Both the position numbers and the translations under genes were made by a program. A stretch of 64,000 bases of DNA, from assembly GCA_010015585.1 (NCBI GenBank), contig ML975151.1. The stretch is one strand, 5' to 3'. This DNA comes from Eremomyces bilateralis CBS 781.70. Taxonomy: Eukaryota. How positions within the stretch are numbered: the first letter of the stretch is position 1; every line of letters begins with the position of its first letter. Of this stretch, positions 1 to 64,000 are shown piece by piece. The notes under the pieces are model-generated. The model searched no databases. It was not told where the DNA came from and was given only the letters and a program-made list of their open reading frames with translations.

Positions 1-1571
1 GGATCCAGTAAAGACATGCGTACTGGACTTCAGGAGGAAGACTTTGTTCAACTCGGCTTCTCTCGACATTGGCTACAAGCATGCCGGGGGCATCTACACA
101 ACAGATATCTTGCTTAAGTGATGTTGACATAAGCCGTATACAGCTGTCGGTTAATACTTGATAGGCTTGCTTCTCGTCTACCCAGAACTCTGGGTCTTTG
201 CACCTGGCCTTGTTGAGGAGATAGTCCCGAAACGAAGGGTGATGTAGACGGAGTGGGTAGATGTCACCCTTCGGGATGTCTAGAATCGCATGAAGATCCT
301 TCAGGATCCGATCAATCTTTTGCTTCGTGACATTGAGCAGCTTGCCAAGCGAGCTGGCAGAGAGTGGAGAGAAAAGAAGCGCAATACTTCCAAGAATCTG
401 TCGTAGAGTGCCATACAACTCTTCCTTCTCTTTTGCTGAGTAACCTAGACGAATAGTCTTCTTTAGGACAGTAGTGTAGAGCTCATTGAGGTGCTCTTCT
501 GGTGCGGTAGTAGACGTGCTACCTTCTAGCAGAGTTTGTACTCTTTCTTCTGCGAATAGGCCTTCTTGAATGAATCGACAAGCAGTTGCGGCCCATATGA
601 ATAATCCACCTGCAATCTGGATCAGGAGTTTGATAGTCTCTTCGCCTGGCCAGCAGGAACCTAGAGAGTGTTCCTGTCCAATGAGATTAAGATTGTGCTT
701 AAAGTAAACAGAGATATCGTGATCTACGATCGATGGAGATATATTGTGGAGTACAAAGTCCTGGTGTTTACCATCTGGTATTTGAACGAAGCCGTTTCGG
801 ATCGGAACTTCAGGCCGGCTCGTCAGGAAGACTCGTAATCGAACCGTCTCTAACGATCGAGCTTCGGCCAAGAGATGTAGGATGATCCGGATGTCATTAT
901 CATTGTCGCACTCATCGAGTGCATCGACGACAAGGACGTACGCGGATTGGTTACCATTTTCGTTCAGCTTCGACAGCGGGCGTAGGACGAGTTGCTGCCA
1001 CTGATCACGAAGAGACTGGCTCGCAATGTCGCGACGCTCTTTGAGAGCGTCGCATATATGTTGGCCAAGAGACGGTATGCTGATCGCTAGCTGCCACGCA
1101 ATGCTCGTGACGAACTTGCCTGCATGACCGACGTCTCTACCGCCGCGCTCGAAGAAGAAGCTGGCTCCAAGGCGCTTCTGCTTAAAATATATCCGAGCGA
1201 CAGTGCGCGTAATCGTCGACTTCCCTGTGCCGGCCAAGCCATTCAGCCAGAAGATGCAGCGCTCGTCTCGGCTACCAGCCCAGCTGTAGATCTCTTGAAG
1301 GAGGTCAACGCGGGTATCGGGAAGGCAGGTCACGTCATGTTGTCGCTGGTATGCGTTGAACGGCGCGTCCTCTGCGGTAGGGAGGGATTTAAGCACATCG
1401 TTCAAGTCTAGATTTCCAGTCAGCTTCTTGCTGCTTCGAGGCCATAGCCAGCTAAGCACACTCACTTTCGCTGCTCCCAAAGTTCACAGATCCATGGACA
1501 GTGCCAGCAACAACCTGCGAATTCTGGTTGGCGGACAAACCGCTAATAATGCGTTGAGTACTGCCTGACAT
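1..1571 (-). CDS. NLR-type NACHT (STAND NTPase) protein, HET-E/NWD-like; 3' end runs off the window
   Basis: Manual translation (absent from the ORF track because no stop occurs in the window). Exon 1 1571..1466 MSGSTQRIISGLSANQNSQVVAGTVHGSVNFGSSE; intron 1465..1408 (GTGAGT...GCTGAC...CTAG). Exon 2 has CLPDTRVDLLQEIYSW, Walker A IFWLNGLAGTGKSTIARTVA, LGASFFF, Walker B VLVVDALDEC, VFLTSRPE, AGGLFIWAATAC, LRLHHPSFRDYL, PEVQYACLYWI. Confidence 0.93.
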
Positions 1572-1944
1572 GAGCTGGAGTAGCGACGCTAAGTTTTGCT
1601 AGCTGCCGGCTGTTGCTCTCTTCTGGAGTGTATTGCCGTGTATGTGAACATGTGCATGCGAACACCTGGGAGTGAGTTTATATCTGTACCCAGATGAGGT
1701 TCATCCTCAACTAACGAATGCATTCGCAAGGCTCGCCAATCAATACTCCTGCCTTGCCGCTACTGCTGGGGAGCAGCTGTCGGCTACAAAGTAGGGCGGA
1801 CCTAATAACGCCAAGACCATTCGTCGACGTTTCGTCGACGTTTGAAGGTTTGAAAACGGAAAATAGCGCTATACCTGATAGGGTAGCGCTAAACTATAAA
1901 CAGAATTTCGGTAGCACACAGATTACGGAGTAGGCATGTGTCGG

Positions 1945-3397
1945 CGCCCAGCGGAGGACAAAAATAGCGGGACTCACATTGGGCTTGGCGCCACCACCCG
2001 TACAGATTTCTATATAAAAACAGATATATTCACAATAACGCAGTCAATCCACGTCAAAGTGGAAGGTGACGTTATTAAGTCTTATACAAACAGTCTATAT
2101 GTAAAAAAAGCGGCGGTTAGCCCCCCATTCCGCCCCCATAACCAATCAGTTGACCACCAGCCTCGATCACCTTTCGAAGTCGATCAGGCATAGAAAGTAC
2201 CCGTTTATTAATCCATTCCTGTTTAAGCTCTCCCCAGGCCTCGATCGCTAATTCACGAGTCTCTTCGGGATTGAAATGGCGATATTTCCGTACGTATTGC
2301 TTCGTCGGTTGCCAACAGTCCTCGATGATCGCAAGATCCGGCGATCCTGCGCAATTAAAGTACGAATGTACGCCATTTTGCTCTTTCCATTGTTGTACGG
2401 CATTGCCTTTTTTCCGTGACCGCGGCGGTGCATGGCCTGAGTCTTGATCCTCCTCTAAAACGAAGAAATCTCCACGGTCGACCCATTCCTGAACTTCCAT
2501 CTGGAGTATCTCCTTGGGATAAACGTCCTGGGTCATCTTCCCGTTTTTATTCGTCGGTATCTCGTAAAAGGTAAGGGGGGACTTGAAGTCGTAGCCCACC
2601 GCGGCCCATGCGTAGACTTTGAGCTTCTCTGCGTCGTCCCGTTCCTCCGCGCGTTGGATACACTTGGGACAGTACCGTTCGCCGCGTTTCCGGATAATAA
2701 CGAGCTTCCCTTGAGGCCCCATCCCGAAATGGACTTCGTCGCTAAATCTGATATATTTCCAGTGATCCGGAGTCGGATACTTATCGAGCCAAAGCTTCGC
2801 GCGGTTCAATCGCATCTCGGCCAGCTGTTTGTTGCAGTACGGCTTCCGACACGCGACGCATTTGAAGTATCCATGCTTTTCCATAGCCCGACGAATTGTT
2901 CGGCTAGAAACATCGAGTCCGGCCTCAAGCGCAAGTGTATCCCAATCAATAGCTCGTTCTTCGGCGCAGTCAGCGCTCTCGAGGATATCGGTCATCCGTT
3001 GGATATCTTCGTCGGTGATTTTAGGCGGTCGACCTCTTGTTTCGAGTCGATTAGGGATATTCCGTTCCCTCCGCTCAGTTTCCGCTTTGGCGTACTCATA
3101 TCCTCTGGTTTTGGATACGCCATAACGGCGGAAGATATCGGCGTGAGTGTAAGTCCGATTAAAACCATCGATACGTCTTATACCGTTAATATACTCAATA
3201 GCATCCTTAATTTTCGCTTTTGTAGGTGTTGTAATATGTTCTCGAGGCCTTTTTCTACGATCTTCAGCTAATAGAGCTGCTGCACGGGTTTGGGGAGCCA
3301 TATTAATTGATTATCTAAATGGAAGATGAATAGAGATTTTGGTGGTGGTCTGCCAAGGCCTGAAATGAGTCCCGCTATTTTTGTCCTCCGCTGGGCG
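1945..3397 (-). mobile_element. Full-length Tc1/mariner DNA transposon with perfect 32-bp inverted repeats
   Basis: CGCCCAGCGGAGGACAAAAATAGCGGGACTCA at 1945-1976 is the exact reverse complement of 3366-3397. The repeats enclose an intact transposase ORF. Confidence 0.93.
2117..3301 (-). CDS. Tc1-like DDE transposase (DD41E spacing)
   Basis: GRPPKIT, HTH region (VSSRTIRRAM), catalytic motifs RFSDEVHF / LEEDQDSGH / SPDLAIIEDCW, C-terminal SMPDRLRKVIEAGG. 41 residues lie between the second D and the E (hand count). Confidence 0.93.
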   Translation of the reverse strand: MAPQTRAAALLAEDRRKRPREHITTPTKAKIKDAIEYINGIRRIDGFNRTYTHADIFRRYGVSKTRGYEYAKAETERRERNIPNRLETRGRPPKITDEDIQRMTDILESADCAEERAIDWDTLALEAGLDVSSRTIRRAMEKHGYFKCVACRKPYCNKQLAEMRLNRAKLWLDKYPTPDHWKYIRFSDEVHFGMGPQGKLVIIRKRGERYCPKCIQRAEERDDAEKLKVYAWAAVGYDFKSPLTFYEIPTNKNGKMTQDVYPKEILQMEVQEWVDRGDFFVLEEDQDSGHAPPRSRKKGNAVQQWKEQNGVHSYFNCAGSPDLAIIEDCWQPTKQYVRKYRHFNPEETRELAIEAWGELKQEWINKRVLSMPDRLRKVIEAGGQLIGYGGGMGG

Positions 3398-3953
3398 GCG
3401 GTGGGCCACCCTTGCATCGCAACTTTTCCCAGTTCGTCCCATCTAGCGCCGGCCTCGGCATGATTCAACATCGCATGATTGGATTCCTCGCTCCAACGCA
3501 GCATCACCGTCTGCAGCTCACCACACGTGTCCCAAAACCGCGATAACCTAACGTCGCCTACATGGCCAGCGTGGCTAGATGGTCCGGAAACGCGCCGTCC
3601 CTTGCCGCGACTGCGAAAAGCGGCAGCAGGCTGGAGGTAGGATGTGGTAAGCTATGAGCTATGAGCTATGAGCATGGAGCTGACGAGATGTCCTCCGAGC
3701 CCTCGGGGCAGTTGGTTGCGTTTCTTTGTTGTGCGGCATTGGCGATTCACAGTCGAATTGAGGCGTTCACATATTCTGGACCGGTTCCTACTATAGTGAG
3801 CCTGAAGCCGTCTCGTGGTTGTCGTTGAAACATTGTCCTTCGTCAGGTCTCTTTATTTTTCCAGTCGTCATAGTCAATTTCCAGACGTCCCAGTGACCTC
3901 GAGGAGCTCTATCGTCCAAAATCCCCAGCGACGATACGGACTCAATCGTCAAA

Positions 3954-5679
3954 ATGGCACCCAACATCATGATCAGCAATAACATGCCCCTCGGCGTGGA
4001 CACTAACACCTCCATCCCCCAGTGCATGCTCCGCTACAACCCCGACGACGTCGCCTCCGACAAGCTCGTCCACCTCGACACCATCTCCGGCAAGTCCCTC
4101 ACCTACGGCGGCCTCCGCAAGCGCGCTGCCCACTGCGCCTGGGGCCTGCGCAACAAGCTCGGCCTGCAGGTCCAGCAGATCATGCTCGTCTTTGCGCCCA
4201 ATTGCACGGATTTCGTGCTCCTCGCGCACGCCATCTGGTGGAGCGGCGCGGTTCTGTCGCCGTTGAACACCGCGTCGACGGTGAAGGATATCGAGCATGT
4301 TTTGAACCTGGTAGGGCCAACGCATATTGCGGTGGCGCCGCCGTTTGTAGAGAAGGTGATAGAGGCGATTCGGGGATCGAAGCTAGCGGGGTCGAGGGCG
4401 CCGACGCTGTGCACCTTATTGGAACGACATGGAGATCTGCCTCTGTTTCCAGAAGATGTCGAAGGCACTTCGAGTGCGGAGAGTCTACCGCCGTGGGATC
4501 TGGACGGCATGTCCTCCAAGGAGGCGGTCAGCAGTGTGTGTTTTTCTTCCGGTACGACCGGACTGATCAAAGGAGTGAAATTATCACACTACAGCCAGAT
4601 CATGAACATGATCCAACTGCGCGTCTCCATGCCCACGCGAATCCACTCCGGCATGCGCGAAGTCTTCTTCCCTCCTTGTAAGTTCCCTCATCTCCCATCC
4701 TTCCACGAGCTCCACCAACGTCTCCGCAGTCGGCCACATCTACGGCGTCGCCATCATCATGCTCACCGGCATGTGGGTCGGTGCGTTCTTCTGCACCATG
4801 CCATCCTTCGACCTCCCCACCTACTGCGCCCTCATGCAACGCCACCGCGCCACCGACATGCACATCGTCCCACCCGTCGCCCTCCTCCTCACCACCTCCC
4901 CGATCGCACAGTCCCACGACCTCTCCTCCGTCCGCAACATCATGGTCACCGCCGCCCCGCTCAAACCGGCCCTGCAGACGAAACTCCTCACCCGCTTCCC
5001 TGACGCCGATATCTACCAGGGCTACGGCATGACGGAGACCTGCCCGGCGCTGACCTCGCAGCATCATCTCACGGCGACGAATATCGGCAGCGTGGGGAAG
5101 CTGGTCACAATGACGGAGGCACGGCTGGTGGATCCGAGCACGGGAGTGGACGTGCGGGATGGCGAGGAGGGGGAGATGTGGGTGAAAGGTCCGCAGGTGA
5201 TGATGGGGTACATCAACGACGCGGCAGCGACGCGGGCGGCATTCTCAGACGACGGGTGGCTGCGCACGGGAGATATCCTGCGGCGGGACGGGAACGGGGA
5301 TTACTGGGTGACGGACCGGTTGAAGGAGATGGTGAAGTACAAGGGGTTTCAGGTGGCACCGTCGGAGTTGGAGGATCTGCTGCTGGGGCATCCGGACGTA
5401 GTGGACGCGGCGGTGTGCGGGGTGTATGTGGAGGCGGAGGCGACGGAGGTTCCGGTGGCATATGTGAGTTTGGTGGAGGGAAAGGCGGGGGTGGTGGGAG
5501 AGGAGAGGAGGAGGGTGTTGGAGGGGATACGGGGGTGGTTGGATGGGAGGGTAGGGGGATATAAGAGGTTGAGAGGGGGGGTGCATCATTTGCAGGAGTT
5601 GCCAAAGACGCCGAGTGGGAAGATCTTGAGGAGGGAGTTGCCGGCGAAGGTGAAGGCGGCGAGGATGGCGAAGCTGTAG
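3954..5679 (+). CDS. 4-coumarate-CoA ligase-like acyl-CoA synthetase, peroxisomal (PTS1 AKL)
   Basis: AMP-binding motifs FSSGTTGLIKGV, YQGYGMTET, WLRTGD, KYKGFQVAPSELE, LPKTPSGKILRR. Intron 4678..4729 (GTAAGT...CAG) joins the two ORF-track halves (FFPPF-GHIYG). C-terminus ARMAKL. Confidence 0.93.
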
Positions 5680-6600
5680 GGGTGGGATGAGATACGAACT
5701 TATGGATGGATGAGCCGTTATGAGTATGCTGCTCTCGTAGTCGGAGTGGGATCAGGGTTTCCACTTTATTCCGACAATAACGATAGACCAATGATAGATC
5801 AATGAACATTATGAGTTACAATAGGGGTAGTGTACCCTTCACCTCCGCTGTATCATCAAGGGCATGAAGACACATGCATGAATTAAATCCTCTACCTAAC
5901 TAGCAACTAGACTAGGAACCGCCTTTTGCCCCGTTCCAGACCTCGTGAATTCGTGTCAATAGCTTTCCATTCACCCTCGGACCACAGACACGGTGATCCT
6001 CTAAATCAAGAACCAGCCACCTCACATTGCTACCCACACGATTTCTTAGCAGGCATGTAAGATATGTAAATGTAGCAACTCTTGATTCATTCGCACCACA
6101 CTCTTCCCCAGGGATATGGAAGGGATATGGAAGGAATAACTACACGAACTGGTATAAAAGATCGATAAAGAACATTATGGTAAGGGTCGGCCCATGGTGC
6201 GGTATATGGTAGGTAAAGGTAAGGTCAGGGACCGTGTAGATGTCTCCGTATCCAGTCCGTGATATCGTCCCCAGAGTCTCAGATATCGGCTCCCCTTCCA
6301 TAAAAGCATGGCATGACGACGCCTAGGTGGGGTGATGCGATGCATACATGCATGCGTGTGCGATCACCATTGAGTTTCCCGCCTTCTGCACGCCACATCG
6401 ATATCGACAGAAATGTCAACAGCGAATCGGCGACACCTTCCTCTTTTCAGCACGCGTTGCAAACGAGCCGAAATCAACCCCTGGGGATCAACCACCCCCA
6501 TCCCATCCATTCCATTCAACTCCCTTCCCACCGTTTCCCCTTTTTCTCCCTCTCCCTTCCACTTTCCATCACAACATCCCCCCTTTTCTCCCAAGCACAC

Positions 6601-6795
6601 TTAAACCACCTCCTTCGCAACTCTCTTCGCCTGGATCTTCCGGTAGGCGAACAGGCTGATCAGGAAGATGGCGACGGTGCCGACGATGGCGAACACGACG
6701 ATGACGCCGGGCTCCTTGGCGGCCCAGTTCTTGCGCTTCGTGAGCGTCGAGAAGGCGAGTTCGGGAGCGCTTTGTAGGGATGAGATGGCGGCCAT
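6601..6795 (-). CDS. 64-aa single-pass membrane microprotein, uncharacterised
   Basis: ATG in good context (ATCGCCATGG). MAAISSLQSAPELAFSTLTKRKNWAAKEPGVIVVFAIVGTVAIFLISLFAYRKIQAKRVAKEVV has one hydrophobic helix followed by a basic tail and strong C-ending codon bias. Confidence 0.75.
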   Translation of the reverse strand: MAAISSLQSAPELAFSTLTKRKNWAAKEPGVIVVFAIVGTVAIFLISLFAYRKIQAKRVAKEVV

Positions 6796-7231
6796 GGCGA
6801 TTGTGGGTAATGTTTTGTTCGGCGTGGGTTGAGGAGCTGCAGGCGCGGGGATGTTAGTTGGTGGTGGTGGAGGGGGGTTGGGCGTGGTGGGACGGGTTTG
6901 CAATTAATATTAGGGGACTGGATGAGAAGACGGAAAACAGAGAGATTGAGAAGGTAAACAGTCTCGATCTGTGCAGAAGAAAAACTTGAGAGGTGGAAAT
7001 GATATCGGCAAGGTGCGGGAACTAGGAAGCGGTGATTAAGCAGGATCAACGTGCCGGTTGAATATGTTCTGCCAATTGCCTCCAATTGGGGTTCAGTGAC
7101 GGAGACGAGTTCGACGTGCAATTCAACAATTGATCGCAAGTATTGCAATACAGTCTTCTCGTCGCGTGGAGTGGAAAGACGAAGCAGCAGCACGTTGGAG
7201 CGGTTTTGGTGGAGGGACAATTGCGGCTTAA

Positions 7232-7512
7232 GGTGAACAGAAACCCAGCAGCAGCAGAGCTCAAATCCAGGACAGCTCCCAAAACAATAAAAAGCTCAAT
7301 TGCCCGATCAACGCAACGCCCAAAAAGTCCTTTTTTGTTTCTCCTCGGATTGGCATTCAAGGATCACTCGGCTTTTTAAGACGAATTCCTGGCAATTGGC
7401 AATGCGGTCTTCGCTCGGATAGCTCGGGAGCAGGCAAACTTTTTTTCGTCGAGGATTTTGGAGACTGCCCCGGAAAATCGCGCAAAATGCTGCTGCTGGG
7501 ATTTGGTGCACC
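7232..7512 (-). repeat. Long imperfect inverted repeat / RNA hairpin, probably in a 5'-UTR intron
   Basis: 13-bp perfect stem 7244-7256 / 7488-7500, followed inward by helices 7266-7275 / 7465-7474 and others that pair via G-U on the minus-strand RNA. Confidence 0.7.
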
Positions 7513-8764
7513 AAAAGTCCATAAACGACACTCGTCACTCACTCCAACGTTTCTGGTCTGCTTCGTTTCGCCTCACGTCATGCACGCATTGATTGCAGAA
7601 GCCAACGGCGGTGCAATGGGGGTGGTGGCGGGCAAAAGGAACGGAACTGAACGACGTGCATGCACATGGAGGGACCACCAACGCTCTCACTCACTCACCT
7701 GTTGCTAAGCTTCGGTAGCTGAATCGATCAATTCTCGCAGCTGCGCAGGGTGTCGGATGACCTTGGATCGCGGCGCGCAACGTAGGCGAATCGGGCGAGG
7801 GGTACGGGGCTCGAAAGCGTTCGAATTGATAGAAGATTTGGGAATTGATGAAGCAGAGAGATCAGAGAAGGAGAAGGTTCGAAATGGAAGTAGAAAAGAG
7901 GCTGGTGTTGGCGTCGAGGAGTGACGGAATCGGGTGGGAGCCGCGAGGGCGCTGAGGCGCTGATGGAGTGGGACAGCTGATTGGTTGGTGGAGGGGCAAC
8001 GAAGGGGAACAGGTAAGGAGCTGGTGGTCGTTGGTGGGCACTGAAGGGTGGTGGGTGGGGGGAGAAAGAAGAAATTGCTGTCTGAAGGTCTGATTGCGCT
8101 GATCAACGGCCTGGGCGTTAAGAGTTGAGAAATGGGAGCTTGGTCGGAATTACATACTTGATGATAAATGGTGATTGTTCTTGGTCTTGCTTGGCTTCTC
8201 CGCTCCCAGGACAGAGAGGTGATGGAGTGCTAATCTATCTATCCGATTGACTCTACGTAGGATTCTATCAAAGAACAATCCCTCTACAACCTACACTCTA
8301 GAAAAACTATGTCAAAGGGGTCGAAGGGACTCTCATCTCAAGCGGAAACCGGCACTGAATTGCCTGTGGAAACTCGGGAGCTCCAGCGTAGCAGTGTCAT
8401 TTTGGCACCCAGTATTCCTAGCGCCGGTTGTAACCCGGGCTCGTCGATGACTTAGCGTACCATCGCAATCCGCAATCCAAGATTTCAGCTGGGCATCGCT
8501 CGGCGAACGAAGCTTATCACGGCGATGTGACAGGGGCTTCGTTGTCATGCTCCAGTTTTCTTCGACCCTTCATTAAACCGACGATGATAATGTGCAGAAA
8601 CAGGAACAGAAACTGATCATCTAACAATTCCACATACGTAGTACACGAGAACGGGGAGCTTTTGAGTGGATTGATTTTACCTGGACACACATGTACTATG
8701 TACGATAGATGACGCTCCTCTCAGAAGTATCTCGTTCCTGCTGATTTTATTTCAAAACATGTAT

Positions 8765-9699
8765 CTACAATTTCGACGGCACCCACTTCGGCTGCTTCTT
8801 CTGCGCAAACGCCGCCAACCCAATCCGAATATTATCCCCCTTCATCAACTTCGCTCCATACTGCTCCGACGTCACCCGCGCCGCCCCCTCCACGCTCGCC
8901 GTCTCCCACGCCTCCCGCAACCCCGCCCGCGTTACGATCACCGCATCCGGACTCAGCGCTGCGATCTTCTGCGCCAGCTCCACCGCCTCGGAAACGACTG
9001 TCGCCTGCGACTGCGCGATCCGATTAATCAGATTGAACCGCAGCGCTTCCTCGGCTGTCAGTTGGCGTCCGGTCATCGCGATCTCCGACGCGAGCGGGAT
9101 CCCGACGTTGCGCACGATGCGTGGGAGGCCGCCGGCGGCGGCATAGAGGCCGCGTAGGGCTTCGGGGAGGCCGAATTTGGCGGTGGGCGCGGCGACGACC
9201 ATGTCGCTGTGACGCAGATAGGTCAGTAATGCAAGGAATATGATATAATATGATTACAGGACACATGTGGGAAGGAGAAGGCTCCTTACCAATTCAACAC
9301 GATCTCAAACCCGCCGCCCAACGCCCACCCATTCACCGCCGCCAACACCGGCTTCTTTCCCACCCGCCGACTCACGCCCGCGAACCCGCTCGCGGGATGC
9401 GTGGCGAGCGCCCGGTCCGACGAGGACGCCTTCCCGCCCTTGATGTGGCCCTGCTCGATGAGGTCCTGGCCGGCACAGAAGGAGCGGGTGCCGGCGCCGG
9501 TGATGATGGCGACGCGGAGGTCGGGCTCGTCGTCGAACCAGCGGAACACGTCGTCGGCTTCCCAGTGGGCGAAGGAGGGGATGGAGTTCATGGCTTTTTC
9601 GCGGGTGATGGTGACGAGGAGGATGTGGGGAGCGGGGTAGGAGAGGGCGAAGGAGGAGGAGGGGATGGCGGGTGGGGGGGTGGAGGGTGTCCAGGTCAT
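8765..9699 (-). CDS. Enoyl-CoA hydratase/isomerase (crotonase), peroxisomal (PTS1 SKL)
   Basis: FCAGQDL, KPVLAAVNGWALGGGFEIVLNCD, FGLPEALRGL. Intron 9289..9207 (GTAAGG...CTGAC...CAG). Ends WVPSKL. Confidence 0.93.
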
Positions 9700-10315
9700 T
9701 TTGGCGGTAGTGGTGGTTGGATGCTGGTGTCGTTTCGTGCTGGATTCGCAATTCTTTTGATATTGAGATGCCGTATCGACCGTGGAGGTAAGTATCGGTA
9801 GGTCTTGTAGTTGGTAGTATCGCTCTGTTTCGTCCGATGTTATGAAGTATTCAATCCCAACGAGTAGATCAGTTAGGCACGCTCTGAAGACACCAAACCG
9901 AAGACAAGAAAGAAACAGAGGCTGAAAGACAACCCGTCATCAATATGAAGTCGTTCCCCCAGGTGAGATGGAGTTCTCTCCGCATTACACTACTTGAATG
10001 GGGGACCTCGGCTTCAAGCGACCATTGCCCTACCGAAGTCAGGGGTCGGCGGGATGTTTTGGTCATGATCGCCGTCGATTATGGGTAAACATTACCCACG
10101 TTTGTTGAAATATCTTCATGTTTACTGGTGCAGTCAACATTCTGTATTCTGAAACTATGTTACGGGCAACCGCAATAGGAGGGAGTACAGCATGGTGGTA
10201 CCATTGTCTCAATGTTTGTCAATAACAAGACTAGACTAAGTCTGACTTGTGAGCTAGAGATATATCAAGGCATTAACTATTCATGCCTTGTTGCCTTATA
10301 TTGGAGGCCAACATG

Positions 10316-11720
10316 AAGGGTGGGGCGCTTAGTCATGGCGCAGAGTCCCAGACTCCCAGTCAATATCACTTCAGCCTCACTTATGTCTTTCTATCACGAA
10401 TTATACAACAATGCCTACCTCAGAGAAGCCCAAACGATTTGAATACGATACTATACGTAAAACGCGATTCTTTGATGCCTATGACACGCTTCCGAAAAGC
10501 TCTTCTTTTAACAGTCTTTGTAAAAGAGAGGGAATAGAGATTCATCCATCAACAGGTCGAAATTGGCTTAAACAGCGCGAACAGTATGGTCGAGCCGCAT
10601 ATCGAAAGACTCGTAAGCTTAGTACACATCTCGGACAGCCCTCTCGAATAAGCGATTCAGATATCCATCGCTTATTAGACCCTTCCAGTCCTCTCCATTA
10701 CCAACCGTACGATGAACAAGGCCTCGAATTCAATGTTAAAGGGAAAACAGTACAACGAAACGTAAAGAAACGGTCAGGAGCCCAACAATTTCAAAAGCCC
10801 TATATCAAAGCTATCTCCCCGGCAAATAAAAGAAGACGGGTCTCGTTTGGTCAACAAAATGAGGGCAAAACATTGACAAGATTTTGGCGATACGTCTACT
10901 TCACGGACGAAGCCCATTTCAATCCTCGAGATTTCTCAGATCGACCTGAATATGAGCTTCGAGTCCCTAATGCGAGTCAACGTCTTCAAAGTCTTCAGGA
11001 AACCAGATCACTCCCACTCAATGTTACCGTTCACGTCGCGAGCGGAGTTTCATACGACCACAAAGGTCCACTTGTTTTCTACAACGATCCAGCTTGTCCG
11101 ACTGTCCCGAAAGCCTACAGGCCGCGCGCCCCTCGCCGATCTGGCATTGAATCAGAAGAGCAATATGCTGAGAACGTCCGAATCTTTCGAGAAACAGCTG
11201 ATCGACCCGAGGTCGAATTAAAGCCCAAAGGAAACTCTATGAGCCAGAGATTCTATCTAAAAGAAGTTCTTCCGCATCATATTAAACACATTAAATGGCT
11301 CGAGGCTAAATATAATCGGAAATTCCTCTTTATTGAGGATAACGACCCATCTCATGGAACTCACTCTAAGAACAATCCTGTTATACAACGAAAGAGAGAT
11401 GAAGATCTCCTCTTACTTGATTACCCCGCTCAATCATCTGATCTTAGTCCGCAAGAGCCAGTTTGGAGAGCGATGAAACAGGTGCTTCGAGGTGGATCGT
11501 GGCATTCGGTGGAGGAATTTAAGCAAGCTATTCGGGCAGCCCATCGCTCGGTATCACAGCGATCAATTAGTGGATATATTAGTGAGATGCCTCAGCGTTG
11601 TAAAAAGCTCATCGAGCTAAAAGGAGGCCGAATTCGCTCCGATAAGTGGTAGAAAATGAATAAATTTGATGAATCTGAGCCTTTGCCAAGCCCTTGCACC
11701 ATGAGTAAGCGCCCCCCCTT
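10316..11720 (+). mobile_element. Tc1/mariner DNA transposon with ~27-bp imperfect inverted repeats
   Basis: AAGGGTGGGGCGCTTAGTCATGGCGCA (10316-10342) versus the reverse complement of 11695-11720, AAGGGGGGGCGCTTACTCATGGTGCA. The repeats enclose an intact transposase. Confidence 0.8.
10411..11652 (+). CDS. Tc1-like DDE transposase (DD38E spacing)
   Basis: YFTDEAHF / FIEDNDPSH / SSDLSPQEPVW, C-terminal EMPQRCKKLIELKGG. 38 residues between the second D and the E (hand count). Confidence 0.92.
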   Translation: MPTSEKPKRFEYDTIRKTRFFDAYDTLPKSSSFNSLCKREGIEIHPSTGRNWLKQREQYGRAAYRKTRKLSTHLGQPSRISDSDIHRLLDPSSPLHYQPYDEQGLEFNVKGKTVQRNVKKRSGAQQFQKPYIKAISPANKRRRVSFGQQNEGKTLTRFWRYVYFTDEAHFNPRDFSDRPEYELRVPNASQRLQSLQETRSLPLNVTVHVASGVSYDHKGPLVFYNDPACPTVPKAYRPRAPRRSGIESEEQYAENVRIFRETADRPEVELKPKGNSMSQRFYLKEVLPHHIKHIKWLEAKYNRKFLFIEDNDPSHGTHSKNNPVIQRKRDEDLLLLDYPAQSSDLSPQEPVWRAMKQVLRGGSWHSVEEFKQAIRAAHRSVSQRSISGYISEMPQRCKKLIELKGGRIRSDKW

Positions 11721-12207
11721 TGGGCCGCTCCAGCAAAGTATGTTCGACAGCGATCTAGACTGGATTAGATCTGGATCTGGATACCGCCGCCTGGATAACT
11801 TCATCCACCTTGGATCATTTGTAAACTGTACTCACCAAGAAATTATACCTTGCAACAGATGATTTCTATATAGGTACTAAGCCATACCAGGATACTAACG
11901 CTGCAATCCATTCTGTCACACGACTCCAGCGTTCCTCCAGTCAATTCAAGGTGTCGAATATGCGCCTCCAGGCAAGTCCGGTGAGGTCCAGCACAGCCCT
12001 TCCATGATGCAGGGCACTGCAGCATCACAAGCCTCATGGAGTCATGGCTGCTAACTTCAAAAGCCAGCAGCTGAGTCTAGATTTCGAGAGGGTTTTAAAG
12101 TCTTGCAGATATCCTTTCCTGTCCATGTAGCTTTTGTTTCGAGTTCTCGGCTTTTTTCTTCGTCTCTTTCAAGTCCAGCGCTTTGTTTCACCTGCTATTA
12201 TTCATAG

Positions 12208-13618
12208 ATGGCATCCAGAGAAGAAAAGCTCGCCACCTTTGCAGACCCGTCCATCGTCTCATCTCATTCGTTAAACATCATCGAGGGCTGGATCGACTCG
12301 CAACAACGTCTACAAGCACAACGAGGCAAAATCTCCTTCCATAACCTTCCCCGCTTCCTAGACGGTACCTCCAGCCCGATCGTCCCCCAAACCCATTCTT
12401 CCCGTCGACGTTTCCGCATCATCTCCTTCCCCCGCCTCGAAAATGGCCGTCTCAAACTGGGCTTCCCCCAACCCACCTATCACCAAATCCGACAATCCTG
12501 GTGTCTCCACGACCTCACCCTAGAAGCCTTCCTAAACAACAACGGCATCCTCTCCAGCCTCGAGACGCAGGACACCACCTGTATCCTCATGAAAGTCGCC
12601 GCATCCCGCTCCACCGGCTTCGATACCGTCTCCATCTCGCACCACCGCGCCGCGAACCTCACCAATGTGCTCTACTACAGCCTCGAAAACGAAGACGGGG
12701 TGTTTGACGCCCTCCTACAACACCCAGAGCGCTGCCTGCAGCCGTCGTTCTTCGCCGCGGTGCTCTACCGCTGCCACCAGCAGCGCATCGAGCGCTTTCG
12801 GGTAATTCTCGACGATGAGATCGTGGGGGTGGAGCGGGGCTCGAAGTTCGGGGGGCCGGGGCGGTTGTTTGGGCATCGGTATCGGCATGAAGAACCGGTC
12901 GTGGAGATGCAGGGGGATAGCATGACGAAGAAGTTGAGTTATGTGCAGACGGAGTTGGCGGTGTTGGGGCATTTGGCGCGGTCGAGTTTGGAGATGGGGG
13001 GGTGGTTGGTGGAGATGGCTAGGCAGGAGCGGGAAGGGGGGCTGGATACGGACGCGAGTGCCGTGACGGAAGAAAAGGGAGAGAAGGAATTGGGGATGCG
13101 GATGTCGGAGAATGTGAGGAAGACCCTCGATGAGGCGGAATACGTGCGCCGGCGTGCAGCGACTGTCGTGTCGCAGATCCAAGCTGTCAACGATCGAGTG
13201 CAGAGTCAGACGACCTTCGTAAGTCCGAGCCGCCACTGAAGTCTACCGATGAAGCCGTCCCTAATCCTCCCACCAGCTCCTCAACAGCTCCCTCCACAAC
13301 CAAACTGACTACACCGCCGCCATTGCCCTCGAGACGAAAAAAGACAGCTCCGCCATGAAAGCCATCGCGGCGCTGACCATCGTCTTCCTCCCCGGCACCT
13401 TCGTGGCGACGGTGTTCAGCATGAATATATTCGACTGGAGCGGCGGTGAGGGTGCCGAGCCGCGCATGTCGAAGTATATCTACGTGTATTGGATCGTCAC
13501 GATTCCCTTGACGCTATTAGTGATGTTCGCCTGGTGGGTTTGGCTTAGGAGGGATCTGGGGAGGTTTCGGAATGTGAGGAGCTTGAGTGACTTGCGGACG
13601 ATGGAGAAGAATGTGTAG
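12208..13618 (+). CDS. Fungal CorA-like membrane protein (two C-terminal TM helices)
   Basis: Coiled-coil region followed by KKDSSAMKAIAALTIVFLPGTFVATVFSMNIFDW...YVYWIVTIPLTLLV. Intron 13219..13276 (GTAAGT...CTAAT...CAG) joins ORFs 12208..13239 and 13355..13618. Confidence 0.85.
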
Positions 13619-15200
13619 GGCTACGACTCTTATGATCTATAGATGGATGGACTAGGGAGGCATTATACAAACGAAGATAAGGTAAGGTATGATAATATTG
13701 TCTTCGGGATGCAGTCCTCTCCGATGCTGACGTCCGCAGAATAGGTAATCGCTGGTTGATATTAACTTTTCAGAAATATTATGCGGGAATCATCATTAGT
13801 ATCATCAATATGAGCATGTGTTTCTTCCATTTACAAATCATTTTCCCTTGGTCCTTCAGAACTTTCCAGTCCCATCACAACATCGATCTCATGAAAACAG
13901 CATCCTCTCTTTTGGGATCCGACGGCATTAGCAACTTTGGAGCCATTATGCAAGAGTCATAGCGTTGCTCGCGGTAGATGTCCACCAGGCAGCAGTCAAA
14001 CACAACGTCAACAATCCCAACTATTGCATACACCCTTCGCATCTGTCCGCCATACTGAAAGCGCAGAGATTTTGGGTGTCGAACAAGGCGGATGGCAGCA
14101 AATATATTCGTTCAATTTAGTATTTCCGAAGTATAGCTGTAGTCCGGTGTTCAGAAACCTAGGATCTTTCTTGCCGCGATCCTCTGCGGAAAGCCTGGAA
14201 AATGATCAGGCCAGGGGGATTGTTTATACAAAACGATCGACCCTAGTTTTGTCCTCATTGACTCGTATCATTTCTGACTCTTGCCTGTTATTTTCTTCAG
14301 TAATCATGCTGAATGGCATCGGGGCTACGTGTTTTCGTATATCGCTATCGCTCGCCGGGCTATCGGTGATATGAGCAAACTAGTTCACCCAGTACATGAG
14401 CAAAAGAAGTTGTTAGTTCAATCCGTGCGGGTTATTATTAACAGGCTTTTTTCTATTCACTAGATTTTCCCAGAGTTTTTTTTTTCTCCTTTGTCGCACA
14501 TCAGCAATAGTGAACCTCATGCTCGATCAATGCTCCCTTGCATGCACCCGGCATTTGAGAGGACAGGAGTTTATATATTGTTTCCCCTTTATTCCCTCTT
14601 CTTTGCCGCGCATCAACAAGAATGACCTTCATGCCCGATCCGTCCGACTCTCGGAATTTGAGATGACACAAGTATCCATAAATTGCTCTCTCATTACGAA
14701 GACGTCTTCAATCTAGAATTAACACTAACCTTGAGTCCGGAGCTTCCAGGGCTCTCTAGTGGGGTATATGCTTCTTGAAGCTATTCGACGGACTAGATAA
14801 CCTCTCCCTTATTCTCTGGGCCAACGACCTTCCCAGCAAGATCAGGATCCTAGAAGTCGTTGCTCACTATCGGATCACTCTCCGAGAATTCCGCTTCAAC
14901 GACCAACAAAATATGGACCATTGGTCTACTTGGTTGGTTACTAACTTATGTGACACGGATAAGAGCCATCGTGGCCTCGTGGAGAGACACCATGCCTGAA
15001 GTGATGTAGGATCAAGCATTGAGCTCAATGATCCGTAGATGGAGGGAGTGAGAGGCTGGGCGGGTCCTTGAGCGAAGCCCTAGAGAAGGAAAGGATACAA
15101 ATGGAAATAGAAGTTGATATTACACATAATTAATGTTTTTTGGCCTGACTTGAACTGACATAAAAATCTATCGTTTTATTTTAAAATAAAAAAATAAATG

Positions 15201-15301
15201 TCCGCCGAACCAGGATCGAACTGGTGACCTTTGGATGCCATGCACGATCATTGAAGATCCGATATTACAGTCCACTGCGCTACCAACTGCGCCACCAGCG
15301 G
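15201..15301 (-). tRNA. tRNA-Tyr (GUA) with 28-nt intron
   Basis: CCGCTGG TG GCGC AGTTGGTA GCGC A GTGGA CTGTAA [intron] A TCCAA AGGTC ACCAG TTCGATC CTGGT TCGGCGG A. Cloverleaf, A/B boxes, intron after position 37 and a downstream T-run terminator. Confidence 0.95.
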
Positions 15302-16784
15302 CAGTTCAATTAATTTTTCTACCTCTGCAAAGCCGTTCCCATGCATTCTCATCTGGCTCTTCAGTCCTTAGCCAAGGGTGCAACAGCCAGCCTGATCGTG
15401 TTTCTTACAGTGCTTGAATATTAGAATATCGCTCAAAATATGTCTTGAAGGCTGGCGAACATGCTCGTCGACCGTTGTGGAAATGAATCCAAGAATCTAA
15501 TTAACTAATGATTTTGCTTCTAAGTTAGTCTCCAAGCTCCCTAAGAACCCCTCCTCGATCCATCATTAGCAATTCGCCCAGAACACCAAGAATTCATCGG
15601 AAAATAGCTAAAACAAAGGAAAAGCAAGGAGACAATAAGATAGCAGGTTGACAAGGACGAACTCAGCCAAAGCGCGGCAGATGAGCAGAGCCGCTGAAGA
15701 TTGGCACACCAGTGACCAGTCACCAGACAGATCGAAACCGAATTAGGGTCACCATGGCAGCACAACCCTGTCAACAACGGGTTTTCATGCCCGCTAACTC
15801 AACAATGCTCCCATCCAATCTGGGGCGATAGCTTTGTCGGTACGCTCTGTCAATTGAATCTTTACGAAGCGTTCATAGATGCCCAGTGCTAATTCGGCTT
15901 CCAGCCTGATAGGAAGCACTATGCCCCTGTCACGAAAATCGTTTTCGATCTAGCTGGTCTTTCACAAAACACCACTTAGCTAATTTTGGTATGCATGAGG
16001 GTGATGTCGGATTTTGACATTCTTGGACGAAATTCGCCTTTTCGTCCTTTGAGAATGAATTTATCGATGTTTCTCCTGACTTATTAAATTTATTACTGCA
16101 TCCTTTCTATGGAGCCGGAGGGACATTCGTTCATACTAAGACATACCTTTTTGACGTGAATAGCGGCATTTATCAGCGGGCTCCCAGGGTGAATGACTGT
16201 CCACTATTCACACTCGTGGCGGCATGTATGAGCCTTGAATAGATTTATTAAAATGTAAATCGACCACCTTTGACAATGCAACTGTATCCCTTGTTGTTAT
16301 AGGCTTTTCTCTTTTAGTCAGGAGAATGAATTCCTCTTGTACTCATTATGGGCACTACTCAAAAGACACCCCTTATTTTCACTCAAAGTGCAGCCCCAGC
16401 ACTAGTGGCCTATTTAAGAATATTGACAATAAAATCAAGGTATTCGTCGCGGTCTGGCGCGAATAAACTAGGGGCCGCAGAGCAAGCACGGGACGGACAG
16501 TCAGGAACCCGGAGTGGGCCGTAAGGAGTCGGCAAAATGGGTGGTAGCAGGGCGGCCTCAAAACAAGTGGAGGAGCCAAATCGGGTAGCAGGGGGGTACC
16601 CGAAGCAGGTGGCTGGAGGTGCCTATAGTGGGCGGTATTTTGGGCATTTGTTTTGGACCGTTCGATAGACAGCACCGCGTTAGATTCCAAGGTCACGCGA
16701 TAGTGTGACATCGATAGAGCATTTCAGAACGCATGTTTTAACTTCTCTTTCGAGGCTTAAGAGTTAAGCACCCTGAATTCACTA

Positions 16785-17346
16785 CTCGTGCCAGGCTTCC
16801 CCCCCCTCCAGGGTGGGTGCGCTACAGATCAACGCAAACCACACAACAACGCAAAGTCTGTACTCAACTCAAATAGTTAATTATCTCAACACCAACATGC
16901 CTCCTGATTTTCAATGGCAGTTTACTGCAAGCGGAGCTCGGCACGCAACAAGGCAGTGACTTGGATCGCTATTTAGATGCCAGCCACAACCGCAAACGAA
17001 AAACAACTCGTCGACGTGTTAATGCAGGAGGTCCTCTTTATGTTAAGGATGCAAATGGCCGGATTGAAGAGCGGAAGGCTACGGAAATGAGGGAGGAGTG
17101 GGAGAAGCGTGAGCGACGCCGGGCGCGCGATAAGAAGAAAAGGCAACGTGAGCTCACAGAGGAGGCTCGCAGGGGAGAAATAAATGGTGAAACAGCTGCT
17201 ACAGCTACTGGAGATCAAGAAAATCTCCCTTATTTTATAGATACTCAACCGTGGTAGAAGAAATCGATTGTTTTGTTGCTTGATGTACTCGATTTTGCGT
17301 TGATTTGTGGCGCACCCACCCTGGAGGGGGGGAAGCCTGGCACGAG
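16785..17346 (+). mobile_element. Internally deleted (non-autonomous) pogo/Fot1-like DNA transposon, 562 bp, TA target duplication
   Basis: ~54-bp TIRs (CTCGTGCCAGGCTTCCCCCCC(C)TCCAGGGTGGGTGCGC...TCAACGCAAA), TA at 16783-84 and 17347-48. The interior keeps only a charged transposase C-terminus (RRRVNAGGPLYVKDA...). Confidence 0.9.
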
Positions 17347-18169
17347 TATTCACTATTCACATGGTATTTCCAGGGTCTTTACTCCTTTACGGGCCCTGGT
17401 CTGTTGCGTGTTTGCCCTTTTATTAGCCAAATCATAAGGTCAAAGATGAAAGATCTGTGCGCCGAATTTGCTAGTAAGAAGGCACAGACACGGCAGACTA
17501 GGGCTGGTGAAGGAATGAATAATGCAAATGAAAAGTACATGACAGGATTCTTGAAAAGATTGATTAATATTCAACGGCTCAATGTATTATTCCGATCCCG
17601 TACCAACAATGGCTCAGAACATAAGAAACAGTTGGCTGCCTGCAGGGTTTGATGTTACATCTAAATATGGTAAGCAAAACTTGGGGATCACGATGGAGAG
17701 CAGCCGGACAACGGGAGAACGATACTCTGGGGCTATCCGTTGCAACTTCAATGGCTTACCAATTGCTTCGTCTGTAATAATGGATTGCCACTTTGGTAGA
17801 GACGCTGTCCTTCCCCGCTGGTCGGTTGCACAGATCGACGCTCAAAGCTCTGCTTATTATCAGCCCAATCGCACTTGTGTTTCTGGACGGAGATATCAGA
17901 CTACCGCTTCAGGGTTAGGGTCTTCAAATCAGGGTTTCAATTGGTCGATGGCATCGTTAAATCCCTAAATGGTATATATGGCGCCACATCCTAAAAACCT
18001 AACCCCGACGCTAGCTACTACATACGTACGTATCAGTTCGTCAAGTATTTTAGTTGCTAACAACTCCTTATGACGACGCTTCCTGTTGACATGTCCTAGG
18101 AGGCTTGGTCGGACCAGCACGGAATGGACAACTCCCTTTAAAAAGGGGCATAGAATATTATTAAAGAGC

Positions 18170-20426
18170 ATGGATTCTAACGCTGTTGAGGGGAGGAAGC
18201 AGACCGATCTTGGTCTGACACCACAACCGAACATGACCGGCATCGCTGATTTCACAAACATATTTCGGGCTTATCCCAACCCAAACACAGCACGCAAAGT
18301 CATTAAACGGCCGCGCCAGGCGTTTTCCTGCACAGCATGCCGAACCCGCAAGCTCAAGTGTGACCGAGAACGCCCATGTGGGATCTGCATCGCAAGAGGA
18401 GATGACGAAAAGTGTAGATATGCGTCGACGCCGAAGCAGCAGAAGGAGTCGAGGCTGGGCGTCCAGGGGCAGTTGCAGAGATTGGAAGAAATGGTGTCAA
18501 AACTGGTCCAAGATGGTAGTGCTGTTGCGAACTCGAATACAGCAATTACTCCGGATGATTCCACTTCCAGTTCCAATATGTCTACCAACGGCACGCAGCT
18601 GACGCTGGACTCTGAAGGGAGAGGCAGTGCGGAACCCGGCCCTAGATCAGTGTATACGGGGGCGACACATTGGACCACAGTCCTCGACGGTATCCGCGAT
18701 ATCCAAGACTGGCTTGACTTCGAACCCGAACCCATCCCATCGGCCCCGAACCCCCCGTCTAGTGGCGGGTTGTATGGCTTCATCTTCGGCGATCTGGAGC
18801 CGCTGAAGGTTGAAGAAGCCATCGAAGCGATACCTCCTCGTTCAGTCACCGATCCACTTCTGCAATTGTACTTCAGTTCGAAGTTCGCTTCGCCTACGTT
18901 TCTCCATGAGGGGAAGTTTCATCGTGACTACGAGCGCTTTCGAACTGACCCGGCTAGAACAAGCCTCTTCTGGATCAGTCTGCTCTATTCCGCACTCAGC
19001 ATCGCGGCGCTTGCGGCTCACGGCAGCAGACATTATCTAACCAAGCAATCCTACAATATTGACCCTGCGGCCCTCCGGAAGAAAGCCGGCCAGTGTCTGG
19101 TGACTGCCGAATATCACGAAGCGCAGCAGTATACTATCGAGTCGTTGGTACTATATTGTTTGGCGGGATTTTACGCCACCAGCGAGGCTGATTCGTCGCT
19201 TTGGTCGTTGTTCGGATTGGTGACCAGACAAGCCCAGAGGATGGGCTATCATCGTGACCCAAGTCACCTAAAGAGCAATGATATCACACCTTTCGAAGCC
19301 GAGATGCGGCGACGCGTATGGTTCTATCTTGAGACGTTCGACGTCCTATTCTCTTTTCACCTCGGGTTGCCTCCAATCATCCACGAAGGTGTCTGTGACA
19401 CTACACCACCGAGCCACCTCCTGGACGAAGATTTTGATGAACACAGTGAAGTACTCCCAGAGCCTCGATCGGACGTAGAACCGACGCACATGCTCTACCA
19501 GTACTATAAGTCGGCGTATATGCGAGCCTTCCGCAAAGTTGTCCGACACGCCCTCGCCGCCGGCAAACCGTCCTTCGAAGAGACCATCCTGCTCACGAAC
19601 GAAATGGAGGACTTTCATAACGGGCTCGCTGAAAGCTTGAAGATCCGGCCCCTTCAAGTCACACACTTCACCGACCCACCCTCTACGATCATGCATCGAC
19701 TGATGCTCGAAATGTGCTACCTGAAGAGCATGTGCGTGCTGCACCGTACCTACCTTAATTTCGAAAAACGCAATCCCAAATATGACCGATCCCGGGAAAT
19801 CTGCCGTGCGGCTGCCATTCGGATCCTCGAGCTACAGTCCGAGTACCACCGCGAGAGCCAACCGGGGGGTCGACTGCACGAATCCAGCTGGATGATGTCG
19901 AGCCTGAACCATGACGACTTCCTGCTTGGCGCCATGATCGTCTGCCTGGATCTGCGAGAGAACGAGTCGATGAGCGTAACGGACCGAGCTCGGAAGATTG
20001 AGGCGCTGGAGATTTCGCACGATATCTGGTCGGAGCGGAAGGATCGCTCGATGGATGTGCAGCACGCGCTGAAGGTCCTGGGATTGATTTTGAAAAGTGT
20101 GAAGGGGCACGAGAATTGGCATCTGGGGATGCAAGACTCAGAGGTCGCAGTGATGGCATCCAGTGCTTTACTGGCTGGGAGTAGCATGCAATTTGAATCG
20201 CTGCTTATGCCGGGGACGGTGCAATGTGATATGGAGGACCTGTCCCTGGCCTTGATAGATTCTGAGGGATTCGATGAATTGTTGAATGACTCGGCGAACA
20301 TTGATTGGGTGAGTTGACGTACTGAATAGCTTTGATTGCTACGGTAGACACTGACTTGCGTAGAATGCTATCGACGGATTCATTTTCGATCGTAATGGCA
20401 ACCTTGATCACTCCGTGTACTCCTAG
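18170..20426 (+). CDS. Zn(II)2Cys6 fungal-specific transcription factor
   Basis: SCTACRTRKLKCDRERPCGICIARGDDEKC, plus a fungal TF middle domain (AQRMGYHRDP, EAEMRRRVW). Terminal intron 20309..20363. Start is ATG 18170 or 18233. Confidence 0.92.
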
Positions 20427-20604
20427 CTTCCAGTGCCAACCCGCCATTCCCCTGAGGCAGCTATAGATGGATACGTACGCCTCAACTTTTAAATAACCAG
20501 TCTGTAACATAAAGCACATATAGGGAAGTCCAAATATCCCAAGCAAAATTGAGGCGTAACGACAAACCACGCCACAAGGATTGGTGCTCAAAAGCAACCT
20601 GAGC

Positions 20605-21872
20605 TCAGAGGAACGCCAGGTCAGAATCATCCCCGATCGTCCCGTCAGCATCCAACTTCAGTATCTCACAAACCTGCTGCAACATCTTCCGCATCTTCTC
20701 CAGTATTTTTCTCTTGTTCCCCCCTTCATTCCGGCAGCGCAGGGTGATGACCTGTAGATTGAGATTTAGGCTTCGGTATGCCTTCACTAGGACTTTGATC
20801 TTGCGATAGTCCAGCTGTTGGAAATCGGCCCAACTCAGCGACCTTCCTTTCCCCCTAGTGGTGATCCCATTTAACCAGTCGGACGGGTGGTTGGTGAGGA
20901 TCTCGGTTAGCGAGTCGAAGACCCGCATCTGCGTCTCACGGATGGACTTGGCCGTGGCGGCTAGGCTCTCGGCGCTGTCGACGAGGTAGAAATCGTCAGG
21001 GTCAGAGGAATCACGCGTAAATGAGATGGTGGAGGAGGCGTCCGATACGCGGCTGGTTGTTGAGGCGGTAGATATCGAACTGCGGTGGTGTGGTGGAGCA
21101 CTGGCCCTCCCTGAGTCGCTGGTTTCGACGATCATCGGCTCCTCACATTCCAATTCTTCGAGGAGCGGAACCGAGGCACGCATTTCGTCTTTCAAGTCAT
21201 ATAGAGCGGATCGTATGGTGGTTATATTCCCATTGCGGTTGGGCTGGGCGATATTTTTGGCCAGATACTCGTCCAAATCACTGATGAAGCGCGGTTAAGA
21301 CACTGATAGCCCCATCATGACGCGGAGTTGCTCACTTACCACTTGAAGATCGGTAAGAATTCCTTCAAAAATGTGGTCCTCTTCATCAACGTATTCGAAA
21401 GAGGCACCAGCTTTTTTACCACCTGCTCCGCGCTCCGAATCTCGACAAACCCTTCCTCATGCCCACTCCCCTCTGCCTCCTCTCCTTTCTCCTCCATGAC
21501 GCCTTCCAGCAGTTGCGCCGCCTGGTCTCCCAACTCATTCACCGCCGCCAACGTATCTTGCACCCAATCCCCAATGCTCGGGTCCACCGGCGGTGGAGAC
21601 CCATCATATCCACTACTCTCCACCTGCAGCGAGTAGCTGCCGAGGATAGTCTTCAGCTCCGTCGACAGCTTGGAGAGCTGGCGACATTGCTGCTCGAGCG
21701 TTGATGCAGCGGAGGGGGAGGCGCGGTCCTGAAGTTCGGTGACGAGGGGCAGGGCGGACTCGGTGCAGTCGATGAGCGCGGAGATGCAGCTGGTCAGGCA
21801 TGGGATGTCGACCGCGACTTGCTCAAGGAAGGAGGCGACCATTGGGCTAGTTTCGAATTCAGTGTCGGTCAT
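20605..21872 (-). CDS. Hypothetical alpha-helical protein (two exons)
   Basis: ORFs 21336..21959 and 20605..21276 join in frame through intron 21339..21281 (GTAAGT...TTAAC...CAG): FLKEFLPIFK-C-DLDEYL. Confidence 0.7.
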
Positions 21873-22444
21873 GCTGTTCACGTTGGCCTCAGTGAGGATA
21901 CGACAAAAGGTGATGTGAATTCTGAGAGGAAGATTGCGGCCTTGCGATCGATTCGACACTTCAGCTGTTGCCTAATAATAGCTGCGATCGATTCCGGCTG
22001 TGATGCGGTATCTTGATACTACCACTTGGGTTGGCGCCCGCCAATTGACCCGGGTGTGGATTCTCTTTTATATATGTATATTTATATAAACATCTGGAAA
22101 ACGAACCTGCTGAGGCGTTTCTTCAGTTACTCTAATCCATATACTATTCTCACCTACAGATCCCTCGATCTCTTAGAATCACACCAGAACAACGCCACTT
22201 GCTGATTCGAGGTTAGAGTAGATGCGGGGAAGGGAGCTGAGTTGACCCCTGAAACCAGCCAATGACCGGAAAGAGTTTCCGTAGCCCTACCCAGCTTCCG
22301 AGCATCCGGAGCTATGATCGGGTCGGAAACTACTACTTCAGTCACTGGAAGAGGACCATATTGAGGCATGTAAACGCTAATATTACTGTTCGCTATAGTA
22401 CAGTCGCGCCGGATCGAGAATATAGTCCTATTACCCGGCAACAC

Positions 22445-23998
22445 CTAAGACCCAGCAACCCCTGAAAACACAAGCCGATTGCGTTCCGCATACTCCTCGA
22501 ACGCTTTAGCGTCTCCCACTAGGTCAGCAACGGCAATATATGTATCAGGACGTATCAAGTATGCTGCGTCGCGAACCAACCCCGTTCGTTGGTATTGATC
22601 CTGGTGCCATTCATACTCGTGCAACTGGACATTCGTGCTGCCGCACCATTCTCTGAGTATCCCCTTCGCCAGCCCATATACATGGACCTGCCACCCGATT
22701 CGATCATCAAAGCTTGCGAAATTGTCAGATCCATTTGCATCTGCAACCCACGGCAAACGGTCTCCTCCATGGACATCGCCCGTTGCGCCTTCCGACAGCA
22801 GAGTGCTCCGGTAATTGATCCCGATCTGCGAGACGGCGCGGAAGAAGAATTCACGGGCCCGTCCGATCGATAACACGAGCGGGACTATCAATGGCGCGAC
22901 CCGCCTCCTGACAATCCCCGCCACGACGCTCTCCGCCGTCAGTGTGGTGAAGACGCGATCGGTCGTTTGCACGAGCTTGAGCGCAAATGCACGTCGCTCC
23001 GTCTCGTACGATGGAAGTAGGTCTGCCGTCGCTTTGCCGTGGATCACGCTCGCTAGTTTCCACGAAAGGTTGATGGCGTCCCCGATGCCGGTGTTCATGC
23101 CTTGGCCGCCCGCAGGGCTATGGATATGAGCGGCGTCTCCAACCAGGAATGCGCGGCCCTGGGCGAAATGCTCCGCAACGCGGTGATGTACGCGATATGT
23201 CGAGAACCAGTTGACCTTGTCGATATGCATGTTTAGCTGGTCGATGGCACGGCTCCCGACGGAGTCGAGAGTGAGAGCCTCCGGGCGGTCAACTCGCTCA
23301 TCATGCACCATGCCGATAAGGCGGCAGTGGCCAGGTTTGTCGTAGGGGAATACGCCAATGATGTCGGCCTCGTCTAGATTCATGTGTGTTTCGTTGTTCA
23401 TGCAAGGACCGCTGCCTTCAATGTCTGCGACGTAGAAGAGATGGTGGTAGGCGTCGCCGACGAACTCCATATTTAAGGCATTGCGGACGGCGGAACGAGC
23501 ACCGTCGCATCCCGCGATATAGGAGGTGGTACATGTCTCTTTTCCACCGTCGGGCATGCGGAGCTCCGCAGTAACATGAGTGCCATGATCGGTCAAGTTC
23601 AGTAGCTCGGTGTTGCGCTCGACATTGATACCACACCGCTCAGCTTCTTCATTGAGTATACGCTCGTGGATGTCCTGTGGCAGAACGAATAGGAATGGAT
23701 AAGGAGTGAGACCCTTTCCAACTTCAGCCAGAGGGACTCGCCCCTTGATTGCTCCTGCGACCCAGATGTTCGATGCTTTAGCCGGTTGTCCTTGGGCAAG
23801 ACACTTTTCCGTCAACCCCGCGAGGCGGTAGAGCTCGAGAGTTCGTGCATGTACAACTGTGGCTCGTGAGGTCTCGGCTGACATGGACATCTTGTCGATT
23901 ATACGAACTCTGACGCCTTGTTTGACGAGAAACAAGGCGAGGATAAGGCCAGTCGGCCCGGCGCCTACGATGAGGACATCCATGGGATTTGCAACCAT
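22445..23998 (-). CDS. FAD-dependent monooxygenase (group A aromatic hydroxylase, PheA/TfdB-like), intronless
   Basis: DVLIVGAGPTGL, IAGCDGARSAVR, FLVGDAAHIHSPAGGQGMNTGIGDAINL, C-terminal YLIRPDTYIA. Confidence 0.93.
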   Translation of the reverse strand: MVANPMDVLIVGAGPTGLILALFLVKQGVRVRIIDKMSMSAETSRATVVHARTLELYRLAGLTEKCLAQGQPAKASNIWVAGAIKGRVPLAEVGKGLTPYPFLFVLPQDIHERILNEEAERCGINVERNTELLNLTDHGTHVTAELRMPDGGKETCTTSYIAGCDGARSAVRNALNMEFVGDAYHHLFYVADIEGSGPCMNNETHMNLDEADIIGVFPYDKPGHCRLIGMVHDERVDRPEALTLDSVGSRAIDQLNMHIDKVNWFSTYRVHHRVAEHFAQGRAFLVGDAAHIHSPAGGQGMNTGIGDAINLSWKLASVIHGKATADLLPSYETERRAFALKLVQTTDRVFTTLTAESVVAGIVRRRVAPLIVPLVLSIGRAREFFFRAVSQIGINYRSTLLSEGATGDVHGGDRLPWVADANGSDNFASFDDRIGWQVHVYGLAKGILREWCGSTNVQLHEYEWHQDQYQRTGLVRDAAYLIRPDTYIAVADLVGDAKAFEEYAERNRLVFSGVAGS

Positions 23999-26206
23999 AG
24001 TAATTCAGAATCCAGAATCTTCAATATATAAATATGTTAAAACTAAGAAAAAAAGGGTGCTCTCTCGTGAAAAGGAAAGCTGCGGATCATAGCATAGGAC
24101 TTGGTTGTGCTGAACAACACAAAAAAAAGAAGACCAATCTACAAGACATATACCTCCTAGTCACTCTTTATCATAAGCCTCACCTTACTATAAGCGTGTC
24201 TCGAGAATGTCACTCACTAACATCACGGCAAATGCGATTCCTGTCGGCCATTAGGATGAGTGATGACTGATCAGACCGATCTCCTCAACACGCAAGGCTG
24301 CTGCCTTCCGGCACAAGGAGATCGCAAAAGTTGACCGAGAGCCGTGTAGTGTATATGAGAGCGGAATAGAGTTCCATGATCGCCCGAGCAATACCTTAAA
24401 ATATGTCTAAAATGATATCTCGAGCAAAGTGCAAGATGACGCGTCCCGCCCATCGCTCGGATTTATGTGCCCGGCCGCAGGGAGCGGCGGAATAGTCTTC
24501 CCCCGTAGGGAGTAGAATTCGACGGTTGCCGAAAAGACCCTGCGCCTTGGCAAGCGGCAGGGGTTGCCGTGTGGTGGTTGATTCAGGAATGACAGGCCTC
24601 AAATCAGGCATCGAACTTCACATCAATTCTAAAGATGACGATGACTGGAAAAAAAATAGCGATGCAGAAGGAGAAGAGCGCGGAAATAGAAAACGAAAGG
24701 TCAAGGACGCAGTGTGCATGTGCCAGCACCGGGTGAATCTTGTTCCCTGCCACCATTTTTGCCTCCTGTTGCCGCTCGTTCACCAAGATGGCATGACAGT
24801 ATCCTCGAATCTCCGGTGCCTGTCCACTCAGGAAGTCGGGATGACTCCTCGCCGCCTATACGAGGATGCAGCCTACCCCTGTGAACAAAACCTGATATCA
24901 GAGGATAAATCAAGACAGCGCTCCAGGCATGCACTCGAAACGCAAGTAACCCTTATGTCGTCGAGGGCCGCCGGTGAGGAACCGAGGAAGGCAACGGTTG
25001 CCGAGACATGTGTCAGGAATAACTGGCCAGCAACAGGATATCCTGTTGTTCAAGAAGGCCCTTGGGAATAGAGTTGCTGCCTGCGGCGTTAACAGGACGA
25101 TTTGATAAGAGTGTCCACGTGGACAGGGCGATGTTCTGGACTATCACTGATCGCCTCAATCAACGTCTTCACACAGGTCGCCCTGTTCCCCACCATCATG
25201 CGAAGCGATGAGCTAACATCTCTTATGGTTTGAAATCGCCATTGCGTACAGCCGCAAACGGATAAATGGAAGCCTGTCATTGCGGTGTATCCGATGAAAC
25301 CATCGTGCGAAAGAAATGGAAATGGAACACCTTGTCAATTGTTGGAGATAGTGACATCGCCCATTGGTTAGCTGTCGTGTCGATGACTCGAAAGTCGACG
25401 TTGACGCGCCCAAGCGGCCCCTAGCTGGCGCGAAATTGACGCGATATCACATGAGGCGGGGTCGCCTCCACTGAGGCGTGCAAGAGCCGGTTTGGGGCTC
25501 GGATGGATGAGGCTGTGCGGGTCGAATGAGTAACTTTGAGTGAGTCATTGGTATGGGAGGAAGGAGGGCATCGAGATGGGATTGGAAGTTGGAAGAGGGA
25601 GAAATGGTATTGATACCTAGGAGAAGGATTTCGTGGAAGGAGTCGGGCAGTCAGGGGCTTTTGGAATCAGGCAGCAATATTTCCAAAAATAGTTAAGGAC
25701 TAGATTTTTATGGCGGAGTAGTATGGATGACTGCTACAGGTGGAATTACGCACACCTGATACAGAATGTCAAATCATGCCCGTTTTGGGAGTCGAGTTGA
25801 GCCCGTTGAAGAGTCCTCGAAGCCAGTCGCTTTGGAGAGAAGTCCAGAGAACTTTTAGCAACCGTTTCGAATTCTATGATACGTACACTTCTACGTTGAG
25901 TCGGATGATGGAATACAGTTCAGTATTGAGTAAAGTGTGCGAGAAAACAATTTGAAACCTCGTTGATGAGCGTAAAAGTTCCCGTTCGAAAGCACCCGTG
26001 TCCGCCGTGAAAGAAGAAATCGCACCGTAATAGAGACCCCCTCGTCTCAGTTCCATTCGACTCCAGTCCATGCCATGATACACCGGTATCAAAGGAAACC
26101 CACCCCGCGGGCGTGTTGAGTCCCGCAATGAATGAAAGAAAGCCAGTCCCGTAATGAAATAATCCCACCGCTGACGCGAAAACTTTCATCATACCCATTC
26201 TTCCCA

Positions 26207-27216
26207 TTATGCGTGCAGCCCCGTCCTCGTCCCCAACTGGGCCACCAGCTCCTCCAGCCGGTGCAGCCGATGATCCTTCTCCGAGTTCTCCAGCTCCAGC
26301 TTCCGCAGCCGCGAGTCCTTCTCGGCGTTGTCGACCATGAGCCGCTCGATCTCGCTCTGCTGATCCGACTGCACGGCGTGGTAGCCGTTCATCTTGCCGT
26401 CGTCGGTCCGGCGGCGCTTGCCGAGGTTCGGCTCGATATTCGGGTCGGTGGCCGCGGCGCTTGCTTGGAGTTCGTCGACCATGTGCGAGGTGTCGGGGTT
26501 GCCGTCCTCGTCGATGAGGCCGGGGGAGCCGCCCATGGAGCCGGATTCGCGGCGATGGACGCGGCGGAGATGCTCCTGGAGGTTCTCCTTGCGGGTGAAC
26601 GGAGGGCCGTGATGACGCTTGCACGCCGGTTCGGGGCAGTAGATAGTGATCTTGGTGCCGCCGTGGAGCTTGTGCACTTCTCTTTGGTGGCGAAGCAGCC
26701 CGCCGGAGTAGGTGAAGCCCTGGAGCTTCTCGCAGCCGGTCTCACGACACTTGTAGGGCCTCTCATGCTTGTCCATGTGTTTTCTGTGGTTCTTTGTTAG
26801 CTTGTGTTGCGGTCAATAAGGGGTGTTGTAGGGGGGTGAAAACGAACTCAATCGAGCAAAGAAGTGATGTTTACTTACCCCCATTCACATTTGCGATCGA
26901 ACATCAGGTGCGCGCACTGAGGATGAGCACAGATGAACTTGTTCTGCTCGTTCTTCGGAGGTTCTCCTTCTCTTTTGTACGTCCAACCTCGACGGTTGCT
27001 GAACGGTTCGTTCTGACCAGGTGACATGGCCGAGTCGTCCATGTGCTCGATCTCTTCCTCAGCATCAACTTGACCAGTTCGGCTCAGTAACTTCTCGTCA
27101 ATGGGAATCTGTGCGGCGTTTGCGTGATCCAGAGCCGGGTCGGTCATTTGCTGCAGCTCGGGCGCGATGTTGTGTTGAAGACCCATGGTCGCAGTTGCGA
27201 CGGCTGTTTCAGGCAT
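26207..27216 (-). CDS. C2H2 zinc-finger transcription factor (core part, three fingers plus C-terminal coiled coil)
   Basis: CAHPQC...CEWG-KHMDKHERPYKCRETGCEKLQGFTYSGGLLRHQREVH...CPEPACKR...FTRKENLQEHLRRVH. Intron 26878..26784. Likely extends upstream (see findings). Confidence 0.9.
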
Positions 27217-27848
27217 CCTTCTTGAATTTATAGAACGTGAATTCACAGGGGATCGGCTCAGGTTTTGACTGTTCACTGGAATTGATGCCTCCGGAGTCGA
27301 TGCGTCATACAAATTGGAACAAATGTAGGAATGTTGCTGCGCCTCTCGAGGTGACCGAGAACTCAAATACGGTGCGTAATTTGGCTGTGGGAAGTACGCG
27401 GTTATATGAGTACGACGAGTAGCAATGCTGTTTCGTTCCTCTTGATGCCACCGGGGATCGTTGAATGATATAGCGGGCGCCTCAGGCAGATTTCCAGCTG
27501 TCGTGAAGTGGTCCTGCAGCAGACCTTGACTAAATACCTCTCAATGCTGTAGGCAGCCTGGGTGAGACGTGCCACTTAGATCGTGGATGGCGGGATGGGA
27601 GCCTGAAGTCCAGTCAGAGGCTTGCGAAGTGATTAATTTGCCTCGGATGGTGGAGGTAGACGTTATGCCGCGTCTGAGTCAAAGCCTCCCTCGAATGCGT
27701 ACTCGATATGAGAGCGCGTCGTCAGGTATCAACTGAAGAAGACTGTGGCCTGGCAAGGAAACAAGGAGATAAGGAGACAAGGTGTCGAAAGATGATGGGA
27801 AGGCAGGAAAAGTTGAGAAAGTGGAAAAGAGCGGGAGGAAAAACGAAC

Positions 27849-29519
27849 CTCGGGCAGCAAGGCAGAAGTCGGCGTGGATTGGTGGGAAGGGAATGACGGC
27901 CTGAGCGGTTGCCACTGTCAGCCCCACTTCGGTGTCACGTGTGGTCCGTGCAGAATTGATTACACCCTCAATTCCGGTGGTTGGATTGGGTTCTTCAACA
28001 ACTTGATGATGATGAAACTGTTGGTCACCGAAAAAACTTGGCTCCCACGGGAAAGTCACCGAGTTTGCCTCAGGCCGTATTGGTTGTGGAGTGGTGTTCG
28101 AATAATTCGATGCGAAAACACTGCCATTATGTTCTGTTTTTCCGTTAGCCGCCCGGGTCACTCCGAGTGTTATGCACATTTCCTAAAATCGCCTAGTGTG
28201 AGTGATGGACATATCAGGTCACGTGGGCATGAAGGATCTCCGAAGTTTAACCAGAATTGATGCCCCAGTCATCAACATTTCTGTCGTGCCGACTATGGTT
28301 CATCACTCTCGCAGGTCTCACTGCCTGTCGTCGCTGAAGCCCAAGTCCGTTATGCATGGCCTAGCTTTCTTGCAAAGTATGCGCCTCAAATGTTTTTATT
28401 TCCTCTTTTGTCATCATCCGCGAGGTGGAATGTCATAGCACCATTTGAGAGAACGCCGATCCATGGCGGAGCCTGAAACATAACGAGAACGGGAGACTTA
28501 CGTTGCGTTGTGCGTACGTGGCCACCACCCCATGGGCCCTCCGTCCGCAACTGGCCGATTGCGCCGCCCGGTGGGCAGTAGTACTGCCAGCATACTCCCC
28601 TTCACGTTAGGCGGTTAGCAAAACTCGGTCATATTAGGGTGGAAACTTCCTTACCAAAGTACGGCCAACGCGGGTTTGATACTCCACGGCCACGTCGTGC
28701 TGATCGGTCGTTCATTGTTGCGGTACTCCGAACACCACAGGTCGCCGCCGAGCTTGCCCACCGCCTTGAGTCTTGCCATCCAGGAGCTGCATCGGCCTTT
28801 GAACTCCTCGACAATTGTCTTTTCAATCCAGCTGATGAACCAGTCGCTTAGGATCCGTAGCAAGTGCTCCAGGTTGGCGAGCGCCGAGTCGCTTAGCTTG
28901 TCTCCCACGGCCTGCTGGTATACGAACAGCAGGGCTGTCTCGACGTGGCCGAGTTTGTCGGCGACGTTGAACAGGCTCAAGTTCTCGAACAATTGGCCCC
29001 CGCTTCCGTTAGCGAGGACATCGAGGAAGCGCTTGTCATCGGACGCGATGTCGCGTAGCGCTTCGGGGGCGAAGCCATTTCCCTTGTCATCGATCTCTTT
29101 CAAAAAGCCACCGCGAGGGTTAGTTAGGAACTTATAGGTGGGATATAAAGTGATGTTACGGACTCCCCTATGTCATGGTTGGTTGTCATGTCCTTGAGTT
29201 GGAACGCTTTCTCCCCCCATCGTTTCTCGGGGTGCCAGTTTCGAGACTTGGTCACTCGGTGAGCTGGTTCCAGAGTAATACTTCGTGATTTCTTGGTTCC
29301 TCCTGGGACCTTGCTTGGCGGGGTTGCTTCGGTGCTGGAAGCGGCATCCTTTGCGAGGTCTTGGAAACTAACGCCTTCGATACGGCTGATGGATCCCCGT
29401 ACGCGCGGTTTGAGCCGATTACGGAGCTGGTTGATTAGTTGGTAGACTCGGATCGCTCGATAGATGTCTGGATGCTGTTTTGATCCTGACTTCAACCCCA
29501 ACTCGCTGGGGGATGGCAT
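27849..29519 (-). CDS. Upstream coding exons with Trp-rich motif (TWPWSIKPALAVLWGVCWQYY); probable N-terminal extension of the C2H2 gene, or a separate gene
   Basis: Intron 28654..28600 joins LAVLW to GVCWQYY. Intron 28501..28134 (GTAAGT...CTAAC...CAG) is phase-compatible with the 27679..28179 frame. The first junction near 29100-29165 is unresolved. Confidence 0.6.
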
Positions 29520-30421
29520 GGTGAACGCGCTCCCTGGAAGCAATACTCATCCGCACAATGAACAAAAGATTGTTCTGACTTGTCGCAGCGAGATCGCTCC
29601 ATCTTAACTTCGCCCACGAAAGGTGGCTATGTTTCTACTGTCCTCAGGACGGTCATCGTGATAAGCGATGGAGGTGGTTGAAGGCGAGATACCCAAGAAA
29701 AGGCAACTTCTGACATCCAGCGAAAATGAGCACTACTATTCATGAGAATATCGTCTGCCGCTTTAGGTAATCAACGGCCTCATGTTTGGGGCTGTGAAAT
29801 TTCTGATGAGGCTGCATTCGGTGAACCAGGTTCTAGATATATTTCCGGTGAAGGTGGGAGGCATCAAGGCGGCGATGGAATTGAGGCATCATTTTTGGAT
29901 AAGGCGCCATATTCAGCTACTTCATGCATTTAACCATTTTTCTTCTCACTACTCCATCAGACCACTTACCGATGCTGCCATATAGCACAGGAACATGGAG
30001 AACAAAACCCGGAGGTGTACGAACTACACCACGAACCACCTAGTTGTGGTGCATCAAACAGGTTGTTTCCATGCTACGGTATCGTTGAAGCATCTCCCAA
30101 AGTCGCACGGTCGACCCGTTCTGGTTGCTGTCATTGTATACCGTACATACACTGTGCCTCATCTGCCTGATACGGGTACGTACTGTATAGTATCGCCTCT
30201 TTTGCCTAATATCGCCTCACGAAAGTTTTCCTGCTCCCGTGGTTCGTTCCTCCATCCATCACCATAAGACAATGGAAGATTTGCCGGCTATGGATGCTCC
30301 GTTGCTCTAAACATTGTTTAAACAAATCCAGCTCGGACAGGCTTTTTCTCAGGAGACCCTTTCCATAACCTACACTATCTTGTTATCAGTTGATATTCTC
30401 TCGGTCTGGAATCCTGTCACA

Positions 30422-32883
30422 ATGGCTCCATCGGTAGCTCTCTACAACCAAATCAATACACGCCCTTTCGCAACCAGACTTCTGGAAGTCCTACCATCAA
30501 ACGACGAAAATGAAAAAGCCGCTTGTCGTTTCATAACTGCATCACTGGATGCGAATCCTGCTTATATCGCGATTTCATACACCTAATATTTGCCCTTGGA
30601 CACGACCGAGATAGTCGCAAGTGGCCTCACTACTATTGTGAGGATGAACCTAAGTTCAGCACTTCAACATATCCGCAATCGTCGTTCGTGAGGTGTTACA
30701 TTTCTCACGATTCCTTGATGGGCCAACTGACTATTGGCTTTTCTCCAAATGCGTCTGCTGTAAGCGTCGCACCCATACGTAGTAGCATTATGGGAGTGTA
30801 CTTTGTTAGAGAAACAATGGACGGTGCTGCTCATTACATGCGACAAGCAATGTGCTGGGAGCTCCAAATGGGTCTGATGCCGATCTCCAAGGGACGAATA
30901 CTAGGACATCACGATTAGCTCCAAGTATCGAAATGGGTCCATCAATAACGTCTGCATGACCGCAGCCAGCGCGCCAGGTGTTATAAGTCTCACGTCTTCT
31001 GGTCTCACTGCAGAGAGGCAAGTTTTCAGAAAACCCTCCTCACCAGACGAACTCCGCGGTCACAAATCTCATAATACAATCGGTCCGCTAGATTACATCA
31101 CTAGCTTCTTTGCCAACCAATCTATCTCTATCGATACTGGCACAACCTTAGCAAGACCCGGATCTTTGACTTCTCGGCAGTCTGTCAGCAGTGCGTACAT
31201 TCCCGGAGACACACCTGTAACGCTTCCAAGTGCGACGAATACCCTCCTACGGCCAGTCCGTCCCACACCCACTGTAACCGAATCATTGTCGATCATCCTT
31301 CGTGGAGCTGACTCATCTTGCAATCTTTACTCGTTTTCGGGCGACCTCCCCTCGGATGATGAAGTTAGAAAGCTCTTCAGGGGGGTTTCTCGGATTGATT
31401 TCTTACTATACACGTATAATTTCGAGTGCACGTTGAGAAGCTAGCAGCTGCTCGACCACCATTTCGTGATTATGAGCTGCAACTGCCTGGATCGCCGTGC
31501 CGTAGAGGCCTCCCTGCGCCGTAACGTCGGCTCCCGCCTTGAGGAGCTGCGTCACGACCTCTCGGTGTCCTCTATATGCAGCCGTCTGGAGCGTTGTGCC
31601 GAAGTGGCCTCCCTGCACCGTGACGTCGGTTTCCGCCTTGCACAAGAGAACCTTTGATCAAATGCTGACAGCCACGAAAGGACAAGATATAAAGAAGTCC
31701 CGCATCTATGCTATTTACTAGCCATCGATGCTCCGCATCACCGCTAGGGTTATGAAGAAATATTATCCACCACTTAAATCAATCGCTTTGCATTCGAAGC
31801 CACTGTATAATAGCCACTCGCGTGACTCCTTCAGATAGTGCCTTCTCTGCGTGGTTGAGCATATGACTCACCGCATACCCCAGAAAAGGATATTTGCCGC
31901 CCAACTCCTTCATTTTCTCCTCGCTCGTCAGTGCCCAAGTCATCCAGATCAAACTTACTGAGGTTCCCATGCTCATATTTCAAGTTTGAAGCCGGGAGAA
32001 CCAGCACGATGCCCATGAGACAGTATCCATGAGATGGAAGGGAGAGGGAGCTGAGATACTACTCAGTTCTGCTCGAAGAAGTCAAGAGAACTGCATGACT
32101 GGTATAAAATCAGAGATGCGGAGGTCAGGGAACTGTTCTGGTAAAGAGCACCATCGTTGTTGCATCTCAGCCTTTCTGCGCTGCAGCCAGGCCGTGGATA
32201 TGCAGATGTCTGCTCGCTCATCAGGCGCCTGGGAATGGAAAGAAGCCGTGAGTGTCACTAGAATTTCGGGGGAGGGGGTGGGCCAAGGATCCGCCATTAG
32301 CTCGACCTAGGAAACTCGCTCGAGTCTCCTGCAGTGGATCGGTTAAGTGTTTATCAACCAAGACGATTCGGATGAGAAAAACGAACAGGTGCAACTAATG
32401 GGCATGGTCTATTCAAACGCATCGCTGGTCATCTCGTGGCTGGGCTGCGACCAGGAGAGAGAACTGAGCTTCCATCCAACTGATCCGAACTGTGGCGCTT
32501 GAGGCCGATTCATCAGGAAGCTGGCTAGACGGTCTTTCGTGGATCCAGAAATAACCGTGGCTTCAAGTCTTGAACGTCGTCGACGAGCGAAGTAACATAT
32601 TCCTAACAAAGCATGGAGATCCCTCTAGGCTTTTATTTTCGATCCGCTCTGGACTCTCGTGTGGATTGTCTAGGAAATGGCACTCGCCAAGGATCTCAAA
32701 GTCATGGTTGGAAGTCATTTGATTTCCTTTAGTGGGATTGAATCTTCCGTCAAGCTATTGCATGAATATTGCGATTATCAAGAATCCCGTGTCCACAAGT
32801 TCGACAAGACATATAAGAAGGGCATATATTGTATACAGGAGATTACTGGGATCGGCAGAGACTTGTCGACCGGCTGGAAATAA
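30422..32883 (+). pseudogene. Split HET-domain (HET-6-like) pseudogene
   Basis: 5' part 30422-30692: TRLLEVLP...FITASLDANPAYIAISYT*...VRMNLSSALQHIR. 3' part ~32325-32883: WIG*VFINQDDSDEKNEQVQLMGMVYSNASLVISWLG ... WTRVWIV*EMALAK. Stops fall at conserved W/Q positions. Confidence 0.85.
31440..31980 (-). pseudogene. NACHT-ankyrin (NLR sensor) gene fragments
   Basis: Two ankyrin repeats GGHFGTTLQTAAYRGHREVVTQLLKAGADVTAQGGLYGTAIQAVAAHNHEMVVEQLL, and an upstream post-NACHT motif YPFLGYAVSHMLNHAE. Confidence 0.8.
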
Positions 32884-33013
32884 TCGAACGTCAGTTGGGA
32901 GAGGTCAAAGAACAGAACAACTCACCGGGTCCAGTGTCTCGAGACACAGATTGAAAATTTGAAGGGGTGAAACTCGCGGAACTAAACGACGGACTGAAGA
33001 ACAGTCGCAACTC

Positions 33014-33289
33014 ATGGCTCCACAGCGAAGGGGATCAACCGCGACAGGGACGATCGGAAGAGCTAGAAGCACCCGAATATCATCTGCAATCCGTGCGGAT
33101 CATCCCCTCAAATCAGTCCGAACAGTAGACATGGGCGCTACCCGTCAACAGAGTGCGTCGAGAGCAGAACAGCGCAAAACCGCGAAAGGAGCGAAGAACC
33201 ACCAGGTTTCGAGACCGAAAGAGAGAGATTCGACTGGACTCCGGCATAGCGAGCGCATTGTCAAAATTCGAGAAAATCGGAAGCCCTGA
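33014..33289 (+). CDS. Small basic (Arg/Lys/Ser-rich) hypothetical protein
   Basis: 91-aa ORF with ATG in plausible context and low-complexity basic composition, ending GLRHSERIVKIRENRKP. No family recognised. Confidence 0.35.
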   Translation: MAPQRRGSTATGTIGRARSTRISSAIRADHPLKSVRTVDMGATRQQSASRAEQRKTAKGAKNHQVSRPKERDSTGLRHSERIVKIRENRKP

Positions 33290-34197
33290 GAAGAAGTAAC
33301 GATTTATTTCCATATAAGCTGTAGCAAGACCAGCTCCGCAGAAGAATGTCTACGAAGGCCCTGCTTCTTGCAGGACTCTGACTTCTCTCCGTGAGACTTC
33401 CCCCCGCCTAGGCATATGCATGCCTCGCTGATTGTCTTAAGCCGCATTCATTTTGTGGTACTCGTCTGAATCGATCGTGTCTAGGTTGATAGAGGTCGGA
33501 AGGAGTGGGGCTGAGTGGTAAGATATCGCAAGACTGCGATTGCAAACATGACATGCATAGTCCGTCGTTGTGGGCGCGTTATTATGAGATCCGAGAGTGC
33601 CGAGATATGGATCGAATGGCAATCCATATTTGCAGTGATATTGGTTGGTTTAACATTAATTCACCGTTCTAGATATTCAGGCATTTATGGTGGGAATGGC
33701 AGCCATGACCGTTTCGTCAACATTTGGGAGCAATCGCTTGGGGCATTGAGATCATCACGAGCGTCGAGGACGAGAGTCGGAGTATAGGTTCTGATCGCCG
33801 AGAGAGCTACGAGACGCAGTTGACACATAATTAGGAGATTGGGTAGACCGGATCATGGCTTTGCTTCTTATTCTGCTGCAATATGCAAGCATTTTGCCAA
33901 ATTCGATCAGGTGAGGTTTGCTGGAATCACTGGAAGTATGAGGTTATGTCTGGTAGACTATTGAGAGAACCCCTAACAAAGCTGACGATATTATTATCCC
34001 CACCGTGGATAGCATCACGAAGATTGAACGATAGATCCAATGAAAGCACTGGATTCAGTTCTATATTTGCTTGCGTCGTGCAGCTTCTTAGTGATTCGTC
34101 CCTATTGACATTGATCCTCGGATGTTCTCATTGCACGCGTGTCCTGTCATCCGGCCATACCCCCATGAACCCGAATGTAGTCTCCCAAACCCCAACG

Positions 34198-37100
34198 CTA
34201 TGCATTTCCCATCCCAGACATGAACCTAAGGAAATACGTCTCGTACGATGTTCTGTCCGTCGTCGGGCCCTTGCCGTCGGCATGCGTCTGCTCTAGCATT
34301 CCCCGACATAGTTCCTTGATCAGCTCCGTGACGGTCGCCTCCGAGACCTGCATGGCCGTCAACTCGCCCTCCAGCTGCCGGACGTACAGCAGCCCCGTCT
34401 TCCGCAGCAGCTTGATCTGCATCTTCGAGATCTCGATCGCCATGCCGCGGCCAAGAGGATACTTGATCGTGAACCCGTTGGACGTGGGGACCGCCCACGC
34501 GAGCGGCGCGAACCGCTGTAGGGCGAACGTGTCGAAGCCGGGGAAGATCGGGCTGGGCTCGGACGTCTGTCCGTTGATTTGAGGCTGGTTGGGCTTGTGC
34601 AGGCCGAGATTTTGGAGGAAGCTTTCGGGGAGCGCGACATCGGGGCCGCCCCAGACAGAAATGAAGCGACTGAGCACACCGAGCGACATTCGGGCGCTCT
34701 GCATGTCGCTAGCGTCCCCTGCGTACGTGCAAATAGCGGTGATGAGGGTGTCGAAAATGGGTTGGTTGGCTACATTGAGTTAGGCATGGACGTCAAATAG
34801 CCTTACCAGGGCATGGGTGGGGAAAACTTACTTTGACTCACAAAGACCGACGCAAGATCGTTGTTGAGGATGCACGAGATGAAGTCCAAGAACTCCCGAC
34901 GCAATTCCGCAAGCTGGATCTCCTCGTCGGTCCCGGTTGCCGGCTCCCCTAGGCCGGAAAAGATGCGTTGAAGCAGCGGCGTCACAATCGTGTCCAGAAT
35001 GCCGTAGATCTCGGTTTTGAAGGCAAACACGATCTGTTTCAACGATCGTAGGATCGGGGTCATCTCGTCGTTCGTCGAACTCTGAGATAGCAAGCCTTGG
35101 ATCCATCGGGGCAGCTGCTGGAGGATGTTGGAGCCCAGCACGCCGATGAGGCGCGAGAAGGTAAAACGCCCTGCCGTTCGGATGGCCATTTTCGGGGCGA
35201 GGGCCTCTAGGGCAACGAGGGTAACCTCTGCCGCGGGAACAAATGCTTCTGAAATGATCGAAGGCGGTGCGTTGCCTACCGATGAACCCGGTTGCCAATC
35301 AGAGAAGCCACGGGCTAGCGTGCCCAAAGCCATGATATCGTGGTGTAACTGTAGTACGGCCGTCTCATCGCCCCCTTTCGCAGCAGGCAGATTCTTCTCC
35401 ATATCCCCGAAGATCGGGTTCATGACCGATTGAGCATACAAGATCTTCTTGTCAACCTCCACGGTCGTGGCCGACAGCATGCAGCCAACGGCCTCGAAGA
35501 GGTTCAGCTGCGCCTCGAACTTGGCGTCCGAAGATTGATCCTCTTCGGATGACGACATCTCCTCATCGGCGGACGCTTCTGGCAGCTCGGCTTTGATGAC
35601 AAGCAGGTCGGCGATCGCTTCGATCACGTTGGAGACAATGCTGCCAATGTGCGTCTTGAGCGGCTTCACGAGCTTCAAGAACAGGTACCAGGACCGGGTT
35701 CGCACCTTCAGGTGACTGCTATGAAGGAATCGGATGAAGTTCTCCAAAATCGGTGGGATAAGGCCGGGATTGATCTCCAAGGCCTGGCTGTATCGGTTGC
35801 AGATTTCCATATACTGCAACTGCACAGCAGGATGCCCATGCGTTCCGATGCCTATGATAATATTAGCATGACTGCAGAACAGCCTCCATTAGCTACTCAC
35901 CTAGCTCGATCATCTTCGACAGCAACCCAATTGCTTGAGTCTCCGATTGTGTAGGCGCCCCGCCTGGTTTGTGTTTTGAGAACATCCCGCTTCCTTTTGA
36001 TGGCACAACCTCCAATACGAGGAACAGCTCCTGCAAGGCTAGATCCAACTCTCTCCAATCGATACCCGATTGGTGGACCTGGAATTTCTGAAAGCTCTCG
36101 GTCACGATCCGAGCAATCGTCTCCATAACCAAGGGTTCGTTGATCGCAGCCACGGTCTGCTGCAAAACAAAGAGTCTTCTTCTGAGGTCTTGGAATTCGG
36201 CTTCGTCCGTCTCCTCCCCTTCCTCGCCCCAAGAAGCCGTTTCGTCGTACTTCATCTTTGCGATGATGGCGTCCAGAATCGATGGCAGCATCCGCTGATA
36301 CTGATCGGGTAAGGTATCCTTTCGTTTGCGGAAGAAGGTCAGGAGGTCGGTAAGGGAGGGGATGACGGTCGAGCACACTTCGTCGAACTCGTCCGAGAAG
36401 AACCGGAGCAGGAAAGGGACGAAGGTCGAGAGGAGGAGGTCGGCTTGTTGATGGACTTCGGGGGGGCATTGGGTGTCGAGAACCTTGACGATGTCGAAAA
36501 CGACATTGTTGACGAGGCGAGCGACCATCTCAGCCAGATCCGTATCGTACTGCGAGGTGAAGCGGAGCTGCGATAATGGTTGGCTGGCAATGAGCTGGTC
36601 CACGACATTGCTGAGGTTGAGGTAGACCATCAACTGGATTTTCTCGGCGGGTTTCATTTTCTTCGCAACCGTCTCGCTGAACGCTTCGATGGCAACGTCT
36701 CGTAATTTCGCCCTCCCCTCGTCCGATTCTCGTGATATGACCTGCTGACCCGCGATGTCGAAGAGCGCCGAAATCAAGGTCTGGTTGACGATGAGGGATA
36801 TATCCATCCAGCTCACCCATCGGCTGATGGTCCGAATGCACATCTCGACGATAGTTTGGTCTATCCGGCTCCATTTCGAGAGAATATCTTGCCATGACGT
36901 CGCGATCGCCTGAGCATCCCGTTCCCTGATTAAATCCTTCAAGTCATTGTTCCGCCTTTGCTCCTCCCCACTCCGCGGCGCCAGCACATCAGCAATCTCG
37001 TCATGTATCGATCCCAGTAGCCTCAAATACATGATCGTGCCAATCGGGTTGCTTTCCGCGATGTTGGGAGGCTCTCCCTCTGCGAGGCTGCGGAAGTCTG

Positions 37101-37556
37101 CCAGACATGACGTCCAAGATGTCGGATATAATGAAGCAAACAACGCCGTCAGAGCCTGCGTGAGTTTGTTCTGGATATGCGGTGTCTCGACCTTGTCTGC
37201 CGTCGGAGGACCGCCATATGTCCGTTTCGTATATTGCATCAACTCGGAGCGGATGTACTCGAGGGTCTGCTTATCGACCTGGGGCGATTGGATGGCATTG
37301 TTGATGACTTCCAAGCAGAAGTGCCGCACAATCTCCTCCGCCTTAGGCGATCGAACAAAGAGAGTGAGGCAGTACTGTCCTGCCGAAGGGTCGGAGCGGA
37401 TTTGGTTGAGGAAGTTAATGGCCTGGGTCTTGAGATTTGGATCCGCGGCTGGGTTCCAGGCAATCTGAACGGCGTTTTCTATCTGGAAGGTGATGTTGGT
37501 GAGCAACATAGGACTTGAAAGTTGGACAAGGAGCATCTAGTTACCTGGCCGTCCAT
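34198..37556 (-). CDS. LOS1: Exportin-T (tRNA nuclear export receptor)
   Basis: MDGQ-IENAVQIAWNP, HIQNKLTQAL, IHDEIAD, RNNDLKDLIRERD, WVSWMDISLI, RFFSDEFDEVCSTV, KVRTRSWYLF. Introns 37544..37483, 35900..35852, 34831..34770. Confidence 0.92.
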
Positions 37557-38496
37557 ATCCACCCAGGCCGCCCACCGGTCCTATACGTATAAGGATGAAG
37601 GTCGTAAGAATGTCAGGTGGTTGTTATCTGACGCTTGACATCGGTACCCGGCAGGTTATGGGGAATGGAGCGGATTTAGCAGGTGTACGCCTCGGGAGAT
37701 AATGAAGGTCGTCGACTAAACAAATTGGACTGGACAAATGGTCGCAACAATGATATTCATTCCAGCCAAAAAGAATTGGTGAGCTGGCAGGGAACGGCGT
37801 GACCGGGGCTTTGCCGTTAGTACAGACAACCAATAATAAATGAGGCCTTTCGATGATCGATGAGGTCTAGACAGGCGAGTCTAGTGGTGGCTTTCGAGAA
37901 AGGACGGTGACACATAAAATGTAGAAGATCACCTTGGCAGTAACTTCGTTGAATTGATATTGATGATCGATAGCCCAGCAATGCGAACTGTGAGCTCGTT
38001 AAGTTTAGTCCCCAAATTTTCCCGAGCTTCAGCAAAATGGCCAATCTCGCCCAATCTCGAGCTCCACTATCCAAACTGCGGATATCGATCCTTCCCCGTC
38101 ATAATGCGATGCAGCTTGCCGTGAGTCTCTACATATATGTTCAATAATGCCCTGGGTGTATTCCCTGGAAATGTTCTGTATCCTTGGATTATTTTGGTTT
38201 AAGTTATGCATAGGGCGTGGTTTACAAGGCTCCGCTCACTCATTCACTCACTGTATCCGTAGGTGATACGACAGTAGACACACCAGAATGAGGACCTTAT
38301 CCTGGACCCAAATCCTTCTCCAAGTGGTCCAAACAAGAATATTTTCCTATAGGTATTCCTAAAGCCTCTGCTTTGATGCTCTAAGCTCGTCTTTAGAATT
38401 AATCCAGGGGTGTGTCGAAGGATTTCTATACAATTGTAGTGATATTAACCAAGATCCCTTCTTTGGAGGGCTTGGTAGACCATCTAGTCCAGATAC

Positions 38497-39520
38497 TTAC
38501 AGGATATGTTTCGAGGACAGGAACTTCGCAGCATAACTGACATGGTTATCGGCAAAGCTCGAAATGAAATAGTAGCTGTGGTCATAATCTGGCTGCATGC
38601 GGAGGGTGATATCCGTATCGTTGCCCGCCTCCTTGGCCGCCGCAATGAAGTTCTCTGGAAGCAACTGTCCCTGCTTGTAGAAGTTGTCGCCAGTTCCCTA
38701 AGGTTGATAAGCAGGTGCGAAAGTCATCATATCTAGCTTACTCACCACATCGATCAGCAGACTCAGCGGACCTTTCCACTTCTTGACCAGCTCGGTCGCA
38801 TCGTGCTCTTGCCATTTCGACTGATCTTCGCCGAAGTAGCCGTTGAATGCCTTCTGGCCCCAGGGGCAGTTGATTGGATTGGCAATTGGCGCGAATGCGG
38901 AGCATGACTTGTACATCCCAGGGTTTCGGAGGAACTGGCAGAGATATTAGCGAAATACTGAAGACTTTAGTTGTAGAGAGTCAAACCAGTGTCAAGGCGC
39001 CATGCCCGCCCATTGAGTGACCTGTGATACTGACTTTTGACGAGTCCAGCTCTGGGAACGAACTGAACAGCGCCTTGGGGAGCTCATCGGCAATGTAGGA
39101 GTACATATTGTAGCCCTTGGTCCATGGCTCTTTTGTGGCGTCGACGTAAAAGCCTGCACCACTACCAAAGTCATATGCATCATCTTCCCCTTCGATTTTC
39201 AAGCCCCCTAGATAATATCAACCAGCCATCCGACGTCTGAGAATAAAGTCTTGCGTAAACATACGTGGACTGGTGTCCGGATAGACGATTGCGATGCCGT
39301 GCTCACTTGCGGGCTTTTGGAAGAATCCCTTTTCGGCGCAATTGTCTCCCGTGCAGGTCAGGCCGGATAGATAGAATAGGACCGGGACTTTCCCCGACTG
39401 GGCCTGTGGGGGAAGGTAGAGGTTCAAATTCATATCGCAGTTCGTGCTAGAAGCCTTGTGGGTGAGCTTCAGGAGCTTACCGCCGCACGAGGCGATGGTC
39501 GCGTTCGTGGTGAAGGCCAT
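38497..39520 (-). CDS. S-formylglutathione hydrolase (esterase D)
   Basis: [36 protein letters not shown], nucleophile [18 protein letters not shown]. Introns 39264..39208, 38986..38935, 38745..38698. Confidence 0.95.
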
Positions 39521-40036
39521 TTTGGCAGGCAATGGTCCTAATCTCAAGTAGATCGAAGGAAAGGAAGAAAGTCAAATTGAATATAAATCACTGTGCAGAT
39601 TTGATCTATATAAATCTCGCATGAGATGTAGTTCGCCTGCAAAACTGACGTAGCGCGGGGTGGCAGGGTTGATGGGCTTTTCCCTTTTAGGTCCGAATGT
39701 CCCCGTCTGTATCAATATTATCGAACCCCTGGGTGAGGAAATATAAAGGTCTGGTTCTTTGCGAATAAGATAGTAATGCATTTCGTATAAAGTGTGTGCG
39801 AAGTCTTTGTATCTTAATCGCGCAGGTGCTGTGCTATCTCGATTCTGAGCGCAGATGTCGATATCGCTTGTTCCCAGGAGACTACCATCACCTCGCGATG
39901 TTTGCATTTGGGAATAGAAAACCCGCTGACTACCCAATGTCCAAATGCTTGATGATTCCGATTACCACAAACGCCTCATACTGCCTGGATCCGTGCCTAA
40001 CCATTCCAGCTCGTGCCTCGCCATGTCCCTAATCGC

Positions 40037-40706
40037 TCACAGCAGCTCTTCGCAGGTCCAATCTTCGTAGCTGTGACGGTAAGGTTAGCATTAGAAATAG
40101 GCAGTAGAGAAAGTAGAGAGACATACCAGCCATCCGGGAGATATCTCCGCACAACCAACGGAATCTTCTTCTCGCGCAGCTCCTTGATCGCAATCTGAAG
40201 CGGATCCGTCTCCCCCTCCAAGTCCACCAGAACCGGCGCATTCATACTAATCGCCAGGAACACATTAGAAAACCCTCCCCCCTCGCTCAAGCTAAACCTT
40301 GGTTGCGTCTCACCTGATCTGCAGCGCCCTCGTCCCCAAGATCCTCGCCCTCTCGTACTTCGTCATATACGGCGTCGTCATCCGCTTATCCTTATCGACC
40401 TTCTTATCCTTCTGCGCGGCGACCGTGTTCGTCGGCGTGGGCTTGTTGACCGCCTTGCCGTTTTCGCTGTGCACGATGTTGTTCGGGTCGGGTTCGCCCT
40501 CCGCCCGCCGCTCTTCCGGGTCGACGATGTCCTGGCCCGCCGCGGGCGATTCGTAGTCCTCGGGTGTGAATGATTCGGGGGCTTCGTCGTACTCGTCGCC
40601 AGCGGGGCCCTCACTATTGGATTGAGTCAGTAGAATTGGAGGAAGCGGGAGGCAGGAGATCGTACTCGAGTATCATATCATGGTCGTCGTCGCCGGCGTC
40701 TGACAT
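40037..40706 (-). CDS. RPB6: RNA polymerase I/II/III common subunit RPB6 (RPABC2)
   Basis: Acidic N-terminus, [71 protein letters not shown]. Three introns. Confidence 0.96.
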
Positions 40707-41061
40707 GTTGGCGGCGTGTAAAGTCACTTGAATCGGCTTTAGGAAAAGTAAAGAAAGCGGCCACGGGTCAAGGTGAAGTGGTAAAATGAGATGGAAGCAC
40801 AGATATTAGTAGTTAATGTGACCGTAGCAGAATAGAACTGGTGAAGTCTGTCTCAGCACGTCTGTTCGCCAAGAAAAAATGTTGGAATGGGTCCCGTCGT
40901 CAGGGTCCGCCACACTTTTATTCCCCCTCCCAAGGGCAATAATATATTCTACAACAACAATTGTACACCAAGTTCAGAACACGGTATTCTCCTTTAAATT
41001 GTGCTATGAGTTAGAGAAGGAGTCGGAATTCGGAGATCCCTCTTATACCGAGGACCTCAAA

Positions 41062-42535
41062 ATGCTTGCCCAACCGTCCCTCAAGCGACATGCATTTGAT
41101 TTCCAGGACGCAAGTCCAAGTAAAAGGACACGCAGAGGTAAGATCGTCTCCCATGGTATCCATCGATTTACTCACACAATTTCTAGCCTCCGACGAGCTC
41201 CCAGACATAGATGAGGACATCATCTCTCCAGAGCATCTCATATCTGAAACAGAATGCACCCCTCGCACCACCCGCTCCTCCTCCACCGCCTCCCGTCCCA
41301 AGATCTACGACTGCCCCTACGACGCCTGCGGCAAGTCCTTCAACCGCCCCTGCCGCCTCTCCGACCACATCCGCACGCATACCAATGAACGCACCCACGC
41401 ATGCCCGTACCCCGACTGCGCGAAGACCTTCTTCCGCGACACCCACATGAACCGGCACATCAAGTCGGCGCACAAGCAAGAGCACAACTACGGGTGCACG
41501 TGGGCGGGGTGCGGCAAGCGGTTCAACACGGGGACGCGGCTCCGACGACATATGAAAACGCATGAGGACGTCCAGTTCCAGTGCACGGAGTACCCGCCTT
41601 GCGGCGAGATGTTCAGGAAGCATTCGACCCTCGCGGCGCATGTCTCGGAGGTGCACCTGGGCCGGAAACCGTATCCGTGTCCATACACCGACGATAGCAC
41701 CGGCGAGGCATGTCCCCGGGGCTACGACAGCGCTGCGAAGTTGAAGAGCCACATTGAGCAAAACCACGAGAGCAGCAAATCCTACTGGTGTCCCACCTGT
41801 ACCCAACACGCCTCGTCCCAGCTCTCCGATCAGCTCTCCGACTCCCCCCAACAACCCCCCCATCTTGCTCCATTCCCCACATACCGTGCCCTCCAGACTC
41901 ACATCCGCGACGCACACCCGCCCCAATGCCCACACTGCTCGACGCCCATCCACCGCGCCGCGGCGCTACGCGCGCACATCGAGCTCCACCACCCCGACGC
42001 CCCGGAGCGGCCGGACCCCGCGGACTGCAAATACGCGTGCGACATGGACGGGTGCGGGCGGGCGTTCACGCGGCAGGGGATCCTGGCGGAGCATAAGCGG
42101 CTACATCATCGGAAGGCAGGGCGGAAGGGGGATGCGGAGGTGTATGTGGCGGCGAGGAAGGGGAAGAGGTCGGATACGGTGATGCGGTTGACGGGGGCGG
42201 GGTATGAGGAGAGTGGGCGGGAGGTGGGGTGTCCGGTTGGGGGATGCGGGTGGCGGTTTTTCAAGGGGAGGGCACTGAAGGGGCATTTGGAGGGGTTGCA
42301 TGGGATGAGTGGGCGGGAGGTGGCGGAGATGGTGTTGGAGCAGGAGGCGGTGGTGGGGGGGCAGTTTTGGGTGGGGGCGAGGGGGATGGGGTTGGGAGTT
42401 GTGGATGAGGAGGAGGACGAGGATAATCGGTGGTTGGATCGGGAGATGGGAATTGAGGAGGGGATGGAGGGGATGGAGTTGAAGAGGGCGGAACCGGTAG
42501 GTGAGGACATGATTGATCCTATGATCTTAGGGTGA
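41062..42535 (+). CDS. PZF1: Transcription factor IIIA (multi-C2H2 zinc finger)
   Basis: Array of C2H2 fingers (CPYDACGKSFNRPCRLSDHIRTHTNER..., CGKRFNTGTRLRRH, CTEYPPCGEMFRKHSTL) with a spacer before the last finger. Intron 41138..41186. Divergent from RPB6, as in yeast. Confidence 0.88.
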
Positions 42536-45500
42536 GGGATCAGATGTTGTTCACGGTGATGGCGTTGCGTCACGAGGTCCTGTGTTTAGCGGAGCGTTGA
42601 TATATTGATATATGTGTTGAAGGATCATCCCAAATCACCTCTTTGCGAAGCGGTGCTACCATCTGGGAGAGGATATATATAGGTCTTCAGTACTATATGT
42701 GTTTCAAACTAAGTAGATAGAAACTTGCTCACCAGGGCTTCTACAGAGCCGCAATATCACGCAACATACCACTCCACCAATGTGACCCATCCTCCGAACG
42801 TACCTATCTTTCGAATTTGCTATACTATATCACTGCAATAACTACATGTGATATTCTGACTTGCCTCCATCATGTCAACCCTGAGCGCATCTCCAATATA
42901 AGCAGCAGTAGTGTCAGCAAAATAGACACTAAACGTTGTCAGGTCATCTCGGGCGTCATTTGATAGTCGGTCCGGAACCGGAACCGAGCACCTATATCGA
43001 AGCCCTAACAGCTGTGATCGCCGGTGCAACATATATTGCTGCTCAGGGTTGAGGGGTTGGCAGTCACTATGTGGTATGGATGCCTTTAGGTACGTGGTGT
43101 TGTTGGCTGGCTGAGCGCAGGGAAGTCATCCTAGAGGAGAAGAAGAGTCGAGCCGACTTGTTTCAGTTGGTGGAGAGGAATGGTGGTAGAGCTGCTCTTT
43201 CGGAAATTCTAGGTTTGATCAGCACAAAGGATTGAGTGATGAGAGGTATCTTGGCATACGGCGTGCGGATCTCTTCGAGAACCGACTGGAAACGAGACGT
43301 TCTTAACTTTTCCCCGGGCGTTGATTGTCCTGGTCGAGATATATCACTGTCCATTTCCTCATCGTAGCACCTCAGTGCAATCGGCCTCACCCTCCTCCTA
43401 ACATGTCGCCGTGATTCTCTTCTAGTCATCATCGACCATCTACTCCCTTCATAGTTCATATCCCCCAAACCCACTAGCCGTCTTCTCTTCTCGTTTCCGA
43501 TCATCATCTCACCCGTCCATTCAGCACAAAACCCCCAATCTGTCAATCATGCCGATCATTCATGTGCAACCACCCCATCGTTCTAGAAGATTACGAAATC
43601 GGGGTGGCTGGGACCGCATGTGGGTTATCATCCCGTGCTATCGACAGGGTTCGAGGGCTGCCCCGGTGGGGTGATCGGCGCCGGTTATTGGGATGGAATA
43701 TATATCCTGGTACGAATATGTAACTCAGGTGAGGGCCCCGGGATGGTTGCCAGCTTCAAATCAGTTCTGGCGACTCTTTGTTGGGGGCGGGCAGGGTATT
43801 CGACATCGGCAGGGATCATGGCGAGGAAAGGACAGGCGATGAGGCGAGGTATGGCACGCCGTCTTGGTTGACGCACATAACATCATACTGTTGGGGATTC
43901 CTGGTTCCTGATGGCGGAATAGGACGGCATCGTCTTGGCTGGCAATGAGTGGGCGCAGAATCCTGCCAGACTGGTGGCTATGGGACTCTTGGTATACTGG
44001 AATTGGAGGTGCAACTAGGCGACGCATAGAGGTATTTGACATGGGATATAGGTAGGCAATAGTTGGATAGACGGACGAAATGATGCGCATGAATAAAAAG
44101 TGGTATTAGGCGATGTCTGTATAGCCGGGAATGAGTTGACGGATGACGAGATCAGCGCAGCTTGCTAGCGCCTAACATACCTAGTCTATCAACGTCTGGG
44201 CGATGATATGCCTCTTCTGCTATGGATGCATCATGCATGGAAGACTAATCGAATTGAAGACCTGTGCGAGATCGCTGCCCTACCGGAAAGTCTGTGATGC
44301 CAACGATTGACAGAGTGTAGATTGGGTTAAGCATAAATATGCGGTGATCGGTGAACAATGGGACGCCATGTCGAGAAACGGGCGAGCGACACAAGACTGG
44401 CGTACAAGATGTACATTGTACCGTGGTAGTTCTGTGCTGCTGGTTTGGGGGTCCCTGTCGTTATAATCATCGTCTCCAATGATCATTCTGGTAGGTGGTA
44501 TTCTGCTATTGCGTCTCCTGCACGATTTCTCAACTTGTAAACGCTGAGTACTCCCAGTGCGAACCAACCTTCAAACCATTCGCAAGGACTTACCTACCTA
44601 CCTGCTTACCAAGTTACCTTGGAGGTGATGGGAACACATGCATGCGTCTCGTAAAGCCACCGTGACACAACCGGCTGGAATATCTGTCCATGTCCACGTT
44701 CCCCTGTGGGAGGTTGTGACAGAGCGCGGTTTGATCAAGCAGCTCATTTCGGGAGTTGGGTCGTCGTGCATTTCGGGTGGTTCAAGGAAGTACTTGGATA
44801 TGTAGGTACACTGGAAGTACGCCCGGTCTGTTCATGCATCACGAGACATCCAGAGTTGAGGCCCGAGATGGTAGTTTGCTGGTGGTGGAAGGGTGCGCAC
44901 TTGGGAGATTTCCAGGGGGGGGTCATGGCGGGAATGCGGAATATCGTCCGCGCTGGTGAGGTAGATCGTTTAGTTGAATAATAAACGAACATGAACTAAG
45001 ATGCATCGTAACGAATATGGGACTGATTTGAAGTGTCGTTTTCTTGGGTAGTCGACCCACGGTTGGCAACCGGTAGGGCTGGAGAGTGATACAGGGCAGA
45101 TAAAGCGAGACAAATATATTCTGCTCAAAGAGTGGTATGTAATTTGAAAATGTTGAGCCTTAAAATAATAATAAGTTAGCAGGTTCCCATCCTAATTAAT
45201 TACCGTACGCCACCTTGCTGATGGCTTGATGGGGCAAATTGAACCTAAAGAGACTCCTGGATTCCTGCAGTGTGGCCTACATCAGCAAACATCCCGCTTC
45301 GTTTGCGCAGCCACCGAAGTGCTATTCCGATTCACGATGCCACTACCGACGAAGTGAGGACGGACGTGGCACTCACATGCTTCCCGTCGCATTGATAGGA
45401 TGAACAGGCGAAAACAAAAGCAATTAAACCCCCTCTACGGAGTAAACCAACGCCAAAAAACGAGGCTGAATCGTGGTACTAACTCTTAACGATCTTAGCG

Positions 45501-47568
45501 GAAGCATGTTTCGAACGGGTGCAAGCCACCACCAGGGGTACGAATGTACGATTGATGAACCGGCCGGCGATTGGTCGGATTGGACGAGCGCCCGATGCAT
45601 AGTCCGTGAGTCAACGGGGTTTAGCGGCACCAGCGGCAGCATAGCCCTGCAAAGTGCAAAGGGACAAAACAAAAGATCGCCGGCGTTGCTTGGAAAGAGC
45701 TTGGAAGATGGGGGAGGCGGGCTTCCAGAAGGTTTCCACCCCCAGTCGCGTGCCAACAACTGCATGGAAAGCATGTCAATTGTTCCCTTGCCAAGTGCCG
45801 CTGGTCGAATCAACGGGTCGAGACTTGATCCCCGCCTTCGTATGATCGATAGAAGGCCAGAGAGTCTCATCCATTCTGGAGTCCTTCCAATCATCGAAAT
45901 CTCTATCGAATCTTTCGAATCCTCGCTCCGTTGCTCCGTGGTTCTCGATTGGCTCGAGTTGTCTTTTCCGCGTTCCGCTCCGCTGGACTGGTGTAGGAGC
46001 GAGTCCATCATCTGCTTGTCCTTCTGTGCTGCATTTTGAAAGGCGACGCACCTTACTATTGTGGATCGTTGCTGGACGGTGGTGGTGGCTGCTTTGTACC
46101 CGCCAGATCTCGAGTCCTTCGAAAAGCATATCGCATCCATCCTCACATTCATTCTGTCCCATCTCCTCTCATCTCATCTTGACTCGAGCTTGGCTCTTCT
46201 CTTACCATTGTTGCTTCAATCCGAGTCGATTCCATCCAAACCTCTGATCCATCGCCCGAGACATTGAATGGTCGGTTTGACACCTTGGATCGGTTCCTGC
46301 ATCTGCATCGTGGAACACCCCAGCCTTCGACTCCCGTGATAGTCAATGGTCTAGTTCGACGCATTGGCACATCAATAGTGAGACGATCTGTCTTCTGTCT
46401 TCCGTGGTATTTTCTGTATGTACAAGTTTTATATCTTATGCTCCGCACTCGCACTGTTGCACTCTGCTGTTCCCCTAGACCCTAATGGAGGTCTGGCTCT
46501 TTCTTTAGAGTTTAGAGTTTAGACACCTTCCCACTTGGGCGTCCCTCGTCCCCAACTGATCCCATCCTCCCACCGTTTCTCCAATCCGCGAATTCCGATC
46601 ACTTCCTCCCACACTTCTTCAACTCGACCGATTCCGCCGTGGAGTCTTTGCTTCGGCAATTGGAACTGGCCTTAGACACTTTGTCTCTTCGCTTCTACAT
46701 CGAGTCGTCTTCTCGTTGCGGTCCGCTTACACCCACTTCTCCCGCACTGACACCTGGCCCTCTCCGCGTTGCTGACGCCACCAAGAGAGCCAGACTTCCG
46801 GACTACCAAGCCCATCGCCAACCTACCTGCACCCTTTGTTTCACCTTCATGCCACTCTTTTCCTCTGTTCCTCGGGTCTTACTGTCTTACGCCTCATCCT
46901 CCAAACCTAACCCGATCGCCAGCAAATTCGCGCTCGATAACCCTTCCCCATTGCCTCCCGTTGCTGGCTCGAGTCTACTTATCACCGGCGCTCCACCTTT
47001 GATCTTCGCATAAACCATTGAACCTTCGGAGCTCACGTCACGGACCTCGAATCCTTCCGCGTTCGGCACCGCAACCGCTCTTGACAAATACGACCTTCCT
47101 GCCCGGTGTCTGACAACACCGGGACTCGACAATTCGCGGCTGATCACTCGGAACATCGCTCAACAGCGTGTGCTCAGATTCAATCCCGATTATCACCCTC
47201 GAATATCGGGTCGAGAACGCCAATTGCCACTAACGTTCGGTGAGACGCATATTTTCACGCTGTGGACGCAACTTCCCGAAACGAACCAGTCGAGATCGCG
47301 CGTTCCATTTCTGATATCGGTTTCCTCCAGCGGTCACTCCCTGCTCCACCGCGACTCGCTAGACTCTCCCCGCGACTTCTACAATTCCGATCGATGTCTC
47401 TGTCTTCGTAAATCGATCGTCGCATTGCATCCGCCACTATCCGCCTCATTCAACTCAATGCGACAGCCTGCGTGGCCTCCCTCTTCCGTGTGCGACATCA
47501 TATCCGCCTCGACCTCGCCGTGGTAAACGTCTGGTGCAGAACCGGGCGCACGTTGTTTCCACACGGCC

Positions 47569-50500
47569 ATGGAGCATGGGGCCTGTAACGTGATATACCT
47601 CGACCGGCGGGCGCAAGAGGGTCGCGTTGGCCGCGATGACTTCAAATCGATGCAGAGCCCGCCCAAGAGGAGGAGTTCAGGGAGCGATTCGCTGGGGTAC
47701 TTCAAACTGGCCCCAGCGACATCGGCGGAAGTAGTATCGAACCTCGAGAATATCTTGTCGACATTTCATGAAGGTAAGTGTTAAGTTGTGGGGTTCTGCG
47801 CAAGAGTGAGACATGTCTGGGATGTGGAATTTCTGACTCGTCGCATAGTTCATGTTTTCCGCTCCGGCGCCTCGTGTCTTGCGAAAGTCGCCCAACTCGA
47901 CGATAACAAGGACAAGAAACTCCCGACTCTTGTTCTTATTGACATACCGTATGACGAAGAGCAACGACTTAAAAGACTCTCAAGGGAGCCACGGATGTTG
48001 TCTCCCACGGCCGTGCGAAGAACCACGAACGAGTCGGTCGAGGGCGACGAATTGTACGGCATCCACCTCTTAACACACATCTCGACCGAGATACACTCGC
48101 AGAATCTCTCCAGGCTCGTCGTACCAGTGGTTGTGCTCAGCGGCTTCGAGCGCGACTGGGGATCGACGAATCTCGCGACCTCTTCTGCTCAAGGATCGTA
48201 TGTTCTCAGCGACAACGCGCGGTTGATGCGATATCTCGATGCCGGTGCAGTCGATGTGGTAACGAGTCCACTCTCCAAGGACCACATCCAGAGTCTGGCG
48301 GTGCATGCATATCGGACCTATAAGGAATTTATTAGAGATGAGCAAGGGTTCCTAGCAAAACGACGGGCGAGGAAACGATCGTGGGTCGGCGTCAGTGAGG
48401 ACAAACCCTACTCGTATCTCCGGGAAGCAATGGTGTCAAACTTGATGAGTGGCATCTGCAACCCCGAGGAGGCTGCGGATTCGATTGACCCAAGGTAAGT
48501 GTCCAGGGCGTGAACCTAGTGCAATTAACTAACACTACTTAAAGCGACATCCTAGTCAAACCAGATCGCAGAACGAAAGTGGAGGCTGCTGTTGGCTCCT
48601 GGGCATTTTCAGCGCACGAATTCACGGACGATGAGTTGCTTTACGGCGCACTGGTGATGCTGGAACATGCATTGCAAATGGAAGAGCTTGCGAAATGGCG
48701 ACTGCCGAAAGGTGACCTCGACTACCCGCTGTTCTCCATTCCTCAACTAACCTTCATTTCTAGACGAATTAGTCGTCTTTCTATTAGCTAGCCGGATGGC
48801 GTACAACGACTTTGTATTCTACCACAACTTCCGTCACGTCGCCGACGTGCTCCAAGCCGTCTTCTACTTCCTCCTTCAAATCGGTACTTTGCCTCCATAT
48901 CCTTACAATACTCGCCGATCCTCTGGCCCACCATCCGCCATTGCTTCCCTTCTCAAACCTTTCGATGCGCTCACCCTTCTCATCTCCGCGATCGGCCACG
49001 ACGTCGGTCATCCGGGAGTCAACAACGCCTTCCTCGTCGCATTGAACGCCCCGCTCGCGCAATTATACAACGATCGGTCTGTGCTCGAGTCTTTCCACTG
49101 CGCGGCATACTCGCAGATCCTGCGGCGGTATTGGCCGGACGCGTTCTCGGATATCGACATGCGGAAGCGCATGATCAGCGCCATCTTGGCTACCGACATG
49201 GGATTGCATTTCAAATACATGGCCGATCTCGGGAATCTGCAGGAGAAGCTGGATCATAACGAGAGCACGCTCGATGGGTGGAATTTGAAGATCCTTGAGG
49301 AATATCGCGACCTAGCGTGTGGGCTGTTGATCAAATGCGCTGACATTAGCAATGTGGTAAGTCGACCGTGCGGATGCTTGACCATCCTCTAGAATAGAGA
49401 CCAACGTTTATCTACAGGCGCGAAAATTCGACACTGCTAGGCAATGGGCTGAAATACTCACGGACGAGTTCTTTAACCAGGGCGAAATGGAGAAGGAACT
49501 CGAGATGCCCACGACTCTCTTCGCTCCCCCGGAACGCGACAACTTGACCAAACTCGCCAAGTCGCAAATCGGATTCATCAACATCTTTGCTCGTCCTCTC
49601 TTTGAACAGGTTTCCCATGTTCTACCGGGAATGGCATTCAGCGTCGAGGAGCTCATCACCAACAAGCAAATCTGGGAACACAAGATTGCGGTAGAGAAGG
49701 AGCTGCAAGCAAAGCAAGGACCGGCACGAGAAATGAAGCTATTAGCGCCTGGCGCCTTGCATGAAGATCATGCCCCGAGCCCCATGACGCGAAGCCGAGA
49801 GAACTTGGCGGATGTTGCACAGGTCGATGAAGAGATATCGGATCCGATGGAGACTGGCGCTCCTTCTCCTGGTGAGAATGGCGGTACTCCGCTTGCACAC
49901 TCCTCAAGGGCCCAATCCATACCACTCTCACCACTCTCTACCGAACCTCCATCCACCACATCCGTCATCTCCTCTGACCAGGCACCTACATCATCCACAA
50001 GTACTGATCATACCACCCTGCAAAACTTCATCGTCGAACCTAACCACCTCCCTGAAAGAATCATCCAATCCGAGATCATAGACCGTCCTTCCAACCCATC
50101 ACATACCTTTACCCCCCCAACAAAGAAGAAGGAAAGGGGAACGCTATTAAACAACTCTGCAGTCCCTAACGAGTCACAGGACAGTGAAAAGGAAACCTCG
50201 TCCCGTCCTCGCTTCTTCCGCTCTCGCAGTAAGGATAACTCTCGGAAAATCAAGGGCAATCCCACACTCCGTAGCAAGTCCGCCGACCGCAAATCGCTCC
50301 CGTATCCCGCCACCACCATCCACCGCCAGCACCCATCGCACGGGTCTTCGACCTCCCGCCCTTCAGATTCATTCACCGACGCCACCTCTAGCCCTCGCCA
50401 CTTCCCTAGCCACCCGAACCTCCGCTCCAACGGTGACTCCCACTCCGCTTCCCAACCCGAGTCATACCCACCCCTCCCAAGCGCCCCGAACGCGTACACG

Positions 50501-50980
50501 AGCGCCGTTAATGGCAACACCGCCCTCACGAACGGTGTCCCTGTCTCCAGCAACACCGGCCCCGGCGCCGATGCAAGCACGCATCGCACCGGCAGCCCGT
50601 TTACCGACAGCACGCGGCCGACATCCCGAGAATGGAGCGAGTCGGCCGCGCTGACGGACGAAGTGGACGAGGTGCCACCGTTCAACGCTGATGACGTGAA
50701 GCCGTACAGCGGTACCTTTGGTGGACGGGACGGGAACGCTGGTGGTGGGCAGGATGGAACGAATGGCGCAGATTATCACACGGTGCCGATGGCTGGTGGG
50801 ACCGTGGAGAACGGTGATTGGAAAGGTGGGGAGGGGCTGGGGAAGAAGGGGAGTCGGTTTCAGTTGAAGAAATATTGGAAGCGGAAGTGGAAGGATGCGG
50901 TAGGGATGCAGGGGCAGGGCCAGGGGCCAGTGAGGGAGGGGGTGCAGGTTCGTGGTGGAGGCGGGGATGTGAAGGGGTGA
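47569..50980 (+). CDS. PDE2: High-affinity (class I) cAMP phosphodiesterase PdeH/Pde2
   Basis: FYHNFRHVADVLQA, AIGHDVGHPGVNN, LYNDRSVLESFH, ILATDMGLHF, LIKCADISNV, EFFNQG, QIGFINIF. Introns at ~47774-47848, ~48495-48544, ~48710-48763, ~49357-49417. Confidence 0.93.
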
Positions 50981-52600
50981 AGAAGCAGCGAGGAGACGAC
51001 GAATTCTAACAACCCTCCTCTGTTCGAGCCGATCGAACTACCACGAGAACCACTAGCCGCATGACAATGGCTCGGAAGCGCGCTGCTCACCTGCCATCTC
51101 CAGTCATATATTTTACCACGACTATTATCCGGCGGACGAGCATCACGACGCGAATCGAACGGTCCCGCCGATCCATCGATTCTTGTGTATATACCTCTCC
51201 CCTCCTCGGATGACACATGCGGATTAGCTACCGGGTCGTTTATCCGCGCATCTTGCTCTGGTGGAATTCCCACAGCCTTAATTGAATAATGCATGTGGCT
51301 TGCGTTTCCGCTTGGCGCTGTATGATGACGGACGGCTAGGAATCGCAAAGCAGGTACCAACGGAAGTTCGAAAGCCATTCATCGCGGTTCAGAGTCAATT
51401 CCGCGTCTTCTCCCCCGGATCTTCTCCACACAGTCGGATGAGCGCTAGATATCCGCGATCGGCGTTTCGATATGTATCTCTCGAGCGGAAGTCATCGATG
51501 GGAGAACGGAAAAGCTGGGAATGGGAGACGGAGTGTTCAGCGGTTGACGCATGAGTGTATCAAAAGGGAGGAAAAGGGGAGGGAGGGGTACTTCGGATAG
51601 ATGTTATGATGGGTTGGGGACGTGTAGATCATGGGTATTGTATACGTAGGAATGAAAGCATAGCTATGATTCCGAAATTGCCTTGTGGTGTTGTGGTGTA
51701 TGATGTTGATGTAGCGTTCGTTGAGATCCTGTAGTGCTGGTTCACACACTGTTCGGAGGAAGTGATGTTATGAGAGTTGGAGAGGTGAGTGATGTCTAGG
51801 GAAGCTTGGGGGTGGTAGATATAGCAGTGTCACAGTGCTGTCTATGATAAACAAAGGGAGGGTGAATTCCCACTTCACTTCATATACCAAAATAACTCAA
51901 TCCAATTAAAGCAGGAAATGGCAGAGTGTCTTAGTGGTAGCCCCCCTCAGTCATCATTTAAGATGGCTCGGCTTCCACTTCTCGACGTGGCACACGGATG
52001 CTGTCAAGTACTAGCTGGAAAGGTGCCTCTGGAGCTTGAAGAAGATCCACCCGTTGCCGCAACGGATGGGGACTCGTTGAAGTGCTCGGATTAGAGGTAC
52101 TCCCTAGGGCTCCCGGAGCTTATAGATTTGCTCTTTTGTTCTATGTTTTTGAAACGTAGAGGGAACTGCTTTTTGTGGGATGGAGCGGTGATGGGGTCAT
52201 GGAGGGTGATGCTTCTTGAGAGGGGAGTATAGAGTGGACAGGAGGTACTTGTGAGGTACTTGTGAAAAGGTAATGGGGTGGATTTCAGGAGGGTTCGAGT
52301 CTGGGTAGGGGCATTTCTTTTTGTATTGATTCATAGCATAAATATACTTCAATCTTATGCTTGCATGAACTAATCTGATAATATTCCTGTATTAGTATTT
52401 CATTTTAAAATGTTATTAATATCGAGATGGGCAATAATAGTCTAGTCAGTCTGATCAGTCTCTCTCCGAAAATGAATATATTGCTGCCTGAGGCATTAAT
52501 TTTTCAGGATTTCCATGTCTGTTCAACATCAACTGCAGTGCTTGATTCCATATGGATATACGAAGCATTCTACAATTGGTTGCATTGATACCAGATTCGA

Positions 52601-54121
52601 ATGTCACTCTTTTACCGTAGCCTCCAGCACGCGTATATCTCTAAGCCAGGGATTGTACGACCACGACGAATCCGCACTCTCCTCACTCTAGCAGTTGAGA
52701 GCTCCTGCGACGACTCCGCCGTCGCTATCCTCGAAACCCACAATGTCAAATCCTCACTCATAGCCTCTCAATCCCCCTCCGCCTCATCTCCTCCGACCGC
52801 CCACCTCCACTTCAACCATCGCATCTCCGCCACCACCGCCAACCTCCGCGGCATCCACCCCGTCGCCGCCGCCATCTCTCACCAGCGCTCGCTCGCCTCT
52901 CTGCTACGATCCGCGCTTCCCTCCCTCCCCGATGCGCGTGATGACGTCGATCCTTCGAAGACGGTATTTATAGATGTGGAGGGGAAGCTCAAGCAGAAAT
53001 GCAAACCGGACTTCATCGCTGTCACCTCTGGGCCGGGGATGATATCGTCTCTGACGACCGGGATTGAGAATGCGAAGGGGTTGGCAGTCGCTTGGGGATT
53101 GCCGATTGTGGGGGTGCATCATATGCAGGCGCATGCGTTGACGCCGCAGTTGGTGCACGCCTTGGAGAGTGGGCGGGCGGGGAAGCAGGTAGAGGAAGAG
53201 CATGTCGCAGCGGGCGTGAGAGCAGCATCGCGGTCACTTCAACCCGCATTCCCATTCCTTTCGCTGCTCGTGTCTGGTGGGCATACAATACTCGTTGACT
53301 CGAAGAACGTCACGCAGCATCGCGTCCTTGCAAAAACAGCAGATAATGCTGTTGGAGACGCGCTAGATAAGATGGCGAGGATGATCCTCCCGGAGGAGAT
53401 CATGGCTAGTGAGAAACAGCTATCCAACTACGGGGCGATGCTAGAGGAGTTTGTATTTCCTGGAAGCAACCCTCTCCCGAGCGGTCAGGCTGGCGAAGAT
53501 CGTTCTTATGACTACGGCTATGCTCCCTCATCCGCGGCCCGACGAGTTTCACAATATGGCTGGGCTCTGCCCATACCATTAGCAGCTAAACCTAAGAGCG
53601 AACAATTCGCGTTTTCGTTTGCCGGCTTGATTAGCGCGATGGAACGGAATGTCGACCCGGAGACGCGGCTGGTTTGGAATGATCAGCGGCAGAAAAATGA
53701 CCGTGTTCCGCGAACCGAATCGCCGAGCGAGGACGAGAGACGGGAACTGGGAAAGCTGGCCATGACAGTGACCTTTGACCATCTTGCAAGGACGGTCATC
53801 ATGGGATTGGAAGCCATGGAGGAACGGGGCGATCGGGTGGGCACGCTCGTCGTCGCCGGAGGCGTTAGTGCGAATCAGTTTTTGAAACATGTGTTGAGGG
53901 TAAACTTGGACCGGGCAGGGTTCGGGAAAGTGGAGATAGAGACACCACCGTTGGCGCTGTGTACGGATAATGCAGCGATGATTGCCTGGGCCGGGTCTCT
54001 GTTGTTCGAGGAGGGATTTAGGGGCACGCTTGGAATGCTGGCCAAAAGAACTTGGAGCTTGGATGATTACGATGGGACCGAGGTGAACCTCAGTGTTTTT
54101 GATGGTGCGACAGAGGCATGA
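52601..54121 (+). CDS. QRI7: Mitochondrial tRNA N6-threonylcarbamoyltransferase (Kae1/TsaD family, Qri7/OSGEPL1)
   Basis: Arg-rich presequence, LAVESSCDD, VHHMQAHAL, LLVSGGHT, VVAGGVSAN, CTDNAAMIAW. Confidence 0.9.
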   Translation: MSLFYRSLQHAYISKPGIVRPRRIRTLLTLAVESSCDDSAVAILETHNVKSSLIASQSPSASSPPTAHLHFNHRISATTANLRGIHPVAAAISHQRSLASLLRSALPSLPDARDDVDPSKTVFIDVEGKLKQKCKPDFIAVTSGPGMISSLTTGIENAKGLAVAWGLPIVGVHHMQAHALTPQLVHALESGRAGKQVEEEHVAAGVRAASRSLQPAFPFLSLLVSGGHTILVDSKNVTQHRVLAKTADNAVGDALDKMARMILPEEIMASEKQLSNYGAMLEEFVFPGSNPLPSGQAGEDRSYDYGYAPSSAARRVSQYGWALPIPLAAKPKSEQFAFSFAGLISAMERNVDPETRLVWNDQRQKNDRVPRTESPSEDERRELGKLAMTVTFDHLARTVIMGLEAMEERGDRVGTLVVAGGVSANQFLKHVLRVNLDRAGFGKVEIETPPLALCTDNAAMIAWAGSLLFEEGFRGTLGMLAKRTWSLDDYDGTEVNLSVFDGATEA

Positions 54122-54271
54122 GCATCCTTTCCATCAGTTGGTGTTCTTGGAATCGTTTATACTTCATTCTAATACCCATGTATCATAGCCCCAGAAAACG
54201 GGCCTGTGTAAATATGTACAACACTACTGCATGAACACATTGCTTCCAAACATTGGATGCCGTCTTTAGGA

Positions 54272-55368
54272 TCATAACTGCCTCCAGTCCTCATACTCCT
54301 CCTCTAAGTGCCTTTTCAACTCAGCGAAGTGCGAACCGAACTTCTTCTTACAACGCCAGCACTCCAAATCTCCCTTCAAATACCGTCCTCTCCCCTGTCC
54401 CTCTCTCTGGTCCTCCGGTAGCGGGAACTCATCAAGCCCAACAAGGAACCTCGTTTGGAAACTGTTATAATGCTTCTTGTGCTTCATCTTTTCCGAGAAC
54501 CGGTCCGGTGTCAAGATATGGATGTGGACATTGTACAGACTAGGATGTGCATGCACCCCGACCAAAATCTCACTCTCCCAGTCCCGACCAGAGGGTAGTT
54601 GCGCTTCCAGCTCGGCCTGGCGCTCCTCAGGGCTCATCTCCTTGTCTTCGCCGATTTCATCTGCGGATTCCAGCAGCTTCTCCATCGCGTCTCGTCTCGC
54701 CTTCTCTTTCGCGCTCGTTGTGCCCCATCGTCTTCGCGCCTCTGCAGCAACGATGCTCTTGGCGCGTTTCACTTCCTCCCTGGCTGCGGCAAGGAATTTT
54801 GGTTTAGATAAGGCCGTGCAAGGGTGTAATTCTGAGATTGCAGGATCCCGTGACACGAGGAGGCAGTGGATTTGAGATTTCGGGAACTTGTCCTGAATGA
54901 ACACCCAGTAATCGTTGTGGTAGATGACGGTGTCTGCGGGCTGGGTAGTAGGGGATTGGATATATGACCGAAGGACAAAACGGAAGGGGTCAGATTTCAA
55001 ATGACCTTTTTTCGAACCTGGTGTTGGAGACGAGTTAGAAGGCTCGGGCTTGCGGCTCATCAGCTCGGTAACTGAGCATAGTCAGTTGTGGATTGTGAAG
55101 AAACGTGTTTCACTATTCCGCTTTGACTTGGTTCATCTGAGAACCTGTTTGTAGGCCACTAGCTAGAAGCAAAAATGGAAACAAGAAAATATAGTGCCGA
55201 GGGAAGAAGACGTAAATGCTCACAGGCGTTCTTTGCTCTATTACTAGGTCGTTCCGTGGTATCCTTCGAGCCATCCTCCACTTGAGGGGCGCCATTACGT
55301 GCCTTAGATTCCGCTGCAGGGGGGGCTGCAGATTCGACATCCGATAATGTCTCCGAATCTGGCATCAT
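54272..55368 (-). CDS. HNT3: Aprataxin-like DNA 5'-adenylate hydrolase (HIT + C2HE zinc finger)
   Basis: DKFPKSQIHCLL, GVHAHPSLYNVHIHI, KHKKHYNSFQTRF, CWRCKKKF...LKRHLEEE. Intron 55223..55072 gives NAFTELM. Confidence 0.9.
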
Positions 55369-55752
55369 AGATATTACCCGGACTTATGAAGGTGGTGTTG
55401 ATAGATGTCCTAGCTCTTATACCAAGGTGATAATCTCCCTCTTTGGCTTCAGAAGCTGGCCATCTAAACCAGGACTCCGGTTTAAGATTGAATATGTTGT
55501 CGCTTGGCCCTTTATGAATCGAAGTAAATTTATCAATTACAAATCTCGAAAACTGGCGTCTTCACTATTCTTCAACTTTCACCATTAGACGTCGTTGAAA
55601 TATTTGCACTAACCCGTTTACAGTTAGCCCCACATCTGCCCTGATATTACAATCTTTCCACCTTCATTGATATTGCTGACTTTTCTCTCCCACAATATCT
55701 CAAGAAGATGGTTAATGATTCCTAAAGTATCTTCAAATTCTGCTGATGCATA

Positions 55753-58700
55753 ATGGGGAAGAATACGCATCCTCCGCGTGGAGGTGGTGCCAGCCAGAAA
55801 GCAAAAGCTTCTGGTGGCAATACTCAGGCTGAGGCCTCGAAGTCGAAACCTTGTCCGGCGCCGAAGGGACAAGATTCGAAAGCTAGCAGCAGTAAGAGCA
55901 AGGCTGCTCAGAAGGCTCAAGAAGATAAACCTGTCGAAGAAGCGCCAAAGAAACCGGATACTCGAACCTTGATTGGGGGCGCGTCATGGACCGGAAAGCT
56001 TCCCGTCAATATGCTGTCAGAGCATTGCCAAAAGCAAAAATGGGGCAAGCCGGAGTATACGATGATGAAGACCGCGGATGGCTTTGTTTCTTCAGTTATA
56101 CTGCGGAAAGTCAACACCAAGACTCAGGAACTCACTACACTTGCACCAATTCGGACGCCTCCATCTCACAGGCAGATCTCGGCACAGAAAACCGCAGTCG
56201 AAGCAAGGCATTTCGCAGCAACGTACGCTTTGTTCCGGGTATCAAGCATGAAAAACATTCATATGATGATGCCGCCTACCTATAAAGATTTATGGAAAGG
56301 CGAGTTTGCGGCCCTGAAAGCTGAAGACGTGGCAAATGGCCGAGGCTGGATGTATGATGCCGATCCCTTTGGTGTTTTGAAGGACCAAGAAGATGCGAAA
56401 ATAGCGGCTGCGAAGAAGCGAGAGATGCAGCTAAAGGATCAGAAACCCGCAAGTGGGCCCGGTGCTATCAGACCTGGAGAGTCGAGCAAGAACAATGACC
56501 GATTGAAGGGTTGGACACGAGTACCAAAGGTGGAATTGGCAAAGAGGACCAGAATGGAGATCGAGAAACTCCTGAAATTGAACAGGTGGAACCCGCATTC
56601 TGTGTCCATCTCACAGACTACCCGCAAGCAACTTGAAGATTCCATCACACGACTTGGCTTCCGACGAGCACACGTTAAAGAAGCTATCGACATATGCAAA
56701 GATAGAGAAGAAGTGTTGGAATGGCTCCTGATCAATGTACCGGAGGACGACCTACCGAAGTGGACATTTCCAGAAGGGTACACGGCCGGTATTTCCTTGG
56801 CTACAGCCGATCTGAAACGCGAAGGTGCTGTTAAGCGACTGGCTTCTGCAGGCTACTCTATGGATGTCTGCGAAGAGGTATATGATGCCTCAAAAGGAAA
56901 TGAGGATCTTGCTGCCGCTGCCCTTCAAGTGCGACTGCTTGGTGAAGACGACTCGAATCAAGGTCTCTCCGAAAAACTTTCTTCCTCAACATTAAACGAG
57001 TCTGCCGACCAGGAAGTATGGGCGGAGGAGCTGGAAGTGCTCCAGGCGATCTTCGGTGATCGCATCTCGATTTCTGGATACGCATGTGAGGTTGGCCTTG
57101 AATCAGCAGATGCTCAGAGGTACCGCACAACGCTCCGATTCATCCCTCCTACCAAAAATTATCCAAGATCTCTCCCTGTGCTTTCAGTGAAGGCTGAATT
57201 ACCGGCCTATATTCGCCTGAGCATAACAAAACAGGCCCTTGAGTGGGCAAGCGTGGAGTATCTCGGCGATCAGATGATATTCAACATTGTCGATTGGATC
57301 GAGCAATCTCTACCTTCGATAGTCCAGGATCCAGGTCCATTGAGTGATATCTCTCGTGGTACCACTACAGCGGAGGCAGCAACACAGGCGAAGAGTGAAC
57401 GAAACATCAACCGAATAAAGAGAGCACCAAGACGAATTGAATGGACGCCAAACACTGCGCTCAGCAGGGATATTTTATCATCGTGGCAGAGCAAACAAGG
57501 AATTCCTCAGCAACGGAAGATGATAAGTGGCCGACAGTCGCTGCCAGCCTGGAAATATCAAGAAAAGATTGTCAGTGCCGTCAACAATTACAGAGTGACC
57601 ATTATATCCGGCGAGACAGGTTCCGGAAAATCGACCCAGTCCGTCCAGTTCGTTCTTGATGACTTAATACAAAGAGGACTGGGTGCTGCAGCAAACATCA
57701 TTTGTACCCAGCCGCGCAGAATCTCCGCTCTTGGACTCGCAGATAGAGTCGCCGACGAGAGATGTTCTGCAGTGGGACAGGAAATCGGCTACACGATCCG
57801 TGGCGAATCGAAGCAAACCCCCGGAAAAACTAAGATCAATTTCGTAACGACGGGAGTTCTCCTTCGGCGAATGCAGACTTCCGGAGGAAGTCCTCAAGAA
57901 GTGGTTGATTCTATTGCAGATGTCAGCCACGTCGTTGTCGACGAAGTGCATGAGCGCAGCCTTGACACGGACTTCCTACTGGTCCTTTTGAAGGATGTCT
58001 TGGCTAGGAGGCAAGATCTGAAAGTCATTCTGATGAGCGCGACACTTGACGCGGACATGTTCGAACAGTACTTCCGGCCAGTAGGAGAAGTTGCCCGGAT
58101 TGAGATTGAAGGACGGACCTTTCCTGTACGAGACTTCTACCTGGATGACGTTGTCCAGATGACTGGATTCAGGGGCCTCAATTCGGAGTTTGACGAAGAC
58201 GACGGGGGCAATGCCTCTGTAGGAGCCACCATTCGTTCTGTCGGAATGCGCATCAATTATGAATTGATAGCACAAACTGTTCGACAAATCGACCAGGATC
58301 TAGGATCGACCGAAGGAGCCATTCTGATCTTCCTCCCAGGCACCATGGAAATCGACCGGACCATACAAGCATTGCGTCAATTTCCAAAAATTCATGCCCT
58401 CCCTTTACACGCTTCACTACTCCCTTTCGAACAGAAGCGCGTGTTTCCTCTCGCTCCTCCCGGGAAACGCAAAGTCATCGCATCTACCAACGTCGCGGAG
58501 ACGTCGATCACCATTGCCGATATCATCGCCGTCATAGACACTGGCCGAGTCAAAGAAACCAGCTTTGATCCTCATTCGAATATGGTCCGTCTTGCGGAGG
58601 TCTGGGCTTCTCGAGCCGCATGCAAGCAACGACGTGGTCGAGCCGGTCGTGTCCAAGAAGGTATTTGCTACAAGCTGTACACCCGAAAGGCTGAGATGGA

Positions 58701-59868
58701 GCAGATGGCGGAACGACCTGACCCAGAAATCCGACGAGTTCCTCTCGAGCAGCTATGCCTGTCTGTCAAGTCAATGGGGGTCGCAGATGTCCCCTCGTTC
58801 CTCGCTGGAGCGTTGACACCGCCGGCAGCCACTGCTGTGGAAGGCGCCCTAAAGCTTTTACGGAGGATTGGAGCAATGGATGGTGACGAACTCACTGCAC
58901 TGGGGCGCCATCTATCTATGATCCCAGCTGACCTGCGGTGCGCGAAGTTGATGGTATATGGAGCAATGTTTGGCTGTCTTGAGCCCTGTCTCACAATTGC
59001 ATCCATTCTCACCACGAAAAGCCCCTTCGTGTCACCAATGGATAAGAGGGATCAGGCGAAGGCAGCAAGGGCCTCATTCGGTGGGAATCAAGGTGACCTG
59101 ATTGCAGACCTACGAGCATTCGAATCCTATTCATCGATGCGAGAGAAGGGAATCTCCCCTCGAGATATCCGTGCTTGGAGCGGGGAAAAGTTCATCTCCA
59201 TGCAGACGCTCAACGATATCTCTTCCACCCGCGCTCAGTATTTGACATCGCTCAAGGAAATCGGCTTCTTACCTCTTCGGTACACGTCGAATAGCCCGGA
59301 TGCCCGATCGTTGAATGGCAACAGCTCCTCGACTTCTCTCATCCGAGCGTTGATTGCAGGCTCCCTCCACCCACAGAGTTCTCGAATCAGCTTCCCCGAC
59401 AAGAAATTCATCGCTGGAGCGGCGGGCGCAATTGAAATCGATCCGGAAGCCCACATGATCAAGTACTTCACGCAGGAAAATGGAAGAGTGTTTATCCACC
59501 CTGGCAGCACGATGTTCGGCATCCAGACCTTCCCCAATGACTCAACCTTCCTAAGCTACTGGGTGAAGATGGAAACCTCCAAAGTCTTCGTAAGAGACGT
59601 CACTCCGTTCAGTGCCTTGACACTACTGCTCTTCGCCGGAGATATCAAGCTCGATACCGAAGGGAGAGGACTAGTTGTGGACGACTGGATCCGGATAAGG
59701 GGATGGGCAAGAATCGGTGCGCTCATTGGTAGACTGAGGATGATGTTGGATGGCGTTCTGGCGAAGAAGATCGATAACCCGTCATTAGATTTTGGCAGCA
59801 TTGGAGAAGAAGGGAAGATCATTGGGTTGGTTAGACGGCTCGTAGAACTAGGTGGACTAGACTCATAG
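55753..59868 (+). CDS. DEAH-box RNA helicase, DHX57/Ucp12/YLR419W-like (UBA- and RWD-like N-terminal domains)
   Basis: GETGSGKST, CTQPRRISA, DEVHER, MSAT, STNVAETSIT, QRRGRAGRV, HA2/OB-fold tail. N-terminus has LGFRRAHV (UBA-like) and EELEVLQAIFG...YPRSLP (RWD-like). Confidence 0.92.
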   Translation: MGKNTHPPRGGGASQKAKASGGNTQAEASKSKPCPAPKGQDSKASSSKSKAAQKAQEDKPVEEAPKKPDTRTLIGGASWTGKLPVNMLSEHCQKQKWGKPEYTMMKTADGFVSSVILRKVNTKTQELTTLAPIRTPPSHRQISAQKTAVEARHFAATYALFRVSSMKNIHMMMPPTYKDLWKGEFAALKAEDVANGRGWMYDADPFGVLKDQEDAKIAAAKKREMQLKDQKPASGPGAIRPGESSKNNDRLKGWTRVPKVELAKRTRMEIEKLLKLNRWNPHSVSISQTTRKQLEDSITRLGFRRAHVKEAIDICKDREEVLEWLLINVPEDDLPKWTFPEGYTAGISLATADLKREGAVKRLASAGYSMDVCEEVYDASKGNEDLAAAALQVRLLGEDDSNQGLSEKLSSSTLNESADQEVWAEELEVLQAIFGDRISISGYACEVGLESADAQRYRTTLRFIPPTKNYPRSLPVLSVKAELPAYIRLSITKQALEWASVEYLGDQMIFNIVDWIEQSLPSIVQDPGPLSDISRGTTTAEAATQAKSERNINRIKRAPRRIEWTPNTALSRDILSSWQSKQGIPQQRKMISGRQSLPAWKYQEKIVSAVNNYRVTIISGETGSGKSTQSVQFVLDDLIQRGLGAAANIICTQPRRISALGLADRVADERCSAVGQEIGYTIRGESKQTPGKTKINFVTTGVLLRRMQTSGGSPQEVVDSIADVSHVVVDEVHERSLDTDFLLVLLKDVLARRQDLKVILMSATLDADMFEQYFRPVGEVARIEIEGRTFPVRDFYLDDVVQMTGFRGLNSEFDEDDGGNASVGATIRSVGMRINYELIAQTVRQIDQDLGSTEGAILIFLPGTMEIDRTIQALRQFPKIHALPLHASLLPFEQKRVFPLAPPGKRKVIASTNVAETSITIADIIAVIDTGRVKETSFDPHSNMVRLAEVWASRAACKQRRGRAGRVQEGICYKLYTRKAEMEQMAERPDPEIRRVPLEQLCLSVKSMGVADVPSFLAGALTPPAATAVEGALKLLRRIGAMDGDELTALGRHLSMIPADLRCAKLMVYGAMFGCLEPCLTIASILTTKSPFVSPMDKRDQAKAARASFGGNQGDLIADLRAFESYSSMREKGISPRDIRAWSGEKFISMQTLNDISSTRAQYLTSLKEIGFLPLRYTSNSPDARSLNGNSSSTSLIRALIAGSLHPQSSRISFPDKKFIAGAAGAIEIDPEAHMIKYFTQENGRVFIHPGSTMFGIQTFPNDSTFLSYWVKMETSKVFVRDVTPFSALTLLLFAGDIKLDTEGRGLVVDDWIRIRGWARIGALIGRLRMMLDGVLAKKIDNPSLDFGSIGEEGKIIGLVRRLVELGGLDS

Positions 59869-60204
59869 ATTATTCGGAATAGATCGTGGCTTCCTTCAAT
59901 TCGGTTCATTTCTCCTATGATGGAAGGATACTTGCCTAGAAACCATTTTGCCTTGATAAGAGGTGCGCAGGTCGATTCCTAGCCCAGGTGCGACGAAGTA
60001 GGAGGCTTTAAATATTTATTTCTGACTCCTTATCTGCTCTCACAAGACCGACCTGTTTTATCGCATATAACGATGCAAGTACTCGATAAAATCCCACACG
60101 ACATGAAACCGACCATTTCTCCCGCTAACCCGAGTGTTTCAACGACGAGTACCCGTAAAGCTCACCAGCGCCCATGCTTGACTACTTCATTCACATAAAC
60201 GCAT

Positions 60205-61360
60205 TTAAAGTTCGTCCTTCGCCGGTTTCTCCGCCGAGAATTGTCGGAGGATATTCGACCTCGACGTCAACTCATCAACCTTTTGCGATGCCAGCCCGCC
60301 TTTGGCCAAGATACTCTGGAGTCTGCTCAACTCCTTGACGGCGTGCTCCTTGTTCGCCTTGTACTTGTCCCCGACCCGGACATAGTATTCCGCGAACTTA
60401 TTGCCGGTGAACTCTTTCGCCTTCGTTGCGAGCTCCTCCGCTCCAGCGACAACATCACCACCAACCGCAACCATGCGCTGGACGACGAGGTTCAGGTCTT
60501 CGATCGTGCCGGCCGTCGCGCTCAATCCGCCGCCGACGACGCGGGATGTGCCGGCCTTCTCGTTCAGGTAGTTGATGAATGCGTCTTCGCTTCGACCTCC
60601 CTCGTACGCTTGGGCTTCAGTTGAGTGGGCGGGGAAGAATTTGATGGTTGGGTAAGAGGCCACGCCTTGCGCTTGAGCGGTAGCTTTGGAGCCGGGGTCT
60701 TCGGCGTCAACCTTTGCGATGAGGACATTGGGTTCGTTCACGAAGTCTTGGGCGAGGGTCTCCCATATAGGAGCGAGGGTCTTGCAGTCTGCAACATGAA
60801 TGTCAGCAACTCCTCCTGCATCTGGAGCCTAAATACATACGTCCACACCATGGTGCGGTGAATGCAACCAACACATGCTGGTCTGCTCCAACAGCCGTCT
60901 TGAACTTGCCATCATTCAACATCACCACGTTGCTCTCCGGCTTCTTCGCCGACTTTGGCTTGATCCCCGTCTTCTCCTTGATGAATGCCGTCAAGCTATC
61001 GATATCCCTCCCGCCCTTATAATCCTCCGGCTTATCGCTTTTCCCGTCGAACCATTTTAGGGTGGGGAACCCTTGCACCCCGAATCTCCGCCCCAGGTCC
61101 TTATGCTCGTCCGCATCGACCTTCGCGATGCTGACCTTGTCTTCGGCAAAGGCGAGATTCTGTGCCAATTCCTCGTAGATGGGAGCGAGGGTCTTGCAAT
61201 GTCCGCACCATGGCGCAAAGAACTCCACGAGGGCGGGCTTCCCGGATTTGAGGACGACATTGTCAAAGTTCTTTGGGATAAGGTCGATGACGGCGGAGCC
61301 GGCTTGGGCGCCGAATGTGAAGAGAGCGGCTGAGAGGAGGAGGGAGGTGAGTCGTGTCAT
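60205..61360 (-). CDS. tigA: Protein disulfide isomerase TigA/ERp38 type
   Basis: Signal peptide, two APWCGHCK thioredoxin domains (the second split by intron ~60841..60789), ERp29-like C-terminal domain, KDEL. Confidence 0.92.
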
Positions 61361-61889
61361 GATGGATATACTGTTACTAATATTTCGAAGGAGATTAAGG
61401 AATTAGGAAAGTAAGAGGGGAGTCGATGCGAGTGTTCTGCTATGAAATAATATCACCAGCCTCCAGCTACGTAACCGTGTCAGACCCTGGTCGGAATCCT
61501 GATAATTTCCGCTAAACTATTTTCGGAAAAGCTACTTGTCCTTTAAACCAGGAGGTGGCGTAGAAATCTAAAGGGATGTCTCGACGATAAACTGGATCTG
61601 ACGTCCTACCTTATGCCCGAATACCTTAACATAATACAGTATTAAGTCTCATAGCTGTTGCTGATTTGATCTCGGAGTTGCATTGCTAACACTTTTTCTA
61701 ATATACAGTTGCCAGATATCCTACACAAACATGCTCTCTTTGAGACAAATGAAGATCAAAAACAAGAAATCAGCAGCGAATAACCCATCTCTCCCCTAGT
61801 AATCCCTCTCCGGAGCATGGAAGCATGAAGTTGCAACTCGAAATCAACTCACAAATCGTATCCAGGAATCTAATCCTCTTCCGTGCATA

Positions 61890-62580
61890 CTTCACGTGCC
61901 AAGCACCTGCCGATACTCCTTCATCAGCTCCCACAACTGCCCGTCTCCCTTGACCATTCTGCGATAACGTTTCCTCGCCTCTAATATGGTCATAGTTTGT
62001 TCGCCTTGTTCATGGGGTCCGTCCTTCTTGCAGAGCAAGACCTGCGTGGGCGAGTACCTTCCTCCGTGCGAAAAGTCTCACCAGGAAATGATGCGGAGAG
62101 AAAGGATGCCCTCTGGACCGAATTCCCACTGTGCTAAATCGTGGAGTTCTTTGGAGACCCACGACAGGATGTTTTCTTCAAAACATCGACTTTTGGGGGG
62201 ATGGCTGTCTAGCTATTTGGTGTCTTGGTCACTGATCGTGATACTACGTTAATCTAGCCATGCTTTCAGATACTCATTCGGGGAAGTGCACGTCCCCTTG
62301 AAATCGTATGTCAAACCAAAGCACCTCTTGCCACACCCGATGGCCCTCCAGGCTCCCTGATGTAGATGACCTCAAGTGGGTTTTCGCGGAAGGACTCGGT
62401 CAGAGATTTCTTCTGCAAGAGTTTAGTCGCTAACCCAAAGATAAGGAGGCATTATACCTACCCGGGCTCCAGGCGCGTCATTCAGCCCGAGGAAGCGGAG
62501 ATTGAAAACAGGAATCTTGTTGGTTGGACCGCCTGGCCAATACCTCATTGATGAGTCGAATACTGCCATTCTCAGGGATG
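61890..62580 (-). pseudogene. Degraded fungal hypothetical gene
   Basis: ELHDLAQWEFGPEGILSLRIISW*DFSHGGRY...VLLC...LWELMKEYRQVLGT* resembles, from recall, a WxFGPxG...GDFS tail common in fungal F-box-like proteins. In-frame stops are present. Confidence 0.55.
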
Positions 62581-63400
62581 CCAACAAGCAATGGACTCTG
62601 GCTCGAAGCTATTCTGACTAGCTTGGATAGGTGGCCAAGATATCACGGCAACTCAGAAGTTGTTCTGGTAGTTGATGTTGATATTGATGTGGAGAAGGAA
62701 GAAGAATAAAGGATGGAGAATGACGAATGAAGGACAAAACAAAAACAGAAGGATAACGATTAGGTATCATGATCAAATATGATAATATATCTCATGCTGT
62801 GCGGTTAATTCGAACTGAAAGCGGCTCAGAAGGGAATAACTGACGATGAATTCTTTGTGATGGAAGATAGGGGATCAAACCCGAACTAGACTCGGCCTCC
62901 AAGCAGCAACCTGACCGCCATGCAATGCTATAATTACTAAAGAACTAAACCGAGAACGCAAATCAGTGTACTGTGACCTTCCACCGAGTGGATATCTAGG
63001 AAATGATGTCCACTGATAAGTTGGCGGCTTGAACTGGATAAGTGAGGGGAGAAGGTGAAAGGAGCAAGAGGAAGATTGTTGATATTATCTCCATTTTCCT
63101 TCCTAACCTTAAGCAGACGTCGTGCCAATGCTTTCTGGATACCGGGATTTTACAGGTGAGGGCTTTATAGGGAAGGCCTGATAAGGAAGATCTTGAGATA
63201 GGTGTTATAAGTAAGAACGGAATATAGCTAGGAATTCTTTTATATCTTGAGAATTGGGGCAGAATTTGGCGGTAGTACGAATACCGACAGCGATAACTAT
63301 ACCTTAGGTACTAATTGTCGAACCTTGCTCTATCTACCCTTCTTCTAGATTCCCAGGGGCGTCCCTTTTGGGGGTTTGGCTTGGTTGGGTAGATTCATCA

Positions 63401-64000
63401 CTAATATCATGTAAATCTAAACCTGAACCCGCGATGTGTACGCTTCGGACCCAGTATGACAGACTTCTGTTCCCCCGGCCCGAACCAGTTAGGGGATATC
63501 AGACACAACAGCGGAAAGGCCCGCACCGGATGATCCAGAACGAGTATCGAGCAAAATGGAGGGAGAGATGCCAAGCCGAAGCGGCCAGACCAGGAAGGAG
63601 AGCAAGGACATGGAAGGACCCGTGGGAAACCCAGTGCCTTAACCGGTACGACGGCCTTCAGAAACACGAGGCCTCGGCGCTCATGGCACTACGGACTAAG
63701 GTAGTTGGAGTTAAAGGATGGCTCGCAAAAATTGGTGTCCCTGGAATCCACCCAGCGTGTGAGTGCGGTGCCCCCCGACAGTCTCTCTACCATCTCCTTG
63801 CATTTTGCCCGCAGCGGACCGACCAGAGGATCGCGCTCCTCCAACGAGCTGGAACAACGGACTTTAAGAGGATATTGCATGACAGGGACAAGGTGCGCCA
63901 CGCAGCAAGGTGGCTGATCGATGCGGGAGGCCTAGAGCAATACCGGGTGGCCAAGGAAGTTGAGGAGGAGGTAATAGAGGACTGGAAACCGTTCCAGCTC
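63401..64000 (+). mobile_element. 3' portion of a non-LTR (LINE) retrotransposon ORF2, 5'-truncated; continues past the window
   Basis: Open frame ...EASALMALRTKVVGVKGWLAKIGVPGIHPACECGAPRQSLYHLLAFCP... carries the CxC-x8-H-x4-C zinc knuckle typical of fungal LINE ORF2 C-termini. No RT domain upstream. Confidence 0.85.

Follow-up and report, generated by a model that had tools for sequence, protein, structure and literature searches.

The locus described here raises the question of whether an NLR gene of the fungus Eremomyces bilateralis CBS 781.70 carries a short amyloid signalling motif, encoded on an exon of its own, as its only N-terminal module, and of what such a motif might do. The stretch of DNA that was analysed (the window) comprises 64,000 nucleotides of contig ML975151.1 (assembly GCA_010015585.1). 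The gene occupies the left edge of the window and is read from the minus strand, on which an ATG at position 1571 starts a 35-codon exon encoding MSGSTQRIISGLSANQNSQVVAGTVHGSVNFGSSE (translation of positions 1467-1571, minus strand). The features of the gene are as follows.

1466..1571, minus strand: exon 1, comprising 35 full codons and the opening base of codon 36; the entire N-terminal module.
1408..1465, minus strand: phase 1 intron of 58 nt, immediately after the motif.
1465-1460, 1423-1419 and 1410-1408, minus strand: intron signals read from the sequence, namely the GTGAGT donor, the CTGAC branch site and the TAG acceptor, respectively.
2..1407, minus strand: exon 2, partial, with a conserved linker and then an NPHP3_N/NACHT NTPase, leaving the window at its start.
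1214..1240, minus strand: Walker A motif (P-loop) GLAGTGKST, read from the sequence and its translation.

The branch site stands 12 nt ahead of the acceptor. The codon split across intron 1465..1408 (A|AC) specifies N, so that the junction reads ..GSSE-N-LNDVLKSLP.. with the frame kept, and the frame of exon 2 then continues for 468 codons without a stop and is open to position 2 at the window edge. In the exon-2 part, Pfam models matched NPHP3_N (7.7e-31) and NACHT (7e-07), and the exon-1 peptide matched 0 families at E<=10. The NACHT NTPase and its Walker A motif are the NTPase part of an NWD2-like NACHT-WD40 architecture. Pfam detected no effector domain (HeLo, HET, PNP_UDP or other) in the part of the gene inside the window, where only NPHP3_N/NACHT matched, which agrees with the preliminary description of this DNA, made from the letters alone. 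The same description had the exon spliced directly onto the NACHT domain. The splice is indeed in frame, but the residues that adjoin exon 1 form a conserved linker (LNDVLKSLPTAEDAPFNAY..), about 40 long, ahead of the NACHT fold.

The exon and its junction also appear in the public annotation. When the 48-aa stop-to-stop frame that contains exon 1 was used as query, a word-based search found the NCBI protein P0003 (KAF1815699.1 / XP_033537330.1, Eremomyces bilateralis CBS 781.70), which is 503 aa long, shows 100% identity and has an identical splice. We also compared window positions 1-2100 with the one public run that contains them, X1, which is stored as contigs and whose RNA origin is only a guess; the following concerns the records listed for that comparison. 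Contigs with 0 differences together span 68-994, 1103-1407 and 1498-1734. Record 3, with 0 differences, stops exactly at 1407 and has 14 unplaced letters beyond that point, and contigs with 0 differences cover 1498-1614 (record 6) and 1585-1734. Two paralogue-like contigs align from 1466 onwards, and their 18 letters before that point equal window positions 1390-1407 in 17/18. These 18 letters are exon 2 abutting exon 1. The support from X1 for the splice is good though partial, resting on contig ends and loose letters because the listed records hold no joined alignment row. Thus, the 35-codon first exon and its peptide, as first described, agree with both our translation and the start of P0003, and the proposed 1465..1408 splice is the junction that P0003 uses and the one at whose exon edges X1 contigs end or join.

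Two other gene starts were considered and rejected. The model of a close relative, P0033, skips the exon and begins in a frame that retains the intron; in the window a TGA closes this frame, and no ATG stands ahead of the P-loop. A longer upstream exon encoding a globular domain, which would have argued against the preliminary description, is unlikely because a transposon ends only about 370 bp from the ATG and all homologues start with MSG or MSS.

The composition of the short exon-1 peptide can be compared with that of a described motif class. HRAMs were defined by Daskalov, Dyrka and Saupe (2015, PMC4518210) as 21-residue units in which position 19 is glycine and positions 5, 8, 10, 16 and 18 are hydrophobic, threonine being allowed at position 10. 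Position 3 is polar and distinguishes the subfamilies, with N in HRAM1, Q in HRAM2 and H in HRAM3; R or K is preferred at position 15, and the NLR-side r0 copies have few charges and more S and H (PMC4518210). About 25% of HRAMs match the Pfam model (PMC4518210). According to the part of PMC9815663 that was accessible, HRAMs typically lie near the extreme N-terminus, at positions 5-9. A pattern scan combined with alignment located one such unit in exon 1.

1497..1559, minus strand: HRAM unit of 21 residues, T5-V25, TQRIISGLSANQNSQVVAGTV.

The core of this unit consists of I9 (position 5), L12 (position 8), A14 (position 10), V20 (position 16), A22 (position 18) and G23 (position 19), which is the glycine and hydrophobic pattern of the class. 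The motif is present as a single copy at residues 5-25, at the extreme N-terminus, and is followed by the linker and the NACHT domain; it is low in charge and rich in S and H, as r0 motifs are described to be in PMC4518210. The pattern scan was positive for the window copy (from residue 5) and for the homologues P0004, P0008, P0013 (from residue 4) and P0029, and negative for the alternative N-termini of P0036 and P0037. Glycine at position 19 is invariant in all 11 aligned sequences (the window copy and 10 homologues), and Q at position 3, the mark of HRAM2, is present in 10/10 aligned homologues. The window copy alone carries an extra residue, R7, with respect to these 10 sequences, which shifts Q to position 2 and leaves R at position 3. 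At position 15 it has Q19, outside the R/K preference; the homologues have Q there in 8/10 cases, R in P0006 and L in P0007, and Q is also found at this position in published r0 examples from the accessible part of the PMC4518210 supplement.

The same part of that supplement gives r0 motifs of Dothideomycete NLRs that adjoin HeLo-related effectors with matching r1/r2 motifs: RQQDISGVSAQNHSQVFAGHA beside Coclu2_33136, RNQHISGVSTQNGSQAFVGSA beside Cocca1_9269 and GHQSISGISTTNGAQTVTGIV beside Aulhe2_362588. Counted by eye, the motif beside Coclu2_33136 has 11/21 residues in common with the window unit and 12/21 with the unit of the paralogue P0004. The window gene resembles this group in having one uncharged, S/N/Q/H-rich 21-residue unit at the NLR N-terminus and, as far as the published examples seen extend, in sharing the core x-x-Q-x-I-S-G-V-S-A-x-N-x-S-Q-V-x-A-G. 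It differs from the group in the extra R (R for Q at position 3), in T at position 20 and in having no adjoining HeLo-type gene in the 62 kb visible on one side.

Another counterpart comes from Pyrenophora tritici-repentis. The protein P0009 (PZD22953.1) is 68% identical to the window gene over residues 1-35 and likewise has a short unannotated N-terminus, which is followed in PZD22953.1 by NACHT and WD. In the portion of supplementary file 2 consulted, Wojciechowski et al. (2022, PMC9815663) place residues 4-26 of PZD22953.1 in NLR13, and the part of the article seen equates NLR13 with HRAM and links it to HeLo and HeLo-like effectors. Our E. bilateralis and Alternaria accessions and motif strings had no counterpart in the searchable supplement of PMC9815663, which takes in file 2 in part and excludes files 9 and 10, and the portion of file 7 seen names no Alternaria, Pyrenophora, Bipolaris, Curvularia or Dothideomycetes. 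Together, the pattern, the class of the homologue and the identity to a published r0 motif support the view that the exon-1 peptide belongs to the described HRAM class, apparently as an HRAM2-like r0 unit and not as a new motif family. The suggestion of an HRAM-like motif as the sole N-terminal module is therefore borne out. On the other hand, the idea of a variant family, with T in place of N, is not: position 20 is occupied by H, S, Y, T or I in the published Q3-type r0 motifs seen, so T there is no mark of a variant, and the homologue has already been classed.

Homology searches gave a consistent picture of where the motif occurs. Querying with the first 60 residues left 7 of 47 candidates, namely five paralogues from E. 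bilateralis and one protein each from Alternaria tenuissima and Pyrenophora tritici-repentis. A profile of the first 40 residues retained 12 of 2,888 candidates: five from E. bilateralis, two from A. tenuissima, two from A. alternata, one from Pyrenophora and two from JGI metagenomes. In all 12 the motif is N-terminal on an NLR or NLR fragment. The hydrophobic and glycine pattern arose in 329 of 100,000 composition-preserving shuffles of the exon-1 peptide, and with this figure and the recurrence at the N-terminus in 12/12 proteins the motif is more than a product of chance. In comparisons with the Pleosporales homologues, identity is 68-71% over residues 1-35 and 48-50% from residue 76 to the end, so the motif is more conserved than the NTPase. 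Lack of conservation in homologues, which would have spoken against the original proposal, is thus the reverse of what was found. An hmmsearch with a 34-position profile against 1.84 billion representatives returned 19 matches at E<=0.001, of which 13 are short first-exon fragments or NLR N-termini. The other six proteins are long and match the profile in 4-20 stretches each; the one inspected, P0024, repeats LVTGTVIGDVNLG, and we take proteins of this type to be unrelated, beta-helix-like look-alikes. A metagenome scan with the motif profile gave 43 pattern matches and one confirmed locus, L001, with a truncated motif-bearing NLR.

Among the amyloid-motif families named in the preliminary description, HRAM was thus recovered by pattern; the PP motif (G-h-Q-h-G / N-x-G-x-Q-x-G) was absent at the locus in a regex scan, the sigma motif was rejected because the Pfam NACHT_sigma model had no match, and the Pfam model HET-s_218-289 (PF11558) did not match either. 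The PUASM pattern (FxGxGxQxxGxGxF) was absent from the peptide by inspection. Searching the PDB with the motif profile yielded five chance-level matches (best E 0.26 for Mtr2, cystatin B next) and did not reach HET-s. A four-copy complex prediction of the peptide scored 0.02 against a mark of 0.32, which is evidence neither way, and the best score in a comparison with the ESM Atlas, 0.85, is below the useful range.

These results bear on a reading in which the exon would encode another kind of N-terminal signal, such as a degron, a targeting signal or an autoinhibitory peptide, that is amyloid-like in composition only. The peptide matches nothing in Pfam or the PDB, the profile also picks up beta-helix-like repeat proteins (the 6/19 above, P0024 among them), and QVVAGT matches a loop of cystatin B by chance, all of which would fit such a signal. 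However, the position-specific HRAM pattern, the published class of the homologue and the 11-12/21 identity to r0 motifs exceed a likeness in composition, and we regard this reading as very unlikely.

The position of the intron between the motif exon and the receptor body is conserved: the metagenomic ORF fragments P0015, P0016, P0017, P0019, P0020 and P0021 read through the donor as E-S-E-C/Y or similar, and L001 has a 27-nt GTGAGC..CTGAC..CAG remnant at the matching position. Motif and body also part company in sequence. P0013 shares the motif (24/40 of the first columns identical) on a NACHT domain that is just 25% identical (56/220 after column 60). Conversely, P0012 and P0037 of A. alternata agree at 140/140 positions in columns 61-200 and show 93.8% identity over everything past column 60, and their first 40 columns match at 5/40; the break coincides with the exon boundary. 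The A. tenuissima proteins P0008 and P0036 break at the same boundary, with 96.3% identity in the body versus 10/40 in the first columns. (The genes of P0008 and P0036 both lie on contigs of 7,423 bases.) These comparisons are clear evidence that the motif sits on a swappable first exon, which appears to have been exchanged between near-identical NLR bodies. What had been called exon shuffling is thereby upheld, by Alternaria bodies that are near-identical behind unrelated first 40 or so residues and by the motif on a NACHT domain of only 25% identity. By extension, the motif exon might act as a cassette that rewires NLR bodies to different amyloid pathways, and the Eremomyces/Alternaria/Pyrenophora family may perhaps have no HeLo-type partner at all; we consider this extension rather unlikely. 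If it were true, the motif would signal to an effector class new to HRAMs, or between paralogous NLRs.

A functional model is the NWD2/HET-S pair of Podospora anserina, whose templating mechanism is the one proposed here. Like NWD2, a NACHT-WD40 protein, the window gene is a NACHT NLR with one HET-s-type unit as its sole N-terminal module. Unlike the window gene, NWD2 carries an HRAM1 unit (N at position 3) with a G-N arch and adjoins het-S. According to the part of PMC4344463 seen, NWD2 has its motif and NACHT domain on one first exon, whereas an intron separates them in the window gene. A further difference is that the window motif has no sequence match to HET-s(218-289) by Pfam or PDB profile search. 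In its exon structure the gene resembles the HET-eN / sesA / sesB system of Nectria haematococca, in which, in the part of PMC3321046 consulted, a 5' intron of the NLR gene cuts off an N-terminal amyloid motif that it once concealed. HET-eN, unlike the window gene, carries the sigma motif, which belongs to another family and whose Pfam model, as noted, does not match here.

By analogy with NWD2/HET-S, ligand binding would cause the NLR to oligomerise and bring its N-terminal peptides together. The clustered peptides would then form a beta-solenoid-like amyloid nucleus, and this nucleus would template the corresponding double motif (r1/r2), which a separate, membrane-targeting cell-death protein of the HeLo type would bear at its C-terminus. 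We know of no demonstration of amyloid formation by the Q3-type HRAM subtype of exon 1. Gene structure, class membership (by pattern and homology to published instances), conservation of the motif and its modularity are shown by the analysis; it is by analogy that the peptide would form amyloid and template a partner, and that the E. bilateralis genome would encode such a partner of a given type. On this footing we think it likely that exon 1 encodes a single HRAM2-like r0 unit (NLR13) that would nucleate amyloid and template a HeLo-type cell-death protein.

We searched for such a partner in several ways. Among 1,959 six-frame ORFs of the 64-kb window, the motif HMM recognised exon 1 only (76.4 bits, the next match scoring 7.3 bits), and Pfam detected no HeLo, HET, SesA, SesB, PNP_UDP or patatin domain in 33 of the 92 window ORFs of >=130 aa, selected visually to represent the longest ORF at each location. 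Near the gene this search covers one flank, the other lying beyond the window. None of the 19 profile matches among the 1.84 billion representatives and none of the 12 word-search matches is an effector-like protein with a C-terminal motif; diverged effector motifs would fall below the threshold of the 34-position profile. PZD22953.1 is in no motif-pair table in the part of PMC9815663 that was seen. At L001, a Peptidase_C14 protein without the motif lies 5 kb from the NLR. Adjacency of the two partners is common and not obligatory, since an adjoining NLR was found for 98 of 155 effectors (PMC4518210). Orphans are likewise common within NLR13, because 41 of the 131 NLRs with this motif are accompanied by an effector-side motif within their assembly (PMC9815663, Table 1, from the accessible part of the study).

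The outcome of these searches is what would be expected if there were no separate effector and the motif served homotypic stacking, as a scaffold for NLR oligomers or a link between paralogues, or if the effector were of a kind new to HRAMs. This account is in keeping with the presence of six paralogues with the motif in a single genome, with the absence of effector-side instances from the window, word and library-wide searches and with the NLR13 proportion just cited. It is weakened by the closest published r0 motifs, which in the supplement as far as seen do adjoin HeLo-related effectors with matching r1/r2 motifs, and by the reach of the searches, which did not span the E. bilateralis proteome and, with the 34-position profile, would pass over diverged effector motifs. 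We therefore hold this account to be quite unlikely and favour the templating of a HeLo-type protein by an HRAM2-like r0 unit.

A separate matter is whether this particular copy is a working receptor. It may not be one, because the annotated product, P0003, has 503 aa and no WD40 repeats, the window showing the gene only to its edge. P0003 ends in ..PPEVHTSGDSR, and the paralogues run on through ..PPEVQYACLYWIQHLQ.. into WD40 repeats. Of the six E. bilateralis paralogues seen, P0034, with 1392 aa and 17 WD40 stretches, is alone in being full length, and the other five are short (451-669 aa). A transposable element also lies close to the gene:

1942-1998 and 3344-3400: inverted ends, 57 nt, of a Tc1/mariner element, about 370 bp upstream of the ATG.

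The window copy may accordingly be truncated and not a working receptor. In a stronger form of this account, the HRAM unit would be genuine and would sit on a decaying or truncated paralogue that is perhaps expressed, a situation compatible with the class assignment. The end of P0003 at the point where the paralogues enter WD40, the short models of the other paralogues, the R7 insertion unique to this copy and the nearby element all fit a relic. Yet the exon-2 frame is open for all of its 468 codons to the window edge, so that truncation is not visible in the window, and the X1 contigs with 0 differences (68-994, 1103-1407 and 1498-1734) would mean that the copy is transcribed if X1 is RNA. 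In addition, repetitive WD40 arrays may have caused errors of annotation or assembly that account for the short models. Decay of this copy is thus a real possibility, though we lean against it, and the assignment of its exon 1 to the HRAM2-like r0 units holds in either case.

Several elements of this picture are already on record in the parts of the literature seen: the HRAM class itself, the listing of a homologue in NLR13 and a 5' intron that hides an amyloid motif (het-eN, PMC3321046). To these the present analysis adds two things. One is a family of NLRs that carry HRAM units, un-annotated and at least six paralogues strong, from a Dothideomycete that has received little study; the other is a clean example of how such a motif is packaged, on a 35-codon first exon with a conserved intron immediately after it. 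The packaging matters for annotation, as the P0033 model of a relative skips the exon and so loses the motif. The most useful by-product is the clear evidence of first-exon cassette exchange between near-identical NLR bodies: related Alternaria genes appear to trade the motif exon for another N-terminal peptide while the receptor body remains 94-100% identical. Although this is no new kind of biology, it offers a lead on how fungal NLRs may be rewired to their effectors.

We compared the NACHT-WD40 proteins of Alternaria alternata (P0012 and P0037) and of A. tenuissima (P0008 and P0036), which form pairs with 94-100% identity from the linker onwards. Within each pair, P0012 versus P0037 and P0008 versus P0036, the first ~40 residues are unrelated. 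The N-terminus of P0036 (..HVQGTSATNGGQTFAGLN..) resembles the HET-s-related amyloid motif (HRAM) and is apparently a unit of it that has diverged; that of P0037 is another peptide, rich in N and G (..TINQHVSNLNADNGSTINVNVG..).

Two features of the window near its own NLR gene have the character of transposable elements:

1942-3400, Tc1/mariner-type element with inverted ends and a transposase-like frame, lying ~370 bp upstream of the NLR's ATG
10333-11649, plus strand, transposase-like frame of 439 codons

The inverted ends of the first are 57 nt long (1942-1998 and 3344-3400) and 81% complementary, and the frame between them is unbroken over 397 codons (2120-3310, minus strand) and matches Pfam HTH_Tnp_Tc3_2 at 1.4e-08. 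The match of the second to DDE_3 is weak (7.9e-05) and lies under the Pfam cut-off. Two mobile-element relics therefore lie less than 12 kb from the NLR. In addition, contigs of X1, a public sequencing run stored as contigs and guessed to be RNA, map with several differences to window 1572-1960, upstream of the ATG. Because these divergent contigs cover the 5' flank, it appears to be common to paralogues, which suggests a segmental duplication that took in the promoter or UTR.

The metagenome locus L001 carries the following features:

256-612, motif-bearing NLR fragment
5652-7622, Peptidase_C14 (caspase domain) protein of 656 aa, 5 kb from the NLR fragment

The NLR fragment has a 27-nt in-frame remnant in place of the intron, and its frame stops shortly past the P-loop. 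A DUF6594 fragment lies between the two features, and no second copy of the motif was found on the contig.

Two resemblances around the motif were also considered. In the 103-aa database protein P0019, ~45 residues precede the motif in the same frame and, by eye only, resemble the first part of a HET domain (..YAILSHTWG..). No Pfam family matched this stretch, which is probably gene-caller read-through of upstream DNA and less probably a HET remnant beside an NLR of this kind. Residues Q19-G23 of the window's motif (QVVAG; 1506-1520, minus strand) are identical to the papain-binding loop of cystatins, and the PDB search returned cystatin B at an E-value of 1.4; this likeness was taken as chance.

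Further genes in the window include:

3897-5676, AMP-binding enzyme in two frames that an intron probably separates
9289-9936, enoyl-CoA hydratase
18074-20314, Zn2Cys6 transcription factor
22448-24004, FAD monooxygenase

These four lie close together and may form a small metabolic gene cluster. The remainder of the window is housekeeping in character, with genes for exportin-T, a cyclic-nucleotide phosphodiesterase, a TsaD-like protein, an aprataxin-like HIT protein, a DHX29-like helicase and a protein disulphide isomerase.

Finally, the automatic gene model of P0033, a close relative of the window's gene, begins within a retained-intron frame and lacks the motif exon; in the window, a TGA closes the equivalent frame. 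The P0033 model is thus an example of how an amyloid motif is lost during annotation.

Follow-up and report, generated by a model that had tools for sequence, protein, structure and literature searches.

What does the long inverted repeat upstream of a small membrane-protein gene do, on the minus strand of the 64,000-nucleotide stretch analysed here (the window)? It may act as RNA in the leader of this gene, or it may be the remnant of a DNA duplication. The reading favoured here, with a probability of roughly 0.45, is that it forms, within the leader of the pre-mRNA, a cis structure specific to this lineage, which biases the choice of splice donor and the retention of the leader.

Fold and extent of the structure

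The hairpin is real and more extensive than first described. Its parts are as follows.

7179..7566, minus strand: full imperfect rod (arms at about 7568-7425 and 7310-7176; 90-93 Watson-Crick columns in the arm alignments; weak apical domain)
7540..7566, minus strand: 5' strands of two outer helices (partners 7202-7192 and 7187-7179; pair probabilities 0.98), which cover a cryptic GTGAGT donor at 7542
7232..7512, minus strand: inner portion of the rod as first described, from folding

Folding of 7232-7512 gives -105.1 kcal/mol for the sense (minus) strand, with a z-score of -3.93 and none of 200 shuffles equal, versus -88.2 kcal/mol for the antisense (plus) strand, with a z-score of -1.77 and 14 of 200 shuffles equal. 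The strand-specific hairpin of the sequence-only reading is thus recovered on the sense strand, but its strand specificity is a tendency only. All ten helix strands quoted in that reading are present at their places on the minus strand, although not all of them are paired in the fold. The helices 7500-7488/7256-7244 (13 bp, p 0.99), 7474-7464/7276-7266 (11 bp with 3 G-U, p 0.96) and 7444-7437/7296-7289 (8 bp, p 0.88) form on the minus strand; the CUCCAAAAU helix is formed in part (5 bp, p 0.62), and the CCCGA/UCGGG helix is missing both from the centroid and from the helices with p>0.4. The apical domain, given as ~110 nt in that reading, is weakly folded and has no helix with p >0.6.

Two outer helices of the minus strand had been overlooked, 7566-7558/7187-7179 (9 bp, p 0.98) and 7550-7540/7202-7192 (11 bp, p 0.98), and their addition extends the structure from the ~280 nt originally given to a rod of ~390 nt (7566-7179). 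The full rod has a z-score of -6.56 on the sense strand and -3.26 on the antisense strand, for boundaries picked after the fold had been seen; a separate estimate from 25 shuffles gives -4.2. On a grid of 970 tiles of 393 nt anchored on the rod itself, the rod has the longest unbranched stem in the window (107 bp; tile median 28), within which the longest perfect helix is 13 bp. For comparison, 3 of 456 tiles of 281 nt exceed the excess stability of the hairpin in a GC-only comparison, and a z-score of -4.5 is reached near 17 kb by an inverted-repeat element flanked by TA.

The rod lies between two used splice donors

The leader and its isoforms are described by the following features.

6601..6795, minus strand: 64-aa membrane microprotein (P0001), PMP1-like, with a single hydrophobic stretch
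7699..8219, minus strand: non-coding first exon as far as the RNA contigs reach (RNA contig and joint), with one AUG-stop mini-uORF at 8155
6837..7698, minus strand: 862-nt GT-AG leader intron with the distal donor; its splicing removes the entire rod
6837..7054, minus strand: 218-nt GC-AG leader intron with the proximal donor; its splicing leaves the rod in the mRNA leader
7055..7698, minus strand: 644-nt segment kept or removed by donor choice, containing six additional AUGs (gapless RNA contig)
7376..7522, minus strand: 48-codon uORF through the 5' arm (uORF scan)
7667-7578, 7581-7573 and 7356-7261, minus strand: further uORFs (uORF scan)
6837..6857, minus strand: common branch motif (CTAAC at 6857) and 3' splice site

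The transcript evidence is from contigs of one RNA run, which carry no strand, start site or isoform level; the run was taken as RNA on the basis of four splice joints missing from the DNA run and three empty intergenic bins. The joint 7699>6836, found in the RNA run and not in the DNA run, defines a GT-AG intron of 862 nt (donor 7698, acceptor 6837), and the joint 7055>6836 of the RNA run defines a GC-AG intron of 218 nt (donor 7054, acceptor 6837), the donor of which reads CG|GCACGT. The rod is transcribed, as the RNA contig is unbroken over 7055-7728 with the rod included. A ~520-nt intron, in which the hairpin had been placed, is not supported by this contig or by the joints, none of which starts at 7542, the introns seen being those of 862 and 218 nt. 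Additionally, CTRAY branch motifs in 7698-6837 occur only at 6913 and 6857, with none in 7698-7055, and the lack of such a motif near the proposed end of the ~520-nt intron argues further against it.

The rod therefore sits between two used donors that share the acceptor 6837, which is the position expected of a splicing-regulatory leader structure and bears out the earlier suggestion that the location is suited to act on splicing. Splicing from the distal donor yields a leader of 562 nt with one mini-uORF, and splicing from the proximal GC donor yields a leader of 1206 nt that contains the rod and six additional AUGs. The RNA contig depths are 2032 for the rod contig and 84-97 for its neighbours, a single figure per contig that gives no basis for ranking the isoforms. 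A 14-nt micro-exon ahead of 7055 was considered and is not indicated, the contig being unbroken there. The cryptic donor at 7542 is predicted to be buried in an outer helix, with a mean unpaired probability of 0.13 around the site; both used donors are also predicted to be largely paired (unpaired 0.33 and 0.26), so that masking is not specific to the cryptic donor. The GC-AG intron at 7054-6837 (minus strand) is non-canonical, and orthologues have a GT donor there.

The host gene

The best Pfam match of the microprotein is PMP1_2 (PF08114), at 20.3 bits and E 4.6e-4, under the gathering score of 22.3. PF08114 is matched by 3 of 95 homologues at E 0.001, the nearest Atlas cluster has 11% PF08114 members, and the homologue P0081 bears a precomputed PMP1_2 family label. 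The microprotein may be termed PMP1-like; its membership in PMP1_2, below the cut-off, is not established. Like PMP1/PMP2 (PF08114), it is a short membrane protein whose hydrophobic stretch has a PGVIVVF-type start and which has a basic tail; it differs from them in an additional conserved N-terminal segment. In yeast, PMP1 and PMP2 are regulators of the H+-ATPase. A profile search returns 916 relatives at E 0.001, of which the named ones among the 120 listed are from filamentous ascomycetes; as defined by this search, the family has more than 900 members, mostly unannotated. An L-x-K-R-x-N segment is invariant in the family just before the membrane helix, and the gene in the window is without the C-terminal coding intron found in many Pleosporales orthologues. 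The PDB matches are to flavivirus M-protein only, weak (E 0.018 or worse), and were taken as chance.

The neighbouring exportin-T is identical to one record (P0264) and has its best non-identical relatives at 58% identity, the best ones being from Dothideomycetes, and these relatives place the organism on an isolated Dothideomycete branch.

Copy number and mobile elements

In the DNA run, one contig of flat depth spans 5462-10345 (likeness 80), whereas the transposase at 10.3 kb attracts many variants. No second copy of the rod is present in the window or among the DNA-run contigs at 80% likeness, some records having been filtered out, and the rod is single-copy so far as these DNA-run contigs allow a test. 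The multicopy MITE which would have undone the sequence-only reading is thus not what is seen. An inverted repeat in a window with Tc1/mariner-type elements, and with an inverted-repeat element flanked by TA, would suit a MITE or another transposon relic in the leader. However, besides the lack of a second copy, no target-site duplication is seen by eye at the rod ends, so that the combination of terminal repeats and duplication that characterises a MITE is lacking, and interruptions run the whole length of the arms, in contrast to the terminal repeats at 16783-17348, which are near-perfect. A transposon origin is largely refuted by these results, and we consider it very improbable.

The element at 16783-17348 is itself MITE-like, TA-flanked and ~565 bp long, with near-perfect terminal inverted repeats. 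Transposase ORFs are present at 1942-3400, with 57-nt inverted ends, and at 10333-11652, multicopy in the runs; by their motifs, both appear to be Tc1/mariner-like. In Rfam, the rod has no match, its best local matches (E 2.9-6) being far under the gathering threshold, and a scan of the window yields a tRNA only. This tRNA, at 15201-15301 (minus strand), has an intron and, from the alignment, the anticodon GUA.

Strand bias and neutral decay

The G-U pairs of the inner helices had been taken to argue for selection on the RNA. This argument is not sustained, as the ratio of G-U to A-C mismatches in strand-neutral arm alignments is 7:4 to 14:7 (p 0.09-0.27), base composition by itself predicting 57% G-U among such mismatches, and the energy gap between the sense and antisense strands is equalled by 12% of 300 neutral-decay simulations (p 0.12). 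The total stability of the rod is inside the range of the neutral simulations (p 0.10). Another signal does hold statistically: perfect runs of at least 9 comprise 31 bases in the rod versus a neutral-decay mean of 6, and a single simulation in 300 gets that far. Pairing in the rod is more blocky than neutral decay predicts, an effect that gene conversion between the arms or CAG/CTG slippage, which lay outside the simulations, could mimic.

These results bear on a different explanation, in which an inverted duplication of intronic regulatory DNA is decaying without a function, and the rod is an old palindrome with constraint, if any, only on transcription-factor sites. The arms align as DNA with a z-score of ~9 and the antisense strand folds too, both of which would be expected of a duplication, and the strand asymmetry and the stability are in the neutral range. 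The blocky pairing seen in only 1 of 300 simulations speaks against such decay, as does the whole kept segment 7055-7698, which folds well on the sense strand only (z -5.28 sense and +0.22 antisense, from 20 shuffles each). We regard a functionless duplication as the chief rival, though a somewhat unlikely one, with further evidence on both sides given below.

Orthologous leaders

For comparison, 48 related loci were taken from one metagenome scan; L047, in which 14 residues matched and no motif was found, is probably a false locus. By sequence inspection, 15 representative leaders have two introns each, with a first intron of 258-342 nt containing 1-5 AUGs, a short exon and the second intron. 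The GC donor of the window is at the position of the second donor of the orthologues, and the rod would therefore sit in the equivalent of their first intron. This first-intron equivalent appears to have no evident acceptor of its own. If the rod is a decaying duplication, the alternative donors would follow from the loss of the first intron's acceptor, and the lack of a branch motif in 7698-7055 is consistent with this. Transcript-like contigs of L031 (373-550) and L037 (71-232) keep the first leader intron with the two later introns gone, as judged by comparison with L032 and L018, in which the second and the coding intron are present. First-intron retention may therefore recur, perhaps as a family trait; assembly paths could mix isoforms.

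The fold itself was expected by the sequence-only reading to be conserved in orthologues if functional, and among the orthologues compared, which are not close relatives, this is mostly not observed: no excess structure is found in 18 orthologous leaders relative to upstream controls, there is no consensus fold among 16 aligned introns, and significant arm pairing occurs in one lineage only. The z-scores of whole first introns range from +1.95 to -2.07 among 14 of the 15 introns listed, L026 being wrongly bounded. A profile of 15 orthologue motifs (nhmmer) does not match the rod up to E 50, and blastn of the leader against the orthologue upstream regions gives a best E of 0.28, with no conserved 21-25-nt arm sequence. 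Most of the related fungi examined look to be without the fold, and the rod looks lineage-specific rather than a conserved RNA family. No synteny was found between the window and any locus in the first 16 kb. A conserved uORF peptide was considered and rejected, as the frames differ and L030 is without an ATG.

The lack of a conserved arm sequence also bears on whether Dicer processes the rod as a milRNA or hairpin-RNA precursor borne by an abundant host transcript, in which case small RNAs would derive from the bulged 23-bp outer duplex or from the 13-bp core. The stem is long and near-unbranched, is transcribed and offers duplexes of miRNA-like length, and fungal milRNA loci are often gene-associated and lineage-specific (PMC9757828). 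The same paper, however, describes wholly intronic fungal milRNAs as very rare; perfect helices reach no more than 13 bp, the RNA contig has no break over the rod, and no arm sequence of 21-25 nt is conserved. Processing by Dicer thus appears improbable.

A smaller rod in one Pleosporales lineage

One Pleosporales lineage (L032, L036 at 3453-3629, L038, L046 and L048) is predicted to form a nested rod of ~145 nt within its first leader intron. Arm pairing is significant, on either strand, in five of six lineage members versus 0 of 11 other loci (17 tested), and the fold z-score is -3.5 or lower in three of 17 loci folded. Across six sequences, none of the 24 core pairs of this rod has changed on both sides. 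Two outer flank pairs are intact in 9/9 loci, each of them with three pair types, when aligned in a register chosen after inspection. Ten pairs with two-sided changes on a model-fitted alignment were discarded as biased, the distant 3' arms having been forced. A motif helix common to all Pleosporales was tried and rejected (Fisher p 0.9 over 9 lineages). That a second lineage also has a rod at this place, with covariation in the flank, argues against a decaying duplication in the window.

Whether the two rods are related was addressed through the following part of the rod.

7421..7520, minus strand: 5' arm stretch, with a weak likeness, suggestive only, to an intronic element conserved in Pleosporales orthologues

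A covariance model of six related sequences (R1), run over window positions 1-20000 with filters off, does not match the rod. When R1 is run over 43 of the 48 loci plus the window (5 near-duplicates omitted), 14 loci have E<1e-4 and the window is not among them; R1 gains six further orthologues through common 5' sequence. In a tile comparison with the orthologue element, the 5' arm in the window ranks 16 and 5 of 6390. Of the true members left out of the comparison, 8 and 9 of 10 came first, and the most distant, L003, ranks 18 and 63. About 28 tiles are in the expected segment, so that ranks 16 and 5 mean a p of roughly 0.02-0.07. Homology of the window rod to the Pleosporales rod is thus suggestive only, with the window missed by both the HMM and the covariance model.

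If the rods were homologous, they could belong to an ancient structured RNA motif, not yet described, that was kept in the first leader intron of some Dothideomycete lineages and eroded elsewhere; such a motif might serve as a splicing switch that responds to a condition. The 5' arm in the window ranks near the left-out L003 and shares its position and 5'-arm role with the Pleosporales rod, and intron retention recurs. Against such a motif are the failure of the profile HMM and the covariance model to find the window, significant arm pairing in 0/11 loci outside the lineage, the modest rank p, the lack of an evident ligand-binding pocket and the orientation independence of the conserved 10-mer described below. 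We consider an old motif to have a small chance of being correct.

A conserved intronic 10-mer

The 10-mer AAAT[GC]CC[TG]CA is present in the leader of 26 of the 48 loci, from which the pattern was itself derived; the background is one match in 221,928 strand-bases, with one more in an excluded zone. It is reversed at the same leader place in two loci, and an exact reversed copy is present at -1050 to -1340 in eight loci, with no complementarity beyond the 10-mer for these upstream copies. This orientation independence points to a DNA site, and the 10-mer probably acts at the DNA level, so that the conserved intronic sequence is no evidence for a conserved RNA. The DNA-like behaviour of the 10-mer in orthologues is also what a decaying duplication of regulatory DNA would predict. 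No exact copy of the 10-mer is present in the window.

The loci with the 10-mer in the first leader intron and ~1050-1340 nt before the ATG include L006, L007, L009, L010, L025, L026, L030, L032, L036-L038, L041, L042, L048 and others. The promoters inspected also show GCCAAG and GATAAG blocks, of which the GCCAAG block is presumably PacC-type. On one strand, the commonest form of the 10-mer reads TGAGGCATTT, in promoter and intron, and includes AGGCA; the variants in L003, L005, L015 and L030 are without AGGCA. AGGCA is the binding site of SltA/Ace1, a cation/alkali stress factor of Pezizomycotina (PMC3698166, PMC7641419, PMC8419926). The orthologue 10-mer is like this site in containing AGGCA, and is a candidate for binding only. 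These likenesses suggest that the microprotein family is under cation/pH control, with the 10-mer as a candidate SltA site. The leader architecture, the intron retention and the candidate SltA sites appear to be conserved in the family.

Comparison with known systems

In fungal TPP riboswitch introns (NMT1), the choice of the 5' splice site decides whether uORFs are present in the mRNA. The rod leader is similar in that the donor choice sets uORF retention; such riboswitch introns are mentioned in PMC5640933. Unlike the TPP riboswitch, the rod is without an Rfam aptamer match, a conserved core or a ligand.

Li and Breaker (2017; PMC5640933) describe the SDC motif of Neurospora crassa as a hairpin amid alternative donors and uORFs that represses expression with splicing unchanged. 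The rod shares with it a hairpin in a fungal 5' leader, two 5' splice sites with one 3' splice site, and uORFs in one spliced form. However, SDC is a conserved motif with a tested function, whereas the rod is ~390 nt long, is in another gene, is not conserved in orthologues and is known from sequence and RNA contigs. The hexA motif, from the same paper (PMC5640933), is likewise a long hairpin interrupted by internal loops, and it lies in what is putatively the 5' UTR or an intron of an alternatively spliced fungal small-gene transcript; it is in a different gene, with 19 examples in 10 species, and the rod has no Rfam match.

In Saccharomyces cerevisiae, intron stems termed zipper stems shorten splice distances and mask cryptic sites (PMC12350175). 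The rod is similar in being an extended stem in a long intron that is predicted to cover a cryptic site. With ~130 nt between its base and the donor, and 320 nt between its base and the branch point, the rod falls outside the total linker of 42-85 nt by which zipper stems are defined (PMC12350175), and, unlike zipper stems, the rod is also retained in one mRNA form.

The rod therefore resembles described fungal leaders that are structured, alternatively spliced and uORF-bearing, and fails membership of each by sequence or geometry. No literature on the leader of this gene was found in a search whose coverage took in little of the subscription journals and motif-screen supplements. Of the motifs of Gao et al. 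(PMC8216456), none names this gene in the text available, and two are in 3' UTRs of uncharacterised genes. The rod is lineage-restricted, with no earlier description found in the literature searched.

A possible role in splice-site choice

From the position and the isoforms observed above, we infer how a cis structure in the leader may act. The rod could have arisen by inverted duplication inside the segment that corresponds to the first leader intron of relatives, its helix blocks being maintained by selection. When folded, it would take ~390 of the 844 nt between the distal donor and the branch point out of play, and it would hide the cryptic donor at 7542, which would aid splicing of a leader intron that is unusually long. 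If the rod and uORFs are kept, the retained isoform would be poorly translated, so that protein output would depend on the balance between the two donors.

The two joints, the unbroken contig, the uORFs of the isoforms, the stability and the stem length count for this cis-structure reading, as do the blocky pairing (1/300), the buried site at 7542, the single copy, the intron retention in L031 and L037 and the Pleosporales rod with its flank pairs; the yeast intron stems and the Neurospora SDC hairpin provide precedent. Against it are the non-significant G-U asymmetry, the possible origin of perfect blocks by gene conversion or slippage, the largely paired state predicted for both used donors, the splicing or retention of the intron in most orthologues without a rod, the absence of two-sided change in the 24 Pleosporales core pairs, and the SDC hairpin having left splicing unchanged. 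Other readings, such as an internal start site, make up a small remainder.

A broader proposal, which we consider a long shot, is that the PMP1-like gene, widespread in filamentous ascomycetes, is controlled through its first leader intron, which is laden with uORFs and would be retained in a regulated way. Both rods would then be homologous or convergent switches, built on one and the same intronic element, that couple cation/pH stress, through SltA/PacC-type sites, to splice choice, as an undescribed eukaryotic splicing switch. If the rod does steer the donors, it would be a large and easily mutated test case for the control of 5' splice sites and uORF inclusion by RNA structure, of which filamentous fungi have few worked-out examples beyond TPP riboswitches. 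If the rod is a decayed palindrome, interest would remain only in the gene-level observations.

As a minor observation on the leader, the palindrome CAATTG has six of its 26 window copies inside the 0.9-kb leader (site range 7073-7398). In the orthologues, which are related and thus non-independent loci, CAATTG occurs 34 times in 27.5 kb of leaders versus 31 times in 85.5 kb downstream.
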